Assembly: GCA_964481345.1 (NCBI GenBank)
Contig: CAYZTC010000008.1
Span: 1 to 50,039, forward strand
Source of the DNA: an uncultured Candidatus Saccharibacteria bacterium
Lineage (GTDB): Bacteria > Patescibacteriota > Dojkabacteria > SC72 > JAFGCJ01
DNA length: 50,039 nt
Direction of reading: 5' to 3'
In this document: positions 1 through 50,039 of the stretch, in pieces
Numbering within the stretch: the first letter of the stretch is position 1
Layout of the letters: each line of letters opens with the position of its first letter
Program-made: the position numbers and the translations under genes
The notes under the pieces: generated by a model
Told to the model about the DNA's origin: nothing
Seen by the model: the letters and a program-made list of their open reading frames with translations, nothing else
The model's database searches: none

Positions 1-18
1 CTACAACCCAGGCCTTTT

Positions 19-54
19 GTATGGCTCGCCATACGAAGCCTTGGCATAGTATGG
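19..54. repeat. 30-bp REP-like palindromic insertion at the tRNA-Phe 3' end
   Basis: GTATGG(19-24)-CTCG-CCATAC(29-34)-GAAGCCTTGGCATA-GTATGG(49-54); the second GTATGG includes the tRNA CCA. Related core GCCATACGAAGC near 42384. Confidence 0.7.
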
Positions 55-127
55 TGCCGAGGACCAGAATCGAACTGGTGACCCTTCGATTTTCAGTCGA
101 ATGCTCTACCAACTGAGCTACCTCGGC
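52..127 (-). tRNA. tRNA-Phe(GAA)
   Basis: Reverse complement GCCGAGGTAGCTCAGTTGGTAGAGCATTCGACTGAAAATCGAAGGGTCACCAGTTCGATTCTGGTCCTCGGCACCA; cloverleaf, GAA anticodon, CCA encoded. Confidence 0.97.
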
Positions 128-189
128 ACTCAGTAGAATCTTACTTATCAAAATATTAAAGAAGCTCAACTCTCTTTAGATAACAACAA

Positions 190-242
190 CTTGTCCTGAG
201 CGAAGTCCTACAACAAGAGACAAGTCGAAGGGCTACCTCGGC
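190..242. repeat. Interrupted REP-like element joined to an 11-bp copy of the tRNA-Phe 5' end
   Basis: CTTGTCCTGAGCGAAGTC...GTCGAAGGG resembles 42537-42557; GCTACCTCGGC at 232-242 equals 117-127. Confidence 0.6.
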
Positions 243-378
243 TACTCGGGACATTATCTCGCTTTGCAGTGAAATGTCCGCGAAGCGGTCTACTTCACGG
301 AATATGCCAGGTATATATATTTCTGTCAATATAACCTTGTTTTATAAAGGCTTATTCTTCGTTTATAATAGCATATAT

Positions 379-1464
379 ATGAAGAAAATTAGTATCAATT
401 CATCAAAACTTATTGAAACAGCGGTAAAATTCCTTTCAGAGGATAAGTTGGTCATTTATCCTACAGAAACGTGCTATGGCGCAGGAGTAGATGCCACTAG
501 AATAACATCTGTAAAAAAACTACTAAGATATAAAGAGAGAAGAGAGGGAAATCCAATATCTATTGCCGTATCAGATAAAGAAATGGCTTCAAAATACGCT
601 GAAATCAACGAAACCGCCCAAAATCTTTACGAAAACTATCTTCCTGGACCAATTACAATCGTTTCAAAAAGTACCGGAAAGGTTGCTCCAGGCCTTGAGT
701 CTGAATTTAAGACAATTGGAATAAGAATCCCTAATTATCCTAAAGTACTAGAAATTATTAAAAAATTCGGTAAGCCAATTACAACAACTTCTGCAAATGT
801 GGCATATCGACCAAATCCGTATAGTATTGAACAACTTCTCAATGACTTACCCCAGAAAAACAAGGATTTAATAGACCTGATTATTGATGGAGGAGAACTT
901 CCTTACAGGGAAGCATCTACAGTTGTAGATACCACTCTTGATAATATGAATATCCTAAGGGAAGGGAAAATGAGATTTGACATATCTGGAGAAACAGTCC
1001 TTAAGGCGAAAACTAAAAATGTCGAAGAAACAATAAATTTCGGCTCCCTTATTGTAATGAAGGTATTTGATGAACTAATTGATAACTGCGTCATTCTTTC
1101 ACTAGGAGGTGATCTTGGAACAGGTAAAACTCACCTTGCAAAAGGTATAGGAAGACAGCTTGGAGTAAAACAAATCATCACATCACCAACTTTCAATTTA
1201 ATAAATGAATATGACTATGACCTCCTTAAGGCAAAAGGAAAACTATTCCATATAGATACCTGGCGTATTAAGAACAAAAAAGAACTTTCATCTCTTGATA
1301 TTAAAGATTTCATAAGTAAAGGAAACATTATTGTCATAGAGTGGGCTGATAAGTTTTTCGGTTCATTTGAGGAAATATCAAGTAAGTCAAACACAAAATG
1401 CTACAAGGTCAGATTTAAATACATCGGTGAAAGCGAAAGAGAAATTACTCTTGAACGAGCCTAA
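379..1464 (+). CDS. tsaC-tsaE: Fused threonylcarbamoyl-AMP synthase (TsaC/Sua5-YrdC) and t6A ATPase TsaE
   Basis: N-half YPTETCYG, K-R, PGPIT, TTTSAN, STVVD; C-half GDLGTGKT, SPTF, HIDTWR, IEWAD. Start moved to ATG 379 (TATAAT at 364-369). Confidence 0.93.
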   Translation: MKKISINSSKLIETAVKFLSEDKLVIYPTETCYGAGVDATRITSVKKLLRYKERREGNPISIAVSDKEMASKYAEINETAQNLYENYLPGPITIVSKSTGKVAPGLESEFKTIGIRIPNYPKVLEIIKKFGKPITTTSANVAYRPNPYSIEQLLNDLPQKNKDLIDLIIDGGELPYREASTVVDTTLDNMNILREGKMRFDISGETVLKAKTKNVEETINFGSLIVMKVFDELIDNCVILSLGGDLGTGKTHLAKGIGRQLGVKQIITSPTFNLINEYDYDLLKAKGKLFHIDTWRIKNKKELSSLDIKDFISKGNIIVIEWADKFFGSFEEISSKSNTKCYKVRFKYIGESEREITLERA

Positions 1465-3875
1465 ACAACAATATTGACAATTCTTCCAGACACATAGATA
1501 AACTTCTTAATCCTTTTCCCATTTACATACTTAGATACATTTTTTACTTTCAAAGCTTTCTCTCTTATTTCCCCTTCTGTCGAATCCCTCTCAACATCTA
1601 CCTCTCCTCTTCTTTTACCATTTACCTGAATTGGAATAATTACGTTTTTTTCCTCAAGCGCTTTTTCGTCAAGTTTTGGCCATTTATTCACATGCACAGA
1701 AAACTTGTTTCCCAACACTTCCCACAACTCCTCTGCAGTATATGGTGCAAATGGTGATAAGATCAAAACCATCTTTTCAAGAGTATCTTTTGATATTTCA
1801 TCAGTATCGTCAAGAGAATTCCTCATCTCCATCATTGAGGCAATAGCTGTGTTAAAAGAAAATTTATCAATTCCATCTTTTACTCTCTTTATAGTTTTAT
1901 TGATAATTCTTTTAACTTTATCCGAGGAACCACTAGAAACATTTTTTGATTTTTCAGAAACGAAATCATAATACTTTTTCAAAAACCTTCCCACTCCAAC
2001 TACTGCATTATCATTCCATGCCATAGTACTATTAAACGGCCCCATAAACATAAGATATGTCCGTATAGTATCTACTCCATATTTGTCTGCAACTTCATCA
2101 GGACTGATTACATTTCCCCTGGATTTACTCATCCTTTTTCCATCAAGACCAAGTATTACTCCATGCTCAATCCTACGTAAATATGGCTCTTCGTTTGGAA
2201 CAACACCGATATCATAAAGAAATTTATACCAAAATCTTGAATAAAGTAGATGTAGATAAGTATGCTCAGATCCACCAAAGTATAGATAGACAGGCATCCA
2301 AGCTTTCATCTTTTCCATTGAGGCCAACTCTTTGTTATTTTGAGGATCCAGGTACCTTAAAAAATACCAACACGAACCGGCCCAGTTTGGCATTGTATCT
2401 GTCTCCCTCTCTGCAGGGCCACCACATTTTGGACATTTCGTATTTACCCAGTCTTTTATTTTCGAAAGAGGAGACTTTCCTGTTCCAGAAGGTTCATAAC
2501 GCTCAACATCAGGCAATTTAACTGGTAAATCTGACTCTGGCACAGGTACCCACCCGCATTTCTTACAATTTATCATTGGAATTGGTTCACCCCAATAATG
2601 CTGTCTTGAGAAAATCCAGTCCCGTAAATGATAATTTTTAGTTCTCTCTCCCCAACCTTTTTTCTCAATGTAGCCAATTATTTTCTCGATAGCATCCTTT
2701 GGTTTTAAGCCATTAATTATTTCTGAATTAAAAACTATACTCTTGCTTACATTAGTATATGGCTTTTTTTCGAAATCCCATTTACCAGCTTCCGGTTTTA
2801 TTACCGGAACAATCTCAATACCATGCTTCTTTGCAAAATCAAAATCCCTCTCATCATGTGCAGGCACACCAACCACCGAACCGGTACCAGTCTCTCCCAC
2901 AACAAAATCTGCAATATATATAGGCATCTCTTTCCCAGTTAGTCTATTTAGACAGTATCGTCCAGTAAATACTCCAGATCTATCAGAATAATCAACAATT
3001 TTCTCCCTTTCAGATTTTTTCTTTGATTTTTTCATGTACTTCTCAACTTCAGCTCTATGCTCCTTATTAGTTATTTCAAGTACCAAAGGATTTTCTGGAG
3101 ATATTGCAATAAATGTGGTCCCATAGTTAGTGTCAGGTCTTGTTGAATAACATGTTATTGATTTATTTTCATCACCGACTAAAGGATACTCAATATTTAC
3201 TCCATATGTTCTTCCTATCCAGTTTTTTTGTGCTATCTTTATATGCTCTTGGTACTCTGTTTTAAAGAGATCATCAGTAAGTCTATCTGCATATTCAGTA
3301 ATTTTAAGAATCCACTGATTTAACTTTTTCTTTGAGGTTTCAGTACCACATCTTTCACACTTTCCACTAATAACTTCCTCATTTGCAAGACCCGTTTTAC
3401 AGCTTGGGCACCAATTGATATCTTTATTTTCCTTATTCGCAAGGCCTTTCTTAAACATTTGAGTAAAAATCCACTGTGTCCACTTATAGTATTCAGGATC
3501 ACTTGTATTTATTTCTCTATCCCAATCAAATGAGTAGGCTAAATGCTTCATTTGTTCACTATACTTTTTACAGTTGTCGTTCGTAACATCTTGAGGTTTT
3601 CTTTTAACCCTGATTGCATAGTTTTCAGTGGGAAGACCAAAAGCATCATATCCCATTGGGAAAAGCACTTCCTTACCACACATCCTTTGAAATCTTGCAT
3701 ATACATCACCACCAGTCATTGTAAAAGCATGTCCAATATGAAGACCTTCACCTGAGGGATAAGGAAATTCTACAAGTACATACATTTTTTCTTTCTTAGA
3801 ATTATCATTCGCAGAAAAAATCTTTTCTTTAACCCATCTGTCCTTCCACTTTTTTTCGATTGATTTGAATTCCAT
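1461..3875 (-). CDS. leuS: Leucine--tRNA ligase
   Basis: FPYPSG-LHIGH, GYDAFGLP, RDWIFSRQHYWGEPIP, RMSKS; start at MEFKS. Confidence 0.98.
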   Translation of the reverse strand: MEFKSIEKKWKDRWVKEKIFSANDNSKKEKMYVLVEFPYPSGEGLHIGHAFTMTGGDVYARFQRMCGKEVLFPMGYDAFGLPTENYAIRVKRKPQDVTNDNCKKYSEQMKHLAYSFDWDREINTSDPEYYKWTQWIFTQMFKKGLANKENKDINWCPSCKTGLANEEVISGKCERCGTETSKKKLNQWILKITEYADRLTDDLFKTEYQEHIKIAQKNWIGRTYGVNIEYPLVGDENKSITCYSTRPDTNYGTTFIAISPENPLVLEITNKEHRAEVEKYMKKSKKKSEREKIVDYSDRSGVFTGRYCLNRLTGKEMPIYIADFVVGETGTGSVVGVPAHDERDFDFAKKHGIEIVPVIKPEAGKWDFEKKPYTNVSKSIVFNSEIINGLKPKDAIEKIIGYIEKKGWGERTKNYHLRDWIFSRQHYWGEPIPMINCKKCGWVPVPESDLPVKLPDVERYEPSGTGKSPLSKIKDWVNTKCPKCGGPAERETDTMPNWAGSCWYFLRYLDPQNNKELASMEKMKAWMPVYLYFGGSEHTYLHLLYSRFWYKFLYDIGVVPNEEPYLRRIEHGVILGLDGKRMSKSRGNVISPDEVADKYGVDTIRTYLMFMGPFNSTMAWNDNAVVGVGRFLKKYYDFVSEKSKNVSSGSSDKVKRIINKTIKRVKDGIDKFSFNTAIASMMEMRNSLDDTDEISKDTLEKMVLILSPFAPYTAEELWEVLGNKFSVHVNKWPKLDEKALEEKNVIIPIQVNGKRRGEVDVERDSTEGEIREKALKVKNVSKYVNGKRIKKFIYVSGRIVNIVV

Positions 3876-3912
3876 GAAGATTATTATAACAATATTTTTC
3901 AAACATGGTAAT

Positions 3913-5919
3913 CTATTTCGTGTCCAAAAACTCTGAAAGATCAGGTAGGTCCTTCTTTACCCGACTAAACTCTGAGTTATTTTCATACTCTTGCTCATAA
4001 TATTCATAGTCCTCATCAGGACTTAAGTGAATGAACTCCGAATTACTTTCATACTCACTTGCGTATTCCTCATATCCTTTACTATCAATGTTCTTAAGGA
4101 TTTCAATAAACTCAATTTCAGTGGAAAGCCTTTCTTCAAAATCCTCCAAGTCTTTCCCCTGAATTTCAGGAAGAATACCAAGAAATTCAGAATTCTTTTC
4201 ATACTCGCTCTCAAAATCTTCGTATGAATTATTTTCAATACTTTTTTTCGTATCAAAAAATTCAATATTAGAGTTGTATTGATTACTATAATAGTCATAT
4301 TGGTACACTCCTGGAGAAAAGCTAGAAGAGATGTTATAAAACAGTAAACCAATCAATGCAAACAAACCCACGACAATGACTATAACAACCTCTGAAAGTA
4401 TCTTTACTATTTGATCCGATATTAATCCACTAAGAATGGTAACTATAACTCCAATACCAGGAATTGTGGAGGCAAAAATACGTGAAAGAACTTTCGTCAC
4501 AGTTTGCCTTATCATAAAAGCCCAATTCTTACCAAAAAAGGTTGTCGCGATTTTTGAGAAAGCATTATTAACAAACTTTGATACTCCACTAAAATGCCGT
4601 TTGAACTGCTGACCGATTGATAATTGATATAGTTTATAATAAAAAGAACTCCCATCAACTTTTTTTCTCTTGGTAGACAGCTTTAACCAGAAACCTCCAT
4701 CAACTAAAACACCTTTAAATAAGTTCCATGGATGAAGATAGTAAGTAGATCCAACTAGTTTTCCAATTGCTGAACTGTTTTCAACAAACACTGATTCTTT
4801 TACACCTGTAGGAAGTCCATCTTTATCCACAACATCCCTAAACTTAAAAGATCCCAGCCTTAAAGCCTCATAATCCCCTGAAATTATTGCATCTAAAAAC
4901 TCCCTATCAAAAACACCCTCTTTAAGCCACCTTGCGGTAAATAACAATTTTCCCACCCTTACACCAGATGTCCTATCTTCCCCACCTGATAAACCGGTTA
5001 GCACTCGCATTATTTTCTTGTATTCTCTAGGTAACTTGTCAGCAGCTCTAAGTGACAGTAGATTCAATGCCGCAGCTTTATAATTTGAATACAGTCTAAA
5101 TTCATCTTTTTCAAAAACACCTTTGTTATCTGAATCATCCTCACCAAAGGTAAGATTTTTTACAGTAGCTGCAATTTCTTTATTCGTTCCAAGTTCATCC
5201 AGTAACACTGAAAGTCGTGACTTCACCCCTTCAGCTTTATCTTCTTTCTCCAGTTTTATAATAATTTCCTTTACTTCCTTCCTAATCGATCCTTCATCAA
5301 GTTTTTTATCCTTAAACATCTTTTTTAAATCTTGAATCACAAGCTCAGAAATTACTGATGAATATTTATCTAAAAACAGCCTCTTTTGAAAAACGCCATC
5401 CTTATCATATTCACTTATATCTGGAAGTAAAAAGGAGCTACCTATCACCCTAGAGATTTCGGACGAAAATCCAAGCTTCCGAGCCATAATTGAAAAGAGA
5501 GCCGAATTCATCGTGTTATTTGTAAATCCTCCAATACCTGCCCATTTTCTATCTTGCTTATACTTGTCAAATGAATACTGAATATTTCCAATTGGATCTG
5601 ACAGAAACTTAAACCCCGATGTCAATCCAAAACCAAATTTAAACCCTTTTGTCTTAAAATCACCAGCATACTTACCATCTTTGATCAACTTACTCTCAAA
5701 AACTTGGGTGCTTTGGTCAATCTGCCTCAACAAATCAGAAATTACAGTATCAACAGGATATAGCACTGGCTCTGAAATAATCTCCTCAAGACCATCCTGT
5801 AAATTATTATCTCTTACCTTTTCGGGTTTCTTATCTCTACTTTTTTTAAGTTTTTGTGTCTTAAATACAAGATCAAATAGACTTGCATACACATCTTGTG
5901 GCTTTTTTCTCTCTCCCAT
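3913..5919 (-). CDS. Hypothetical membrane protein with acidic C-terminal repeats
   Basis: 668-aa ORF, hydrophobic segments near aa 485-530, three to four YExxxxEYExNSEF-like repeats. Confidence 0.75.
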   Translation of the reverse strand: MGERKKPQDVYASLFDLVFKTQKLKKSRDKKPEKVRDNNLQDGLEEIISEPVLYPVDTVISDLLRQIDQSTQVFESKLIKDGKYAGDFKTKGFKFGFGLTSGFKFLSDPIGNIQYSFDKYKQDRKWAGIGGFTNNTMNSALFSIMARKLGFSSEISRVIGSSFLLPDISEYDKDGVFQKRLFLDKYSSVISELVIQDLKKMFKDKKLDEGSIRKEVKEIIIKLEKEDKAEGVKSRLSVLLDELGTNKEIAATVKNLTFGEDDSDNKGVFEKDEFRLYSNYKAAALNLLSLRAADKLPREYKKIMRVLTGLSGGEDRTSGVRVGKLLFTARWLKEGVFDREFLDAIISGDYEALRLGSFKFRDVVDKDGLPTGVKESVFVENSSAIGKLVGSTYYLHPWNLFKGVLVDGGFWLKLSTKRKKVDGSSFYYKLYQLSIGQQFKRHFSGVSKFVNNAFSKIATTFFGKNWAFMIRQTVTKVLSRIFASTIPGIGVIVTILSGLISDQIVKILSEVVIVIVVGLFALIGLLFYNISSSFSPGVYQYDYYSNQYNSNIEFFDTKKSIENNSYEDFESEYEKNSEFLGILPEIQGKDLEDFEERLSTEIEFIEILKNIDSKGYEEYASEYESNSEFIHLSPDEDYEYYEQEYENNSEFSRVKKDLPDLSEFLDTK

Positions 5920-5931
5920 CTACAGTTATAC

Positions 5932-7407
5932 TTATCCAAGATTAAACTTTGTCAAAGCTTTCTTTGCACCCTCAACTGCTTGTGATATTCCTCTTGATGG
6001 TTGCACGCTCAACATTTCATTTACTATCCCAGGAGCTCCAGCAGCAAATAGGTACCCAGCGATTACAAGTATTCCTTGAAAACTAATAATCCAGTCAACA
6101 TTAAACGAACCAGTATTGAAAAATGTTAAACCGCTACTGTTTATATTAGTAAATACTATATATCTACTTAAGTTAATAATGATGTAGATCACTACAAAGG
6201 AAAGTACATTTGCGGACACTCTTTTAAACCATCCTGATGTTGAGCCTCCATTTCCTGGCAGAGATCCTAATAAAATATAAATTGGACCAAGTATAACTTC
6301 AACGAAAATCTTAAGATAAAGCAAAATCATTGTTATAAAAACCCTAACTGCAGCATATAAACAAACAAGTGCAATGATACATATTTTCAGGAGATCGATC
6401 AGCCCCCACATCTTAATTCCAGATGCAACACCTTTCAAAATATTTAACGCAATATCACCTCCGGCTTCAAAAATTGGAATACCTGTATCTATATCCCACT
6501 TTAAAACAGCATCTCCCAAAATTATCATCCCCAGATCTTTTAAGGCCTTCCCAACAGCCCCTGGATAAGAAGAGTCCAAAGCATCATCAAACATATCACC
6601 AACCCCTCCAAGCTCTTCAGCTTGAAATCCTTGATTTTAAAGCTGACTGTTTATTGCAGTTCCCACTACTGCCATTCCTACTTTTCCAAGATCCAAAATA
6701 AATCCCACGATAGCAAAACTAAAAGTAACAAGAATTAATCCCAAAACAACTCTGGGGAGTGTATTTGATATCCCCACTGTCCCTTGACCACCAATCTTTG
6801 ATCTAAACATGATTGAAAAACCGATAATAACAAGCACTATCACAAATCCAATGTATGCAATATTTCTAAACATCACCCATATAGGTTCTAGACCCATTTC
6901 GGATTTCAAAAAATCATAACCAGTAGACTGGGCATAAGTCCCAGTATTTGACCTATCAAACCCAGGTATAAAATTTCTTGCAATGTGAGATCCAACATCT
7001 ATATAGGGAGGATCATAAATCATTGATGTGATACCATCTTCCACACTTCCAACTATTCCTACTCTTGTTGATGATGATATTTCACCAGTAGAATCTGTAC
7101 TTCCATAACTACAAAAGCTATCACTACCAAGCAACAAACTACTTAACAAAACTACACTAGACGAAAACTCATTTCTTTTTAAAGTATCAATACTTTCTGA
7201 TATTCCAGTCACTTGAACGCTAAAATTGTTTGCCTCATTGTATACTGATGAAACATCAATACAAAACTCATCTTGAGTATCATCTTCCTCATCATTGTTT
7301 ATTGAAGCAAGTACTTGGCTAAACATTCCCAATAGAAGAAACTGAAAAAGTACAAATGAAGCAAATATTGAAAACACTTTAAAATACTTTTTTATTACTG
7401 TATTCAT
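5932..7407 (-). pseudogene. Multi-TM membrane protein (TrbL/VirB6-like by inference) split by one in-frame TAA
   Basis: ORFs 6637..7407 and 5932..6594 share a frame; only TAA at 6637-6639 separates them. W..FRNIAY, LPRVVLGLILVTFSFAI.GF..D and GP......LPG....W motifs are typical of CPR VirB6-like proteins. Confidence 0.7.
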
Positions 7408-7424
7408 TTAAAATAATAAACAAT

Positions 7425-8108
7425 TTATTTAATTCCATACACAAAAGAAGAAAAGGCTTTCCAGTCACAATATTTATCTAACTCACCGTCAATACATTTA
7501 CTGCTAGTCAGCTTACTGTCAAGCCACAATTCGAAAATATAGTCTGGGTAAACACATTTTGTTGATCGTACATGTCCTTCAATTATCCAAGAACAATCAG
7601 TATAAACATATCTGTTGTTCTTAAGAAAGGATTCATTTTTATAGCAGTCAATAGCGTTCAATTCATCCAAAAATTCACAGTGAAACCTCTCACAGTTACT
7701 CCCAACACATACAACCTTTCCAGTAGCATTTGAGATCGTTTCATCCTCTTCAATAACAAAACCCTGAATTCTTTTATAAGAAAAAAAGTTACTTTCAAGT
7801 AATTTATCAATAGAAGGAAATTCGCCTAAACCAATAAGATCGTATACACCTAACCCGTTTGAAGAAAAATCAACTCCCAACCAATAATACGGAACAGTAA
7901 TGTATATAATACCCTCTTCAATATTTATTGAAGTGTCGTTTTTTTCAACATCCTTAATTCCGGCAACAACAGGCTGATATTTAATTATTTCTTTCTTACT
8001 AGTACTTGATAAATCCGATAAGCTAAATCCAGAAAAACTACTACCAAAGAAAATTAAGAATAAGAAAACGGAAAAACATAAAATGTAAATCCGGCAGTTT
8101 TTATCCAT
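7425..8108 (-). CDS. Hypothetical exported Cys-rich protein
   Basis: Start at MDKNC avoids overlap with the patatin gene; N-terminal TM/signal, 8 Cys in the C-half. Confidence 0.7.
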   Translation of the reverse strand: MDKNCRIYILCFSVFLFLIFFGSSFSGFSLSDLSSTSKKEIIKYQPVVAGIKDVEKNDTSINIEEGIIYITVPYYWLGVDFSSNGLGVYDLIGLGEFPSIDKLLESNFFSYKRIQGFVIEEDETISNATGKVVCVGSNCERFHCEFLDELNAIDCYKNESFLKNNRYVYTDCSWIIEGHVRSTKCVYPDYIFELWLDSKLTSSKCIDGELDKYCDWKAFSSFVYGIK

Positions 8109-8180
8109 CTCGTAACAGACTATCACAAAAAATGCTATCCAACAATTGAAAAGATATCCAAAAGAATATACTCTTATACA

Positions 8181-9035
8181 ATGGCAAAACAAAAAAAACC
8201 AAAAATCGGACTTGCTCTCGGAAGCGGTGGATTTAAAGGTACAGCAGCTCACATTGGCATTATAAAAGAATTAATAAAGGCCAAAATCCCTATAGACTAT
8301 ATCGCTGGATCCAGTTCGGGCTCCGTAGTTGGTGGAATTTATGCAGCCACAAAAGATTTAAAGAAACTAGAAAAGAAATTTTTGGAGATGAAACCAAAGG
8401 ATTACTTGTACTGGTTTTCAGATATCACCCTTACCTCTGGCCTTGTAAAAGGAGATAAAGCTACTGAGTTTTTAAAGCAGTTTATTGGAACAAAGAATAT
8501 TCGAGATTGTAAAATTGAATTCAGACCAGTATGTACAAACCTTGAGACAGGAAGAACGGTAACCATCGAAAAAGGAAAACTTGCAGAAGGAATAAGGGCA
8601 AGTTGTGCTGTCCCCTTAATTCTCAGACCAATAAAGTACGGTAAAAGATGGCTTGTTGATGGTGGTACATCAATGCCTGTTCCAGTACAAGTTGTGAAGG
8701 ACATGGGAGCTAACATTGTAATAGCTGTAAATATGAATGCAAAGCTTGGAAAAATAAAGAAGTTAAAAGCAGAAAAAGAGGTAAAGTTTTCTAAACTATC
8801 AATAATTGACCACTCAATTAGTATACTGCTCCATCATCTCGCAAAAATTAATATTAAATATGCAGATATAGTAATATCCCCTGACATCTCAGAATATGGA
8901 AATCTAAATATGGGAGAATATTTAGGGACATCTAGGCCCATTAAGGCTGGACAAAAAGCTACTAAAAAAGCAATTCCACATATTAAAGAAAAAATCGAAA
9001 AATGGACGAAATCAAAAGAATCACAAAAGAATTAA
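8181..9035 (+). CDS. Patatin-like phospholipase (RssA/NTE family)
   Basis: ALGSGGFKG, GSSSG nucleophile elbow, ASCAVP, DGG. Confidence 0.93.
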   Translation: MAKQKKPKIGLALGSGGFKGTAAHIGIIKELIKAKIPIDYIAGSSSGSVVGGIYAATKDLKKLEKKFLEMKPKDYLYWFSDITLTSGLVKGDKATEFLKQFIGTKNIRDCKIEFRPVCTNLETGRTVTIEKGKLAEGIRASCAVPLILRPIKYGKRWLVDGGTSMPVPVQVVKDMGANIVIAVNMNAKLGKIKKLKAEKEVKFSKLSIIDHSISILLHHLAKINIKYADIVISPDISEYGNLNMGEYLGTSRPIKAGQKATKKAIPHIKEKIEKWTKSKESQKN

Positions 9036-9057
9036 TCATTTTTTGAATCAGCATTAA

Positions 9058-9540
9058 CTAGACCACCATATGAAGATTCTTAAACCAGTCCCTGAAATCA
9101 TAGTTACTCAGGTCACCAGAACGTGGTTTCCATTGAGAGAATTGTTCAACATCAATATCAACAGAGAGTGGATCAGTAGCATACCTTTGGGGTGCAGAAA
9201 ACCTAGATTGATAGAATTCTCCTAAAGAAGTGTTAGCCTTAACGCTAGGAAGTTCATATACCCTTAAAAGTTCCCCTCCGTAAGCAAACGCCTTACATAA
9301 TCTATCTTCTTGAACATTCTCCAACAATTCAACTAAAAACCTACTCATCAATCTATAAACCTTTCTTCCAGCTCGAGATAATTCCATGTCTTTAGAGCAT
9401 TTTTCAAACAGCGCCTTATCAAAACCAGCAACCTCCCAAAAAACCATGGGATTAATCTGTTCCATCAATTGCATGTAACCGCTTTGAGCCGCAGCTACAA
9501 CTCCTTTCGTCTCCATGTTTGATGATAATTTCTCCTCCAC
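9058..9540 (-). CDS. Hypothetical protein
   Basis: ORF fills the gap; GTG 9540 lies 7 nt after a TAAAAT box (ATG 9516 is an alternative). Confidence 0.6.
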   Translation of the reverse strand: MEEKLSSNMETKGVVAAAQSGYMQLMEQINPMVFWEVAGFDKALFEKCSKDMELSRAGRKVYRLMSRFLVELLENVQEDRLCKAFAYGGELLRVYELPSVKANTSLGEFYQSRFSAPQRYATDPLSVDIDVEQFSQWKPRSGDLSNYDFRDWFKNLHMVV

Positions 9541-9576
9541 GAGCCGAATTTTACCCGAAATAAGCACAAAAGGAAA

Positions 9577-10968
9577 CTATTTATTTTGATCTATGAAGGC
9601 CTGAGCGACTTCCCTCCACATTTCTCCAGCTCCCATCACCATAACAACATCACCTGGTTTTGTCTCTTTCTGGAGTATCTCTAGGCTCTCAGAGGGCTCT
9701 TTTACATACCTTACGTTATTATGGTACTTTCTTGTAAGTTCAACCAAATCCTTTGAACTTACCTCTCCAATATCCTTTTCTCTCGAGGAGGCATAAATCT
9801 CAGGAATTATTACTAAATCAGCGTTTTTGAAGGATTGTGCAAATTCATCAAATAGTGCTTTTGTTCTAGAAAAAGTATGTGGCTGAAATATACACCAAAT
9901 ACGAGAATCTGGGTAAAACTGCTTTGCAGCAGCCAAAGTAAGATCTAGTGCGATAGGGTGGTGTGCATAATCATCGATTACTGTCACTCCATTTACCGTT
10001 CCATAGACCTCAAATCTTCTATTCAAACCTTTAAAGGTCTTAAGAATATCTCGTATTTTTTTCGGTTTAACTCCCAGATTCAAACATACCGAAATGGCTA
10101 CTGCGGCATTAAGAATATTGTGATCTCCAGGAATGATTAGCTCATACATTCCCCTACTTTTGCTATTCTGAAAAATCTCAAACGTATTTTTCCCTTTTCC
10201 ATACTTCACATTTTTTATCTGAATATCAAAGTTCTCACCAAAACCGTATCGAGATACATTTATATCCTTCCTACCAGACCTTTTCAAAGCTTTATCGATA
10301 TCCAAGTCTTCTCCATATCCATACAGATTTGATCCCTTAGGAAGCTTCTTAATAAACTCAGAGTAAGATTTGATCATATCCTCGAACTTTGGAAAGAAAT
10401 CCGGGTGATCCCACTCAATATTTGTGATTATGGCATGTTTTGCGTATGGAGCATAGTTGAAATACGCTTCCCTATACTCGTCAGCTTCTATGACAAATAT
10501 ATCACTTCTGCATTTTGGAAACATGTTTAAGTTATCCACAGGAGTTCCTACAATAAAATACGGATCTACACATGCATTTGTTAATATGTAGGAAACCATT
10601 GCTGTTGTAGTAGTCTTTCCATTACATCCACTTACCGTGACAGCTTGTTTACCCTTTATTATTGAACCTACAACTTGAGGAAAGGTAAATATTGGAATTT
10701 TATTCTTTTTTGCTTCAGCAAGCTCTGGATTACTATCGTTATATGCTACAGAATGAATAACAACATCTGCACCATTAATGTTTTTCGAATCAAAAACAGA
10801 CCATGGAATTTCTTGCTGGCTAAGCACCCTATCAGTAGGAAAAACAGTAGCAACATCAGACCCAGTCACATTTTTTCCCATATTCTTCAATATCATTGCC
10901 AAAGCCGATCCCAAATGCCCCTTTATCCCCACCATATGGATTTTTTGATATTTATTGAGATCAATCAT
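9577..10968 (-). CDS. murC: UDP-N-acetylmuramate--L-alanine ligase
   Basis: GIKG, GSD, GCNGKTTT, EADEY, TNIEWDHPD, DDYAHHP, FQPHTFSRT, MGAG. Confidence 0.95.
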   Translation of the reverse strand: MIDLNKYQKIHMVGIKGHLGSALAMILKNMGKNVTGSDVATVFPTDRVLSQQEIPWSVFDSKNINGADVVIHSVAYNDSNPELAEAKKNKIPIFTFPQVVGSIIKGKQAVTVSGCNGKTTTTAMVSYILTNACVDPYFIVGTPVDNLNMFPKCRSDIFVIEADEYREAYFNYAPYAKHAIITNIEWDHPDFFPKFEDMIKSYSEFIKKLPKGSNLYGYGEDLDIDKALKRSGRKDINVSRYGFGENFDIQIKNVKYGKGKNTFEIFQNSKSRGMYELIIPGDHNILNAAVAISVCLNLGVKPKKIRDILKTFKGLNRRFEVYGTVNGVTVIDDYAHHPIALDLTLAAAKQFYPDSRIWCIFQPHTFSRTKALFDEFAQSFKNADLVIIPEIYASSREKDIGEVSSKDLVELTRKYHNNVRYVKEPSESLEILQKETKPGDVVMVMGAGEMWREVAQAFIDQNK

Positions 10969-11087
10969 TTTAAACATAATAACACATGATCAATACATAA
11001 AAAATATCTAAAAACTGAAATAAAAGGGTATTTACATACTTACATTCCTATAGTATAATTCCACATCTTAATATTATATGTATAAAA

Positions 11088-11279
11088 ATGACCGACGGTA
11101 CAACAATAGGTACAGTTATAGGCTCATCTGCAGTACTCGCAGCTTCAACAGTTGCCCTACCTTACGCCTCAGGAAGTGTTGGCAAGATTGCATTCTACAT
11201 ACTCATTGGTTTAGCTTTAACGATATTATTGCTAAACATCATCATCAAGGTAGTAGAGCTACTTTCTCCTATCAAATAA
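11088..11279 (+). CDS. Small membrane peptide with a sorting-signal-like LPYAS(G) motif
   Basis: 63 aa: Thr/Ser/Gly-rich hydrophobic N-terminus, LPYASG, then a TM helix; first gene after TATAAT at about 11054. Confidence 0.65.
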   Translation: MTDGTTIGTVIGSSAVLAASTVALPYASGSVGKIAFYILIGLALTILLLNIIIKVVELLSPIK

Positions 11280-11296
11280 AGTCTTAGGAAGACTCA

Positions 11297-12564
11297 ATGA
11301 ATATTGTAAACCTTGCCCTTACTATCTCATTAGCACTATTTGGAATTACACTTATTAAGCAGTGTTTATACCTATTTAGTGCATGCTTATTCTCAATAAA
11401 AAAACTAGCAATCCACAGAAAAAGCAATAAATATTCTCAAAAACAACTTGAAAACTGGTACAAAGTATCTGTTGTAATACCTGCCTGGAATGAAGAAGTC
11501 GGCGTCATTTCTACAATTAAATCCATACTAAACTCAGACTATGGTTCAGTCGAGATAATAGTTGTAAATGATGGATCAACTGACAAGTCAGCTCAAAAAA
11601 TTGAAAAGTTTATCAAAACTAAGTTTAAATCTCATCGAAAGAAATATAAAGGTAAAAAATAGTTTTCATCAATCATAAAAGAAATCATGGAAAAGGTTCA
11701 GCCCTTAATTCAGCAATTAAAAAAGCTACAGGAAACATTATTATTACAACTGACGCAGATACAATATTCACTAAAGATGCTATTACAAAAACTATTAGAT
11801 ACTTCATAAATTCAGAAATTGACGCAGTTGTAGGAAATGTGAAAGTCGGTAATTTAACAACGCTTATTGGAATGCTTCAGCAAATCGAGTATACACTTGG
11901 ATTCTATCTAAAGAGAGCTCATTCTCTATGGGGAGCAGAATATATCATCGGCGGGGCTTTTGGAGCATTTAGGAAGAAACTCTTCGACAAGATAGGATAT
12001 CTTGACACACAATGCAAAACTGAAGACATAGAGTTTTCAACAAGAATCCAGTCAGTAGGCAAAAAAATCTTTTTTGCAGAAGATGCCATAGTATATACCG
12101 AAGGAGCTTCAACTCTAAAAGGTCTATTTAAGCAAAGAATGAGATGGAAAAAAGGAAGGTTTGACACATTTATTAAACACAGAAAATTATTTTTTAGTAC
12201 TAAACCCAAACACAACCAAATACTCACACAGTTCTTAATGCCAATAGCTCTAATATTCGACTTCGAATTGACAATTGAACCAATTATTATGATTATTGTT
12301 TTTTCAATTGTTTTAAGGTACGGCAACTATGGAGTGATTTACTTGTATCTAGGAATGACAACGTTCTTGCTTGTGCTTTCATATTTCTTTGGATCAAAGA
12401 AAAACAACCTTAAGACATTTCTTTTAGCACCTATCTTTGGACTTCTAAGCTACATTCTTACAATCTGTGAAGTGTATGCTTTTTGGGGTAGCGTTTTACT
12501 ATTTTCAAAAGGGCATAATATTACTTGGCAGGATTGGAAAAGAAAGGGTATACAAAATGTCTAA
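11297..12564 (+). pseudogene. Processive family 2 glycosyltransferase, frameshifted in an A6 run
   Basis: IPAWNEE and NDGSTD in the first frame; GKGSALN, DAD, TED, QRMRW in the second; adding one A at 11654-11659 gives about 422 aa. Confidence 0.88.
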
Positions 12565-13210
12565 ACAAATTGTTAAAAAACTAAATATCATCATATGGGT
12601 AATTGCTTTCATTGCGATTGGATATAGCTTTACATTGATAAACGATGGGTCCCCTATTGAAATACCCACAAAGGATGACTTTATCCAAGATATTGAGGCA
12701 CTGACAAATAATAACGACAGCAACAATAGTTCTGAAAATAAGGAAACAACGGAAGATGTTACGGAAAATATGAATGCTTCTGAAACATATAAACCAATTC
12801 AGATCAGCATCCCAAGTGTAGAAATTAATCTTGAGGTTAAAATAGGAAGATATGACTCTACTGACAAAACATGGGAGATCGGAGATAGAACAGCATATTG
12901 GGCTAATCTTAGCGATTTACCTTCTGAAAACGATGGAAATACTTTAATATATGCACACAATACATCAGATGCATTTTATCCACTTAGAAATATTTCCATG
13001 GGAGATTACGCTTACATAACGGCAGATACTGGCGAAACCTTAATATATGAGTTTTTTGATTATGAAATCGTGGAGCCAACAGATGATTCACTATTTTATA
13101 TAAACGATTTACCAAGACTAACTCTCCTAACCTGTAACGGCAGCTTCAGCCAAGTAAGAAGGTTGATGTATTTTAGGCTGGTGGAAATTGAGAATACTCT
13201 AAAGAAATAA
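12557..13210 (+). CDS. Sortase
   Basis: N-terminal TM, ISIPSV, GNTLIYAHN, LTLLTC, catalytic Arg (VRR); overlaps the GT2 stop. Confidence 0.9.
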   Translation: MSKQIVKKLNIIIWVIAFIAIGYSFTLINDGSPIEIPTKDDFIQDIEALTNNNDSNNSSENKETTEDVTENMNASETYKPIQISIPSVEINLEVKIGRYDSTDKTWEIGDRTAYWANLSDLPSENDGNTLIYAHNTSDAFYPLRNISMGDYAYITADTGETLIYEFFDYEIVEPTDDSLFYINDLPRLTLLTCNGSFSQVRRLMYFRLVEIENTLKK

Positions 13211-13906
13211 TCAAGATTCTCTTCGTAGAAATTTCTGGATATCACTTTTAATGATCTCCCTAGGAGCTCTATCCCACTGGAATATTTCGAACAACTCCAT
13301 TAAATGATCAAGAATTAACTCTTCGAAGTCTAACACTACAGTTTCCGAATTCAAAACTTTATCTACAATAGCAAATTCATCATCTCGGGATTTATAATCA
13401 TCTAATAAATATCGAGACTTATCAAGAAAAACCAATTTTCGTTCTTTTGTATTCTTCAATTCTATTTTTAATCCGACATTTCCATTAATTTTCAAATTAC
13501 GAATAATATCACGAATGTAAATAATAAACTCAGTATAAGAATAGACTGCATTCAAAACACCAAGTTGCTTTTCTAAAGGAACTTTTCTAGGTTCTTTCCA
13601 ATCTTCACTTAAACAGATGTTTTGAACAAAAAAGCCTTTTGTTGTAAATTTCCAAACTTCCTTTAAATCTCCACAATCTGTCCATGAACAAACACCTATA
13701 CTTGAATTAGAAGTGTCATGTCTATCTTTACGATTTTTTTTATATTGAGGATACTCCCAACCCCTTAGACTAACTATCGAGTTTTGAATTGCAGAGTGAA
13801 TATCAGGCCTACTATACTTTATTTCTTTATCACTAACCGGGTAGAAAACGATTCTCCAGTATCCTCTTGTTTGTATACTTTTTTTAACACTCTCAAGATT
13901 TTTCAC
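13211..13906 (-). CDS. Hypothetical protein coupled to the Schlafen/AlbA_2 gene
   Basis: 231 aa, RGYWRI, VSLRGWEYP, E.W motifs; 4-bp GTGA overlap with the upstream gene. Confidence 0.75.
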   Translation of the reverse strand: MKNLESVKKSIQTRGYWRIVFYPVSDKEIKYSRPDIHSAIQNSIVSLRGWEYPQYKKNRKDRHDTSNSSIGVCSWTDCGDLKEVWKFTTKGFFVQNICLSEDWKEPRKVPLEKQLGVLNAVYSYTEFIIYIRDIIRNLKINGNVGLKIELKNTKERKLVFLDKSRYLLDDYKSRDDEFAIVDKVLNSETVVLDFEELILDHLMELFEIFQWDRAPREIIKSDIQKFLRRES

Positions 13907-14538
13907 AAGCCGAGTTCTTTAATGATTTTATCTGATTGTTCTCTACTTCCACTAGCCTTACTGAAACCCATATTCTCAATTTTAGTAATCTTCTTACCTA
14001 CCGATATTTCTATCATTTCGGAAAACTCCCTTCGGTCAACTACATTACTGCTATAGGGCGACTTTATTGTTCGACAATACAGAGAACCCTTTGTAAGGAT
14101 TCTTTTTATCTTTCCAGACTTCCTACATAAATTTGGTATTTCATCAAATTCCTCTATCTCAAAGATCAAAAAATGCTTCTCGTTGATTTCAGTTTCTTTA
14201 CTACGATGGTGTTTTACAATAAAAAAGACTTTTTCTGTTACAAAACTATCGAAACATTTCGTAATTTCTTCACTAGATGGAAAACTTTTGTATTGTTCCT
14301 CCGTTAGACCACAATAATCGAAATCACCCGAAATTTTTTCTTCAATACCTACAAACAGTCTACCACCACCAGGGTTATTGCTTAATGCAATAACTCCACG
14401 AATAAACCGTTCTCTTTGGTAAATATCCTCTTCTTTTTCAGAAGACCAATTAAAAGGTGGTTTAACCTCTATTCGTCTAGTCTCTTCTAAAGATTCTGTC
14501 AACTTTAGAAAATCTTCCCTTGATAATTCTCGAAACAT
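13903..14538 (-). CDS. Schlafen/AlbA_2 domain protein
   Basis: ETRRIEVK (ExxxxExK), IALSNNPGGGRLFVGIEE, later LYCR. Confidence 0.85.
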   Translation of the reverse strand: MFRELSREDFLKLTESLEETRRIEVKPPFNWSSEKEEDIYQRERFIRGVIALSNNPGGGRLFVGIEEKISGDFDYCGLTEEQYKSFPSSEEITKCFDSFVTEKVFFIVKHHRSKETEINEKHFLIFEIEEFDEIPNLCRKSGKIKRILTKGSLYCRTIKSPYSSNVVDRREFSEMIEISVGKKITKIENMGFSKASGSREQSDKIIKELGL

Positions 14539-14584
14539 CAGTGATTATTCATAATAAATACACTTATAGAATCAGCCTTTAGTA

Positions 14585-14661
14585 TGGTGGACCAGGCGGG
14601 AATCGAACCCGCAACCCCACGGATGTAAACCGTGTGCTCTAACCAATTGAGCTACCGGTCC
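14585..14661 (-). tRNA. tRNA-Val(TAC)
   Basis: GGACCGGTAGCTCAATTGGTTAGAGCACACGGTTTACATCCGTGGGGTTGCGGGTTCGATTCCCGCCTGGTCCACCA. Confidence 0.96.
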
Positions 14662-14667
14662 AGATAT

Positions 14668-15036
14668 TTACCTCATATTCGGATGACCAGAGTCACTTGT
14701 CTTTTGACTACTTCTTATAAGAACCTCACTAATATAATCACCTCGGCTATCAGAGTCTAATGAAACAAAGGTTTCTATCCGATCCTGGATTTTTCTTCGT
14801 ACAACCTCCCAATCTATTCCATCATACTCTATATCATTACTGTATTCTTTAATAAAATCTCCTCTAAGACACTCCCATGATGAATTAACCTTGAACACCC
14901 TCGCCATATTCATACAAAGAGAAAAGAGATTCCTATCATTTTCTAATCCACTTATTATCAACTCATCAACAAAGTCGGTCGAAAAACTCGCTTCTATAGA
15001 TTCTTCAGAAACTCTTGATTCTTTAACTTCTTCCAT
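14668..15036 (-). CDS. Hypothetical acidic protein
   Basis: 122-aa ORF between two tRNAs; weak similarity to its neighbour. Confidence 0.6.
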   Translation of the reverse strand: MEEVKESRVSEESIEASFSTDFVDELIISGLENDRNLFSLCMNMARVFKVNSSWECLRGDFIKEYSNDIEYDGIDWEVVRRKIQDRIETFVSLDSDSRGDYISEVLIRSSQKTSDSGHPNMR

Positions 15037-15089
15037 AATTCTGATTTCTTAATTTTAATGAGCAGTATTTATCATATGTCAAAATTCTA

Positions 15090-15470
15090 CTACGATCTAT
15101 TTGGTTTTCTATTTGACCATTCCCTTAACAAGACTTCAAGATACAATTTCCCCTCTGTCTCTCCCCTTTCCCTCAAGTTTAACAATCTTTTTTTCATAAG
15201 AACACCTACAACCTGAACATCACAACCCTCAAATATTTTATTAAAACCATCAGAGAAACAGCTCATAAAATCTTCACTCTCTAATTGAGTCAACCAACTC
15301 TGGATAACAGAATAAAACTCAACCTCCCCGTTACCAGAGTCCTCATCTTGTACCAGGCGAAAGAGCCGTAGAATTATTTCATCGGCAGCATTATAGCTTT
15401 TTTCCTGGATCGATTCTTCACTAGGAAAACTATTACCCTCTTGCCCCCCAATAATTATAGGATTTCTCAT
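15090..15470 (-). CDS. Hypothetical protein
   Basis: 126 aa from ATG 15470; shares SEESI..DE(I/L)I with 14668..15036. Confidence 0.6.
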   Translation of the reverse strand: MRNPIIIGGQEGNSFPSEESIQEKSYNAADEIILRLFRLVQDEDSGNGEVEFYSVIQSWLTQLESEDFMSCFSDGFNKIFEGCDVQVVGVLMKKRLLNLRERGETEGKLYLEVLLREWSNRKPNRS

Positions 15471-15549
15471 ATTATTATTTTTATAAAATTTTAACGAACA
15501 GTATTTTACCACTTAGTGCTTGCAGTGAACCCAACCTGTTGTACTTCAC

Positions 15550-15576
15550 GTGCTTGCACTGAGCTTGTCGAAGTGC
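15550..15576. repeat. 23-bp REP-like insertion at the tRNA-Leu 3' end
   Basis: GTG-CTTG-CAC-TGAGCTTGTCGAA-GTG; GTGC repeated 23 bp apart. Confidence 0.75.
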
Positions 15577-15658
15577 CGAGGACAGGATTTGAACCTGCAC
15601 AGGATATACTCCCACTACCACCTCAAGGTAGCGTGTCTACCAATTCCACCACCTCGGC
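15574..15658 (-). tRNA. tRNA-Leu(GAG)
   Basis: GCCGAGGTGGTGGAATTGGTAGACACGCTACCTTGAGGTGGTAG...GCAGGTTCAAATCCTGTCCTCGGCA; long variable arm, CCA not encoded. Confidence 0.95.
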
Positions 15659-15771
15659 ATACGATACAATTTTATTAATTTGAATATTAAAGAAGCCAAA
15701 AGAACTTTTAATAAGCTGCAAACTATAATTCACAGATCTGATTTTCAAAAGACCCCATTGCGTGACTTTTA

Positions 15772-15800
15772 CCATGAAGCGAATTTATTCTGCTTCATGG
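15772..15800. terminator. Hairpin downstream of mutL, possible terminator
   Basis: CCATGAAGC ... GCTTCATGG 9-bp stem; no U-tract on the minus strand. Confidence 0.35.
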
Positions 15801-15816
15801 GTATTTTACCTGAATA

Positions 15817-17601
15817 TTAGGTTCTGTTGAAGTGTTTATCGATTTCTGATGGGTTTAGTTTCCACACTATTGGACGACCATGAGGACAACTATATGAGTT
15901 CTCACATTTAGAAAGATCCTCTAATATTTGCTTTGCCTCTAGTTTAGAAATCTTTTTATTTGCCCTTACAGAGGAATGACATGCCATAGTAGCTATTACT
16001 GAATCCCTATATTCATCAGACAATATTTGATCTTTATTCTCAAACTCCTCAACCTCTTTTAGCCTCTCAATGACATCTTTCACTAACAAAGATATGTCTG
16101 CACCTGAAAGCAAACTCGGAATAGCCTTTACAGATACTTTTTTATTAATATCAAACTCAAACCCAAACCACCGTAAAGCCTTTATATATTCTTTAATAAA
16201 ATCTCTATCCGAAGCTGTAGCATCTAGCTGAATAGGTACAAGCATTGACTGTGACTCAACTCCTTTACCAGAATATTCCTGAAGCAACTTTTCAAAACGA
16301 ATCCTTTCCGCAGCAGCATGCTGATCAATAATCAGAACATCTCCTTCCTTTTCAGTAACTATATATCTATTTAGCAACTGAACAACTTCTCCATTATCCC
16401 CCTTAAAAGAAACCTTATATTCATCCAAATCACTATCCTGAAGAATAATTCTGGAGAATTCCATGCTTTCTTCTACATCATAGTCCTTTCTTGATCTGAA
16501 TAAGTCCACCCTCGATTCATCCTGGTCAACATCTGGTATTTGTTTTTCCTCCTGACCAACTCTAAACAATTCCTCTCTATCTTGCTTATCTGACTTTGAA
16601 ACACTCCCCAAAGCCCTGTTTACACTTATCTCAATTGCAGAATACACTCTGTACGGATTTAAAAACCTTATTTCAGATTTCCTCGGATGAACATTAACAT
16701 CAACGAGTCGCGGTAAAATGTTTATCGATAACACAAATGGGATTTTTGTTCCCTTCGGTATAAACCTTCTTGCACCCAAACTTACTGACTTTACAATTCC
16801 AAAGTCCCATATATTTCTTCCATTTACGAATATGTATTGTTCAGAAACCCTTTTGGAGAAGTGTTTAGGATGACCTACGTATCCACCAATTGTAATTCCT
16901 TCACCATCATAAAATACAGGGAAAAACTCAACATCTTTTATTAAACTCTTTAGCCTTTGCGGATGAACAGTACCCTTCTGAGAATCTTTTATTGCAGGCA
17001 AGTTGTACACTTGTTTGCCATCGTTTTCAAGTACAAAATGCACATTTGGATTAATTAGGGCTGTAGGTAGAAAGACATCTAATATTTTTCTATATTCAGT
17101 TCTTGGAGATTTTAAAAACTTTTTTCTAGCAGGAATATTGTAAAAAATGTCTTCAACAACAACTGTAGTACCATTATCCCTTGAAGTAGTTTTTACAGCA
17201 GACTTTTCACCACCCTTTACTTCAATCATATTTCCACCCGTCTTTGATGAACCACTGTCTCTACTTAAAATGCAAATCCTTGAAACAGCAGATATTGAGG
17301 ACAGGGCTTCGCCCCTAAAGCCAAGTGTGTTAATATTTATTATATCTTCAATATTCTTAATTTTTGACGTTGAATGTGAATCCAAACATAATCCCAAATC
17401 TCCTTTTGAAATACCAACCCCATCGTCACTGATCTCAATCAATGATATTCCACCATTTTCAATCTTTATATTTATATTTCTTGCATCAGCATCTATTGAA
17501 TTTTCAATTAATTCTTTCAAGACAGACGCAGGTCTTTCTACAACCTCTCCTGCTGCTATTTGATCTATTACCTTTTGATTAAGCTTATGTATTTTCCCCA
17601 T
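15817..17601 (-). CDS. mutL: DNA mismatch repair endonuclease MutL
   Basis: IAAGEVVERP, GFRGEAL, DVNVHP, DQHAAAER, CPHGRP; start at MGKIH. Confidence 0.97.
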   Translation of the reverse strand: MGKIHKLNQKVIDQIAAGEVVERPASVLKELIENSIDADARNINIKIENGGISLIEISDDGVGISKGDLGLCLDSHSTSKIKNIEDIININTLGFRGEALSSISAVSRICILSRDSGSSKTGGNMIEVKGGEKSAVKTTSRDNGTTVVVEDIFYNIPARKKFLKSPRTEYRKILDVFLPTALINPNVHFVLENDGKQVYNLPAIKDSQKGTVHPQRLKSLIKDVEFFPVFYDGEGITIGGYVGHPKHFSKRVSEQYIFVNGRNIWDFGIVKSVSLGARRFIPKGTKIPFVLSINILPRLVDVNVHPRKSEIRFLNPYRVYSAIEISVNRALGSVSKSDKQDREELFRVGQEEKQIPDVDQDESRVDLFRSRKDYDVEESMEFSRIILQDSDLDEYKVSFKGDNGEVVQLLNRYIVTEKEGDVLIIDQHAAAERIRFEKLLQEYSGKGVESQSMLVPIQLDATASDRDFIKEYIKALRWFGFEFDINKKVSVKAIPSLLSGADISLLVKDVIERLKEVEEFENKDQILSDEYRDSVIATMACHSSVRANKKISKLEAKQILEDLSKCENSYSCPHGRPIVWKLNPSEIDKHFNRT

Positions 17602-17628
17602 AGTCAGCCGTATTTTAGCAGAAAACCT

Positions 17629-17657
17629 GGGGTCTGACCCCGGCGGGGTCAGATCCC
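17629..17657. repeat. REP-like palindrome doublet
   Basis: GGGGTCTGACCCC-GGC-GGGGTCAGATCCC, GC-rich in an AT-rich spacer. Confidence 0.7.
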
Positions 17658-17669
17658 ACATCTATCTCT

Positions 17670-17862
17670 CTGGCTAATGTCATTGCAAAGTTAAATAAAC
17701 CTACATTAGTTTTGTCGCACAATAAAACCTTAGCAGCACAGCTTTATGAAGAGTATAGAGAGTTTTTTCCAGAAAATGCTTCTTGTTGCCCAAAATCTTG
17801 ATTTTGAAAATGGTACTGATCTCAGAGGTCAAATAAAAGATCTTAGATATTTACTGAAATAG
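17670..17862 (+). pseudogene. uvrB: uvrB relic (N-terminal and C-terminal pieces joined)
   Basis: [37 protein letters not shown], then in the next frame [24 protein letters not shown]-stop (UVR domain-like). Confidence 0.88.
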
Positions 17863-18008
17863 ACTATTTAGCAATTTCGATATAAAATCCCAACATGCAA
17901 TTAAAAGCAAGCAATCAAAATCTATCCTCTTGGTGGAACCTCTAACAATTTAGAGGAAGCTTGCTATAACTATTTTCCAATCATATTAATTTGAAGCAGC
18001 CTTCCTTA

Positions 18009-18082
18009 GGGCAGGTAGTTTCAACCGGTCAAAACACAAGTCTCCAAAACTTGAATTATGGGTTCGATTCCCATCCTGCCTG
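18009..18082 (+). tRNA. tRNA-Trp(CCA)
   Basis: GGGCAGG/CCTGCCT acceptor stem, CAAGT-CTCCAAA-ACTTG anticodon arm, GGTTCGATTCC; CCA not encoded. Confidence 0.92.
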
Positions 18083-18108
18083 AAATTTTATTTATTAAAC
18101 TAACTTTA

Positions 18109-19444
18109 ATGATCGAACAAATGAATAATCAAAATATTGAGATTAACCTTGAAACTATAAAAGAAAGTGTTATCCCATATAAAAATATATCTTTTGGGGA
18201 TGCTATCTCAGAGGTTTCTTCAAAAGAGGCTAATAACATTATTGAGAAAGATCCAAAATACCCAAAACATATAAATAACCCTAAAAACGCAGGATTCTTT
18301 ACTGAAGAGCTTCTTAGGTCAAAAAGAGGAACCAGGGATGACTACTTTAGCAAAATATTAAATATTTTACATACAAAAAAGGAAGGATCTCACATTTCAT
18401 ATAATAACCTTAAGTATACCAATACTGATCTATCTCATGAAGAAAAAACCCTTATTGCTAGAGCATCAGTAAAATATGAAAAATACTTACTTGATTCTAT
18501 TTCCTCAAAAGAAATGAAATCACATATATTTAAGAAACTTTTTTCATCTAGAACTAAGTTTTATCTCAACTATCTTTGGTAGAACTATTAAGGAATCAGA
18601 AAAACTCTTTGGAGATGATCAAGAAAAATGTCTTTCATATTCTAAGGCTTTTCTTTATCTTAAACTCTTTTATAACCTTTCTAATAATATAACAAAGAAC
18701 GAAAACTTGAAGCAGTATCTTTTCACATCAGTTGAAAAGGATGAACCATTAGCTATATTTATTCCAGTCTGCTTAAGGTTTTATTATGACTCAAATGGCA
18801 ATCGGCAAATTATCGAACACTTAAATGGTTTCAAATATAAGAACCACCAAAATCAAATGATTAACAAAAATTCAAATGAAATTATCCTATCCATAGAAAA
18901 AATCTCAAAAATAGCCTCTGCTCTAAGTTTTTTAGGGATATCGACAGTTATTAACTGTATAGTCATGGACAATGAGTTAAAAAGATTCAAAGGAACAGAT
19001 ATCTCCCCAAATTTCAAAAAAGTTAATAAGTATATTTGCAACCTTAAGAATAAATTTGGATGTGAATTTCTTAGTGCATTACAGACATTTGGTGATCCCA
19101 AAGAATCAAATGATTTCAAACATATCACTAAGCAAATAGTGAAAAATGGTGGAATCCCAAATACAAAAATAACGGATACCACCTTTGAACATGCTATAAA
19201 CAACAGACACTCTAAATTTTCAAAAGACACTTCTTTATCTAAATTCTATAGATCGAGAGAAGCAACCAGGATTTCAAGGACTTATGCTCTTGGAGAAGCA
19301 TATTTTCATTCAAGACGAATGTCTGAACTATACAATAACGGAAATATTTCTGGATACTTATTATATGTTCCAGAGGAAGCAGACTTTGATAGACAAATAT
19401 ATGAACTAGTAAAAGAAACTGTTACATTTAATCCGAAGTCCTAG
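18109..19444 (+). pseudogene. Hypothetical protein of about 444 aa, frameshifted
   Basis: The frame of 18707..19444 stays open back to 18518; removing one T from the T6 run at 18539-18544 joins both ORFs. Confidence 0.7.
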
Positions 19445-19491
19445 CTGAAATAACCACTAAATAATGCTAAAATTCCAATGTTAAGATTGAT

Positions 19492-19521
19492 GAAGTGCTC
19501 ACAGTGAGCCCGTCGAAGTGC
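19492..19521. repeat. Degenerate 23-bp REP-like insertion at the tRNA-Gln 5' end
   Basis: GAAGTGC repeated at 19492 and 19515; core TGAGCCCGTCGAA. Confidence 0.65.
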
Positions 19522-19592
19522 GGGATCGTCTAACGGTAGGACACCGGCCTTTGAAGCCGTGAATCTTGGTTCAAATCCAAGTCCCGCAACCA
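19519..19592 (+). tRNA. tRNA-Gln(TTG)
   Basis: TGCGGGATCGTCTAACGGTAGGACACCGGCCTTTGAAGCCGTGAATCTTGGTTCAAATCCAAGTCCCGCAACCA. Confidence 0.96.
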
Positions 19593-19697
19593 GTCTCCGC
19601 CCTGTCAGGGCTACGCCTAGGTTGGCGAGGATTCCACATATCGAAGCGACGTGGCGGTCCCTCAAGTTATTGAGGATATTTTCAAAAAAAGGTAGCT

Positions 19698-20564
19698 CTA
19701 AACAAATACCCTCACCAATTTCTCGATATCAAACCCCTTCACCTCCTCCACCAGCTCAGTCTTCTTACCAGCCCTATTCTTCAACCTGTCATAAAAAGGC
19801 TTTATAGAATCATCTTTGTAAAATATTCCAATTGCAATTTTATCTACAATATCTTCTGCAAGTTCCATTGCCTTTTTAATATCTGAAGAATTATGATTTA
19901 CGGTCTCAAGATCATATAAGTGTTTCTTGAACCATTGTGGGCTAGCAATGTCATGATAATACGTTGGACAGTACTGCAGAACTTCAACAAATGCAAAACC
20001 TTTATGCTTCAGTGCTTCTGAGAATATCTGCGTCATATGCTCAATATTTCCAGAGTATGTCCTTGCGGCAAAAGATGGCTTCATGCTTAGCACAACTTTC
20101 ATTACATTTATTTGATCCTCTGGAATTCCAAACGGAGATGAGTTCATTGGGACATCTTTTTTAGTTGATGGGGATGCTTGCCCAGTAGTAAGTCCAAAGT
20201 TTGAGTTGTTATGTAGTATAAAAGTAAAATCATAGTTCGATCTGATTGCATGAATAAGATGGTTTATCCCTTCACCCAAGGTTCCACCATCCCCCCCAAA
20301 AGCAATCACCTTTACCTTTCTATTTGCTAAGCTTGCCCCAGCAGCAAAGGGAATAACCCGTCCATGCAACCCATGAAAGCTGTATGTATTTATCTTATCC
20401 GAGGCATTTCCACAGCAACCAATATCAAAGCAGGTTAAGACATCCTTTGGCTGGTACCCCTTTTGAGAAAGTACTTTCTTTATAACCATGTGTATAGTAT
20501 GGTTTCCACACCCAGGACACCATGTATACTGATTTTTTGAGTCAAATGTATTATCCTCTGTCAT
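19698..20564 (-). CDS. 2-oxoacid:ferredoxin oxidoreductase beta subunit
   Basis: WCPGCG, IGC, LHGR, GGDG, GLTTGQASP, CPTY. Confidence 0.95.
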   Translation of the reverse strand: MTEDNTFDSKNQYTWCPGCGNHTIHMVIKKVLSQKGYQPKDVLTCFDIGCCGNASDKINTYSFHGLHGRVIPFAAGASLANRKVKVIAFGGDGGTLGEGINHLIHAIRSNYDFTFILHNNSNFGLTTGQASPSTKKDVPMNSSPFGIPEDQINVMKVVLSMKPSFAARTYSGNIEHMTQIFSEALKHKGFAFVEVLQYCPTYYHDIASPQWFKKHLYDLETVNHNSSDIKKAMELAEDIVDKIAIGIFYKDDSIKPFYDRLKNRAGKKTELVEEVKGFDIEKLVRVFV

Positions 20565-22306
20565 TATTGTTTCTTTTCTAAATAATCTAGAACATCCTCA
20601 ATAAAGAACGGTCTGCCATTATATTTAAGCAATCTTTCTTTGAATTTATACCCACACTCTTTTTTGATAAGTCCACCTAGCTGACCAGAGTAATTGTTCT
20701 CAATAAGTACCAACCGTTTTCCTGAATCTACTAAACCCATTAGTTCAGTCTTTTTCAATGGATACAGATATTCATAGTGCAGATAGCCAACCCTCTTTCC
20801 ATAATTATTTTCATTAAGAACATCTATAGAATCAACCATCGCATTTCTTGCACTTCCCCAGCCGACAAGTACTATCTCAGGATCTTCATCTCCATACAAT
20901 TTCGGTTCAGGTATCTCTTCTGAAATAGATTCCATCTTTTTCATCCGCTTTTCAATCATCCTTTGAACAGGAATAGCATCTTCTGTAAGAGTACCATCAG
21001 ATAGATGTTCGTCACTATTGGCAGTATAAACAGCATCACACTGTCCAGGAAGCCACCTTTTTGATACCCCGCTATCCGTAAGTCCAAACCTATCCTCAGA
21101 CTTTAAACCCGAAAAGTCAGTTTCCAAAGACCGCTGAATCCCAACTAAATCGCTAAACTTATCAACATTAAACAAAGACTCTGCGATCTGTTTTTCTGAT
21201 AATACTAATACTGGTAATTGATACTTTTCCGCTAAGTTAAAAGCATTTTGAATCACGGTATATGCTGATTTAGCATCACTTATGGAAAGCACTATTCTTG
21301 AAAACTCTCCATGACCAGCATACACGGCTAAATTCAAATCGGAAGCTGCAGTCCAAGTTGGAACACCTGTTGCAGGGCCAGGCCTTTGAGCAATGATACA
21401 CACAAATGGTGTCTCAGTCATAGCCGCCAGTGACAACGATTCTGTCATAAGGTCAAAACCACCACCAGATGTTGCAACAAGGGACCTTGTGCCCATAAAC
21501 ATGCTGCCTATTGCCATTTGTGCCGCAGATATCTCATCCTCAGCTTGTTTTACTAATATCCCAGTTTCCTTCTGAGTATCTGCTATATACGTTAAAATAG
21601 AAGAAGCGGGCGTCATCGGATAAGCATAATAAGCTCTCACTCCTGCAGAAATTGCACCCAACGCAGTAGCAATATTCCCAGTAACAATCATCGATTTGCT
21701 TATCTCTTTGTTCTTAGGAATACCAATGTTGAAAACAATCTCTTTGACAAGCTTACTATTATATCCTGCACTAAGACACTCCAAATCTTTAGATAATAAA
21801 TCTGGTTTATCCTTAAATCGTTCTTTTATTTCATCCTCAAGATCTGAAATCTCAAACCCTAAGACCCTCCATACTAATCCCACGAGCACCACATTTGACA
21901 TGATTTTCATCCCTCCAAGATCTGTCGCTATTTTTTCGCCATCTACATTGACTAGTCTAATTCCATTTTCCATGATATATGATTCCTGATCCGCCTCAAG
22001 AGAAAAATCTTTAATAGAATGGATAATAACACCACCCTTTCTTACATCCATCAAGTATTTATTAAAAGAGAGCTTACTTTGACATATAAAAATATCACAA
22101 AATTTTGAGGAAGAACTGATATTTTCGTCTGAGAAATCAATTTGATATGAAGCATACCCTCCTTTGATTAACGATGGATACTCTCGATATCCAAATATGT
22201 AATATCCAATGTTTTTAACAGCTTTCCCAAGTATTTCCCCAACAGAATTAATTCCCTGCCCAGAAGCACCACCGACTTTAATTGAGAATCTATTTTCATC
22301 TCTCAT
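20564..22306 (-). CDS. 2-oxoacid:ferredoxin oxidoreductase alpha subunit (gamma-alpha fusion)
   Basis: GGASGQG, YPMTPAS, QAEDEI, TSGGGF, QRPGPATG.PT, ENNYSGQL. Confidence 0.95.
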   Translation of the reverse strand: MRDENRFSIKVGGASGQGINSVGEILGKAVKNIGYYIFGYREYPSLIKGGYASYQIDFSDENISSSSKFCDIFICQSKLSFNKYLMDVRKGGVIIHSIKDFSLEADQESYIMENGIRLVNVDGEKIATDLGGMKIMSNVVLVGLVWRVLGFEISDLEDEIKERFKDKPDLLSKDLECLSAGYNSKLVKEIVFNIGIPKNKEISKSMIVTGNIATALGAISAGVRAYYAYPMTPASSILTYIADTQKETGILVKQAEDEISAAQMAIGSMFMGTRSLVATSGGGFDLMTESLSLAAMTETPFVCIIAQRPGPATGVPTWTAASDLNLAVYAGHGEFSRIVLSISDAKSAYTVIQNAFNLAEKYQLPVLVLSEKQIAESLFNVDKFSDLVGIQRSLETDFSGLKSEDRFGLTDSGVSKRWLPGQCDAVYTANSDEHLSDGTLTEDAIPVQRMIEKRMKKMESISEEIPEPKLYGDEDPEIVLVGWGSARNAMVDSIDVLNENNYGKRVGYLHYEYLYPLKKTELMGLVDSGKRLVLIENNYSGQLGGLIKKECGYKFKERLLKYNGRPFFIEDVLDYLEKKQ

Positions 22307-22512
22307 ACAAAAATAAATATACACTAATTTTTAAATCTTTAAAAACGCAAAACATACTGATATCAAGACCGAGACATACTGTTTTCATTGTTATAACGAT
22401 ATAAACCATAACAAATGAATGTTGGAATAGCAACCTATAGCGCTTTGACCAAATCAAGCGAAAAACTTAATACTTTTTTAATAATCCTGAATATTAATGA
22501 TATAATTCTGAC

Positions 22513-23091
22513 ATGCTCAATAAATTAAAAAAAATACCGATAGGAAGAAAGCTTGCTATTATTGCAAGCTATTTGTTCACACTTAAATTCAGAATTTTCT
22601 CAGCCAAAAGAATAATATTTGGGAAGAATTTTATTTGTAAGTGGGATATAAAAATTAAAGGGCCTGGTAAAGTAATGTTCAGAGACAATGTCAACGCATG
22701 GACAAACTCCGAACCAAACAGCTTCGAAACATATTCAAAAAACGCAATAATAAAAATCGGAGTCAACACACGACTAAATGGAGCTCAGTTCCAATCACGA
22801 GAAAGCATCGAGGTGGGAGATGACTGTGTTATTGGATCTTCGATACTTATAGACACAGAGTTTCATCCAGTAATAGGAAAAAGAAGCCAAATAGCTTCTG
22901 ATAAAGTTCCCACAAAATCAATAGAAATAGGAAATAATGTTTGGATTGGTGGAAAATCAGCAATTCTTAAGGGAGTCAAAGTCGGAAGAAATTCCATTAT
23001 TGGTTTCGGGTCGATCGTAAGAAAGGATATACCCCAAAACTCTGTTGTAATAGGTAATCCCGCAGAAATTGTCAAAACTCTGGATAACTAA
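22513..23091 (+). CDS. Hexapeptide-repeat acyltransferase
   Basis: IGNNVWIG, ILKGVKVG, GNPA. Confidence 0.9.
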   Translation: MLNKLKKIPIGRKLAIIASYLFTLKFRIFSAKRIIFGKNFICKWDIKIKGPGKVMFRDNVNAWTNSEPNSFETYSKNAIIKIGVNTRLNGAQFQSRESIEVGDDCVIGSSILIDTEFHPVIGKRSQIASDKVPTKSIEIGNNVWIGGKSAILKGVKVGRNSIIGFGSIVRKDIPQNSVVIGNPAEIVKTLDN

Positions 23092-23224
23092 AGCAGTCCC
23101 CCATTTCCAGTATCTTCAAATCAAAAGTATGATACTGACCTAACATTAATGTTTTTTCAAGAGAATAGTTTTTTACGGAGAATTCATATTTCACAACGTG
23201 GATAATACCAGATTCACCAATCAG

Positions 23225-24247
23225 TTAGTTAAGTCCTATCCAAATTCCAAGAATAGTAACAACAAGGGCTGTTAACCAGAACCTCATGACCACCTTATAC
23301 TCCGGCCATCCAATAGCTTCGAAGAGATGATGCAATGGAGCAATCTTAAAAGTTTTTTTCTTCAAAAACTTTAAGGAAAATATCTGAATCACACTTGTCG
23401 CAAAATCAATCCACTGTACCATTGTAATTATAAAAAACGGGATTATTGTTCTTGTTACAACCGCAATATAAAAAAGCCCAAAAGCAATTGACATCGCCCC
23501 AGGCGCTCCCATCCAGACTCTTGCTGGAGGAATATTAAAGTATAAAAATACAATCAACCCTCCTACAAGAATAAACAAGACTGGAAAGAACTCATATTTA
23601 CCCAGTAGGAGTAGCAACACCGCAAACCCTAATGAATTAATTATTAAAGTTCCCGAAGACAGCCCGTCTGCACCGTCATATACATCAAATGCATATATCA
23701 CTACTGGAAAAACAAACCCGATTAATAGGTATTTCCAAAAACCTGAGAAAACAATACCAAGCACTTTTATATCATATATCCCTGTCTTTCCAATTCTCAC
23801 AAAAAAGAAATACGAAAAAGCCAGTGAAATAGAAAACATAATAGAAAGTTTTATCACTCTAAATATAAACTTGTTCTGCAACTCCCTTAATTTATTACTC
23901 TTCTTGGTATACATTGTATAAAGATCATCAATAATTCCCATCAATCCAAATATCCAAAATCCTATTACAAACCCCTTTAAGGTAATAGTATGTGGAAGAA
24001 CAATCCAGCATATTACTGGAACAGTAATCCAAATTAGTATTCCTCCCATTGTTGGAGTACCACTTTTCCATCCATGTATTTTCACAAACTCCTTATTTCG
24101 CTTATCTCTATTTACAATATGCCTTACAGTAAAATGCAGCTTGTACAATAGAGCTATCAAAAGTGGAGCTAATGCTGAACTAACAAGAAAAGTAATGAAT
24201 AAATAATAAATCGAATCTGAAATTAAGGAGTTTGATATTTCCATCAT
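23225..24247 (-). CDS. mraY: Phospho-MurNAc-pentapeptide transferase
   Basis: KSGTPTMGG, DD, DGADGL, FNIPPA..WMG, APLHH.FE..GWPE.KVV.RFW. Confidence 0.93.
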   Translation of the reverse strand: MMEISNSLISDSIYYLFITFLVSSALAPLLIALLYKLHFTVRHIVNRDKRNKEFVKIHGWKSGTPTMGGILIWITVPVICWIVLPHTITLKGFVIGFWIFGLMGIIDDLYTMYTKKSNKLRELQNKFIFRVIKLSIMFSISLAFSYFFFVRIGKTGIYDIKVLGIVFSGFWKYLLIGFVFPVVIYAFDVYDGADGLSSGTLIINSLGFAVLLLLLGKYEFFPVLFILVGGLIVFLYFNIPPARVWMGAPGAMSIAFGLFYIAVVTRTIIPFFIITMVQWIDFATSVIQIFSLKFLKKKTFKIAPLHHLFEAIGWPEYKVVMRFWLTALVVTILGIWIGLN

Positions 24248-24261
24248 ATTTTTAATAACAT

Positions 24262-24804
24262 TTAATTCTTTAGCAACTTCTCCATCTTTTTTCTAATTCT
24301 ATGCAGTTTTGTTGCTACATTTTGCTCACTCATACCCATTTTCTCCGCAATTACCTTATTTCCAAGCTCATCAAAGTATTTATAGTATAGCAAATATTGA
24401 TCTTTTTTATTTAAACGTGAAATAACATCATATAATTCAAGTTCCTTTTCATCTCTCAAAACATTCTCGTCAGGGTCATAAACACTCTCTATCATTTCCT
24501 CGTCCAAAGACTCTCTCTGATTTGCTTTATTTGTTCTAAAGTAGTCATACACTGTGTTTCTTGCAATCTTGTACAGCCAACTCCCAAAGCTCACTCCTTG
24601 CCACTGAAAGGAATCCAGACTTTTTAATGCCTTTTCAAATACTTTCGAGGTCAAATCAGCAGCCAGTGAAACGTTGTTAATTTTCTTCAAGATGAAACTA
24701 TTTATCTTTCCATTGTATTTTTCATAAAGCGCCGCAAACTCCTTCTTATTCCTTTTAGCCTTTTTTACCAGGAGCTTTTCCTGCATTAATTCATCATTAT
24801 TCAT
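24262..24804 (-). CDS. ECF-type sigma-70 factor
   Basis: FAALYEKY, AADLT..VF.KA, WLYKIARN...D, region 4 IAEKMGMSE..V...LHR. Confidence 0.92.
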   Translation of the reverse strand: MNNDELMQEKLLVKKAKRNKKEFAALYEKYNGKINSFILKKINNVSLAADLTSKVFEKALKSLDSFQWQGVSFGSWLYKIARNTVYDYFRTNKANQRESLDEEMIESVYDPDENVLRDEKELELYDVISRLNKKDQYLLYYKYFDELGNKVIAEKMGMSEQNVATKLHRIRKKMEKLLKN

Positions 24805-25555
24805 GGATAAACCTCTCAATAGAAATTTCAACTCTCCTTAATCTCTCAGCAACATCCTCAAGAGGTTTTCCTAAAGCAAGAAGTGCACCAACTGAAGAAA
24901 GAATCGGGCCTTTCATAAAGATTCCTATCTGAGCAGCAACAAATTTTTGCTTTTTATTCTTATACGTAAGTAAGAACTCTGTACAGTGTTTATTTTGCTT
25001 AAAACCCTCTACCTTAATGTCACAGTTACTTCCGCTACCAATTATTACTGCTTTGTTCTTTTTATATTTATTCTTCTCACTATCGGAACATACAATAACA
25101 GCCTTTTTAGTTATTTGAATAATCTTCTTTTCAATTGGAAATAGCTTCCCATTATAGTTAGAGACTATGGAAATATCAGGAGAAACAATATCAGTCCAAT
25201 ATTTAACAATTTCATTTTTCAAAGAATTCATCTGAAGAACAACCCAACCTGGATTTGACTTCCCAAATATAAGAACTTTTAAAGATTCCACCATCACATC
25301 AATCCAACCAAGGAACGTATATCTTTTATCATCGATTCCCAAAATCACCAGTGGTATAGAAAAGTCCCAAAAAGGAACTTCCAACTGCTTTCTAACAACA
25401 TGATCTTTTGAAAGCATCTCTCCAAACATTTCTGCGGTAAGTTTTGTTCCTGATGTTCCTACTACAACAGCAATCCTCAACTTATGTTTAGAGATAGCCC
25501 ACTTCGATAAGGTCTTTAATATATAAGCAAGAAATTTTCGTGGTTTCATACCCAA
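24797..25555 (-). CDS. Truncated, degenerate Mur-ligase-like protein
   Basis: MurF-like N-terminus and central domain (IAVVVGTSGTKLT, VVLQM, PDISIVSN); no C-terminal domain. Confidence 0.65.
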   Translation of the reverse strand: MGMKPRKFLAYILKTLSKWAISKHKLRIAVVVGTSGTKLTAEMFGEMLSKDHVVRKQLEVPFWDFSIPLVILGIDDKRYTFLGWIDVMVESLKVLIFGKSNPGWVVLQMNSLKNEIVKYWTDIVSPDISIVSNYNGKLFPIEKKIIQITKKAVIVCSDSEKNKYKKNKAVIIGSGSNCDIKVEGFKQNKHCTEFLLTYKNKKQKFVAAQIGIFMKGPILSSVGALLALGKPLEDVAERLRRVEISIERFIHE

Positions 25556-25566
25556 TTTTACTTCTC

Positions 25567-27345
25567 TTAGTCCTCCGGCGCAATCCCAAGCTCTAAAGAA
25601 ACAGCCTTAAACATATCCACCCAAACAGGAACAACTGTATAAGCAGAAAGACTATGTGATTGTGGCTCTTCAAGTCGCACTATCATAATCATCTTTGGAT
25701 CTTTTCCCGGGACAAAGCCAACAAATGTCACATTCGTTCTATCCACATAATAGCCAGGTCCCCCTGTTTTTGATATCTCTCCTGTTCCAGTTTTACCTGC
25801 AATATCATAAGTAGAAAGTTCTTTAAACCACCACTTTGCCTCACCCTCCGTAACTACTGATCTCATCATATCCTGCATTTGCTCAGCTGTTTTTTTTGAA
25901 ATAGGTTTACTGGCAATCTCAGGCATAATTTCAATGCTTTCTTCATCATCAAAAAGTTTTTGAACAATATACGGCCTCATTCTTACACCATCATTTGCAA
26001 TTGCAGAGGTAGCGGAAAGAATCTGAAGAGGAGTGGCTGAAATAGCCTGCCCAAATGAGGCAGTAGCAACATCCAGTTTAGTCCACATCTCAATAGGCTT
26101 AAGGTAGCTTGTTGCTTCATCTTCCAATCCAATTCCAATAAAATCACCTATACCAAACTCCCTTAAATAATTGTAGTATTTCTCTATCCCAACTTTCATA
26201 CCTACTTTTGCTGCACAAACATTATTTGAATGTTTCAAGATATCCTCAGGTAGCAAATCACCATCAGGCCTTTTATCCCATGTGAATATCTTCCAGTCAT
26301 ACACCTGAATATACCCTTCACTATCAGTACAAACTGTTTTAGGAGTAATCTCTCCTTCCTCAAGTGCCATAGATAAAGTAATCGGTTTGTTTGCCGATCC
26401 ATATTCATAGACATCCGAAATTGCCTTGTTCTTAAAAGTTTCGTTATCTGTAACCTTCCAGTAATAGTTCGGATCATAATTAGGGAAAGTTGCCATTGCA
26501 ATAATTTCTCCTGTACTAGGATCCATAATAATTGCAGATCCACTCTTTGCTTCATGTTCCTTTACACCCTCCTCAAGTACTTGTTCAACTTCCTTCTGAA
26601 CCCCCGGTTGTATTGTAAGAACAATATTTTTGCCCTGACGTGGAATCACTGGATCATACTCACCAGAAAGAATAACATTTCCAAGAGAATCTTTTTCCTC
26701 GTATCTAAAGCCTTCTTGACCAAGCAAATCTCCAGAGTAATACCCCTCCAAACCATACCTCCCAATATCATTTCCGTCCTCATCTTTACCCACAAAACCC
26801 AAAACATGAGAAGCAAGACTTCCATCAGGATATATCCTATTTTCCTCCTCCTCAAAATACAACCCAAATACCTCAGACTCTTCAAGTACTTTCTTATCCT
26901 CAGGGCTAACCTCATGTTTTAACAAGACATACCTAAAATCATCAGTAAGTTTCTTCTCGATATCCTCAACTTCCAAATTTAGTACATCACACACAACCTG
27001 AATAAATTCATCCTTTTGTTCATTAAAAAGCTCTCTATCTATTTCATCGGAACTTAATGATGCATATACACCCCACACAGGCTCATCTACGGCTAATACA
27101 GAGCCATCAGCTGCATAGATTGTACCCCTAGAAGTTGGAAGCCGTTCATCCTTAATGTGAAGAACCTCAGCCATCTCCACAAACCTATCATAACCTGCAA
27201 CTTGCCATCTATACATCTGTACAATTAGTCCAATGATGAATAACCCTATTATAATAAGGGTTATTAAAAAATATCTTACAGAGAAATTTTCTATAAGCCT
27301 TGAAAAAATGTGATTTCCATTGTGGTTATTGTGATTCTTGCCCAT
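25567..27345 (-). CDS. ftsI: Class B penicillin-binding protein (FtsI-like)
   Basis: RGTIY..DG, R.YP.G, GLE, SANK, SNN, KTGT; dcw position. Confidence 0.9.
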   Translation of the reverse strand: MGKNHNNHNGNHIFSRLIENFSVRYFLITLIIIGLFIIGLIVQMYRWQVAGYDRFVEMAEVLHIKDERLPTSRGTIYAADGSVLAVDEPVWGVYASLSSDEIDRELFNEQKDEFIQVVCDVLNLEVEDIEKKLTDDFRYVLLKHEVSPEDKKVLEESEVFGLYFEEEENRIYPDGSLASHVLGFVGKDEDGNDIGRYGLEGYYSGDLLGQEGFRYEEKDSLGNVILSGEYDPVIPRQGKNIVLTIQPGVQKEVEQVLEEGVKEHEAKSGSAIIMDPSTGEIIAMATFPNYDPNYYWKVTDNETFKNKAISDVYEYGSANKPITLSMALEEGEITPKTVCTDSEGYIQVYDWKIFTWDKRPDGDLLPEDILKHSNNVCAAKVGMKVGIEKYYNYLREFGIGDFIGIGLEDEATSYLKPIEMWTKLDVATASFGQAISATPLQILSATSAIANDGVRMRPYIVQKLFDDEESIEIMPEIASKPISKKTAEQMQDMMRSVVTEGEAKWWFKELSTYDIAGKTGTGEISKTGGPGYYVDRTNVTFVGFVPGKDPKMIMIVRLEEPQSHSLSAYTVVPVWVDMFKAVSLELGIAPED

Positions 27346-27353
27346 ATGTAAAC

Positions 27354-27722
27354 TTACTCTTCTGCTAGATCAACGTTAGCACTTGCAGAAGGTATACTTA
27401 TATAGATTACACCATCTGCCTTCTTCATTCCAAGTTCCTTTTCGGCCCTACCAACCACAACGGATAGAGAACTTAGTTTTGCAATTTCCTGATGAAGTCC
27501 CCTATTCTCCTCAATCAACTGCTCTTTTTGATACTCAAGTACCCTCAATTCTTTTCCTCTAGGATCAAGTACTGAAGAAACTACTAGGTGAACAGTACAA
27601 AATGAAAGGATTGAAAATACAAGCAAATAGAAGGAAAACCTACTTAAAGATATACCTTTAGAGGCAGACTTTTCATTACTCAAACTATTCTTCATTTTTC
27701 TTCTTATTGCTTCAATTTTCAC
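27354..27722 (-). CDS. ftsL: FtsL-like cell division protein
   Basis: Single TM, coiled coil, A..ELGM; between rsmH and ftsI. Start uncertain. Confidence 0.7.
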   Translation of the reverse strand: MKIEAIRRKMKNSLSNEKSASKGISLSRFSFYLLVFSILSFCTVHLVVSSVLDPRGKELRVLEYQKEQLIEENRGLHQEIAKLSSLSVVVGRAEKELGMKKADGVIYISIPSASANVDLAEE

Positions 27723-27730
27723 GGGCAGTT

Positions 27731-28621
27731 TTATTTAACTTTCTTTATAGCCCTAAGTTTTGCACTTCGAGCTCTAATATTTTCCCGTATCTCAGCTTTG
27801 CTTGGAGTCACAGGCTTTTTTGTTAATAATTCAAAATTATCTGTTTCTTTTACTTTTTGAAAAACTTGTTTTACAACCCTATCCTCCAAAGAATGGTAAG
27901 AAACTACAACCACCCTTCCCCCAACATGAAGCATCGATAGGGCCGAAGGTAATCCTGCACGCAAAGCATTTATTTCATCATTCACTGCAATCCTCAGTGA
28001 TTGAAACACTCTACGTGCAGGATGCTTCGACCCATCTCGATACCCTGCCGGTACGACTCTGCGGATAAGGTCTACCAAATTATCTGTAGTCATTTTTTTA
28101 TCGGTATTCTCATTTACCCAAGTTTTTACAGCCTTCGAAATTCGTTTCGCATACCTTTCCTCACCGTAAACACTAAAAAGCTTCTCTAATTCAGACGGAG
28201 AAAGTGCCTTAATAACATCATCTGCAGTTATTGCTAACTCTTCATCCATTCTCATGTCCAATACTTGACTTTCCCTGAAAGAAAAGCCTCTGTTTCCCTT
28301 CTCAATCTGCCTTGATGAAAGCCCCAAATCAAATACTGCTCCATCTATACCGATATTTTTTAGAACCTTCTGGATATTTGAAAAATTTTCTTTAACAATT
28401 TCCCATTTCTCACCTAACTTCTCTTTATACTTTGATTTAACAAACTCTATCGATTGGCCATCCACCTCTAAGCTGTAAAGTTTTCCACCTCTAAGTTTTT
28501 TCAATATTTCTAAACTGTATCCACCATCCCCCAAAGTACAATCAACATATACGCCGCTAGGCTTTATATCCAAATATTCTGTTACTTCTTTTAAAAGAAC
28601 TGGTTTATGTATACTTTCCAT
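27731..28621 (-). CDS. rsmH: 16S rRNA m4C1402 methyltransferase
   Basis: HKPVLL, DCTLGDGG, DLGLSS.Q, RGFSF, LDMRM, HSLEDR, RARSAKLR. Confidence 0.97.
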   Translation of the reverse strand: MESIHKPVLLKEVTEYLDIKPSGVYVDCTLGDGGYSLEILKKLRGGKLYSLEVDGQSIEFVKSKYKEKLGEKWEIVKENFSNIQKVLKNIGIDGAVFDLGLSSRQIEKGNRGFSFRESQVLDMRMDEELAITADDVIKALSPSELEKLFSVYGEERYAKRISKAVKTWVNENTDKKMTTDNLVDLIRRVVPAGYRDGSKHPARRVFQSLRIAVNDEINALRAGLPSALSMLHVGGRVVVVSYHSLEDRVVKQVFQKVKETDNFELLTKKPVTPSKAEIRENIRARSAKLRAIKKVK

Positions 28622-29073
28622 TAAGATCTTGCACTGTCCATCTTATCTGCCAACTCCTGAACCATTTTTTCTCCATTTTTCCTTATAAAATCCTCATGCT
28701 CCCTCCATTGCTTGTTTGACCATACTTCCACCCAATTACCAAGCCCTATGAAGACTACTGATTTTTCCAAACTACTAAGGTTTGCATACTGAAATAAATC
28801 CTCAGGAATAACAAACCTTCCTTGATTATCAAGTTCAATCTCATGAGCACCTGCTAGTAAGAAACGACCGGATTCCCTAACTTTTCTATCAAGAAAAGTA
28901 CCATTTGCTATACCTTTTGTAATCTCATTCCAGCGCGACTCATCTACAACCACCAAACAGCCTTCATATCCTCGAGTTATGATGAGCTTTTCCCCAAGGG
29001 TTTTTCTAAACTTTTTAGGAAAAGAAACTCTCCTCTTCGAGCCTAATTTACTTGTATAAAGTCCTACCAGCAT
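28621..29073 (-). CDS. mraZ: dcw transcriptional repressor MraZ
   Basis: TRGYEGCL, LDNQGRFVIP, VEVW. Confidence 0.95.
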   Translation of the reverse strand: MLVGLYTSKLGSKRRVSFPKKFRKTLGEKLIITRGYEGCLVVVDESRWNEITKGIANGTFLDRKVRESGRFLLAGAHEIELDNQGRFVIPEDLFQYANLSSLEKSVVFIGLGNWVEVWSNKQWREHEDFIRKNGEKMVQELADKMDSARS

Positions 29074-29105
29074 TTTTGTTTCTATTTAAAGATCTTTAGA
29101 TATTT

Positions 29106-29166
29106 TCACCACCAGTCACCACGATTCACCAAATCCAGAATATCATACATTCCAAACACAAGTCAA
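29106..29166 (-). promoter_or_regulatory. dcw promoter with three MraZ-type boxes
   Basis: Minus strand TTGACT-18 nt-TATTCT, then (T/G)TGGTGA three times at 10-bp period (29106-29132). Confidence 0.8.
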
Positions 29167-29264
29167 CAGGTATTTTTAGCCTTTGCACCAGGTATTGTAG
29201 GACTCCCATTTGCTCAAAAAATAAGATAGACTAATAATGTTCGTTTTTATATAATGACTTAGAT

Positions 29265-32200
29265 ATGGCATACAAAAAACGCTCCTCAAAGAGGTCTCCT
29301 TTCTCAAAAGTGAGACTTTCTAAAGGAATAAAAAGAAGCAAATTAAAATACAGAAGAATAAAGAAATACAGTTCCAAAAAGAAAGGAAAGAAACTATCAT
29401 TTTGGGGGAAGTACACGGGCAAAAGTAAGTTCAAAAAGGGGTTAAACAAGGTACTTGGAATTCTCCTTGGAATCGGTATCCTTATGATACTTGGAGGGAC
29501 AATCTTTATTGGTGCAACATTAGCTAGCGTAAGCAAATCACTTCCGAACCCGGACGAACTCCTAGATAGAGAGTCTGCACAAAGTACAAAAATCTATGAT
29601 AGTGGTGGGCCAGAGGAAGGTACTCTTCTATACACTATATATGGTGAATTCAATAGAGAATTTGTAGAAATTGATAAAATTCCAGAACACACCATTTGGG
29701 CTTTTCTTGCAGCCGAAGATATCGAATTCTACGATCACAAAGGCGTTGACCTTCTTGGTCTTGCAAAGGCCGCGTATGTAAACCTGACTGGAGGTCTTAC
29801 TGGTCCTGGTGCTAGTACAGTCACTCAGCAACTCGTTAGAAATACTCTTCTTTATGACTTCATGGGAGAGGCTGCGTATGAAAGAACAATAATGAGAAAG
29901 TTAAAGGAAATTCTTATTACTATTCAGCTAGAAAAGAGTTTTGAGAAGGATGAAATACTACAGATGTATATGAATGAGGTTGCCCTTGGCGGAACTAACT
30001 ACGGCATTCAGGCTGCATCAAAAGCATACTTTGGGAAAGATGTCAGTGAACTTACACTTGCTGAAAGTGCCATGATAGCAGGACTTATACAGGCACCAAG
30101 TTATTATTCCCCACTATTTGGAAGTAATCCTGAAGAAGCTGTATACCGGCAGCAATGGGTGCTAGACCAAATGTATGAAAAAAGATCATACATTAAGAGG
30201 GCTTCAGAGAAAAAAGGAGAAGAGCTCGATCTTACAGAGGATATTATTACCCATGCTAAAGAGCTAGAAATCGAATATAGCCCAGTAAGAACAGACATTA
30301 AAGCTCCACACTTTGTATTTTATGTTAAGCGGCAACTTGTTGAAGAGTACGGACAAGAAAGGGTTGAAAGAGGTGGACTAAAAGTAACTACAAGTTTAGA
30401 TTGGGACCTACAACAAATCGCTGAGGAGGAAATCCAAGCAGGGGTAGATAAATACAAAAGTGCTTACAATGTTAATAATGGCGCAATGGTAGCAATAGAC
30501 CCGAGAAATGGCCATATGCTTTCAATGGTAGGCTCTTATGATTACTGGGCAGATCCAGACCCCAGGGTAGATGGAAACGTAAATGTAGCGATAGCTTTAA
30601 GACAGATGGGGTCTTCAGTAAAACCATACACGTATCTTACAGCTTTCCATCAAGGATACAGCCCCGCACTATTAACACCAGATATACCAATGGATTTTGG
30701 GTACAAAGCAAGAAACTGGGATGGAAAATATAGAGGACTACTCCTTGCAAGACAAGCACTTGTAGAGTCAAGAAACATCTCCGCCCTATACACAATGGAT
30801 CTTATAGGAGGTGTTACAGAATTTATGAAAACAGCAGAAACTCTTGGAATAACAACTCTCACTGATCCTTCAAACTACGGACTAAGTCTTACCCTTGGTG
30901 CTGGTGAAATGAAACTACTTGAGCATACTGCTGCGTTTGGAGTATTTTCTCAGGGAGGTATTAAGCACGACACAACAACAATTGTAAAAGTTGAAACCTC
31001 TAAGGGTGAAACATTATACGAATGGGAAGATGATGAGGGCACAAGAGTTTGGGATGAAAAAGAGATTTATCTTTTAAACTGGACCATCTGCGACATAGCA
31101 GGTCAAGGTAGAATATTTGCAAACCACTACCAGGCTGGCGATCAAAAACTATGTGGAAAAACAGGTACTACTGATGGTCCAAGAGATCTTACAACAATAC
31201 TATACTATCCAAATCTTGTTGTAGGAGTATGGACAGGCAACAATAATAACGATCCTACTATTGGAAATGCTGGACAAGGTTGGAGCACTACTGTACCACT
31301 TCCTATTGCTAACTCATTTATGAACAGGGTTATTGGAAAATTTGGTACTGCATGGTATACACGACCAGCAGGAATAGTTGCAGGACAAGTTTGCAAGGAT
31401 ACAGGTCTTCGAGCAGAGAACAATACAGAATGTAATAAAGTAGCTTCCATATTTATTCAAGGCCATGTTCCGGAAGTAGATCACGCACACGATGAAAAAC
31501 CAATATGCAAATCCACAGGAAAAATTGCAACAAACGTAGAGGAAGCAGAAAAGCTAGGATTAATAGAGTATCAAAGGTTTGTCGATATAGTACTTTCGAT
31601 AGAAAAACATCAGGTTAGTCTTGATGCATGGCTTGCAAAAAGTAAAACATACAGAGCACTTGTAAACATGCCAGATGAGGAGGAATGTCCACTTGAGCTT
31701 GGACCAGGAAATGCTCCAATCCTGTCAATTACTTCTCCAAGTAGTGGTGTAGAATACGACGTTGGTGAGGTAATGACTGTCAAAGTATCTATAAAATCCC
31801 TAACTGCTATCACAAAGGTTCAATACTATCTTAATGATGTACTGTTAAGCACAGTAGTAAAATCACCATATACACTCAACTATCAGGTTCCTTCAGATGC
31901 CACAGATGGTTCACACACTTTGAATGCGATCGCTACTGATTCAGATAGTAAAACTGGAAATGCTAGCATTACAGTAAAATTCAATACACCTAATGATCCA
32001 GTAGCCATCTCAATTACTACACCTGAAAATGGAGCAACAATCACAGGTGCAACAGGTGTTACAGCAAACGCAACTGGAAGCTACAACCTAATAACTGCTG
32101 TCACATTTAAGTTTGTAAACCAGGGAGATAACTCACTCGTTTACAATTCTCCAGGAAAGAAAGTCGGGGATGGCAACTCATGGACTGGGTCTGTACCAAA

Positions 32201-32297
32201 TCCTCTACCTGCCGCCACATACAATTTATATGCCATAGCAACTTTAAACGACTCCAGTACTATTACAAGCACAGCAATCGAAGTAACAAAGGAGTAA
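29265..32297 (+). CDS. Class A penicillin-binding protein with C-terminal Ig-like domains
   Basis: AAED..FY.H.G, GAST.TQQL, RKLKE, SSVK, SRN, KTGTT; long basic N-tail; ITSP...PY Ig-like repeats. Confidence 0.95.
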   Translation: MAYKKRSSKRSPFSKVRLSKGIKRSKLKYRRIKKYSSKKKGKKLSFWGKYTGKSKFKKGLNKVLGILLGIGILMILGGTIFIGATLASVSKSLPNPDELLDRESAQSTKIYDSGGPEEGTLLYTIYGEFNREFVEIDKIPEHTIWAFLAAEDIEFYDHKGVDLLGLAKAAYVNLTGGLTGPGASTVTQQLVRNTLLYDFMGEAAYERTIMRKLKEILITIQLEKSFEKDEILQMYMNEVALGGTNYGIQAASKAYFGKDVSELTLAESAMIAGLIQAPSYYSPLFGSNPEEAVYRQQWVLDQMYEKRSYIKRASEKKGEELDLTEDIITHAKELEIEYSPVRTDIKAPHFVFYVKRQLVEEYGQERVERGGLKVTTSLDWDLQQIAEEEIQAGVDKYKSAYNVNNGAMVAIDPRNGHMLSMVGSYDYWADPDPRVDGNVNVAIALRQMGSSVKPYTYLTAFHQGYSPALLTPDIPMDFGYKARNWDGKYRGLLLARQALVESRNISALYTMDLIGGVTEFMKTAETLGITTLTDPSNYGLSLTLGAGEMKLLEHTAAFGVFSQGGIKHDTTTIVKVETSKGETLYEWEDDEGTRVWDEKEIYLLNWTICDIAGQGRIFANHYQAGDQKLCGKTGTTDGPRDLTTILYYPNLVVGVWTGNNNNDPTIGNAGQGWSTTVPLPIANSFMNRVIGKFGTAWYTRPAGIVAGQVCKDTGLRAENNTECNKVASIFIQGHVPEVDHAHDEKPICKSTGKIATNVEEAEKLGLIEYQRFVDIVLSIEKHQVSLDAWLAKSKTYRALVNMPDEEECPLELGPGNAPILSITSPSSGVEYDVGEVMTVKVSIKSLTAITKVQYYLNDVLLSTVVKSPYTLNYQVPSDATDGSHTLNAIATDSDSKTGNASITVKFNTPNDPVAISITTPENGATITGATGVTANATGSYNLITAVTFKFVNQGDNSLVYNSPGKKVGDGNSWTGSVPNPLPAATYNLYAIATLNDSSTITSTAIEVTKE

Positions 32298-34745
32298 TTA
32301 TTTTGCAAGCTTACCTTTAACCTTCTTTCCTACAGAATCAATAACTTTCTTTTCTATCACTTCAATATCATTATCTTTAAGTGTTTTATCCTTGCTTTGA
32401 TATGTAATTCGTAAGGTTGTCTTTTTACTCTTCCTATCTTTCGGAGCTTTAAATATATCTACACATTCAATCTTTTGAAGCAGCTTTGCTTTTTTATCAA
32501 CAGATTTTACTGCTTCAACTATTTCAATATACGGAACACCTAAATCAGTAATAAATGAGTAATCCCTTGTTACTTCCGGATACTTCGATATAATTTTATA
32601 GCTCGGAGTATCTATAATGATAAACTCAATTCCATCCAGATTTATCTCAAAAGCGCTTGTGTTTGTCGGAATCCCAATTTTATCAACTGTTACAACATCA
32701 ATCTGCCCAACAATTCCAACATACTCTCTTTCCACCTTTACTATTGCAGCCCTAGATGGATGATACATACCCCTTGAATATTTCAACCAATCAGGAAGAT
32801 CTGCTGCGACAATCTTAGTAACTGGAATCAACTCATAATTGCTTATCCCAAGATTGACAAACAGTTCATCAAGATATTTTTTTGAATGATAGTAGGAAAC
32901 AGTGTGCGCAAATCCTAAATGCCAGGGTTCATTTGGCAGTTTCTTAGTCTTTGATTTTTTACATGGATCCACCCTATCCACCTCAAAACTTGCATAATCA
33001 CCATAAGTCTTATAATTCATAGGTACATTTTCAAGAAGAGACGGAACTACCAACGGTCTCATATAATCCAGATCACTCGAGATCGCATTCACAATCCTAA
33101 AACAATTATCAATACTTAAATTACATTTAGAATATAAGTCGCTACTTACAAACGCATAATTGTAAATCTCATTTGCACCAAAAGACATTAATGATCTTTT
33201 CACCATCATGATGTTTCTTCTAGCAACATCGTCAACTACTGGTAAACACTTTCTTACTGGCAGTTTAATTTCAACCTTATCGTATCCATATATTCTTGCG
33301 ACCTCCTCATCTATATCTTCAGAAATTCTAATATCAGGCCTAAACGTAGGTATTAAGACAGACCAAATACCCGATTTCGATTTTTTCACTTTTAAACCAA
33401 GCCTTTTCAAAACTTCTTCAATTTTTTCATCCTTAATATCGATACCTATTTTCTTCCTTATATTTTCAGGTTTTACAGACACACTCCACTCCTTTACTGT
33501 TTCGGGATATACATCCACAATTTTGGACACTATCTTTCCACCAGTAAACTTTATCATCATATCTAATGCCTTATACATCACAGGTTCACACAAATTTGGA
33601 TCGATACCCTTTGAAAATCTTATAACAGCATCTGTTATAAGACCAAGTTTCATGGAAGTCTTTCTAATACTATACATATCCAGGTTCTCTACCTGATAAA
33701 TTACATTCCTTGTAGATTCTGTAATTTCGGTGTCTTTCCCCCCCATAACACCTGCTACCGCAATAGGATTTGTACTATCTGCAATAACAATCATCTCATT
33801 GTCTAATTCCCTAACCTCTCCATCAAGTGTAGTTACTTTCTCACCACCTTTTGAAAGCCTTATTGTAAGCACGGCAGTACCATCAAATTTTGCGTCTTTT
33901 TTAATTACCTTGTCATAATCAAATGCATGGCTTGGCTGACCAGTAAGTAGCATAAGATAGTTTGAAACATCGACAATGTTATTAACCGGATGTATCCCCA
34001 TCTTAGAAAGCTCTACTTGCATCCACAAAGGTGACTCTTTTACATTTACACCTTTAATGACCACAGCCATATATCTCTTACATAAAGACTTTGCTTTATT
34101 TCTTATCTCTAGCTTATATTCATCCTTTATCCCCTTAGGTTTAATCTTCGTGGGATTATCAAGCCAGTCAATTCTTTTAAGCATTGTCCCCTGAATAGCA
34201 GAAATCTCTCTTGCAATTCCATATAAGCCAAAAGTATCAGGACGATGGGTAAGTGTCTTATTTTTTATTTCAATTATAAGATCGTCCAAATTCAATACAT
34301 CACATATTTCTTGCCCTACTTTTGATTTTACTGGCAATGTAAAAACATTTGTATGATCGTAGTTTAGGCCTATTTCCTTCCCAGATGGCACAAACCCTTC
34401 AGATTTTACTCCTTTTATTTCTGTCTTCTTTACTACCTGATCAAGTCCAGGCACAACTAACCCTGGCCTAACATAAGACACCTTATCACCCTTTTTTACT
34501 GGACATTTTTGAATCACCGACTTTACCGATTTCTTCCCAACATCAAGTTTCAAGACCAATAAATTATTCGAACTCCCATGCTTATTCACTTCAGTCACCT
34601 CAGCAACAGTGATACCCTTATATAATTTCCCAATATCAATGACTTCTTGTACCTCCGTTAAAGAAACAGATACTCTATCCTTTAACTCATCAGGAGAAAG
34701 CTTAATGTCAGTATATTTTTTAACCCAGTTAAGAGATATTTTCAT
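32298..34745 (-). CDS. pheT: Phenylalanine--tRNA ligase beta subunit
   Basis: MKISLNW, HRPD, NNIVD..NY, GQP.HAFD, EEVARIYGYD, SKYPEVTRD. Confidence 0.97.
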   Translation of the reverse strand: MKISLNWVKKYTDIKLSPDELKDRVSVSLTEVQEVIDIGKLYKGITVAEVTEVNKHGSSNNLLVLKLDVGKKSVKSVIQKCPVKKGDKVSYVRPGLVVPGLDQVVKKTEIKGVKSEGFVPSGKEIGLNYDHTNVFTLPVKSKVGQEICDVLNLDDLIIEIKNKTLTHRPDTFGLYGIAREISAIQGTMLKRIDWLDNPTKIKPKGIKDEYKLEIRNKAKSLCKRYMAVVIKGVNVKESPLWMQVELSKMGIHPVNNIVDVSNYLMLLTGQPSHAFDYDKVIKKDAKFDGTAVLTIRLSKGGEKVTTLDGEVRELDNEMIVIADSTNPIAVAGVMGGKDTEITESTRNVIYQVENLDMYSIRKTSMKLGLITDAVIRFSKGIDPNLCEPVMYKALDMMIKFTGGKIVSKIVDVYPETVKEWSVSVKPENIRKKIGIDIKDEKIEEVLKRLGLKVKKSKSGIWSVLIPTFRPDIRISEDIDEEVARIYGYDKVEIKLPVRKCLPVVDDVARRNIMMVKRSLMSFGANEIYNYAFVSSDLYSKCNLSIDNCFRIVNAISSDLDYMRPLVVPSLLENVPMNYKTYGDYASFEVDRVDPCKKSKTKKLPNEPWHLGFAHTVSYYHSKKYLDELFVNLGISNYELIPVTKIVAADLPDWLKYSRGMYHPSRAAIVKVEREYVGIVGQIDVVTVDKIGIPTNTSAFEINLDGIEFIIIDTPSYKIISKYPEVTRDYSFITDLGVPYIEIVEAVKSVDKKAKLLQKIECVDIFKAPKDRKSKKTTLRITYQSKDKTLKDNDIEVIEKKVIDSVGKKVKGKLAK

Positions 34746-35797
34746 CTAAATTGAGTCAGAAACCTTAAATCTCCACTGTGCAGATGTCTAATATCCTCAA
34801 TCTGACCAGCCAGCATAACAAGCCTGTCCAAACCCAAACCCCATGCAAATCCTGAATATAAGTTTGGATCTAATCCTCCCTCTCTTAAAACATTTGGATG
34901 AATCGGTCCACAAGGCACTAGCTCAATCCATCCAGTATAACTGCAAAATGGACATCCTTTTTGGCCACAGACCATACACTCCACCATAAACTCAAGGCCT
35001 GGCTCAACGAAAGGGAAATAGCTAGGTTGAAGCTTATACTTCACATCTTTATCATAGAATGCATTCATGAAATGCTTTAATGTACCAATCAAATCAGCAA
35101 GATTAATATCCTTATCAACATACATTCCCTCTATTTGGTAAAAGGAGTGTTCGTGACTAGCATCTGTTGCCTCATTTCGAAAACACCTACCAACTATTAC
35201 TTCCCTAATCGGAGGTTTTTGCTCCTTTAAGATTCTATTCTGCATCGCTGATGTATGAGTTGTAGGAATGAAACCCTCTTCAGTCCAAAAAGTATCCCAT
35301 AAATCTCTTGCAGGATGACCCTCAGGGATATTTAATGCTGAAAACACATTATAGTCATCATCCAACTGACGAGAACTTGTAACGTGAAAACCCATTGATT
35401 TAAATATTCCAAGAGCCTTTTCATTCATTGATGTAATGGGGTGAAGAGTACCAGGCGTTGAAAATAGTTCTGGCTTTTTACTAGCGGGAGTGTTTGGAGC
35501 AAATGGCGCTGTTATATCAAAATCTTCATCAATCATTGAAGATCCCTTCTTTTTTCTTAACTCAGACTTCTTTTTCTCTTCTAATAGACCATCAATTTTA
35601 CCCTTAAGCTCATTTACATCTTTACCATAGTTTGCTCTTTTTGACGTAGCAATATTTCCAATTTTCTTAAGGAGAGTTTTAATAATTCCATTTTTACCAA
35701 GATATTTTGTTTTCAGCTGTAAATATGAAAGCTTTGAGCCTTCAGCAAAATCTAGGTCTACCTGAGTTTTTACTGATTTAACAGTGAGATTTTTCAT
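34742..35797 (-). CDS. pheS: Phenylalanine--tRNA ligase alpha subunit
   Basis: HPARD, THTS, YFPFVEP, GFAWGLGLDRL, DLRFL.QF. Confidence 0.97.
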   Translation of the reverse strand: MKNLTVKSVKTQVDLDFAEGSKLSYLQLKTKYLGKNGIIKTLLKKIGNIATSKRANYGKDVNELKGKIDGLLEEKKKSELRKKKGSSMIDEDFDITAPFAPNTPASKKPELFSTPGTLHPITSMNEKALGIFKSMGFHVTSSRQLDDDYNVFSALNIPEGHPARDLWDTFWTEEGFIPTTHTSAMQNRILKEQKPPIREVIVGRCFRNEATDASHEHSFYQIEGMYVDKDINLADLIGTLKHFMNAFYDKDVKYKLQPSYFPFVEPGLEFMVECMVCGQKGCPFCSYTGWIELVPCGPIHPNVLREGGLDPNLYSGFAWGLGLDRLVMLAGQIEDIRHLHSGDLRFLTQFR

Positions 35798-35824
35798 CTT
35801 AAGCACATTTTAAATGAAATGCTT

Positions 35825-36166
35825 TTACTTAACAAACTCAACAACCTTTTTAAAGGTTTCGGGAAAGTTTACAGCTAATTCTGACAACACATGGTTGTTT
35901 AGCTGGACCTTCTTTTGCTTAAGATGATATTTGAAGCGGCTATACTTTGTATCAAACGGCTTTAAGGCTGCATTAAGCCTAGAAATCCACAATTTCCTGA
36001 ACTCGTTTAATCTTTTTTTTCTGTGATTATATGAATATTGGCCAGCATGAAGATATGCCTCATGAGCAACTTTATATAAATTGCTCTTTGTCAATCTATA
36101 GCCTTTCGTGGATTTTAAAATCTTTTTATGTCTCCTTCTTGTTACTTTTCCTCCCTTTACTCTCAT
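35825..36166 (-). CDS. rplT: 50S ribosomal protein L20
   Basis: MRVKGG...RRRHKK, FRKLWISRLNAA. Confidence 0.97.
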   Translation of the reverse strand: MRVKGGKVTRRRHKKILKSTKGYRLTKSNLYKVAHEAYLHAGQYSYNHRKKRLNEFRKLWISRLNAALKPFDTKYSRFKYHLKQKKVQLNNHVLSELAVNFPETFKKVVEFVK

Positions 36167-36168
36167 TT

Positions 36169-36378
36169 CTATGACTTAATCATTTTATAGATTCTTTCAA
36201 TATCACTATTAGAAACTTTATGGCTTGAAAGTGACCTGTTCTTTGCCCTTGTAGATTTCTTTGTTCTTAGATGCCCCCTTTTACTCTTGTTATAAAGAAT
36301 CTTACCCTTTTTTCTTCCGCGAGGCTTTGTCATTTTGAATCTTTTTGCTGCTGTCTTTTTTGACTTTAGTTTTCCCAT
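36169..36378 (-). CDS. rpmI: 50S ribosomal protein L35
   Basis: KLKSKKTAAKRFKMT, HLRTKK; between infC and rplT. Confidence 0.93.
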   Translation of the reverse strand: MGKLKSKKTAAKRFKMTKPRGRKKGKILYNKSKRGHLRTKKSTRAKNRSLSSHKVSNSDIERIYKMIKS

Positions 36379-36976
36379 TCGATTTACTACCTTTCTTAAT
36401 CTCCCCTTTCAGAGTCATAGATATCATTCTTCCGCTTTGGGAAGGGCTAGAGTCGATACTACTATACCCACTTAGCACTGTCAACAATTCATCTAATAAC
36501 TCTCTTGAATCACTCACAGGTGTCCTACCTCTTCTAGTTACAGTAACTTTAACATTATGCCCCTTATCCAAAAAACCGCTTGCCCTTTTTAATAACCTTT
36601 TTTTATCCCCATCATCAATATATGTCCCAAACCTAAACTCCTTTTGATCTTTCTGTTTATTCTTCTGAGCTTGTTTTTCTTTCTTCTTTAGGTTGTATAA
36701 AAACTTAGACCAAGAAATAATTTTACATACCGGTGGTTTTGATTTTGGAGCAATCAAAACTAGATCCATCTCTTTATCCTGCGCAAGTTTCAAAGCTTGA
36801 TCTATTTTCATCACTCCTTCATTTCCCTCTTCACTTACAACCCTTACTTCCGCCGCCTTAACCCATTCATTTCGAGGATATTTCATTTCTTCAGGAGTCC
36901 TCCAGGTACTCCTTCTAATATTGCCAGTCCTTCTATTTCTGTCAAAAGAGCGAGAACGGTATGGATATTTATTCAT
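36302..36976 (-). CDS. infC: Translation initiation factor IF-3
   Basis: NE.V....VRVV, DLVLIAP...PPVCKI, FL.KG..VKV.V..RGR. Confidence 0.95.
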   Translation of the reverse strand: MNKYPYRSRSFDRNRRTGNIRRSTWRTPEEMKYPRNEWVKAAEVRVVSEEGNEGVMKIDQALKLAQDKEMDLVLIAPKSKPPVCKIISWSKFLYNLKKKEKQAQKNKQKDQKEFRFGTYIDDGDKKRLLKRASGFLDKGHNVKVTVTRRGRTPVSDSRELLDELLTVLSGYSSIDSSPSQSGRMISMTLKGEIKKGSKSNGKTKVKKDSSKKIQNDKASRKKKG

Positions 36977-38723
36977 GTTCTTTATTTTTTATCTCTTTTA
37001 AAATTATTTTTAAAAACTCTTCAGTATCAACCATCCCTTGGTTCTTTTTAGTCAATGGCCTCACCGAAACAGTCTTATTTTCAATTTCCTTATCTCCTAC
37101 AACCAACATATATGGAACTCTTTCTAGTTCAGCATCTCTAATTCTTGACTGCATAGTGTCATTTCTTTCATCGATAGTTATTACTATTCCTTTCTTTTCA
37201 TATTTTTTCATTACTTTCTTGGCATAATCCACATGTCTCTCTGCAATAGGGATAAGCCTTACTTGTTCTGGCGCAAGCCACAACGGTAAATTACCAACAT
37301 AATGCTCCAGCAGTATCCCTACAAATCTTTCAACAGCCCCATAAACAACCCTATGAATCATAACTGGCCTTTGCTTCTCACCGTTTTCATCAATGTACTC
37401 AAGGTCAAAGTTTTCCGGTTGCGCAAAATCAAGCTGAATAGTTGCACATTGCCAAGTACGTCCCATTGCATCACTTAAATGAAAATCAAACTTTGGTCCA
37501 TAAAAAGCTCCTTCACCTTCATTAATAACATGTTCGATTTTTTCCTCTTCAAGTATCTCCTTCATTATGCTTTCAGCATTCTCCCAAACTTCATCCGATC
37601 CAATTGCATTATCTGGTTTGGTAGATAATTCTATGTGATGGAGGTTTAAACCAAACGTTTTATAAAAATCCAAACAAAGGTGTATCACCTTTTTCATCTC
37701 ATCTTTTACTTGATCTGGAGTACAGTATATGTGTGCATCATCTTGAGTAATTTCCCTTACCCTTAATAGTCCATGCACTTCACCAGAACTCTCATATCTA
37801 TACACCACTCCAAGTTCCCCCATTCTAATAGGTAAGTCTTTATATGATACTTGATGTGACTTATAGATCAACATACCACCGTTACAGTTCATCGGCTTAC
37901 ACGCATAGTTATTTACAGTAGAATCACTTGTTTGGGCCATATACATCTTGTCTTTGTAGAACTGAGTATGGCCGCTTCTCCTCCAAGTATCAGTCGTAAG
38001 CAACCCAGGAGTTCTTACCTCAACATATCCCTCTTTTTCATGTACTTCTCTCCAGTACTTATATAGATTATTTAAAAGTTGCAATCCCTTAGGATGCCAA
38101 AAAGCCATGCCTGGAGCCTCTTCATGAAAAGAAAACAAGTCCATTTGTTTTCCAATTCTTCTATGATCTGCCAGTTTCAATTTCTCTTGAAGCTCGAGAT
38201 ACTCACTCAATTCCTTTGTTGTCTCAAAAGCAAGTCCATATATTCGAGTTAGCATTGGATTTTTCTCATCACCCCTCCAATACGCACCCGCTATCCTATC
38301 AAGCTTTATGGCCCCGATCTTTCCAGTATTTTCCATATGTGGACCACGACATAAATCCGTAAAATCATTACTTCCTGTCACAAAGAAGCTCAGTTTCTTA
38401 TCAGGTATCTCTTTTAATAGATCAAGCTTGTACTCTTGATCGGTTTTTTTAAGATATTTCTCTGCTTCCTTTCTAGACATTAACTTCTGTATAAAAGGAA
38501 GTTTTTGTTTTATAATCTTCTTCATCTCCTTTTCAATTTTTTCGAGAGCTTCTTCCTTAAGTGGTTTTTCAAAATCAAAGTCATAGTAAAACCCATTTTC
38601 AATAGCTGGTCCAATACCAAGTTTTGCTTTCGGATAAAGGCTTAGAACGGCCTGTGCTAGCACATGAGAAGCAGAGTGTCTCATTCGTTCAAGGTATTCT
38701 TTTTTTGGATCGTCTTTTTCCAT
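36969..38723 (-). CDS. thrS: Threonine--tRNA ligase (short form, no TGS domain)
   Basis: RHSASHVLAQA, DLCRGPH, GAYWRG, KPMNC, GAFYGPK, WQCATIQLDF. Confidence 0.98.
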   Translation of the reverse strand: MEKDDPKKEYLERMRHSASHVLAQAVLSLYPKAKLGIGPAIENGFYYDFDFEKPLKEEALEKIEKEMKKIIKQKLPFIQKLMSRKEAEKYLKKTDQEYKLDLLKEIPDKKLSFFVTGSNDFTDLCRGPHMENTGKIGAIKLDRIAGAYWRGDEKNPMLTRIYGLAFETTKELSEYLELQEKLKLADHRRIGKQMDLFSFHEEAPGMAFWHPKGLQLLNNLYKYWREVHEKEGYVEVRTPGLLTTDTWRRSGHTQFYKDKMYMAQTSDSTVNNYACKPMNCNGGMLIYKSHQVSYKDLPIRMGELGVVYRYESSGEVHGLLRVREITQDDAHIYCTPDQVKDEMKKVIHLCLDFYKTFGLNLHHIELSTKPDNAIGSDEVWENAESIMKEILEEEKIEHVINEGEGAFYGPKFDFHLSDAMGRTWQCATIQLDFAQPENFDLEYIDENGEKQRPVMIHRVVYGAVERFVGILLEHYVGNLPLWLAPEQVRLIPIAERHVDYAKKVMKKYEKKGIVITIDERNDTMQSRIRDAELERVPYMLVVGDKEIENKTVSVRPLTKKNQGMVDTEEFLKIILKEIKNKEHE

Positions 38724-38911
38724 AATATTAACTAAAATAATTAATCGCAAAGATATTTCTTAACACTTTGTGAAAATATAAACATTTAATTGAGGGATGT
38801 GACATATTCGACTCTGACGAGTTGTTGTAGTTTATCAGATAAATACTTGTACATTACAAATGAAATTATACAAAGGATTTTCAAAGACGGCAAGAATAAT
38901 GAGGACTATCC

Positions 38912-39412
38912 CTAAATACTCACATTATCCAACGCTCGATTTACACCCAATTGCAGAAGAGATTGAAATATTTCAGGATCTGTAATATGGATTATTGCAA
39001 GAGATGTAACAAAAATTATTACTGATAACCATTTTGTATAGACCCCTCGCGTTCTTGTAAACAATACAATTGATAAGACACCAGTAACTGCTGGAAAAAC
39101 GATTGTCAAATCACCTAGAGGGACATTGTACCCATAGAAATATTTTGAACTTGTTCCAAGAAACGCTCCAAGATCGAAATGAATATCAAAAATTACAATA
39201 ATTAAGTTTGCAATAAACAAAACAAGCAACAGCCATGACGACAACTTCGTTGACACACCTTCCGTTCTGTATACTTCATAGCCAACAGTTGGAATAAGAA
39301 AAATCATCGAAATCAAAGCATTTTCAGCAGCCATACCCCAAATTATCCCAATAACAGCTAATACTGAAAGACTAATACAAATTGCCGGAGCGTATTTAGT
39401 TGGTTTTGCCAT
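38912..39412 (-). CDS. Hypothetical membrane protein
   Basis: About five TM segments; YEVYRTEG.STK and RTRG.YTKW loops. Confidence 0.8.
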   Translation of the reverse strand: MAKPTKYAPAICISLSVLAVIGIIWGMAAENALISMIFLIPTVGYEVYRTEGVSTKLSSWLLLVLFIANLIIVIFDIHFDLGAFLGTSSKYFYGYNVPLGDLTIVFPAVTGVLSIVLFTRTRGVYTKWLSVIIFVTSLAIIHITDPEIFQSLLQLGVNRALDNVSI

Positions 39413-39516
39413 TTAAATAATCGATCAGTTTATTACTAATATCCTACAGGGGAATCTCAAACACTGCAATCGGTAACAATCACACTCAGTTATTCCACAA
39501 CAACTCTGATCCTGTT

Positions 39517-40335
39517 TTATATTAATTTCATATTCAAGCTCGTCGGGGTCTCTTTATATGATTTCAAGGACTCTTCAATATTCTGCATCTGCTTTTCTGA
39601 ATGATTGATAAGGAAAATTACAACTTTTTGTTCTAACTTGTCACTTAAATACGTAATCCAACCCCTTTGTCTATCAGATAACTTATCTTTTTCACTTTTA
39701 ACCTCAACAAATAACACAAAATTATCGGTGTAAACGACTAAATCAGGAATACCTGATCTAAGTTCTACGAAATTACTCAAAAGTCTTTGAATAATACTCA
39801 ATACAACATTCTTGTTTATGTATTTTAAGGGCTCTAACAATTCATCTAGCGAGTATTTATTCCAATTCTCAATTGGCCTACATGCTTTTCCTTTATTGTT
39901 ATTGTAAAACCTTCGTATCTCACCAAAATAGTCAATTCTTTTTAATTCAGCAAAGCGATTCTTGATAAGCTTTTCACGATTAGAATAAAACCGATTACTA
40001 AAAAAGTCATTTGGCATCCCGTTCCGAGAAATCATTGAATCAAAAATCCTATTAAAAATGCTTTCATTGGGTGAAACCACTCTTCTCCTCCCATTCTCAA
40101 TAACCTCTATCGCACCGAAAACTCTTGCAAAAATAATATCCCAAAAGAGTAAACACATTATTTCCCACCAAAAAGAATTTTCACTCCAAATTGCTTTATA
40201 CCCTTTCTCTTCATAATATTTAATTACTGATTGCTCCGGGAGATAATCAGAGTCTTTATATATGTACATTTTTCTTGACTCTAAGGAACTAGAAGCTGAT
40301 GTTTTAAGTTCAATATTCTTAATAAGAAGAGACAT
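39517..40335 (-). CDS. VRR-NUC (FAN1-like) nuclease
   Basis: PE, SEN, LLFWD, P.DF, RSGIPDL, VEVK...DKLS..Q..W. Confidence 0.88.
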   Translation of the reverse strand: MSLLIKNIELKTSASSSLESRKMYIYKDSDYLPEQSVIKYYEEKGYKAIWSENSFWWEIMCLLFWDIIFARVFGAIEVIENGRRRVVSPNESIFNRIFDSMISRNGMPNDFFSNRFYSNREKLIKNRFAELKRIDYFGEIRRFYNNNKGKACRPIENWNKYSLDELLEPLKYINKNVVLSIIQRLLSNFVELRSGIPDLVVYTDNFVLFVEVKSEKDKLSDRQRGWITYLSDKLEQKVVIFLINHSEKQMQNIEESLKSYKETPTSLNMKLI

Positions 40336-40392
40336 ACATATTTATTATAACAAAAAAGAAGATTTCAAAGACAAGATATCCTGTGGCAAGCA

Positions 40393-40563
40393 AGACAGAC
40401 CTCGACAAGGACTGTCCCCATCAAAAGAAACACTAAATAAATCAGCTTCACAACCAAATCATGAACTTTCAGCAAATATTGTAAATTCTTTGAAAAGAAT
40501 AAAACGCTAAATTAACAACGTTTTCCTAATACAAGTAGAGACAGCCCTTGACTAGGACCGTCC
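40393..40563. repeat. Two 25-bp imperfect palindromes in direct orientation
   Basis: AGACAGACCTCGACAAGGACTGTCC (40393-40417) and AGACAGCCCTTGACTAGGACCGTCC (40539-40563), 21/25 identical. Confidence 0.7.
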
Positions 40564-41637
40564 TTAAGAAACTGTATCACCACCACCAGTCTTACTCTCT
40601 TCCGATTTCTTACTACTTTTCCTCTTTGAAACCAAATAGATAATCACACCAACAGCTATTAAAACAAGAACAATACCAAGAACGACTAAAATGACTCCCC
40701 AATTTGTACCTTCCAAATCTCCATTCCCTACGGCTATATCCTCTCCAGGTCCGTCCCCGCTACTTTCCTCCACACCGGCCTCTGACGTTTCAGCCCCAGA
40801 TATCTTTAAAGAATAGTTAATAATTTCGCTACTACACCACATATCACAAACAACCGCAACATAGACATAATCATCTTTCTCTGCAGTAACAGATGCTTTG
40901 ACTATTGCCCCTGGATTTGAAGCATATTCCTGTACTATAACTTCTCGATCACTGTCATATATATACAACTCAGGTTGTGCCTCCTCAGAAGGCGTTATCT
41001 CAATGCCAAGAGTTTGACCTTCTTCAATATTTATCTTGTAATAATCATCTTCATCACTACCTTCCTCCCCAGAAAGATAGCCTGTATAGGTTCCAGACCC
41101 AATATTTAGCGCACTGCCAAAACCATCACCTACATCTGACTGTGTTTCTGCATCATAACGATTAGTCACCGACAGATCCAAGCCAAATGAATCTATGTCC
41201 CATGTATCACTCCCCACTTTGAGATAATATTTATAGGAATCTTCATCTGCATTCGGAAGCCAAGAAACTGTAATGGATTCTTCTATTCCATAAATTGCAT
41301 CACTTGCTTCAACTAACTCCTCTTCATCTTCACTATACAAACTTAAAATTGCGAAAGCACCATAGTCAGGACTGGCAGGAGCGAATGTCCCTATTACCTG
41401 CAGCTCTTGCCCAGGTTTTAGACCATCAATATAAAAGTATACCATCTCACCATCCTCTAAGCCGCCACCCTGGTATGACCCGACTTCTATCTCAACTGCA
41501 CTTTCAAAACTATCTCCGCCCTCTACTGAGGTTTGAGCATAGACATTATTCTGCATACCCATGATCCCGACCAGAAACACCCCACAAAAGAAACTAATAA
41601 CTACCTTTGCCAAGGAACTTACCTTATGTTTTATCAT
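40564..41637 (-). CDS. Acidic surface protein with two PPC-like domains and a C-terminal membrane anchor
   Basis: Signal peptide (VYA-Q), repeats GDSFESA..I..GSY.G / GDGFGSA..I..GTY.G, DEDDYYKI, TM plus basic tail. Confidence 0.75.
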   Translation of the reverse strand: MIKHKVSSLAKVVISFFCGVFLVGIMGMQNNVYAQTSVEGGDSFESAVEIEVGSYQGGGLEDGEMVYFYIDGLKPGQELQVIGTFAPASPDYGAFAILSLYSEDEEELVEASDAIYGIEESITVSWLPNADEDSYKYYLKVGSDTWDIDSFGLDLSVTNRYDAETQSDVGDGFGSALNIGSGTYTGYLSGEEGSDEDDYYKINIEEGQTLGIEITPSEEAQPELYIYDSDREVIVQEYASNPGAIVKASVTAEKDDYVYVAVVCDMWCSSEIINYSLKISGAETSEAGVEESSGDGPGEDIAVGNGDLEGTNWGVILVVLGIVLVLIAVGVIIYLVSKRKSSKKSEESKTGGGDTVS

Positions 41638-41833
41638 ATCTTTAAACTAAAAAATGTTATCTGTAAATAGACTACTTATCTTCACTTTTATTGTCAAGAC
41701 ACTCATCATTAATTGTTACTGAAGAAAATACCAGAGTCTAATAAGCTTAACCAAATTATAAACATATCAGAGTAACCATTTAGGTCGTACTGGACTCGAA
41801 CAAGTGATCAGTTGACGCCAGGAAATAAGACAT

Positions 41834-42155
41834 ATGTATTTCGTGTGCGAATTTCGTAGTTTGGGGAATTTTGCAGTAAACCTGATAAATCATGACCGAA
41901 ATACCAAGCTCGAATTACTAATTACTCGAATTTTGCAACAGCAAAATTCATGGGTGATACTGAACTTGTCCTTCGGCAAGCTCAGGACTTAAACCTGTAA
42001 TCTGTCCACACTTCGAAGTGAGATACATGTATTTCGTGTGCGAGTTTCGTAGTTTGGGGAATTTTGCAGTAAACCTGATAAATCATGACCGAAATACCAA
42101 ATTCGAATTTCTAATTACTCGAATTTTGCGACAGCAAAATTCATGGGCGATACTG
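41834..42155. repeat. 129-bp tRNA-linked direct repeat (41834-41962 and 42027-42155)
   Basis: 193-bp period, six mismatches counted by eye; each copy ends in the tRNA-Val 3' terminus. Confidence 0.95.
41964..41990. repeat. 23-bp REP-like insertion inside a tRNA 3' fragment
   Basis: GTCCTTCGGCAAGCTCAGGAC with ACTT repeated 23 bp apart. Confidence 0.7.
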
Positions 42156-42218
42156 GAATTGAACCAGTGACCTTCACAATGTCAATGTGACGCTCTAAAC
42201 CAACTGAGCTAATCGCCC
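42144..42218 (-). tRNA. tRNA-Val(GAC)
   Basis: GGGCGATTAGCTCAGTTGGTTTAGAGCGTCACATTGACATTGTGAAGGTCACTGGTTCAATTCCAGTATCGCCCA; CCA not encoded. Confidence 0.95.
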
Positions 42219-42266
42219 ACTAATTAATTCTGCTAGACTTTTTCTTTCAAGTTCCTTTTCAATTCA

Positions 42267-42320
42267 CTAAACCTCCGCCAGAGGCGGGTCCGCCTTTAGC
42301 GGAAACTGAGCTAATTGCCC
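42267..42320 (-). pseudogene. tRNA-Val(GAC) 5' fragment interrupted by a 30-bp palindrome doublet
   Basis: CTAAACC + TCCGCCAGAGGCGGG-TCCGCCTTTAGCGGA + AACTGAGCTAATTGCCC versus tRNA CTAAACCAACTGAGCTAATCGCCC. Confidence 0.8.
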
Positions 42321-42442
42321 AAAACTTAGCAGAATGAATATTCCTTTATAACAACTATTAATATTTGACAGAACAAACTACCAGCCATACGAAGCATTAC
42401 TTCACCAAAGACTACGTAAATGTGAACCTCATGCGTAGTATA

Positions 42443-42479
42443 GAGCTAATCGCCCTTCGACAGGCTCAGGGCAAGCCCT
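42443..42479. repeat. Second tRNA-Val 5' fragment with a 23-bp REP-like insertion
   Basis: GAGCTAATCGCCC (42443-42455); minus strand GGG-CTTG-CCC-TGAGCCTGTCGAA-GGG; GCCCT repeated 23 bp apart. Confidence 0.8.
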
Positions 42480-42536
42480 AAATACCTGTATATTAAGATC
42501 TTAATAATATCCAACTTTTAAAGATATTCTGTCGAA

Positions 42537-42557
42537 GCCCTGAGCGAAGTCGAAGGG
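42537..42557. repeat. REP-like element downstream of clpP
   Basis: GCCCTGAGCGAAGTCGAAGGGC. Confidence 0.7.
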
Positions 42558-42579
42558 CCCCGTCGTAAAAAACATTACT

Positions 42580-43161
42580 TCACTTGATGATCTTATCAAC
42601 AATCCCATACTCTAGTGCCTCTTTCGAAGACATGTATTTATCTCTATCTGCATCCTTCTCAATCTTTGACTTAGACTTTCCTGTTTGCTTTGAAAGAATA
42701 GTATACAAACGATCTCTTATATCCAAAAGATTTTTTGCAGTAATCTCAATATCCGATGCCTGACCTTCAAGACCACGAACTATAGGCTGATGAATCATAA
42801 TTTCAGCATTGGGAAGAGCATATCTTTTCCCTTTTGTACCAGAAGAAAGTATCACTGCTGCCATACTTGCTGCAGCACCTACAGCTATAGTAGATACATT
42901 ACACTTTACGTAGTTCATTGTGTCTACTATGGAAAGTCCAGCGGCGATCTCACCACCATAGCAGTTGATATACATCTTTATATCTTCAGAGGGATTTGCC
43001 TTTTCAAGATAAAGAAGCTGGGCAATAATCAGATTTGCCATATTAACATTCACCTGGTTTCCAACAAAAATAATCCTATCCTCAAGTAACCTTGAGTAAA
43101 TATCATAAGCTTTTTCCCCTCTTGAGGTCTTTTCAATAACTGTAGGAATCAACATTGCCAT
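42580..43161 (-). CDS. clpP: ATP-dependent Clp protease proteolytic subunit
   Basis: YDIYSRLL..RII, AASMA, IMIHQP, GQASDI, DRD. Confidence 0.98.
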   Translation of the reverse strand: MAMLIPTVIEKTSRGEKAYDIYSRLLEDRIIFVGNQVNVNMANLIIAQLLYLEKANPSEDIKMYINCYGGEIAAGLSIVDTMNYVKCNVSTIAVGAAASMAAVILSSGTKGKRYALPNAEIMIHQPIVRGLEGQASDIEITAKNLLDIRDRLYTILSKQTGKSKSKIEKDADRDKYMSSKEALEYGIVDKIIK

Positions 43162-43412
43162 AACAACGCTATTATATCACAAGAGATATGAATTTTTGGG
43201 AACCTAACTATGCAATCTCTGGAGCCAGATTTGTTATCTGTATTTCTCCCGCTGCGCGGGGGAATCTATCTGTTTGATATTTCATGATGTATTTCAACAG
43301 ATAGACTCTACCCATTCACCACATAGGGTGCATGGTTAGAGATACAAGAAATACATAATCCCTATAGTAATTGAATTTTTGATATAATCCGACAAGGATC
43401 TTTAAAAGGAGT

Positions 43413-43646
43413 ATGGGGATGAAAATTGACAAAACGTATTTGGTAATTCTATTAATTGCGTTTTTCTTGTTCACACAAAAATTTTTCGCAACAGGGGTTT
43501 GTTTTCTCATATGGATAGTCGCATCAATAATAGATCAAAAAATTCCTAAGAAAGCAAAATCAAATCTCAAAAGAGTACAACCTAAACTTATTGCTTCACT
43601 TCCATTGCTTGGGTTGCTAATCGATGTATGGCTAATCAATTTATGA
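43413..43646 (+). CDS. Small hypothetical membrane protein
   Basis: 77 aa, three hydrophobic stretches; lies inside a 13-bp direct repeat. Confidence 0.5.
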   Translation: MGMKIDKTYLVILLIAFFLFTQKFFATGVCFLIWIVASIIDQKIPKKAKSNLKRVQPKLIASLPLLGLLIDVWLINL

Positions 43647-43903
43647 ACTGCTCAAACCTCCTAGGTAACCCAAAGATCCCACCCAGGAGTAAATTTCAAT
43701 GAAAACTTCAGAAAAACCGAATTATTGAATCTCTGGAGCCTGCGATAGAGTCTTTAACCACAATAGAAATGAAAACAAATCTGAACTATTCCAACCTGTG
43801 AAGCTAACCTATAACGAAATATAACACTTTCAAAGAATAACAATTCAAAATGGATGAACCTTTACAATCAAGAAAAACTAGTTAACAAGGTTATAGGTTA
43901 GCT

Positions 43904-44857
43904 TCACCACCCCGAGCTACTTCCACCTCCACCAAATGACCCACCTCCTGAAGAAAATCCCCCACCTGATGAACTACTACTACCACCTGAAGAAAAACCT
44001 CCCCAACTCCTTCCCCAAGATGTAGCCATCCCCTTTTTCTTTCTTTTTTTGTAGTTTTTCGAAAGAATATAATCAAAAAGCAAGCCAAGTCCTCCCAGTA
44101 CCAGCGGAAATATCAAAAATCCAAAGTACCTTAACATCCCAAAAAGGGTGAAAAGAGAAAACCAAAGCCCAGTAGCCATGCCAAGAACCACACCCACTAC
44201 TCCACCAGGCCACCATTTTTTTGTTCTTCCCAAAAATGCTGCCATATAAGGAAGCACAAAAAACAAGAAAATTATTCCACAGAAAAACGACTGACCGAAA
44301 AACATTCCAAACTGTTCACCGAAGTCTTGTTCAGACTCCACATCCTCTACTGTATATTCTCCCTCTACTGCCTCCAAAACCTTATCTACCCCTGCCCTCA
44401 CACCATCATCATAGTTACCTTCCCTAAAATGAGGCATTACATAATCGTCTTGAATGTGCTTTGTTAAAATATCAGGTAGAGCCCCTTCAAGACCGTATCC
44501 AACATCTATTCTCGTTGATCTGTCATCCACCACTATCGTGAGTATTACCCCATTATCATCTTCCTCCTGACCAGCGGCCCACTCAGGATTATTATCAGTC
44601 AATCTTGGAACAAATGACTCCAAAGTAACACTTTTGGGAAGTTCGTCTGTAGTAATGATCAATACTTGAGTGCCATCTGACTCTTCAAGTGCCCTTAGCC
44701 TCGCATCTAATTCATCATCAATTGTTAAAATTTCTGCAAAGTCATTTACATACCCCACAGGATTGGGAAAATCAATCCGATCTGCATATACAATACCTGA
44801 AAATGCCAATAAAAATACCAAGAACACTGAGGCAAATACAATAACCATCTTAATCAT
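43904..44857 (-). CDS. TPM-domain (YgcG-like) membrane protein
   Basis: GYVNDFA, DNGV, RIDVGYGLEGALPD, Gly/Ser tail FGGGGSSSGW; follows lemA. Confidence 0.93.
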   Translation of the reverse strand: MIKMVIVFASVFLVFLLAFSGIVYADRIDFPNPVGYVNDFAEILTIDDELDARLRALEESDGTQVLIITTDELPKSVTLESFVPRLTDNNPEWAAGQEEDDNGVILTIVVDDRSTRIDVGYGLEGALPDILTKHIQDDYVMPHFREGNYDDGVRAGVDKVLEAVEGEYTVEDVESEQDFGEQFGMFFGQSFFCGIIFLFFVLPYMAAFLGRTKKWWPGGVVGVVLGMATGLWFSLFTLFGMLRYFGFLIFPLVLGGLGLLFDYILSKNYKKRKKKGMATSWGRSWGGFSSGGSSSSSGGGFSSGGGSFGGGGSSSGW

Positions 44858-44879
44858 GGAATATTACTTTAATACCTTA

Positions 44880-45473
44880 TTATTCCTCCAGTGTAAGATC
44901 TACATCAGGAGCCTCTTCTGCTCCTTCCACTGATTCAAATCTGGACCTTTCCTCAAAATGTAGGAATAGCGAGTTAATCAAGCTATTTGGAAATGTCTTC
45001 AATGTCGTGTTGTAGTCTGTTATTTCCTCATTAAATCTATATCTTTCAGTAGAGATCCTATTTTCAGTGCCTTCAATCTGTGTCATAAGATCTTGTACTG
45101 TTTCGTTACTATCGAGTTCCGGATAGTCCTCCATGATTACAAGCAGTCTTGCAAGAGAACCCTCAAGATCATTTGCAGCCTCCACTTGTTCTTCACTTCC
45201 AGCAGAAGCCCCTGCATATCTTGTTCTTGCATCTGCAATTTCACCAAACACTGCCCTTTCCTGTCCAAGTACTCCTTTTACAGATTCCACAAGATTAGGA
45301 ATTAAGTCGTATCTCCTTTGATACTCAACCTCCACCTGTGCCCACTGTGTTTCTATTCCTTCATCCATAGTCACAAGACTATTGTTCAGACCAATCACCC
45401 TCATTACTATTGCACCAGCAATCAAGACTAGTCCAACGAGCACTAACCCTATTGTAAGAAATGTTTTCTTCAT
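44880..45473 (-). CDS. lemA: LemA family protein
   Basis: QRRYDLIPNLVE.VKG, E.YPEL, EGTENRI..ER..FN, FP. Confidence 0.95.
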   Translation of the reverse strand: MKKTFLTIGLVLVGLVLIAGAIVMRVIGLNNSLVTMDEGIETQWAQVEVEYQRRYDLIPNLVESVKGVLGQERAVFGEIADARTRYAGASAGSEEQVEAANDLEGSLARLLVIMEDYPELDSNETVQDLMTQIEGTENRISTERYRFNEEITDYNTTLKTFPNSLINSLFLHFEERSRFESVEGAEEAPDVDLTLEE

Positions 45474-45515
45474 TTTTTATTATTTTAATAAATAAGTTAA
45501 GAACTTTACTAATTT

Positions 45516-45908
45516 CTACGCTTTCTCTGCTGGACTAGTACCTTTCTGTGGTCCCCACTCTTTTCTCTTTGTGAAGAAGTAGACAAAATCCACAATTGGT
45601 ACAAAAAGTAATAAAAGTATCCAAAGTATCTTCTGGTCATCAGGTGCATATCTGATAGCATGAATAAGCATAACTATTCTGAAAACAGTAAATCCAAGTC
45701 CCAACACAGCTAGACAACACCATACCACCCATATAAAAATCCCCATACTTGTGAATAATGTCTCAAAAACCCCAGCATCAGAGGTAGTTTCATACCCATA
45801 TGTACTATCCGTGTAGTCATCTCCATAGTCCCACTGTGCAAATGCAATCTGCACTCCTCCAAGGAAGACCATCAGGATTGCTAAAATTGAGGCTATTATT
45901 TTCTTCAT
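45516..45908 (-). CDS. Hypothetical membrane protein
   Basis: Signal peptide, TM, MLIHA...KILWILLL..P....VYFF (PLDc_N-like hairpin). Confidence 0.7.
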   Translation of the reverse strand: MKKIIASILAILMVFLGGVQIAFAQWDYGDDYTDSTYGYETTSDAGVFETLFTSMGIFIWVVWCCLAVLGLGFTVFRIVMLIHAIRYAPDDQKILWILLLLFVPIVDFVYFFTKRKEWGPQKGTSPAEKA

Positions 45909-45928
45909 AAAATTAGAACAGTATTAAT

Positions 45929-46999
45929 TTATTTTGATTCTCCTGAACCTTTCTTTTTAGAACCTTTTAACTTAAAGGTTTCAGGATCTACTTCTTCAAG
46001 AAATGACTGAAAAGCCTTTCTTTTAAGTATAACCCTCCCAATATATCCTCTCCATTCCTTATTGTCAAACAGTTTAGAATTAGCTTCGGGAGAGCGCTTC
46101 TTTATCATTTCAACCTCACTTTCAAGTTCACTTTTAGAGACTTTAATTTTTTTCTCTTTGGAATACTTTGATAATAACAGATCATTTTTTAAAGCCTCTT
46201 TAGAGTCTTTCATCCACTGGTCTCTCATTTGTTCCATAGTTACTCCTCTTATTTTACAAAACTGTTCAGGAGTCACTTTCATTGATTTCACCTGAGTATT
46301 GAACGAGTTCTCCCTTGCTTCAGCCTCGACATGAACCATTCCGTCAGGAACTTCAACACCGGCTAACCCAATCGCTTTTGACATTAAATCACTTTGATAC
46401 TTTTGAAACACCAGCCTTTCCTTTTCACTTCTAATCGAATCTTTTAACTCCCTTCTTAAAGCAGTCATAGTTTTAGACTTAAATCCAAGCTTCTTGGATA
46501 GAGCTTTCACCCAACTATCATCCTTATTTTTCGCCTTATCCCGATGTTCATTCCACATATGTTTTACCAATTCGTCTACATCTTTTTCAGAAACACTTAA
46601 AGATTCCTTTTTCACTTTTGCCTTTAAACTCGAAATATTAGGTAAATCAAAGGGTGGAACAATTAGGACTATTGCTTTTATTTTCGCACCTTTTTTCACA
46701 TCAACACTTTCGATTTGATAGGAAAGTGGGGCTGCTGGAAGGATATCTTCTTTTTGTAGAATCTCAGTAGCATACTTTGGCAACAGCTCCTCAAGTGCAA
46801 ATTGTTGAGCCTTCATGCCAACAGATGACTCTACAACATTGATTGGGGCTTTACCCTTTCTAAATCCTTTCATCTCAACACCTTTGGAGAGTTTTTTTAG
46901 CTGTTTATCATATTCCTTCCCAAGATCCGACTTTGAGATATTTATTACCAAATCTGTCTGAGTATTTGAAACTTTCTTTTTTTCATAATCCAAATCCAT
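45929..46999 (-). CDS. tig: Trigger factor (PPIase domain largely absent)
   Basis: GFRKGKAP ribosome-binding motif; C-terminal domain; about 356 aa. Confidence 0.92.
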   Translation of the reverse strand: MDLDYEKKKVSNTQTDLVINISKSDLGKEYDKQLKKLSKGVEMKGFRKGKAPINVVESSVGMKAQQFALEELLPKYATEILQKEDILPAAPLSYQIESVDVKKGAKIKAIVLIVPPFDLPNISSLKAKVKKESLSVSEKDVDELVKHMWNEHRDKAKNKDDSWVKALSKKLGFKSKTMTALRRELKDSIRSEKERLVFQKYQSDLMSKAIGLAGVEVPDGMVHVEAEARENSFNTQVKSMKVTPEQFCKIRGVTMEQMRDQWMKDSKEALKNDLLLSKYSKEKKIKVSKSELESEVEMIKKRSPEANSKLFDNKEWRGYIGRVILKRKAFQSFLEEVDPETFKLKGSKKKGSGESK

Positions 47000-47108
47000 A
47001 ACTGGGAGAGTATACCATAACACAATATAACACTTAAAACCTTAGCCTTAACTATTTACAGTGAATTTACCAGACATTACCTAATAGAAAACTAAACTCT
47101 GAATACTT

Positions 47109-47138
47109 CTATATCACTGAGCTGACCCAATCTTGAAC
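47109..47138 (-). repeat. Synonymously recoded copy of the sortase 3' end
   Basis: Encodes VQDWVSSVI-stop, as does 47194-47223. Confidence 0.9.
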
Positions 47139-47193
47139 CGTTTACAGTGAAATTAACAAATAATCAGGAGAAAAGAAATGACTTCGAATATTT

Positions 47194-47862
47194 TCAAATC
47201 ACCGAACTTACCCAGTCTTGAACTGCTATAACCACTAATCGTTTTTCCGAAGTCCAAAGTGGAGTACAAGTTACTAAGGTAAGCTGATAATCAGTGATAT
47301 TGCTGAAAATCCTAGCGTCGTTTTTTTCAGTTTCATAAACCTTTACTACTGTATATTCAAACTTTCTACCATTTTGACTCACAAATACTTTGTCACCTGC
47401 ATCTACCTTATCTAAATTAAAAAAAGTCAGCGAACTTGGAGGTAATTTATCAAATCTATGCCCAAATATCACGGTACTGCCTCTCTGACCTGGTTCACTA
47501 GACAAAGGATGATGCCAAAATCCCCTAAACATACTATATTGCGACTGGCCATCTACGACCTTTCCATTTACTGATATCGTAGGAATACTTAAGGTTGTGT
47601 TTTTTTGTTCTAAATTTGCAACCTCAATATTATCAGGGACATACTCTACTGTATTTTCTTCATCATCTTCTTCATAGGCCGGTTCCGTAAGTTTTACTAA
47701 AAATTGCATTGTGGATTGAAATCCGATTTCATATGGCAACACATCACCAATTTCATTTCTCACTTCGATATATTTTGGAATCAACGGGTAGACTATAAAA
47801 AACCCTACCGCACTGACGAATACAAGAGTTATCAAACCTGTAAGTATTTTGTATAGTTTCAT
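47194..47862 (-). CDS. Sortase
   Basis: N-terminal TM, LSIPTI, VIFGHR, LTLVTCTP, RLVV. Confidence 0.92.
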   Translation of the reverse strand: MKLYKILTGLITLVFVSAVGFFIVYPLIPKYIEVRNEIGDVLPYEIGFQSTMQFLVKLTEPAYEEDDEENTVEYVPDNIEVANLEQKNTTLSIPTISVNGKVVDGQSQYSMFRGFWHHPLSSEPGQRGSTVIFGHRFDKLPPSSLTFFNLDKVDAGDKVFVSQNGRKFEYTVVKVYETEKNDARIFSNITDYQLTLVTCTPLWTSEKRLVVIAVQDWVSSVI

Positions 47863-47986
47863 TTCTAAAATGATTATCTCAGAAAAACATTGTTTTATCA
47901 AAGTATTTCCAGCCAATTGCAGATGGCATTACGCTATTGTATAATGACGATATAATATTGCTATATAAATTATTAATCCTTCATAT

Positions 47987-48874
47987 ATGGCAAGAAAAAC
48001 ATCCAAATCTAGGATGCTGCCAAAGATTGATCCTCAAGATCCTCACAGGACAGATTTTCTTAGTGGTACTTTTGTAATTGCTGGTTTGACTATAGTTGCA
48101 CTTGTAATACTCATATTCACAATTTCAAAAATACCATACCGGGTTGATCCTAATCTTCCAATTCCTACCCTAGACAGCATTGATTCTCACACAAATGAGG
48201 AAACAGTAATTATAACAGGAGATGGAATTCCGGGAGAAAAGATTTCACTTTACATCAACGATAAACTGCAAAATCAAACAACAACTGTAGATGAGTTTGG
48301 AACATTTGAGTTTCCTGAACTACCCATCGAAGAAGAAGGAGAATACAAATATGAGGCTGCGACCGTAAGAGGTACAATCCTTAAAAAGAGAAGTGAACTA
48401 TCAAATAAAGTTATTGCAGTGGTCGACAGAACTCCACCTTCAAAAGACATCTCACTTGTCTATCCGGAAGAAACAGATATTGACGAAGCCATTATTTCTG
48501 GAACAGCGGAAAAAAATTCCTATGTGATACTAGAAAAGGGAGTAGATGAATACGAAACGAAAACCAACTTAGAAGGATTCTTTCAGTTTGAAAATATACC
48601 TCTTTCTGATGGGGAAAATGTATTTTATGTTAGTATCAAAGACGAAGCTGGAAATGAAGTACTCTCTTCAAACCAGGCAAAGGTGATGTATACGCCCGGA
48701 ACAGTCGACGGAGATGGTGTTTACTCTGACTTGCCAGAATCTGCTGGTGAACTAGATAAAGCACTTCAAACACTATTAAATCATAAACTTATGCTTGTAT
48801 TCGGAATTGCAGCATTAATACTTACATCAATTAGTACTGTAGGAGTATACATTTATAAAGTAAAGAAAGTTTAA
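47987..48874 (+). CDS. Ig-like domain surface protein with an LPESAG sorting-signal-like C-terminus
   Basis: N-terminal TM, two Ig-like domains (DRTPP, DEAGN), LPESAG, TM, KVKKV. Confidence 0.75.
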   Translation: MARKTSKSRMLPKIDPQDPHRTDFLSGTFVIAGLTIVALVILIFTISKIPYRVDPNLPIPTLDSIDSHTNEETVIITGDGIPGEKISLYINDKLQNQTTTVDEFGTFEFPELPIEEEGEYKYEAATVRGTILKKRSELSNKVIAVVDRTPPSKDISLVYPEETDIDEAIISGTAEKNSYVILEKGVDEYETKTNLEGFFQFENIPLSDGENVFYVSIKDEAGNEVLSSNQAKVMYTPGTVDGDGVYSDLPESAGELDKALQTLLNHKLMLVFGIAALILTSISTVGVYIYKVKKV

Positions 48875-48920
48875 CTATAACCTGGTATAATTTCCGAGTT
48901 ATTACTTTTGACTCGGACAG

Positions 48921-49532
48921 GTGAAAAAAATATTTTGGAAAATTGGAAAAAATCTCCATTGGATACTTATCATCTTTCTTGCGCTATACGTAATACTCCC
49001 AGTACTATCTCCTATTCTTTTTAAGCTTGGACTTGATAGATTTGGATGGTACATTCAGACATTTTATAGAGTACTATGTCACCAAAGACCGGAACGCTCA
49101 ATTTTTCTATTTGGAGATAAATTTGCTTACTCTCTAGAAGAGTTGAGAAAACATGGGTACAACGGCATCTTCTTTGGATATCCTTTTATTGGAAACGAGG
49201 AAATTGGATACAAAATGGCATTTTGTTCAAGAGACTTATTTATGTATTCAGCTACTACAATCTCTGCATTTTTCATATCAATATATCCCAAAAGAATACA
49301 GATAAAATGGTGGGTACTGGCACTACTCTTTTCTCCAATGATCATTGATGGAACAATTCAATTAGTTTCAGAAATCTCCTTCGTAATGAATCCAGAGTTA
49401 CTTGGATCCCTTGAATCTCCTTATTATTTAAGTGATAATCTCATCAGAGCAATAACCGGCACTCTTTTTGGGGTAGGAACAGGTTTATTCCTATTTTCCG
49501 AACTAAAAGCCGCAATAAAATCTGAAGACTAA
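48921..49532 (+). CDS. DUF2085-like membrane protein
   Basis: CHQRPERS, CSRD..MY, PMIIDG..Q, S.N..R.ITG.LFG. Confidence 0.85.
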   Translation: MKKIFWKIGKNLHWILIIFLALYVILPVLSPILFKLGLDRFGWYIQTFYRVLCHQRPERSIFLFGDKFAYSLEELRKHGYNGIFFGYPFIGNEEIGYKMAFCSRDLFMYSATTISAFFISIYPKRIQIKWWVLALLFSPMIIDGTIQLVSEISFVMNPELLGSLESPYYLSDNLIRAITGTLFGVGTGLFLFSELKAAIKSED

Positions 49533-49536
49533 GAAA

Positions 49537-50039
49537 ATGTCTGCAAAAAAGGTAACAGTCGAAATCAGCCCAAGCACAATAGTATCAGCAATAGGAATAT
49601 TCTTGTTCACATACTTTCTTTTCCTAATCAGGAATGTACTTGCAATGATCCTGATATCATTTATCATTTCCTCCGCATTTTCACCAATAATAAATTTACT
49701 CACTAAAAGAAAGGTTCCAAAAGGTCTAGCCATTACTGTTGTTTACCTACTTTCTCTCATAATTGTCATAACACTTATTTCAATCATTTCTGTCCCACTT
49801 GCTAAGGAGATTTTGAGATTACTAAATAATTTACCCAACACAATTATTGGAGTTGCAGATCAGCTATCATCACTTGGCGTTGATTCAGATTTACTTGGCA
49901 TAGAATTACTTTCATCAAATATAGAAAACTGGGCATCAGCACTTTCTCAAAATCTGGGAAATATTATCTCAGTGGGAGCAAGTGGAATATCTGGTGCAAC
50001 AAGAATATTAAGTGGGTTATTCGGCGGGCTACTTACCTT
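49537..50039 (+). CDS. AI-2E family transporter (runs off the window end)
   Basis: Translated by hand: MSAKKVTVEISPSTI...SAFSPIINLLTKRKVPKGLAI; open to the end; not in the ORF track. Confidence 0.85.
   Translation, partial: MSAKKVTVEISPSTIVSAIGIFLFTYFLFLIRNVLAMILISFIISSAFSPIINLLTKRKVPKGLAITVVYLLSLIIVITLISIISVPLAKEILRLLNNLPNTIIGVADQLSSLGVDSDLLGIELLSSNIENWASALSQNLGNIISVGASGISGATRILSGLFGGLLT

Follow-up and report, generated by a model that had tools for sequence, protein, structure and literature searches.

In the window, a stretch of 50,039 nt from an uncultured Candidatus Saccharibacteria bacterium, a short repeat at 15550-15576 lies against a tRNA-Leu gene of the opposite strand. The repeat reads GTGCTTGCAC TGAGCTTGTCGAA GTGC, and its 3' arm takes in the final 3 nt of the tRNA gene. 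Its core, TGAGCYYGYCGAA, occurs four times in the window (at 15560, 19505 and, on the minus strand, 41972 and 42456) against an expectation of 0.13, and none of 100 shuffled sequences reached this number. All four copies touch tRNA sequence, as the initial annotation of this DNA had reported. In the degenerate copy upstream of tRNA-Gln the string GAAGTGC is found at 19492-19498 and again 23 nt further on at 19515-19521, while the 23-nt insertion in the diverged tRNA-Val copy contains a 19-nt hairpin, TCCT-GAGCTTGCCGA-AGGA (41969-41987, minus strand). The features are collected in Table 1.

Table 1. Repeat units and the tRNA sequences associated with them in the window.
Feature	Position	Strand	Description
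Repeat unit	15550-15576	+	mini-palindrome GTGCTTGCAC 15550-15559, 5' arm GCACT 15556-15560, loop GAGCTTGTCGA 15561-15571, 3' arm AGTGC 15572-15576
tRNA-Leu(GAG)	15573/15574-15658	-	discriminator at 15574; 3' end abuts the CGAAG side of the unit
Degenerate unit directly upstream of tRNA-Gln	19492-19521	+	loop GAGCCCGTCGA at 19506-19516
tRNA-Gln(TTG)	19519-19592	+	first 3 nt (TGC) double as the end of the unit's 3' arm
Tandem paralogous copy of the tRNA-Val 3' part with ~115 nt of downstream flank	41850-42035	-	'filled' partner of the 23-nt comparison
23-nt insertion in the T-loop region of the diverged tRNA-Val 3' copy	41969-41991	-	relative to the intact paralogue
Intact tRNA-Val(GAC)	42143-42219	-	'empty' partner of the 23-nt comparison
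Unit GGGCTTGCCCT-GAGCCTGTCGA-AGGGC	42443-42478	-	loop 42457-42467; fused to the tRNA-Val 5' fragment
tRNA-Val 5' fragment, 13 nt, GGGCGATTAGCTC	42443-42455	-	fused to the unit
Variant hairpin GCCCT-GAGCGAAGTCGA-AGGGC	42537-42558	+	opposite orientation; distal half of the ~125-nt cassette

We read the feature at 15550-15576 as a single copy of a REP-like (repetitive extragenic palindrome-like) micro-repeat, with a probability of roughly 0.6. Units are 23-27 nt in length and each copy is a small hairpin, the stem of which comprises 4 bp (NNN-T / A-N'N'N'), i.e. three variable, covarying pairs and a fixed T-A pair, and closes an invariant loop of 11 nt, GAGCYYGYCGA. A short conserved 5' flank precedes the stem. 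It reads CTYG in the genome studied here and GTCA in G381, the genome richest in copies, and most other phyla have CCGYTCR; directly 5' of the stem we found CTTG in 8 of the 15 copies of this genome and GTCA or TTCG elsewhere. All three variable pairs are Watson-Crick pairs in 11 of the 15 copies of this genome (G000; shuffle mean 2.8, maximum 8), in 24 of 28 copies in G381 (shuffle mean 7.8, maximum 15), in 60 of 86 copies from 35 other genomes of the phylum (shuffle mean 18.9, maximum 29; 11 triplet types) and in 67 of 92 copies from other phyla (shuffle mean 10.6, maximum 19; 16 triplet types), the last set consisting of copies that were not selected by the query. Stem triplets covary in all four data sets, and in all phyla the loop is constant and the three loop-adjacent pairs vary freely. 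As DNA, the hairpins are weak, with energies of -3 to -4 kcal/mol, and they fold no better than shuffled sequences, so that the evidence for pairing is the covariation and not the energy. G-T and A-C mismatches are equally rare in the stems, which therefore show no wobble bias towards one strand. None of the covariance models of Rfam 15 matched the hairpins at gathering score, where only tRNA and RNase P RNA were matched, nor did a hairpin match at E<=0.1 (nine genome loci) or at E<=5 (41800-42700). Scans at two copies returned no promoter-like or terminator-like site. Hammerhead, K-turn, T-loop mimicry and a restriction-site palindrome were also considered as candidates and were dropped, no test result being in their favour.

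The 824-kb genome contains 15 strict copies of the core, while the reversed control yielded none. Twelve copies are located in non-coding DNA and one each in nusG, in the RNase P RNA and in a pseudo-tRNA. Five of the 15 lie within 4 nt of the end of an intact tRNA, and more are found at or in tRNA fragments. At tRNA-Lys, tRNA-Ile, tRNA-Val, tRNA-Leu, tRNA-Gln and RNase P, 2-4 nt of the 3' arm also belong to the RNA gene. Regarding orientation, the CGAAG side faces the tRNA in all ten copies located within 16 nt of a tRNA (6 genomes); six of these adjoin the 5' end of a tRNA on their own strand, the other four the 3' end of a tRNA on the opposite one. The enrichment at tRNAs that had been predicted is thus strong in this genome, but it is absent in G381 (0/30) and outside the phylum; among 258 cores of the loci searched across phyla, the only tRNA-abutting copy came from a record (L068) titled as this phylum.

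Part of this association involves duplicated segments. A cassette of ~125 nt, made up of a variant hairpin, an AT-rich spacer, a unit and a tRNA 5' end, is also present upstream of tRNA-Lys (contig C7), tRNA-Ile (C10) and a tRNA-Asp fragment (C9), and five hairpin-spacer-hairpin cassettes were identified in the genome altogether. The four GGGC copies have ~125 nt in common, including the second hairpin and the AT-rich spacer; at two loci a 13-nt tRNA 5' fragment is followed by a common segment of ~100 nt and then by the real tRNA; a hairpin is enclosed by a direct repeat of 27 nt that comprises the promoter region and 8 nt of tRNA-Pro, and the tRNA-Val 3' end is tandemly duplicated. Such patterns would be expected if the tRNA-linked copies of this genome had not arisen independently but stemmed from a pre-existing hairpin carried along by segmental duplication, gene conversion or integrase-type rearrangement at tRNA genes. 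We nevertheless regard this as a very improbable account of the copies, as it leaves unexplained those at tRNA-Leu, tRNA-Gln, tRNA-Pro, RNase P and nusG, which have nothing in common beyond the unit, the abutting copies in five other genomes and a 23-nt difference within near-identical paralogues.

The initial annotation had described the arrangement as X-CTYG-X'-core-X with a tRNA-derived triplet X, and had proposed that the stem of the element is either a copy of target sequence or serves as a guide. The same 3 nt indeed recur 23 nt apart in 8 of the 15 copies of this genome (shuffle mean 2.2, maximum 6, n=1000), upstream and downstream X being identical at five independent sites (the cassette family, RNase P, tRNA-Leu, tRNA-Gln and C1:178516), and the overlap of the 3' arm with RNA genes as well as the free variation of the loop-adjacent pairs next to a constant loop are what stem-copying would produce. 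The recurrence is not a property of the family, however, since an upstream X was found in 0 of 28 copies in G381, in 3 of 86 in other genomes of the phylum and in 0 of 92 in other phyla. The eight copies carrying it have two X values only, GGG and GTG, and four of the eight are paralogues of one ~125-nt cassette. No other offset between flank and stem recurred across the four data sets, and the three sets from outside this genome had no recurring offset. In other genomes of the phylum the stems at tRNAs are unrelated to the tRNA: an ATCCT/AGGAT stem adjoins TGGGGTGAGC, an ACTCT/AGAGT stem adjoins TGCGCCCGG, and stems at tRNA-His, tRNA-Arg, tRNA-Glu and tRNA-Pro match the tRNA by 0-1 nt at most. 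In most phyla the variable triplet is moreover preceded by the conserved CCGYTCR, which makes the triplet internal to the element, and at an orthologous site triplets change only through inversion of a whole doublet. Covariation between the stem triplets is found in every set, and the threefold X is restricted to this genome. Copying from, or guidance by, the target finds no support as a rule and is very unlikely to be the origin of the stems; X' and X are simply the stem of a hairpin common to the whole family.

Evidence for insertion comes from the tRNA-Val locus, where the diverged copy carries exactly 23 nt that the intact paralogue lacks, within ~130 nt of surrounding sequence that are 97% identical; this sole 23-nt case is a comparison of paralogues, one of which is a decaying pseudo-copy. 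CTTG and CTTA flank the insertion, and ATTG occurs once at the corresponding point of the intact copy. This might be an imperfect target duplication of 4 nt but is ambiguous at best, and apart from the X repeat no duplication was seen at other copies. In the RNase P RNA, helix P3 contains a unit and measures 38 nt, compared to 20-24 nt in four family-level relatives. One further copy lies in frame within the N-terminal extension of nusG; relatives differ too much in their NusG N-termini for an insertion to be delimited there. By the tRNA-Val comparison, the unit has entered DNA at least once as an insertion of 23 nt. Empty sites differing by exactly this length had been predicted, and one such pair thus exists between paralogues, but no orthologous empty allele was found among strain contigs and Sphingobium replicons, so that any recent mobility is hypothetical. 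A deletion at either unit was likewise not seen in the contigs of four runs.

Within the phylum, matches were obtained in 148 of 401 sampled genomes (a tally that includes the unpublished G189), with control hits being rare, and copy numbers reach 109 in G381, the highest value, 50 in G109 and 30 in G336. G381 carries arrays with a period of 26 and inverted pairs ~42-43 nt apart. Units occur singly or in doublets with inverted ends and spacers of 15-70 nt, and doublets 25-65 nt apart are found in many phyla. The exact 19-mer is present in at least 120 contigs from at least 15 phyla according to record titles, while by our own arithmetic ~35 would be expected by chance over the whole collection. 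The loop is letter-identical in tiny-genome bacteria, Sphingomonads, Actinomycetota, Cyanobacteria and Chloroflexota. A phage collection gave marginal coding matches only (E 0.7), and E. coli genomes gave no match at E<=1 with a 41-nt query. The family is hence multi-copy with tandem arrays and inverted doublets, patchy in its distribution within the phylum and found in many others.

Once in place, units persist. In a relative strain (run X5) the tRNA-Leu unit is kept, with 3 differences and no gaps in 15491-15658, compared to 144 differences in the neighbouring 15796-17990. In Sphingobium an orthologous doublet is present in 11 of 11 replicons covering the locus, with flanks that are 83-100% identical; it is inverted in 2 of 6 aligned sequences, lies between convergent genes, and its units are conserved while the adjacent intergenic DNA diverges. 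A second Sphingobium site was too diverged in sequence to yield an insertion footprint. These alignments indicate that copies stay in place over long periods.

Retention of this kind, together with a loop that is identical across phyla and a placement at tRNA ends that is precise and oriented, would also fit a hairpin that is kept for a role in cis, either as a signal for RNA processing, insulation, termination or stabilisation or, at the DNA level, as the site of some universal host factor, its spread being secondary. The upstream X could in addition free the tRNA 5' end from X'. We consider such a role unlikely, although less so than the two alternatives above. The same DNA orientation gives the forward hairpin in 5' leaders and its reverse complement in 3' trailers, so that no single RNA sequence could be active in both, and neither the mismatches, the Rfam searches nor the promoter and terminator scans described above point to an RNA signal. 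Of 40 relatives in the same order 39 are without a match, hence the hairpin is not required for tRNA maturation in this lineage, and copies are found within a coding frame and in a pseudo-tRNA.

The preferred reading, that of a short, repeated, non-autonomous palindromic element, agrees with the original description, including its statement that no enzyme for the element is encoded in the window. HUH Y1 (RayT-like) genes do exist in the genome outside the window. There are six of them, two of which were tested and matched NF047646 at 61-64 bits, below the cut-off of 80 bits. The expectation that RAYT genes would be flanked by the motif was not borne out: a copy lies within 100 nt of just one of these genes, at a distance of ~90 nt, and two genes of the set have another palindrome, GGACWGTCC, on either side. 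The motif was not found within 1.5 kb of any of four Y1 genes from four genomes, G381 with its 109 copies has no Y1_Tnp match, and a search with our own HMM revealed no Y1-like ORF in any of the 80 loci covered, out of at least 120 listed from other phyla. Beyond generic families, no neighbouring gene family recurs across these listed loci. Y1_Tnp genes are somewhat commoner where the motif occurs, being present in 83 of 147 genomes with it and in 105 of 253 without, related genomes not being independent, and in 29 of 37 genomes with at least five copies. IS91-type Y2_Tnp was detected in none of five motif-rich genomes, a weak test as control genomes were equally silent.

Among known systems the REP, BIME and REPIN repeats associated with RAYT (HUH Y1) come closest: they too are short imperfect palindromes of 20-40 nt in tens to hundreds of copies, are clustered in tandem or paired as inverted doublets whose two units differ in their stems, are mainly intergenic and often located between convergent genes with occasional intragenic copies, and are retained at orthologous sites in the long term. 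REP-type repeats are usually thought of as each being tied to its own RAYT, whereas no RAYT gene is flanked by the hairpin here. The present units also differ in that their 4-bp stem is free while the 11-nt loop is invariant across phyla. The main text of PMC3733652 gives GTAG (or CGTC) as the conserved end tag of REPs and describes them as lineage-specific; here neither tag is found, the 5' flank being CTYG, GTCA or CCGYTCR. Such identity of the loop across phyla is unusual for REPs and may reflect a function conserved in the hosts.

The ends of IS200/IS605 elements are hairpins that are recognised in single-stranded form by TnpA (Y1), with strand-specific, oriented insertion beside a short target. 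The orientation rule at tRNAs is of the same kind, but the hairpins do not bracket a transposase gene as a pair of left and right ends, no fixed target tetranucleotide is demonstrable beside the element, and the genome with the most copies has no Y1 match. Rickettsia palindromic elements (RPE) measure 100-150 bp and are confined to Rickettsia, in contrast to units of 23-27 nt in many phyla; the copies within nusG (in frame) and in P3 of RNase P RNA, neither of which is destroyed, resemble RPE and MITE-like insertions. IS91-family rolling-circle elements target CTTG or GTTC. CTTG is located 5' of the stem in this genome, and the CCGTTCG of other phyla places GTTC one base further 5', but the hairpins are not linked to any long element.

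Taking these likenesses together, we suggest that the family may have spread as DNA via a single-stranded hairpin intermediate, and that a trans-acting protein might recognise the invariant loop in the way in which HUH/Y1 enzymes treat REPs. Across the phylum the unit would land at, or be tolerated only at, the acceptor-stem end of tRNA genes, flush with the gene and presumably always in one orientation, with CGAAG facing the tRNA. The 1-4 nt that the 3' arm has in common with the start of the RNA gene in this genome may represent microhomology. The upstream X could form a competing mini-hairpin, X-CTTG-X', which would be a lineage-specific device that stops X' from pairing with the tRNA's own end rather than a signature of stem-copying. 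A more far-reaching version is a long shot: the invariant loop would dock a candidate protein, horizontally spreading or universal, which inserts or maintains these hairpins across phyla, the free stem pairs would serve as a programmable address for oriented, tRNA-flush placement in small-genome bacteria, and the upstream X would be an anti-pairing device protecting tRNA folding.

Searches of the full-text literature with the core in both orientations, with translated peptides and in REP/RAYT context did not find a description of the family. The core strings are absent from the main texts of PMC12306157 and PMC3733652, the figures and supplements of which, with their lists of REP consensus sequences, could hold it. 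A loop that is the same across phyla, combined with a free stem and no attached enzyme, contrasts with the lineage-specific REPs described. If the family is truly undescribed, as this limited search would suggest, it becomes testable what recognises the loop, and why units are tolerated in RNase P RNA, in nusG and against tRNA ends despite almost no spare DNA. Peptides translated from these repeats presumably stand in databases as 'hypothetical proteins', and whether annotations carry such spurious entries could be tested as well. For the annotation of these genomes, a 23-nt insert can blur the boundaries of tRNA and RNase P genes.

The site at 15550-15576 is a copy of a REP-like micro-repeat, and the initial annotation had picked up a real feature there but over-read it. 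On re-reading the sequence we found its letters for this site (GTGCTTGCAC-TGAGCTTGTCGAA-GTGC) and its letters and coordinates for the other core sites to be correct. The last three bases of the element (TGC) are the complement of the tRNA-Leu discriminator and of positions 72 and 71. The core TGAGCYYGYCGAA is present four times in the window with 0.13 copies expected, a count reached in 0 of 100 shuffles, and 15 strict cores were identified in the source genome G000 (824 kb in 15 contigs, 36% G+C, 97% complete, the window being contig C8), the reversed control giving 0. Coordinates are collected in the table below.

Every aligned copy in G000 is a small hairpin, in which three variable bases and T precede the loop GAGCYYGYCGA, followed by A and the complement of the three; the stems include GCACT/AGTGC, GCCCT/AGGGC, GTCCT/AGGAC, GTGAT/ATCAC and GTTCT/AGAAT. 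We counted the copies with Watson-Crick pairing at all three variable positions and compared them with 1000 shuffles. Full pairing was found in 11 of 15 copies in G000 (shuffle mean 2.8, maximum 8), in 24 of 28 in G381, the genome richest in copies (mean 7.8, maximum 15), in 60 of 86 from 35 other genomes of the phylum (mean 18.9, maximum 29; 11 distinct paired triplets) and in 67 of 92 from other phyla that had not been selected by the query (mean 10.6, maximum 19; 16 distinct paired triplets). Pairing falls to about 45% past the fourth stem pair. Folded as DNA the hairpins reach only -3 to -4 kcal/mol, not better than shuffled sequence, so it is covariation that supports the stem. Stem mismatches of the G-T and A-C type are equally rare, so that neither strand is marked as the one forming RNA.

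The initial annotation had proposed a pattern X-CTYG-X'-core-X, where X stands for the three bases after the core and X' for their complement in the 5' arm, with a stem copied from the target or guiding the element to it. The duplication of X exactly 23 nt upstream holds for 8 of the 15 copies in G000 (shuffle mean 2.2, maximum 6) but not elsewhere, with 0 of 28 in G381, 3 of 86 in other genomes of the phylum and 0 of 92 in other phyla. Among the eight copies X is only GGG or GTG, and four belong to a single cassette of about 125 nt, made up of a reversed variant hairpin GAGCGAAGTCGA, an AT-rich spacer ending in TAAACAGGTATTTAG, the unit and GGGCG of the tRNA, which is located upstream of tRNA-Lys, tRNA-Ile, a Val fragment and an Asp fragment. 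A scan over all offsets yielded no flank-to-triplet relation that recurred in the three sets outside G000, with one small excess each in the other genomes of the phylum (CPR80) and in the other-phyla set (PAN), at differing offsets, and tRNA-adjacent stems in other genomes are unrelated to the tRNA sequence. Outside G000 a target-copied or guiding stem is thus unsupported. We conclude that the stem is the element's own, that the upstream X is a feature local to G000, and that the overlap of 1-4 nt between unit and RNA gene in this genome is junction microhomology. As X-CTTG-X' is itself a tetraloop hairpin competing for X', it could prevent the first bases of the tRNA from pairing with X', although one of the eight copies is not beside any RNA gene.

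Positions of the repeat and of neighboring features in the window and in other contigs (C1 to C9) of G000
Feature	Sequence	Position	Strand	Remark
tRNA-Leu(GAG)	window	15573/15574-15658	-	element touches tRNA 3' end
Core copy	window			one base upstream of tRNA-Gln
Core copy	window			fused to 13-nt 5' fragment of tRNA-Val
Core copy	window			within diverged 3' copy of tRNA-Val
Tandem paralogous copy of tRNA-Val 3' end and flank	window	41850-42035		
Nested tRNA-Val 5' fragments	window	42230-42455	-	upstream of intact gene; 13 nt at 42443-42455, about 20 nt near 42300-42320
tRNA-Asp locus sharing the ~100-nt segment	C9	13447-13545		followed by real tRNA
X-repeat copy not beside an RNA gene	C1	178516		
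Y1_Tnp gene with hairpin unit nearby	C5	9403-9840		unit about 90 nt downstream
27-nt direct repeat (locus L005)	C5	9862-10044		
GTGTTTTTCTGATAGGATRT	C2	84549, 97365, 101690		
GTGTTTTTCTGATAGGATRT	C5	9862		
GGACWGTCC	window	40409-40420, 40555-40566		pair
GGACWGTCC	C2	77059-77610		
GGACWGTCC	C4	52907/53410		
GGACWGTCC	C3, C6			pairs
Third hairpin family	window	43736		
Third hairpin family	C1	102657		
Third hairpin family	C2	101283		
Third hairpin family	C3	2448		
Third hairpin family	C6	20925		

Within the window, about 130 nt of the tandem tRNA-Val 3' copy match the intact copy at 97% identity, except that the T-loop region of the tandem copy is longer by exactly 23 bases, a 19-nt hairpin plus four others. 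The insert lies between CTTG and CTTA, in place of a single ATTG in the intact copy; this reflects either an imperfect duplication of 4 nt or a contribution of the element itself. Helix P3 of RNase P RNA is 38 nt long in G000 and contains a unit, part of whose loop pairs to form P3; four relatives of the same family have plain hairpins of 20-24 nt there, and a fifth, G005, has a far longer insert. One further unit lies in frame within the lysine-rich N-terminal extension of NusG (translated GDTSASSALGS). The extension is of similar length in relatives and unrelated in sequence, so no insertion footprint can be drawn at nusG.

On a contig from X5, a sequencing run of another study that holds a relative strain, the tRNA-Leu unit is kept without gap (3 differences in 168 nt) while neighboring genes differ by about 6.6% (144 of 2195 positions). 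A doublet between two convergent genes in Sphingobium is present in all 11 replicons covering the locus (flank identity 83-100%); in the six replicons aligned the units are almost unchanged amid scrambled intergenic DNA, and two of these strains carry the doublet inverted as a whole, its CCC and GGC units having swapped places. No orthologous empty site was found in run contigs, including X5, or in Sphingobium replicons. The element is old and stable at its sites, and its triplets change through rearrangement of whole units. One contig of the X5 strain is also without 452 nt of window 15038-15491, with 18 other letters in place; this segment contains a small minus-strand gene just downstream of tRNA-Leu.

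The repeat is distributed widely and very unevenly. Only 1 of 40 same-order relatives has a match, in one copy, and in the phylum-wide sample matches occur in 148 of 401 genomes, with few control hits. Copies of the 14-nt pattern number 87 in G381, 50 in G109 and 30 in G336; by the 11-nt loop alone G381 has 109, many at contig ends, arranged in tandem with a period of 26 or as inverted pairs at a distance of 42-43 nt. At least 120 contigs of the species collection contain the exact 19-mer CCCTGAGCYTGTCGAAGGG, where by our arithmetic chance would give about 35 matches for the whole collection. By record title the matches listed belong to Bacteroidota, Cyanobacteria, Actinomycetota, Alpha-, Beta- and Gammaproteobacteria, Nitrospirota, Myxococcota, NC10, Planctomycetota, Acidobacteriota, Chloroflexota, Armatimonadota, Vulcanimicrobiota, Latescibacterota, Zixibacteria, Lentisphaerota and several small-genome candidate phyla. 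These 120 listed loci hold 258 distinct cores, usually as CCGYTCR-NNN-T-loop-A-N'N'N', with frequent inverted doublets 25-65 nt apart. In large replicons of Sphingobium, Nitratireductor and Sinorhizobium the repeat carries no annotation, and its translations may be common among 'hypothetical proteins'. Phages gave marginal coding hits only, E. coli no match at the sensitivity of a 41-nt query, and no Rfam model matches the repeat. A description of the hairpin family was not found in the literature searched, which included the main texts of two REP surveys (PMC12306157, PMC3733652). Unlike in REPs, the loop is identical across many phyla and only three stem pairs are free, with neither a cognate RAYT nor a terminal tag.

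As initially annotated, no mobilising enzyme is encoded in the window, all six Y1_Tnp genes of G000 lying outside it. The expected RAYT or Y1 gene flanked by the motif was not borne out: a unit is near only one of the six, and two have another palindrome, GGACWGTCC, on either side, which is the classical REP/RAYT arrangement (19 copies in G000, often in pairs about 150 nt apart). The two genes compared with the NCBIfam model 'REP-associated tyrosine transposase' scored 61-64 bits, under the 80-bit cut-off. Across the phylum 83 of the 147 genomes carrying the motif have Y1_Tnp, compared with 105 of the 253 lacking it (odds ratio 1.8), as do 29 of the 37 genomes with five or more copies, related genomes being non-independent in both counts. 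G381 has no Y1_Tnp, and around four Y1 genes examined the motif is absent within 1.5 kb. A scan of 80 loci yielded no Y1-like ORF, and the hairpins have no recurrent neighboring gene family; an IS91-type enzyme was not found in a search whose controls were silent too.

The 13-nt tRNA-Val fragment is followed by a segment of about 100 nt (ATACT...CGTATGGCWGGTAGTTTGTTCTGT...) in common with the tRNA-Asp locus, and the nested fragments look as if the promoter and 5' end of the tRNA had been replaced more than once. At L005, directly downstream of a RayT-like gene, a hairpin unit and some 55 nt are enclosed by a 27-nt direct repeat, which consists of promoter-like sequence and the initial 8 nt of tRNA-Pro(GGG). 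GTGTTTTTCTGATAGGATRT, preceded by TTCACAAA, has four copies, three of which immediately precede tRNA genes (two tRNA-Ala, one tRNA-Pro), and is possibly a shared tRNA promoter. Of the five copies of the third small hairpin family, CTCTG-GAGC(N3-4)GCGA-TAGAG, one is near tRNA-Ala.

The tRNA association noted initially stands for G000, where an intact tRNA end is found 1-4 nt away from 5 of the 15 cores. Fewer than 0.1 would be expected by our arithmetic (45 tRNAs in 824 kb), even counting non-coding DNA only. The remaining ten adjoin 5' fragments of tRNA-Val, tRNA-Asp and tRNA-Pro (three), are located in a pseudo-tRNA (one), in RNase P RNA (one) or in distal halves of cassettes (two), or lie in nusG, between convergent genes and upstream of a gene (three). 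The association does not extend to G381 (0 of 30 cores within 16 nt of a tRNA end) or beyond the phylum; in the rest of the phylum 4 of 91 cores are within 16 nt, and in the 120 listed loci 1 of 258 is tRNA-abutting, in a genome that by title is from the same small-genome bacterial group. On a Vulcanimicrobiota contig (L127, core at 4488) a T-arm-like GCGGGTTCGATTCCCG without an ARAGORN tRNA call directly follows the unit, perhaps a further case, beyond this phylum, of a hairpin within a tRNA fragment.

Regarding orientation, the CGAAG side faces the tRNA in all ten abutting copies from six genomes (9 of 9 with two cassette paralogues counted once), so on the element's forward strand the cloverleaf-forming sequence always comes next. 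Six share the strand of the tRNA and stand before its 5' end, and four lie on the opposite strand at the 3' end. One DNA orientation thus yields the forward hairpin in leaders and its complement in trailers, which speaks for a DNA-level cause, either oriented insertion or oriented tolerance, over one active RNA sequence. In these small-genome bacteria the hairpin repeat sits in one orientation, flush against tRNA ends.

Follow-up and report, generated by a model that had tools for sequence, protein, structure and literature searches.

The question raised by this locus is how an intact tRNA-Val(GAC) gene has come to stand among partial copies of its own ends, with copies of the 5' end on one side and copies of the 3' end on the other. 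A preliminary description answered it with a cycle in which a small insertion repeatedly damages the tRNA and a fresh copy recombines into the middle, pushing the old halves outward. The window that we analysed is a whole contig (C8) of 50,039 nt from a small genome of the CPR/Patescibacteria type, which comprises 824,095 nt in 15 contigs at about 36% G+C, is 97% complete and carries 45 tRNA genes and a tmRNA.

That the fragments are an artefact of assembling a metagenome bin can hardly be credited. The region is rich in repeats and short contigs end at them, as such an artefact would lead one to expect, yet Logan contigs of four runs cover positions 41300-43000 with 0 differences and reproduce every junction, a single one of them bridges 42071-42480, which holds the live gene and both 5' fragments, and fragments of 13 nt fall below any assembly k-mer. 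No indel variants were seen across 41300-43000 in the contigs of these runs, nor any trace of the misassembly that the preliminary description had named as a possible source of the pattern. The runs come from two samples of one study, possibly the source of the assembly itself, and contigs rather than raw reads were compared; simple misassembly is therefore ruled out, yet the confirmation is not an independent one. The nearest relatives in a ClpP-anchored scan of metagenome and genome contigs were Patescibacteria bins of at most 64% identity, so that no empty-site comparison with a close strain was possible.

The tRNA-Val(GAC) gene and its fragments

The intact gene lies on the minus strand at 42144..42218, where ARAGORN called a tRNA-Val(GAC) (42143-42219) and the Rfam tRNA model scored 72.4 bits (42144-42218), which bears out the description of an intact copy amid its own fragments. 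CCA is not encoded. Since the gene is whole and the outer pieces do not pair, the locus is not that of a split or permuted tRNA. Its gene neighbours are clpP (42580-43161) and an unannotated ORF of 357 aa (40564-41637), and no recombinase or integrase ORF was found between the two. Immediately upstream of the gene is an AT-rich spacer of 48 nt (42219..42266, minus strand) with TTGAAA at -44, similar in layout to the DNA ahead of tRNA-Val(GAC) in relatives, two of which (G035 and G037) align over about 43 nt upstream. A promoter and terminator scan gave one promoter-like site against 2.9 expected and was uninformative. Rfam searches of 16 tRNA loci at E up to 1 returned tRNAs and sub-threshold noise alone, with no family matching either the trailer module X described below or the module downstream of Ser/Gly.

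Read along the minus strand, the locus runs from a promoter-like module (module 1) through tRNA nt 1-13, a trailer-like start with a hairpin, a partial trailer hairpin with a second promoter-like module (module 2), nt 1-17, a 30-nt doublet, nt 18-24 and the spacer to the live gene. On the 3' side of the gene follow copy A of module X, fragment B with a 23-nt hairpin, copy B of module X and fragment C.

The inner 5' fragment (#1; 42267..42320, minus strand) consists of tRNA nt 1-17 (42320-42304) and nt 18-24 (42273-42267), split by a clean 30-nt insert (42303-42274). Its outer part agrees with tRNA nt 1-18 at 17 of 18 positions (42321-42304; E 5e-4), and beyond the insert the inner part carries on the tRNA at 7 of 7. 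With the insert removed, the joined fragment is identical to Val-GAC at 23 of 24 positions, against 18 of 24 for the runner-up among the 45 tRNAs compared, and the split 5' copy reported here is thereby confirmed; the fragment alters G5, which would mispair with C68. The outer 5' fragment (#2; 42443..42455, minus strand), likewise upheld, reproduces tRNA nt 1-13 exactly (13/13; E 0.002), and the next tRNAs, Lys-CTT and Ile-TAT, reach 11/13 each. The idea that divergence grows with distance from the gene does not hold on the 5' side, where the near fragment has 23/24 identical positions and the far one 13/13.

The sequence immediately after fragment #2 (42401..42442, minus strand) starts like a canonical tRNA 3' trailer, has a 9-mer in common with the trailer of tRNA-Gly(TCC) and continues into a hairpin that occurs once in the genome. 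Because fragment #2 joins trailer-type sequence directly, the outer 5' unit looks, as far as its sequence goes, like a gutted gene from which the tRNA body has been removed.

The modules beside these fragments are shared with other tRNA genes. Module 1 (42456..42572, minus strand) is 117 nt long and contains two small palindromic repeats; it also stands immediately before nt 1 of two intact genes, tRNA-Lys(CTT) (87%) and tRNA-Ile(TAT) (85%). Module 2, taken with the partial trailer-type hairpin (42322..42400, minus strand), recurs upstream of tRNA-Lys(TTT), at 93% over 43 nt, and of tRNA-Asp, at 82% over 55 nt. Module X is also present 3' of tRNA-Ile(TAT) (90%). A search of 40 relatives found none of the three modules; the only matches there were to the tRNA itself, to about 43 nt upstream of it (two genomes) and to the 30-nt doublet (G002). 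At tRNA-Asp the whole upstream architecture is homologous to that of Val fragment #2, running from the end of module 1 and 13 tRNA nt, over a trailer hairpin joined on by a CCA-like sequence, to module 2 and the gene, but there the 13 nt are Asp's own.

On the 3' side, fragment B (41950..42023, minus strand) is an insert-bearing copy of tRNA nt 29-77. Once the 23-nt insert is taken out, 42022-41950 is identical at 37 of 50 aligned columns and scores 43 for Val-GAC against 28 for the next tRNA; a Val-GAC copy split by a 23-nt element had been described at 41951-42000, and its identity stands while its extent proves longer. The fragment alters G69, which would mispair with C4. Fragment C (41781..41830, minus strand) is T-arm-like, with a differing acceptor strand that does not fit at all. 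Its stretch 41807-41781 matched Val-GAC at 17/20 in our screen and at 20/27 in the specificity comparison, where Val-CAC and two Pro tRNAs reach 19/27 (alignment scores 29 vs 28). The objection that the fragments might match other tRNA species better than the adjacent gene thus falls for #1, #2 and B, each of which is closest to Val-GAC over the other 44 tRNAs; for C, the T-arm likeness holds, but specificity to Val-GAC does not. The possibility that the outer halves carry compensatory changes was rejected, given the mispairing at G5 of #1 and G69 of B and the misfit of the acceptor strand of C; a compensatory-looking change in the T-stem of B hinges on the 2-nt register of insert removal and was not used.

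Fragments B and C are in register with each other, the 3' side being a tandem repeat (177 nt at 86%) with a period of 193 nt, or 170 nt without the 23-nt insert. The repeat unit is the 3' two-thirds of the tRNA, from nt 29, together with module X, of which copy A (42024..42143, minus strand; 120 nt) has a 9-bp hairpin right after the discriminator base and copy B (41831..41949, minus strand) is 93% identical to it over 128 nt. Co-duplication of a flank in register with a gene piece is found at the Val 3' side only. Since the tRNA part of fragment B is 74% identical, and module X is thus kept far better, X may be under selection or gene conversion, and the pieces may not all be inert. The T-loop of the live Val gene reads TTCAATT, where an alignment with the genes of nine relatives gives TTCGAGT, a type that partly occurs in fragments B and C as well. 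TTCAATT is also the T-loop of tRNA-Ile(TAT), which has module X too, and from this likeness the present 3' end of the Val gene may have come together with that module.

Two fragments are split by palindromes. The 30-nt double hairpin, a REP-like doublet (42274..42303, minus strand; DNA fold -10.4 kcal/mol), separates tRNA nt 17 from nt 18 in fragment #1; its 14-nt core has seven copies in the genome, at least three of them inside long ORFs, and the doublet is matched in relative G002 as well. The 23-nt hairpin (41963..41985, minus strand) sits in the T-stem of fragment B, in a register ambiguous by 2 nt; its 15-nt core occurs five times in the genome, and the 28-nt stretch that contains it (41960-41987) has a DNA fold of -6.0 kcal/mol. 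Both inserts are clean, and the truncation points of the two fragments lie elsewhere. Neither a GTAG nor a CGTC tag was present in the flanks of any copy of either palindrome; canonical tRNA trailers have CTAC ahead of their hairpin. A related family, of the CCTTCG type, keeps close to tRNA genes, with 8 of 10 matches to the module-1 palindrome query at 250 nt or less from one. Three fragments had been said to be broken by different palindromes; this is right for two, and the third is only bounded by repeats. We read the palindromes as late colonists of dead DNA, because insertion into a live gene would be selected against; killing of the gene by a palindrome has no support over colonisation after its death, since both explain the data equally well.

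Copies of tRNA ends across the genome and in relatives

We compared each of the 45 tRNAs with its own 1-kb flanks, with other tRNAs masked. The screen returned 17 same-strand matches at 10 of the 45 tRNAs and none on the opposite strand. Eight are copies of the 5' end, all upstream, seven of them at 72-104 nt from the gene; eight are copies of the 3' end, all downstream, and the last is an internal piece, also downstream. In a permuted control, in which each tRNA was compared with the flanks of another, five rounds of 45 gave 3 matches against the 17 real ones, and fragment matches exceed chance. Two further cases, tRNA-Pro(GGG) from an exact-repeat screen and tRNA-Pro(CGG) from inspection, bring the affected tRNAs to 12, about a quarter of the set. 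At tRNA-Pro(GGG) a 27-nt repeat spans -19 to +8. At tRNA-Pro(CGG) the outer 3' copy has CCA and a canonical trailer and the live gene is without CCA, consistent with a new end having been supplied by an insert.

After filtering, 49 exact direct repeats of 12 nt or more, spaced 40-400 nt apart, were left, and 20 of these stand at tRNA genes. The remaining 29 are on a par with the 31 that the whole genome yields at a control spacing of 1040-1400 nt. The same screen picked up one protein gene start, that of a YebC-like gene, with a 20-nt repeat. Repeat spacing is near-constant at about 100 nt, and insert length is 86-93 nt in 8 of 12 cases. The points at which copies break off are concentrated at nt 8-14 and at the T-loop. 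GTAG is found at nt 7-10 in 6 of 10 affected tRNAs by our own reading, which is not evidence, since unaffected genes were not counted.

The DNA around the 5' fragments shows how these units are put together. Ten of 11 fragments are preceded by DNA unrelated to that between fragment and gene (p>0.05), so the 5' fragments are not plain tandem duplications, an origin that we rejected on this count. The sequence that follows the fragment has a 9-mer of a tRNA trailer in 7 of 11 cases, against 417 of 2000 random 35-mers (21%); at Asp it matches five trailers, at Gly-GCC three, and at His a 13-nt stretch of the Asn trailer follows the fragment. The layout, too, is that of a canonical trailer, with CCA, a short CTAC-type linker and a hairpin. 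On the strength of this trailer-like sequence the units look like genes made of a promoter, the first 8-14 nt and a trailer, with no body. Most of the DNA that separates the repeats is unique, and no termini are shared from case to case, which makes a single transposon family unlikely. A single mobile family at the junctions was likewise rejected, as 7 of 14 junction hairpins are single-copy in the genome and most inserts have no second copy.

The pattern is absent from a genome of the same family, G001, whose 49 tRNAs gave 0 matches in the same self-flank screen, and among 54 tRNAs sampled from eleven relatives there were three 3' matches and no 5' match. Of the Val-GAC loci of relatives, 8 of 9 are without fragments; the distance of these genomes is too great for them to stand in as empty sites. 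Relatives also have short inserts bounded by 3' repeats, and tRNA clusters with spacings of about 125-215 nt. Dead copies with T-loop inserts adjoin the live tRNA-Leu(CAA) here and tRNA-Lys(CTT) in relative G003.

How the fragments may have arisen

Our preferred reading, which we put forward tentatively, is that the locus is a non-functional stack of scars from repeated end-duplicating rearrangements, colonised later by palindromes. Several separate rearrangements would each have duplicated only a terminal part of tRNA-Val(GAC) and separated the live gene from the old end by a different flank module. Upstream, this would have left two dead units, each with its own promoter-like module and tRNA nt 1-13 or nt 1-24; downstream, it would have left a unit of tRNA nt 29-76 and the 120-nt module X, repeated in tandem. 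The 30-nt and 23-nt REP-like palindromes would then have landed in dead pieces, where insertion costs nothing. Polarity would follow because any duplication of a gene end leaves the partial copy outside and events survive only if they spare one intact copy. The order of these events and the neutrality of the pieces are what we infer from the arrangement, and a rearranging enzyme is presumed. Several points count against the scar stack: it does not explain the spacing of about 100 nt, no donor or enzyme emerged from the analysis, and a full tandem copy that lost its body by deletion would be an equally good source of a 5' fragment joined to a trailer. The innermost spacer, moreover, resembles the native promoter of relatives, which clashes with the inner DNA being the newest unless the incoming DNA came from a relative.

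Two other origins, both serious rivals, are unlikely, each to about the same degree. Whole-gene tandem duplication by unequal recombination, possibly at small repeats, with the copies gutted by deletions and then hit by palindromes, draws support from the true tandem repeat with its co-duplicated flank on the Val 3' side, from the spacing of tRNA clusters in relatives and from five 5' fragments (His, Val #2, Asp, Gly-GCC and Arg-CCT) that are followed by an apparent (C)CA and a trailer, as a gene without nt 14 to about 74 would be. Random decay, however, cannot account for the outer position of every end piece (16 of 16), and the unrelated upstream flanks in 10 of 11 comparisons and the clustered breakpoints speak against it as well. 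The other origin, from att scars, would have tyrosine-integrase elements inserting in the 3' part of tRNA genes, and rarely in the 5' part, bringing replacement ends and later shrinking to bodies of about 50-750 nt. The repeats do resemble those of att sites in extending, on the same strand, from a point inside the tRNA to its end, and their lengths of 8-27 nt lie within the 8-69 bp that PMC6563490 gives for att sites; the same paper documents 5'-distal integration, as 'considerably less frequent'. The CCA and trailer of the outer copy at tRNA-Pro(CGG), the T-loop that the live Val gene shares with the module-X-bearing tRNA-Ile(TAT) and not with its relatives, and the short inserts bounded by 3' repeats in those relatives all agree with such replacement. 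Yet there is no integrase at or near the locus, the genome's sole two tyrosine recombinases being Xer-like and on other contigs (C6 and C10), and the Val inserts, of 48-224 nt, contain no gene remnant. Twelve affected tRNAs in 0.82 Mb, all shrunk to a similar size, are hard to credit, and the homologous insert at Val #2 and Asp, each with 13 nt of its own tRNA, is not explained by an element-borne copy. The reading of the 3' duplications as typical att scars is thus sound in form on the 3' side and lacks its integrase and element body.

The damage-and-rescue cycle is improbable. A palindrome that breaks the only copy, with an intact copy recombining into the middle and driving the halves apart, would account for the two fragments with clean palindrome inserts, and the dead copies with T-loop inserts beside Leu(CAA) here and Lys(CTT) in G003 are of the kind it would leave. 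But the outer pieces of the two ends do not complement each other as halves would, fragments end at palindrome-free points such as nt 24 of #1, homologous repair would delete an insert instead of leaving halves, and the junction hairpins, half of them single-copy, are not a mobile family. The 3' side is a tandem repeat of tRNA 3' part and 120-nt flank and not a fresh copy in the middle. What survives of the proposal is that dead ends flank an intact copy with the polarity described, and that two of them contain palindromes; the cycle itself is not needed and is partly contradicted. More improbable still is that the fragments are functional, for example as decoys or as processing or insulator signals in tRNA leaders and trailers. 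Several repeats are perfectly identical (27, 20, 20 and 16 nt), the spacing of about 100 nt is regular and module X is well kept in three copies, all of which function could explain, but the pattern is not conserved, with 0 matches for the 49 tRNAs of G001 and no 5' copy at 54 tRNAs of other relatives, and the pieces carry mispairing changes and inserts.

Beyond the scar stack as such, a more specific proposal, doubtful in our estimation and somewhat more so than att scars or tandem duplication, is that this lineage has an undescribed process acting on tRNA gene ends, either installing promoter or trailer cassettes of about 90 nt again and again with 8-27 nt duplicated or excising redundant bodies. 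A possible agent is the RAYT-like HUH transposases, which might take GTAG (nt 7-10) with the D-arm, as well as the trailer hairpin with its CTAC tag, for REP-like sites. The mobile-DNA enzymes of the genome are six Y1 ORFs (RAYT-like, Y1_Tnp) and the two Xer-like recombinases, and nothing else was found. Two Y1 ORFs that were scanned had REP_Tyr_transpos as their best NCBIfam model, at 61-65 bits and so under its cut-off of 80, and the repeats flanking Y1 genes belong to other families than the two Val palindromes. Y1 genes are present in 27 of 41 genomes of the order and so are not special to this one. No match to reverse transcriptase (PF00078) or DDE_Tnp_1 (PF01609) was found in this 97%-complete genome, which leaves an RNA-mediated origin without an enzyme here.

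If some specific mechanism underlies the pattern, it would explain the turnover of tRNA promoters and trailers in very small genomes, and it would make tRNA-flanking repeats in CPR bins unreliable signs of prophages or islands, a warning to annotators. If the end-directed process is true, tRNA flanks would be a turnover zone and a means to swap tRNA promoters.

Comparison with known systems

A duplicated tRNA 3' end is a routine sign of an integrated element. Published cases of duplicated 5' ends are, to our knowledge, rare. Our literature search found no paper on copies of tRNA 5' or 3' ends in CPR bacteria and nothing relevant on REPs in CPR/Patescibacteria. We know of no REPs that create duplicated gene ends. 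Nested small dispersed repeats, to which we liken the Val palindromes, have reportedly been described in cyanobacteria by Elhai et al. in 2008.

The REP/REPIN elements with their RAYTs (Di Nocera et al. 2013, PMC3733652) resemble our case in being short GC-rich palindromes, single or doubled, in few to ten copies, some of them in genes; the six RAYT-like genes and the CTAC-tagged hairpin in tRNA trailers add to the likeness. As against the REP/REPIN elements of that account, the Val palindromes are without a GTAG/CGTC tag and the repeats next to the RAYT-like genes are of other families.

With the attL/attR duplicates of integrated elements, the present fragments have in common that same-strand copies of the terminal 8-50 nt lie outside an insert, that there are tandem repeats on the 3' side and that the outer 3' copy at tRNA-Pro(CGG) has a native trailer. 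A rare att type of the 5'-distal kind goes back, according to PMC6563490, to Williams 2002 and Zhao and Williams 2002. Here, by contrast, integrase and element body are both missing, most inserts measure about 50-150 nt, 5' copies are as common as 3' copies, and homologous inserts stand at two tRNAs, each with that tRNA's own repeat. What is unusual in this genome is the strict genome-wide polarity, the frequency of 5' copies, the spacing of 100 nt and the difference from its sister genome, a pattern that, to judge by the sequences, points to an active process rebuilding the DNA beside tRNA genes.

Sequences around module X

After tRNA-Ile, which is encoded in the source genome with anticodon TAT, the third copy of module X (the 120-nt trailer module otherwise found beside tRNA-Val(GAC)) is followed on contig C10 by an ORF of 123 aa belonging to the four-helix-bundle / 23S rRNA IVS family (578-949 of the locus extract L182). 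A 35-nt direct repeat derived from module X lies on both sides of this ORF, suggesting that the ORF is a small inserted unit. An antisense ORF of 50-71 aa, which is conserved in its N-terminal half and reads into tRNA sequence, occurs in all three copies of the module (window positions 41834-41992 and 42018-42170, plus strand; L182:348-563) and is probably spurious. Module X itself is better conserved than the adjoining part of the dead tRNA.

Inserts and modules downstream of other tRNA genes

In two genomes, dead 3' copies of two different tRNAs contain related inserts of ~80 nt at the identical T-loop position, after TTCG, and both inserts open with a common 13-nt motif. One lies downstream of tRNA-Leu(CAA) on contig C11 of the source genome (L176) and the other downstream of tRNA-Lys(CTT) in the relative G003 (L199). 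We also identified a structured module of ~110 nt, for which no Rfam family was matched, downstream of three tRNA-Ser genes (GGA, GCT and TGA; contig C1) and of tRNA-Gly(GCC) (contig C9), its copies being 83-94% identical (L171-L173 and L175). The module starts with a T-stem-like GGGAT and finishes with ATCCC and an acceptor 3' strand, so that it looks like an insertion into a T-loop.

RAYT-like genes and duplicated 5' ends

Some RAYT-like Y1 transposase genes are followed immediately, on the same strand, by a tRNA gene. This arrangement occurs in the source genome (G000:C2:97415-97879 and G000:C5:9403-9840), where the tRNAs are Ala-GGC and Pro-GGG, and in two relatives (G001:C2:19505-19843 and G005:C1:13975-14319). 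At tRNA-Ala(CGC), a ~105-nt tail of an element of this type is present and the transposase gene is absent.

Within the window, the tRNA-Phe locus (52-242) comprises the gene (52-127, minus strand) and, 104 nt upstream, 11 nt duplicated from the gene's 5' end (232-242), directly after which comes a CCTTCG-type palindrome, a small repeat found mostly near tRNA genes. The upstream regions of tRNA-Phe and tRNA-Leu(CAA), of ~115 nt, are 70% identical. Duplication of a gene start extends to a YebC-like gene (G000:C11:2762-2893), whose first 26 nt, start codon included, recur 106 nt upstream, with an 86-nt insert containing a hairpin between the two copies, the same pattern as that of the tRNA 5' ends.
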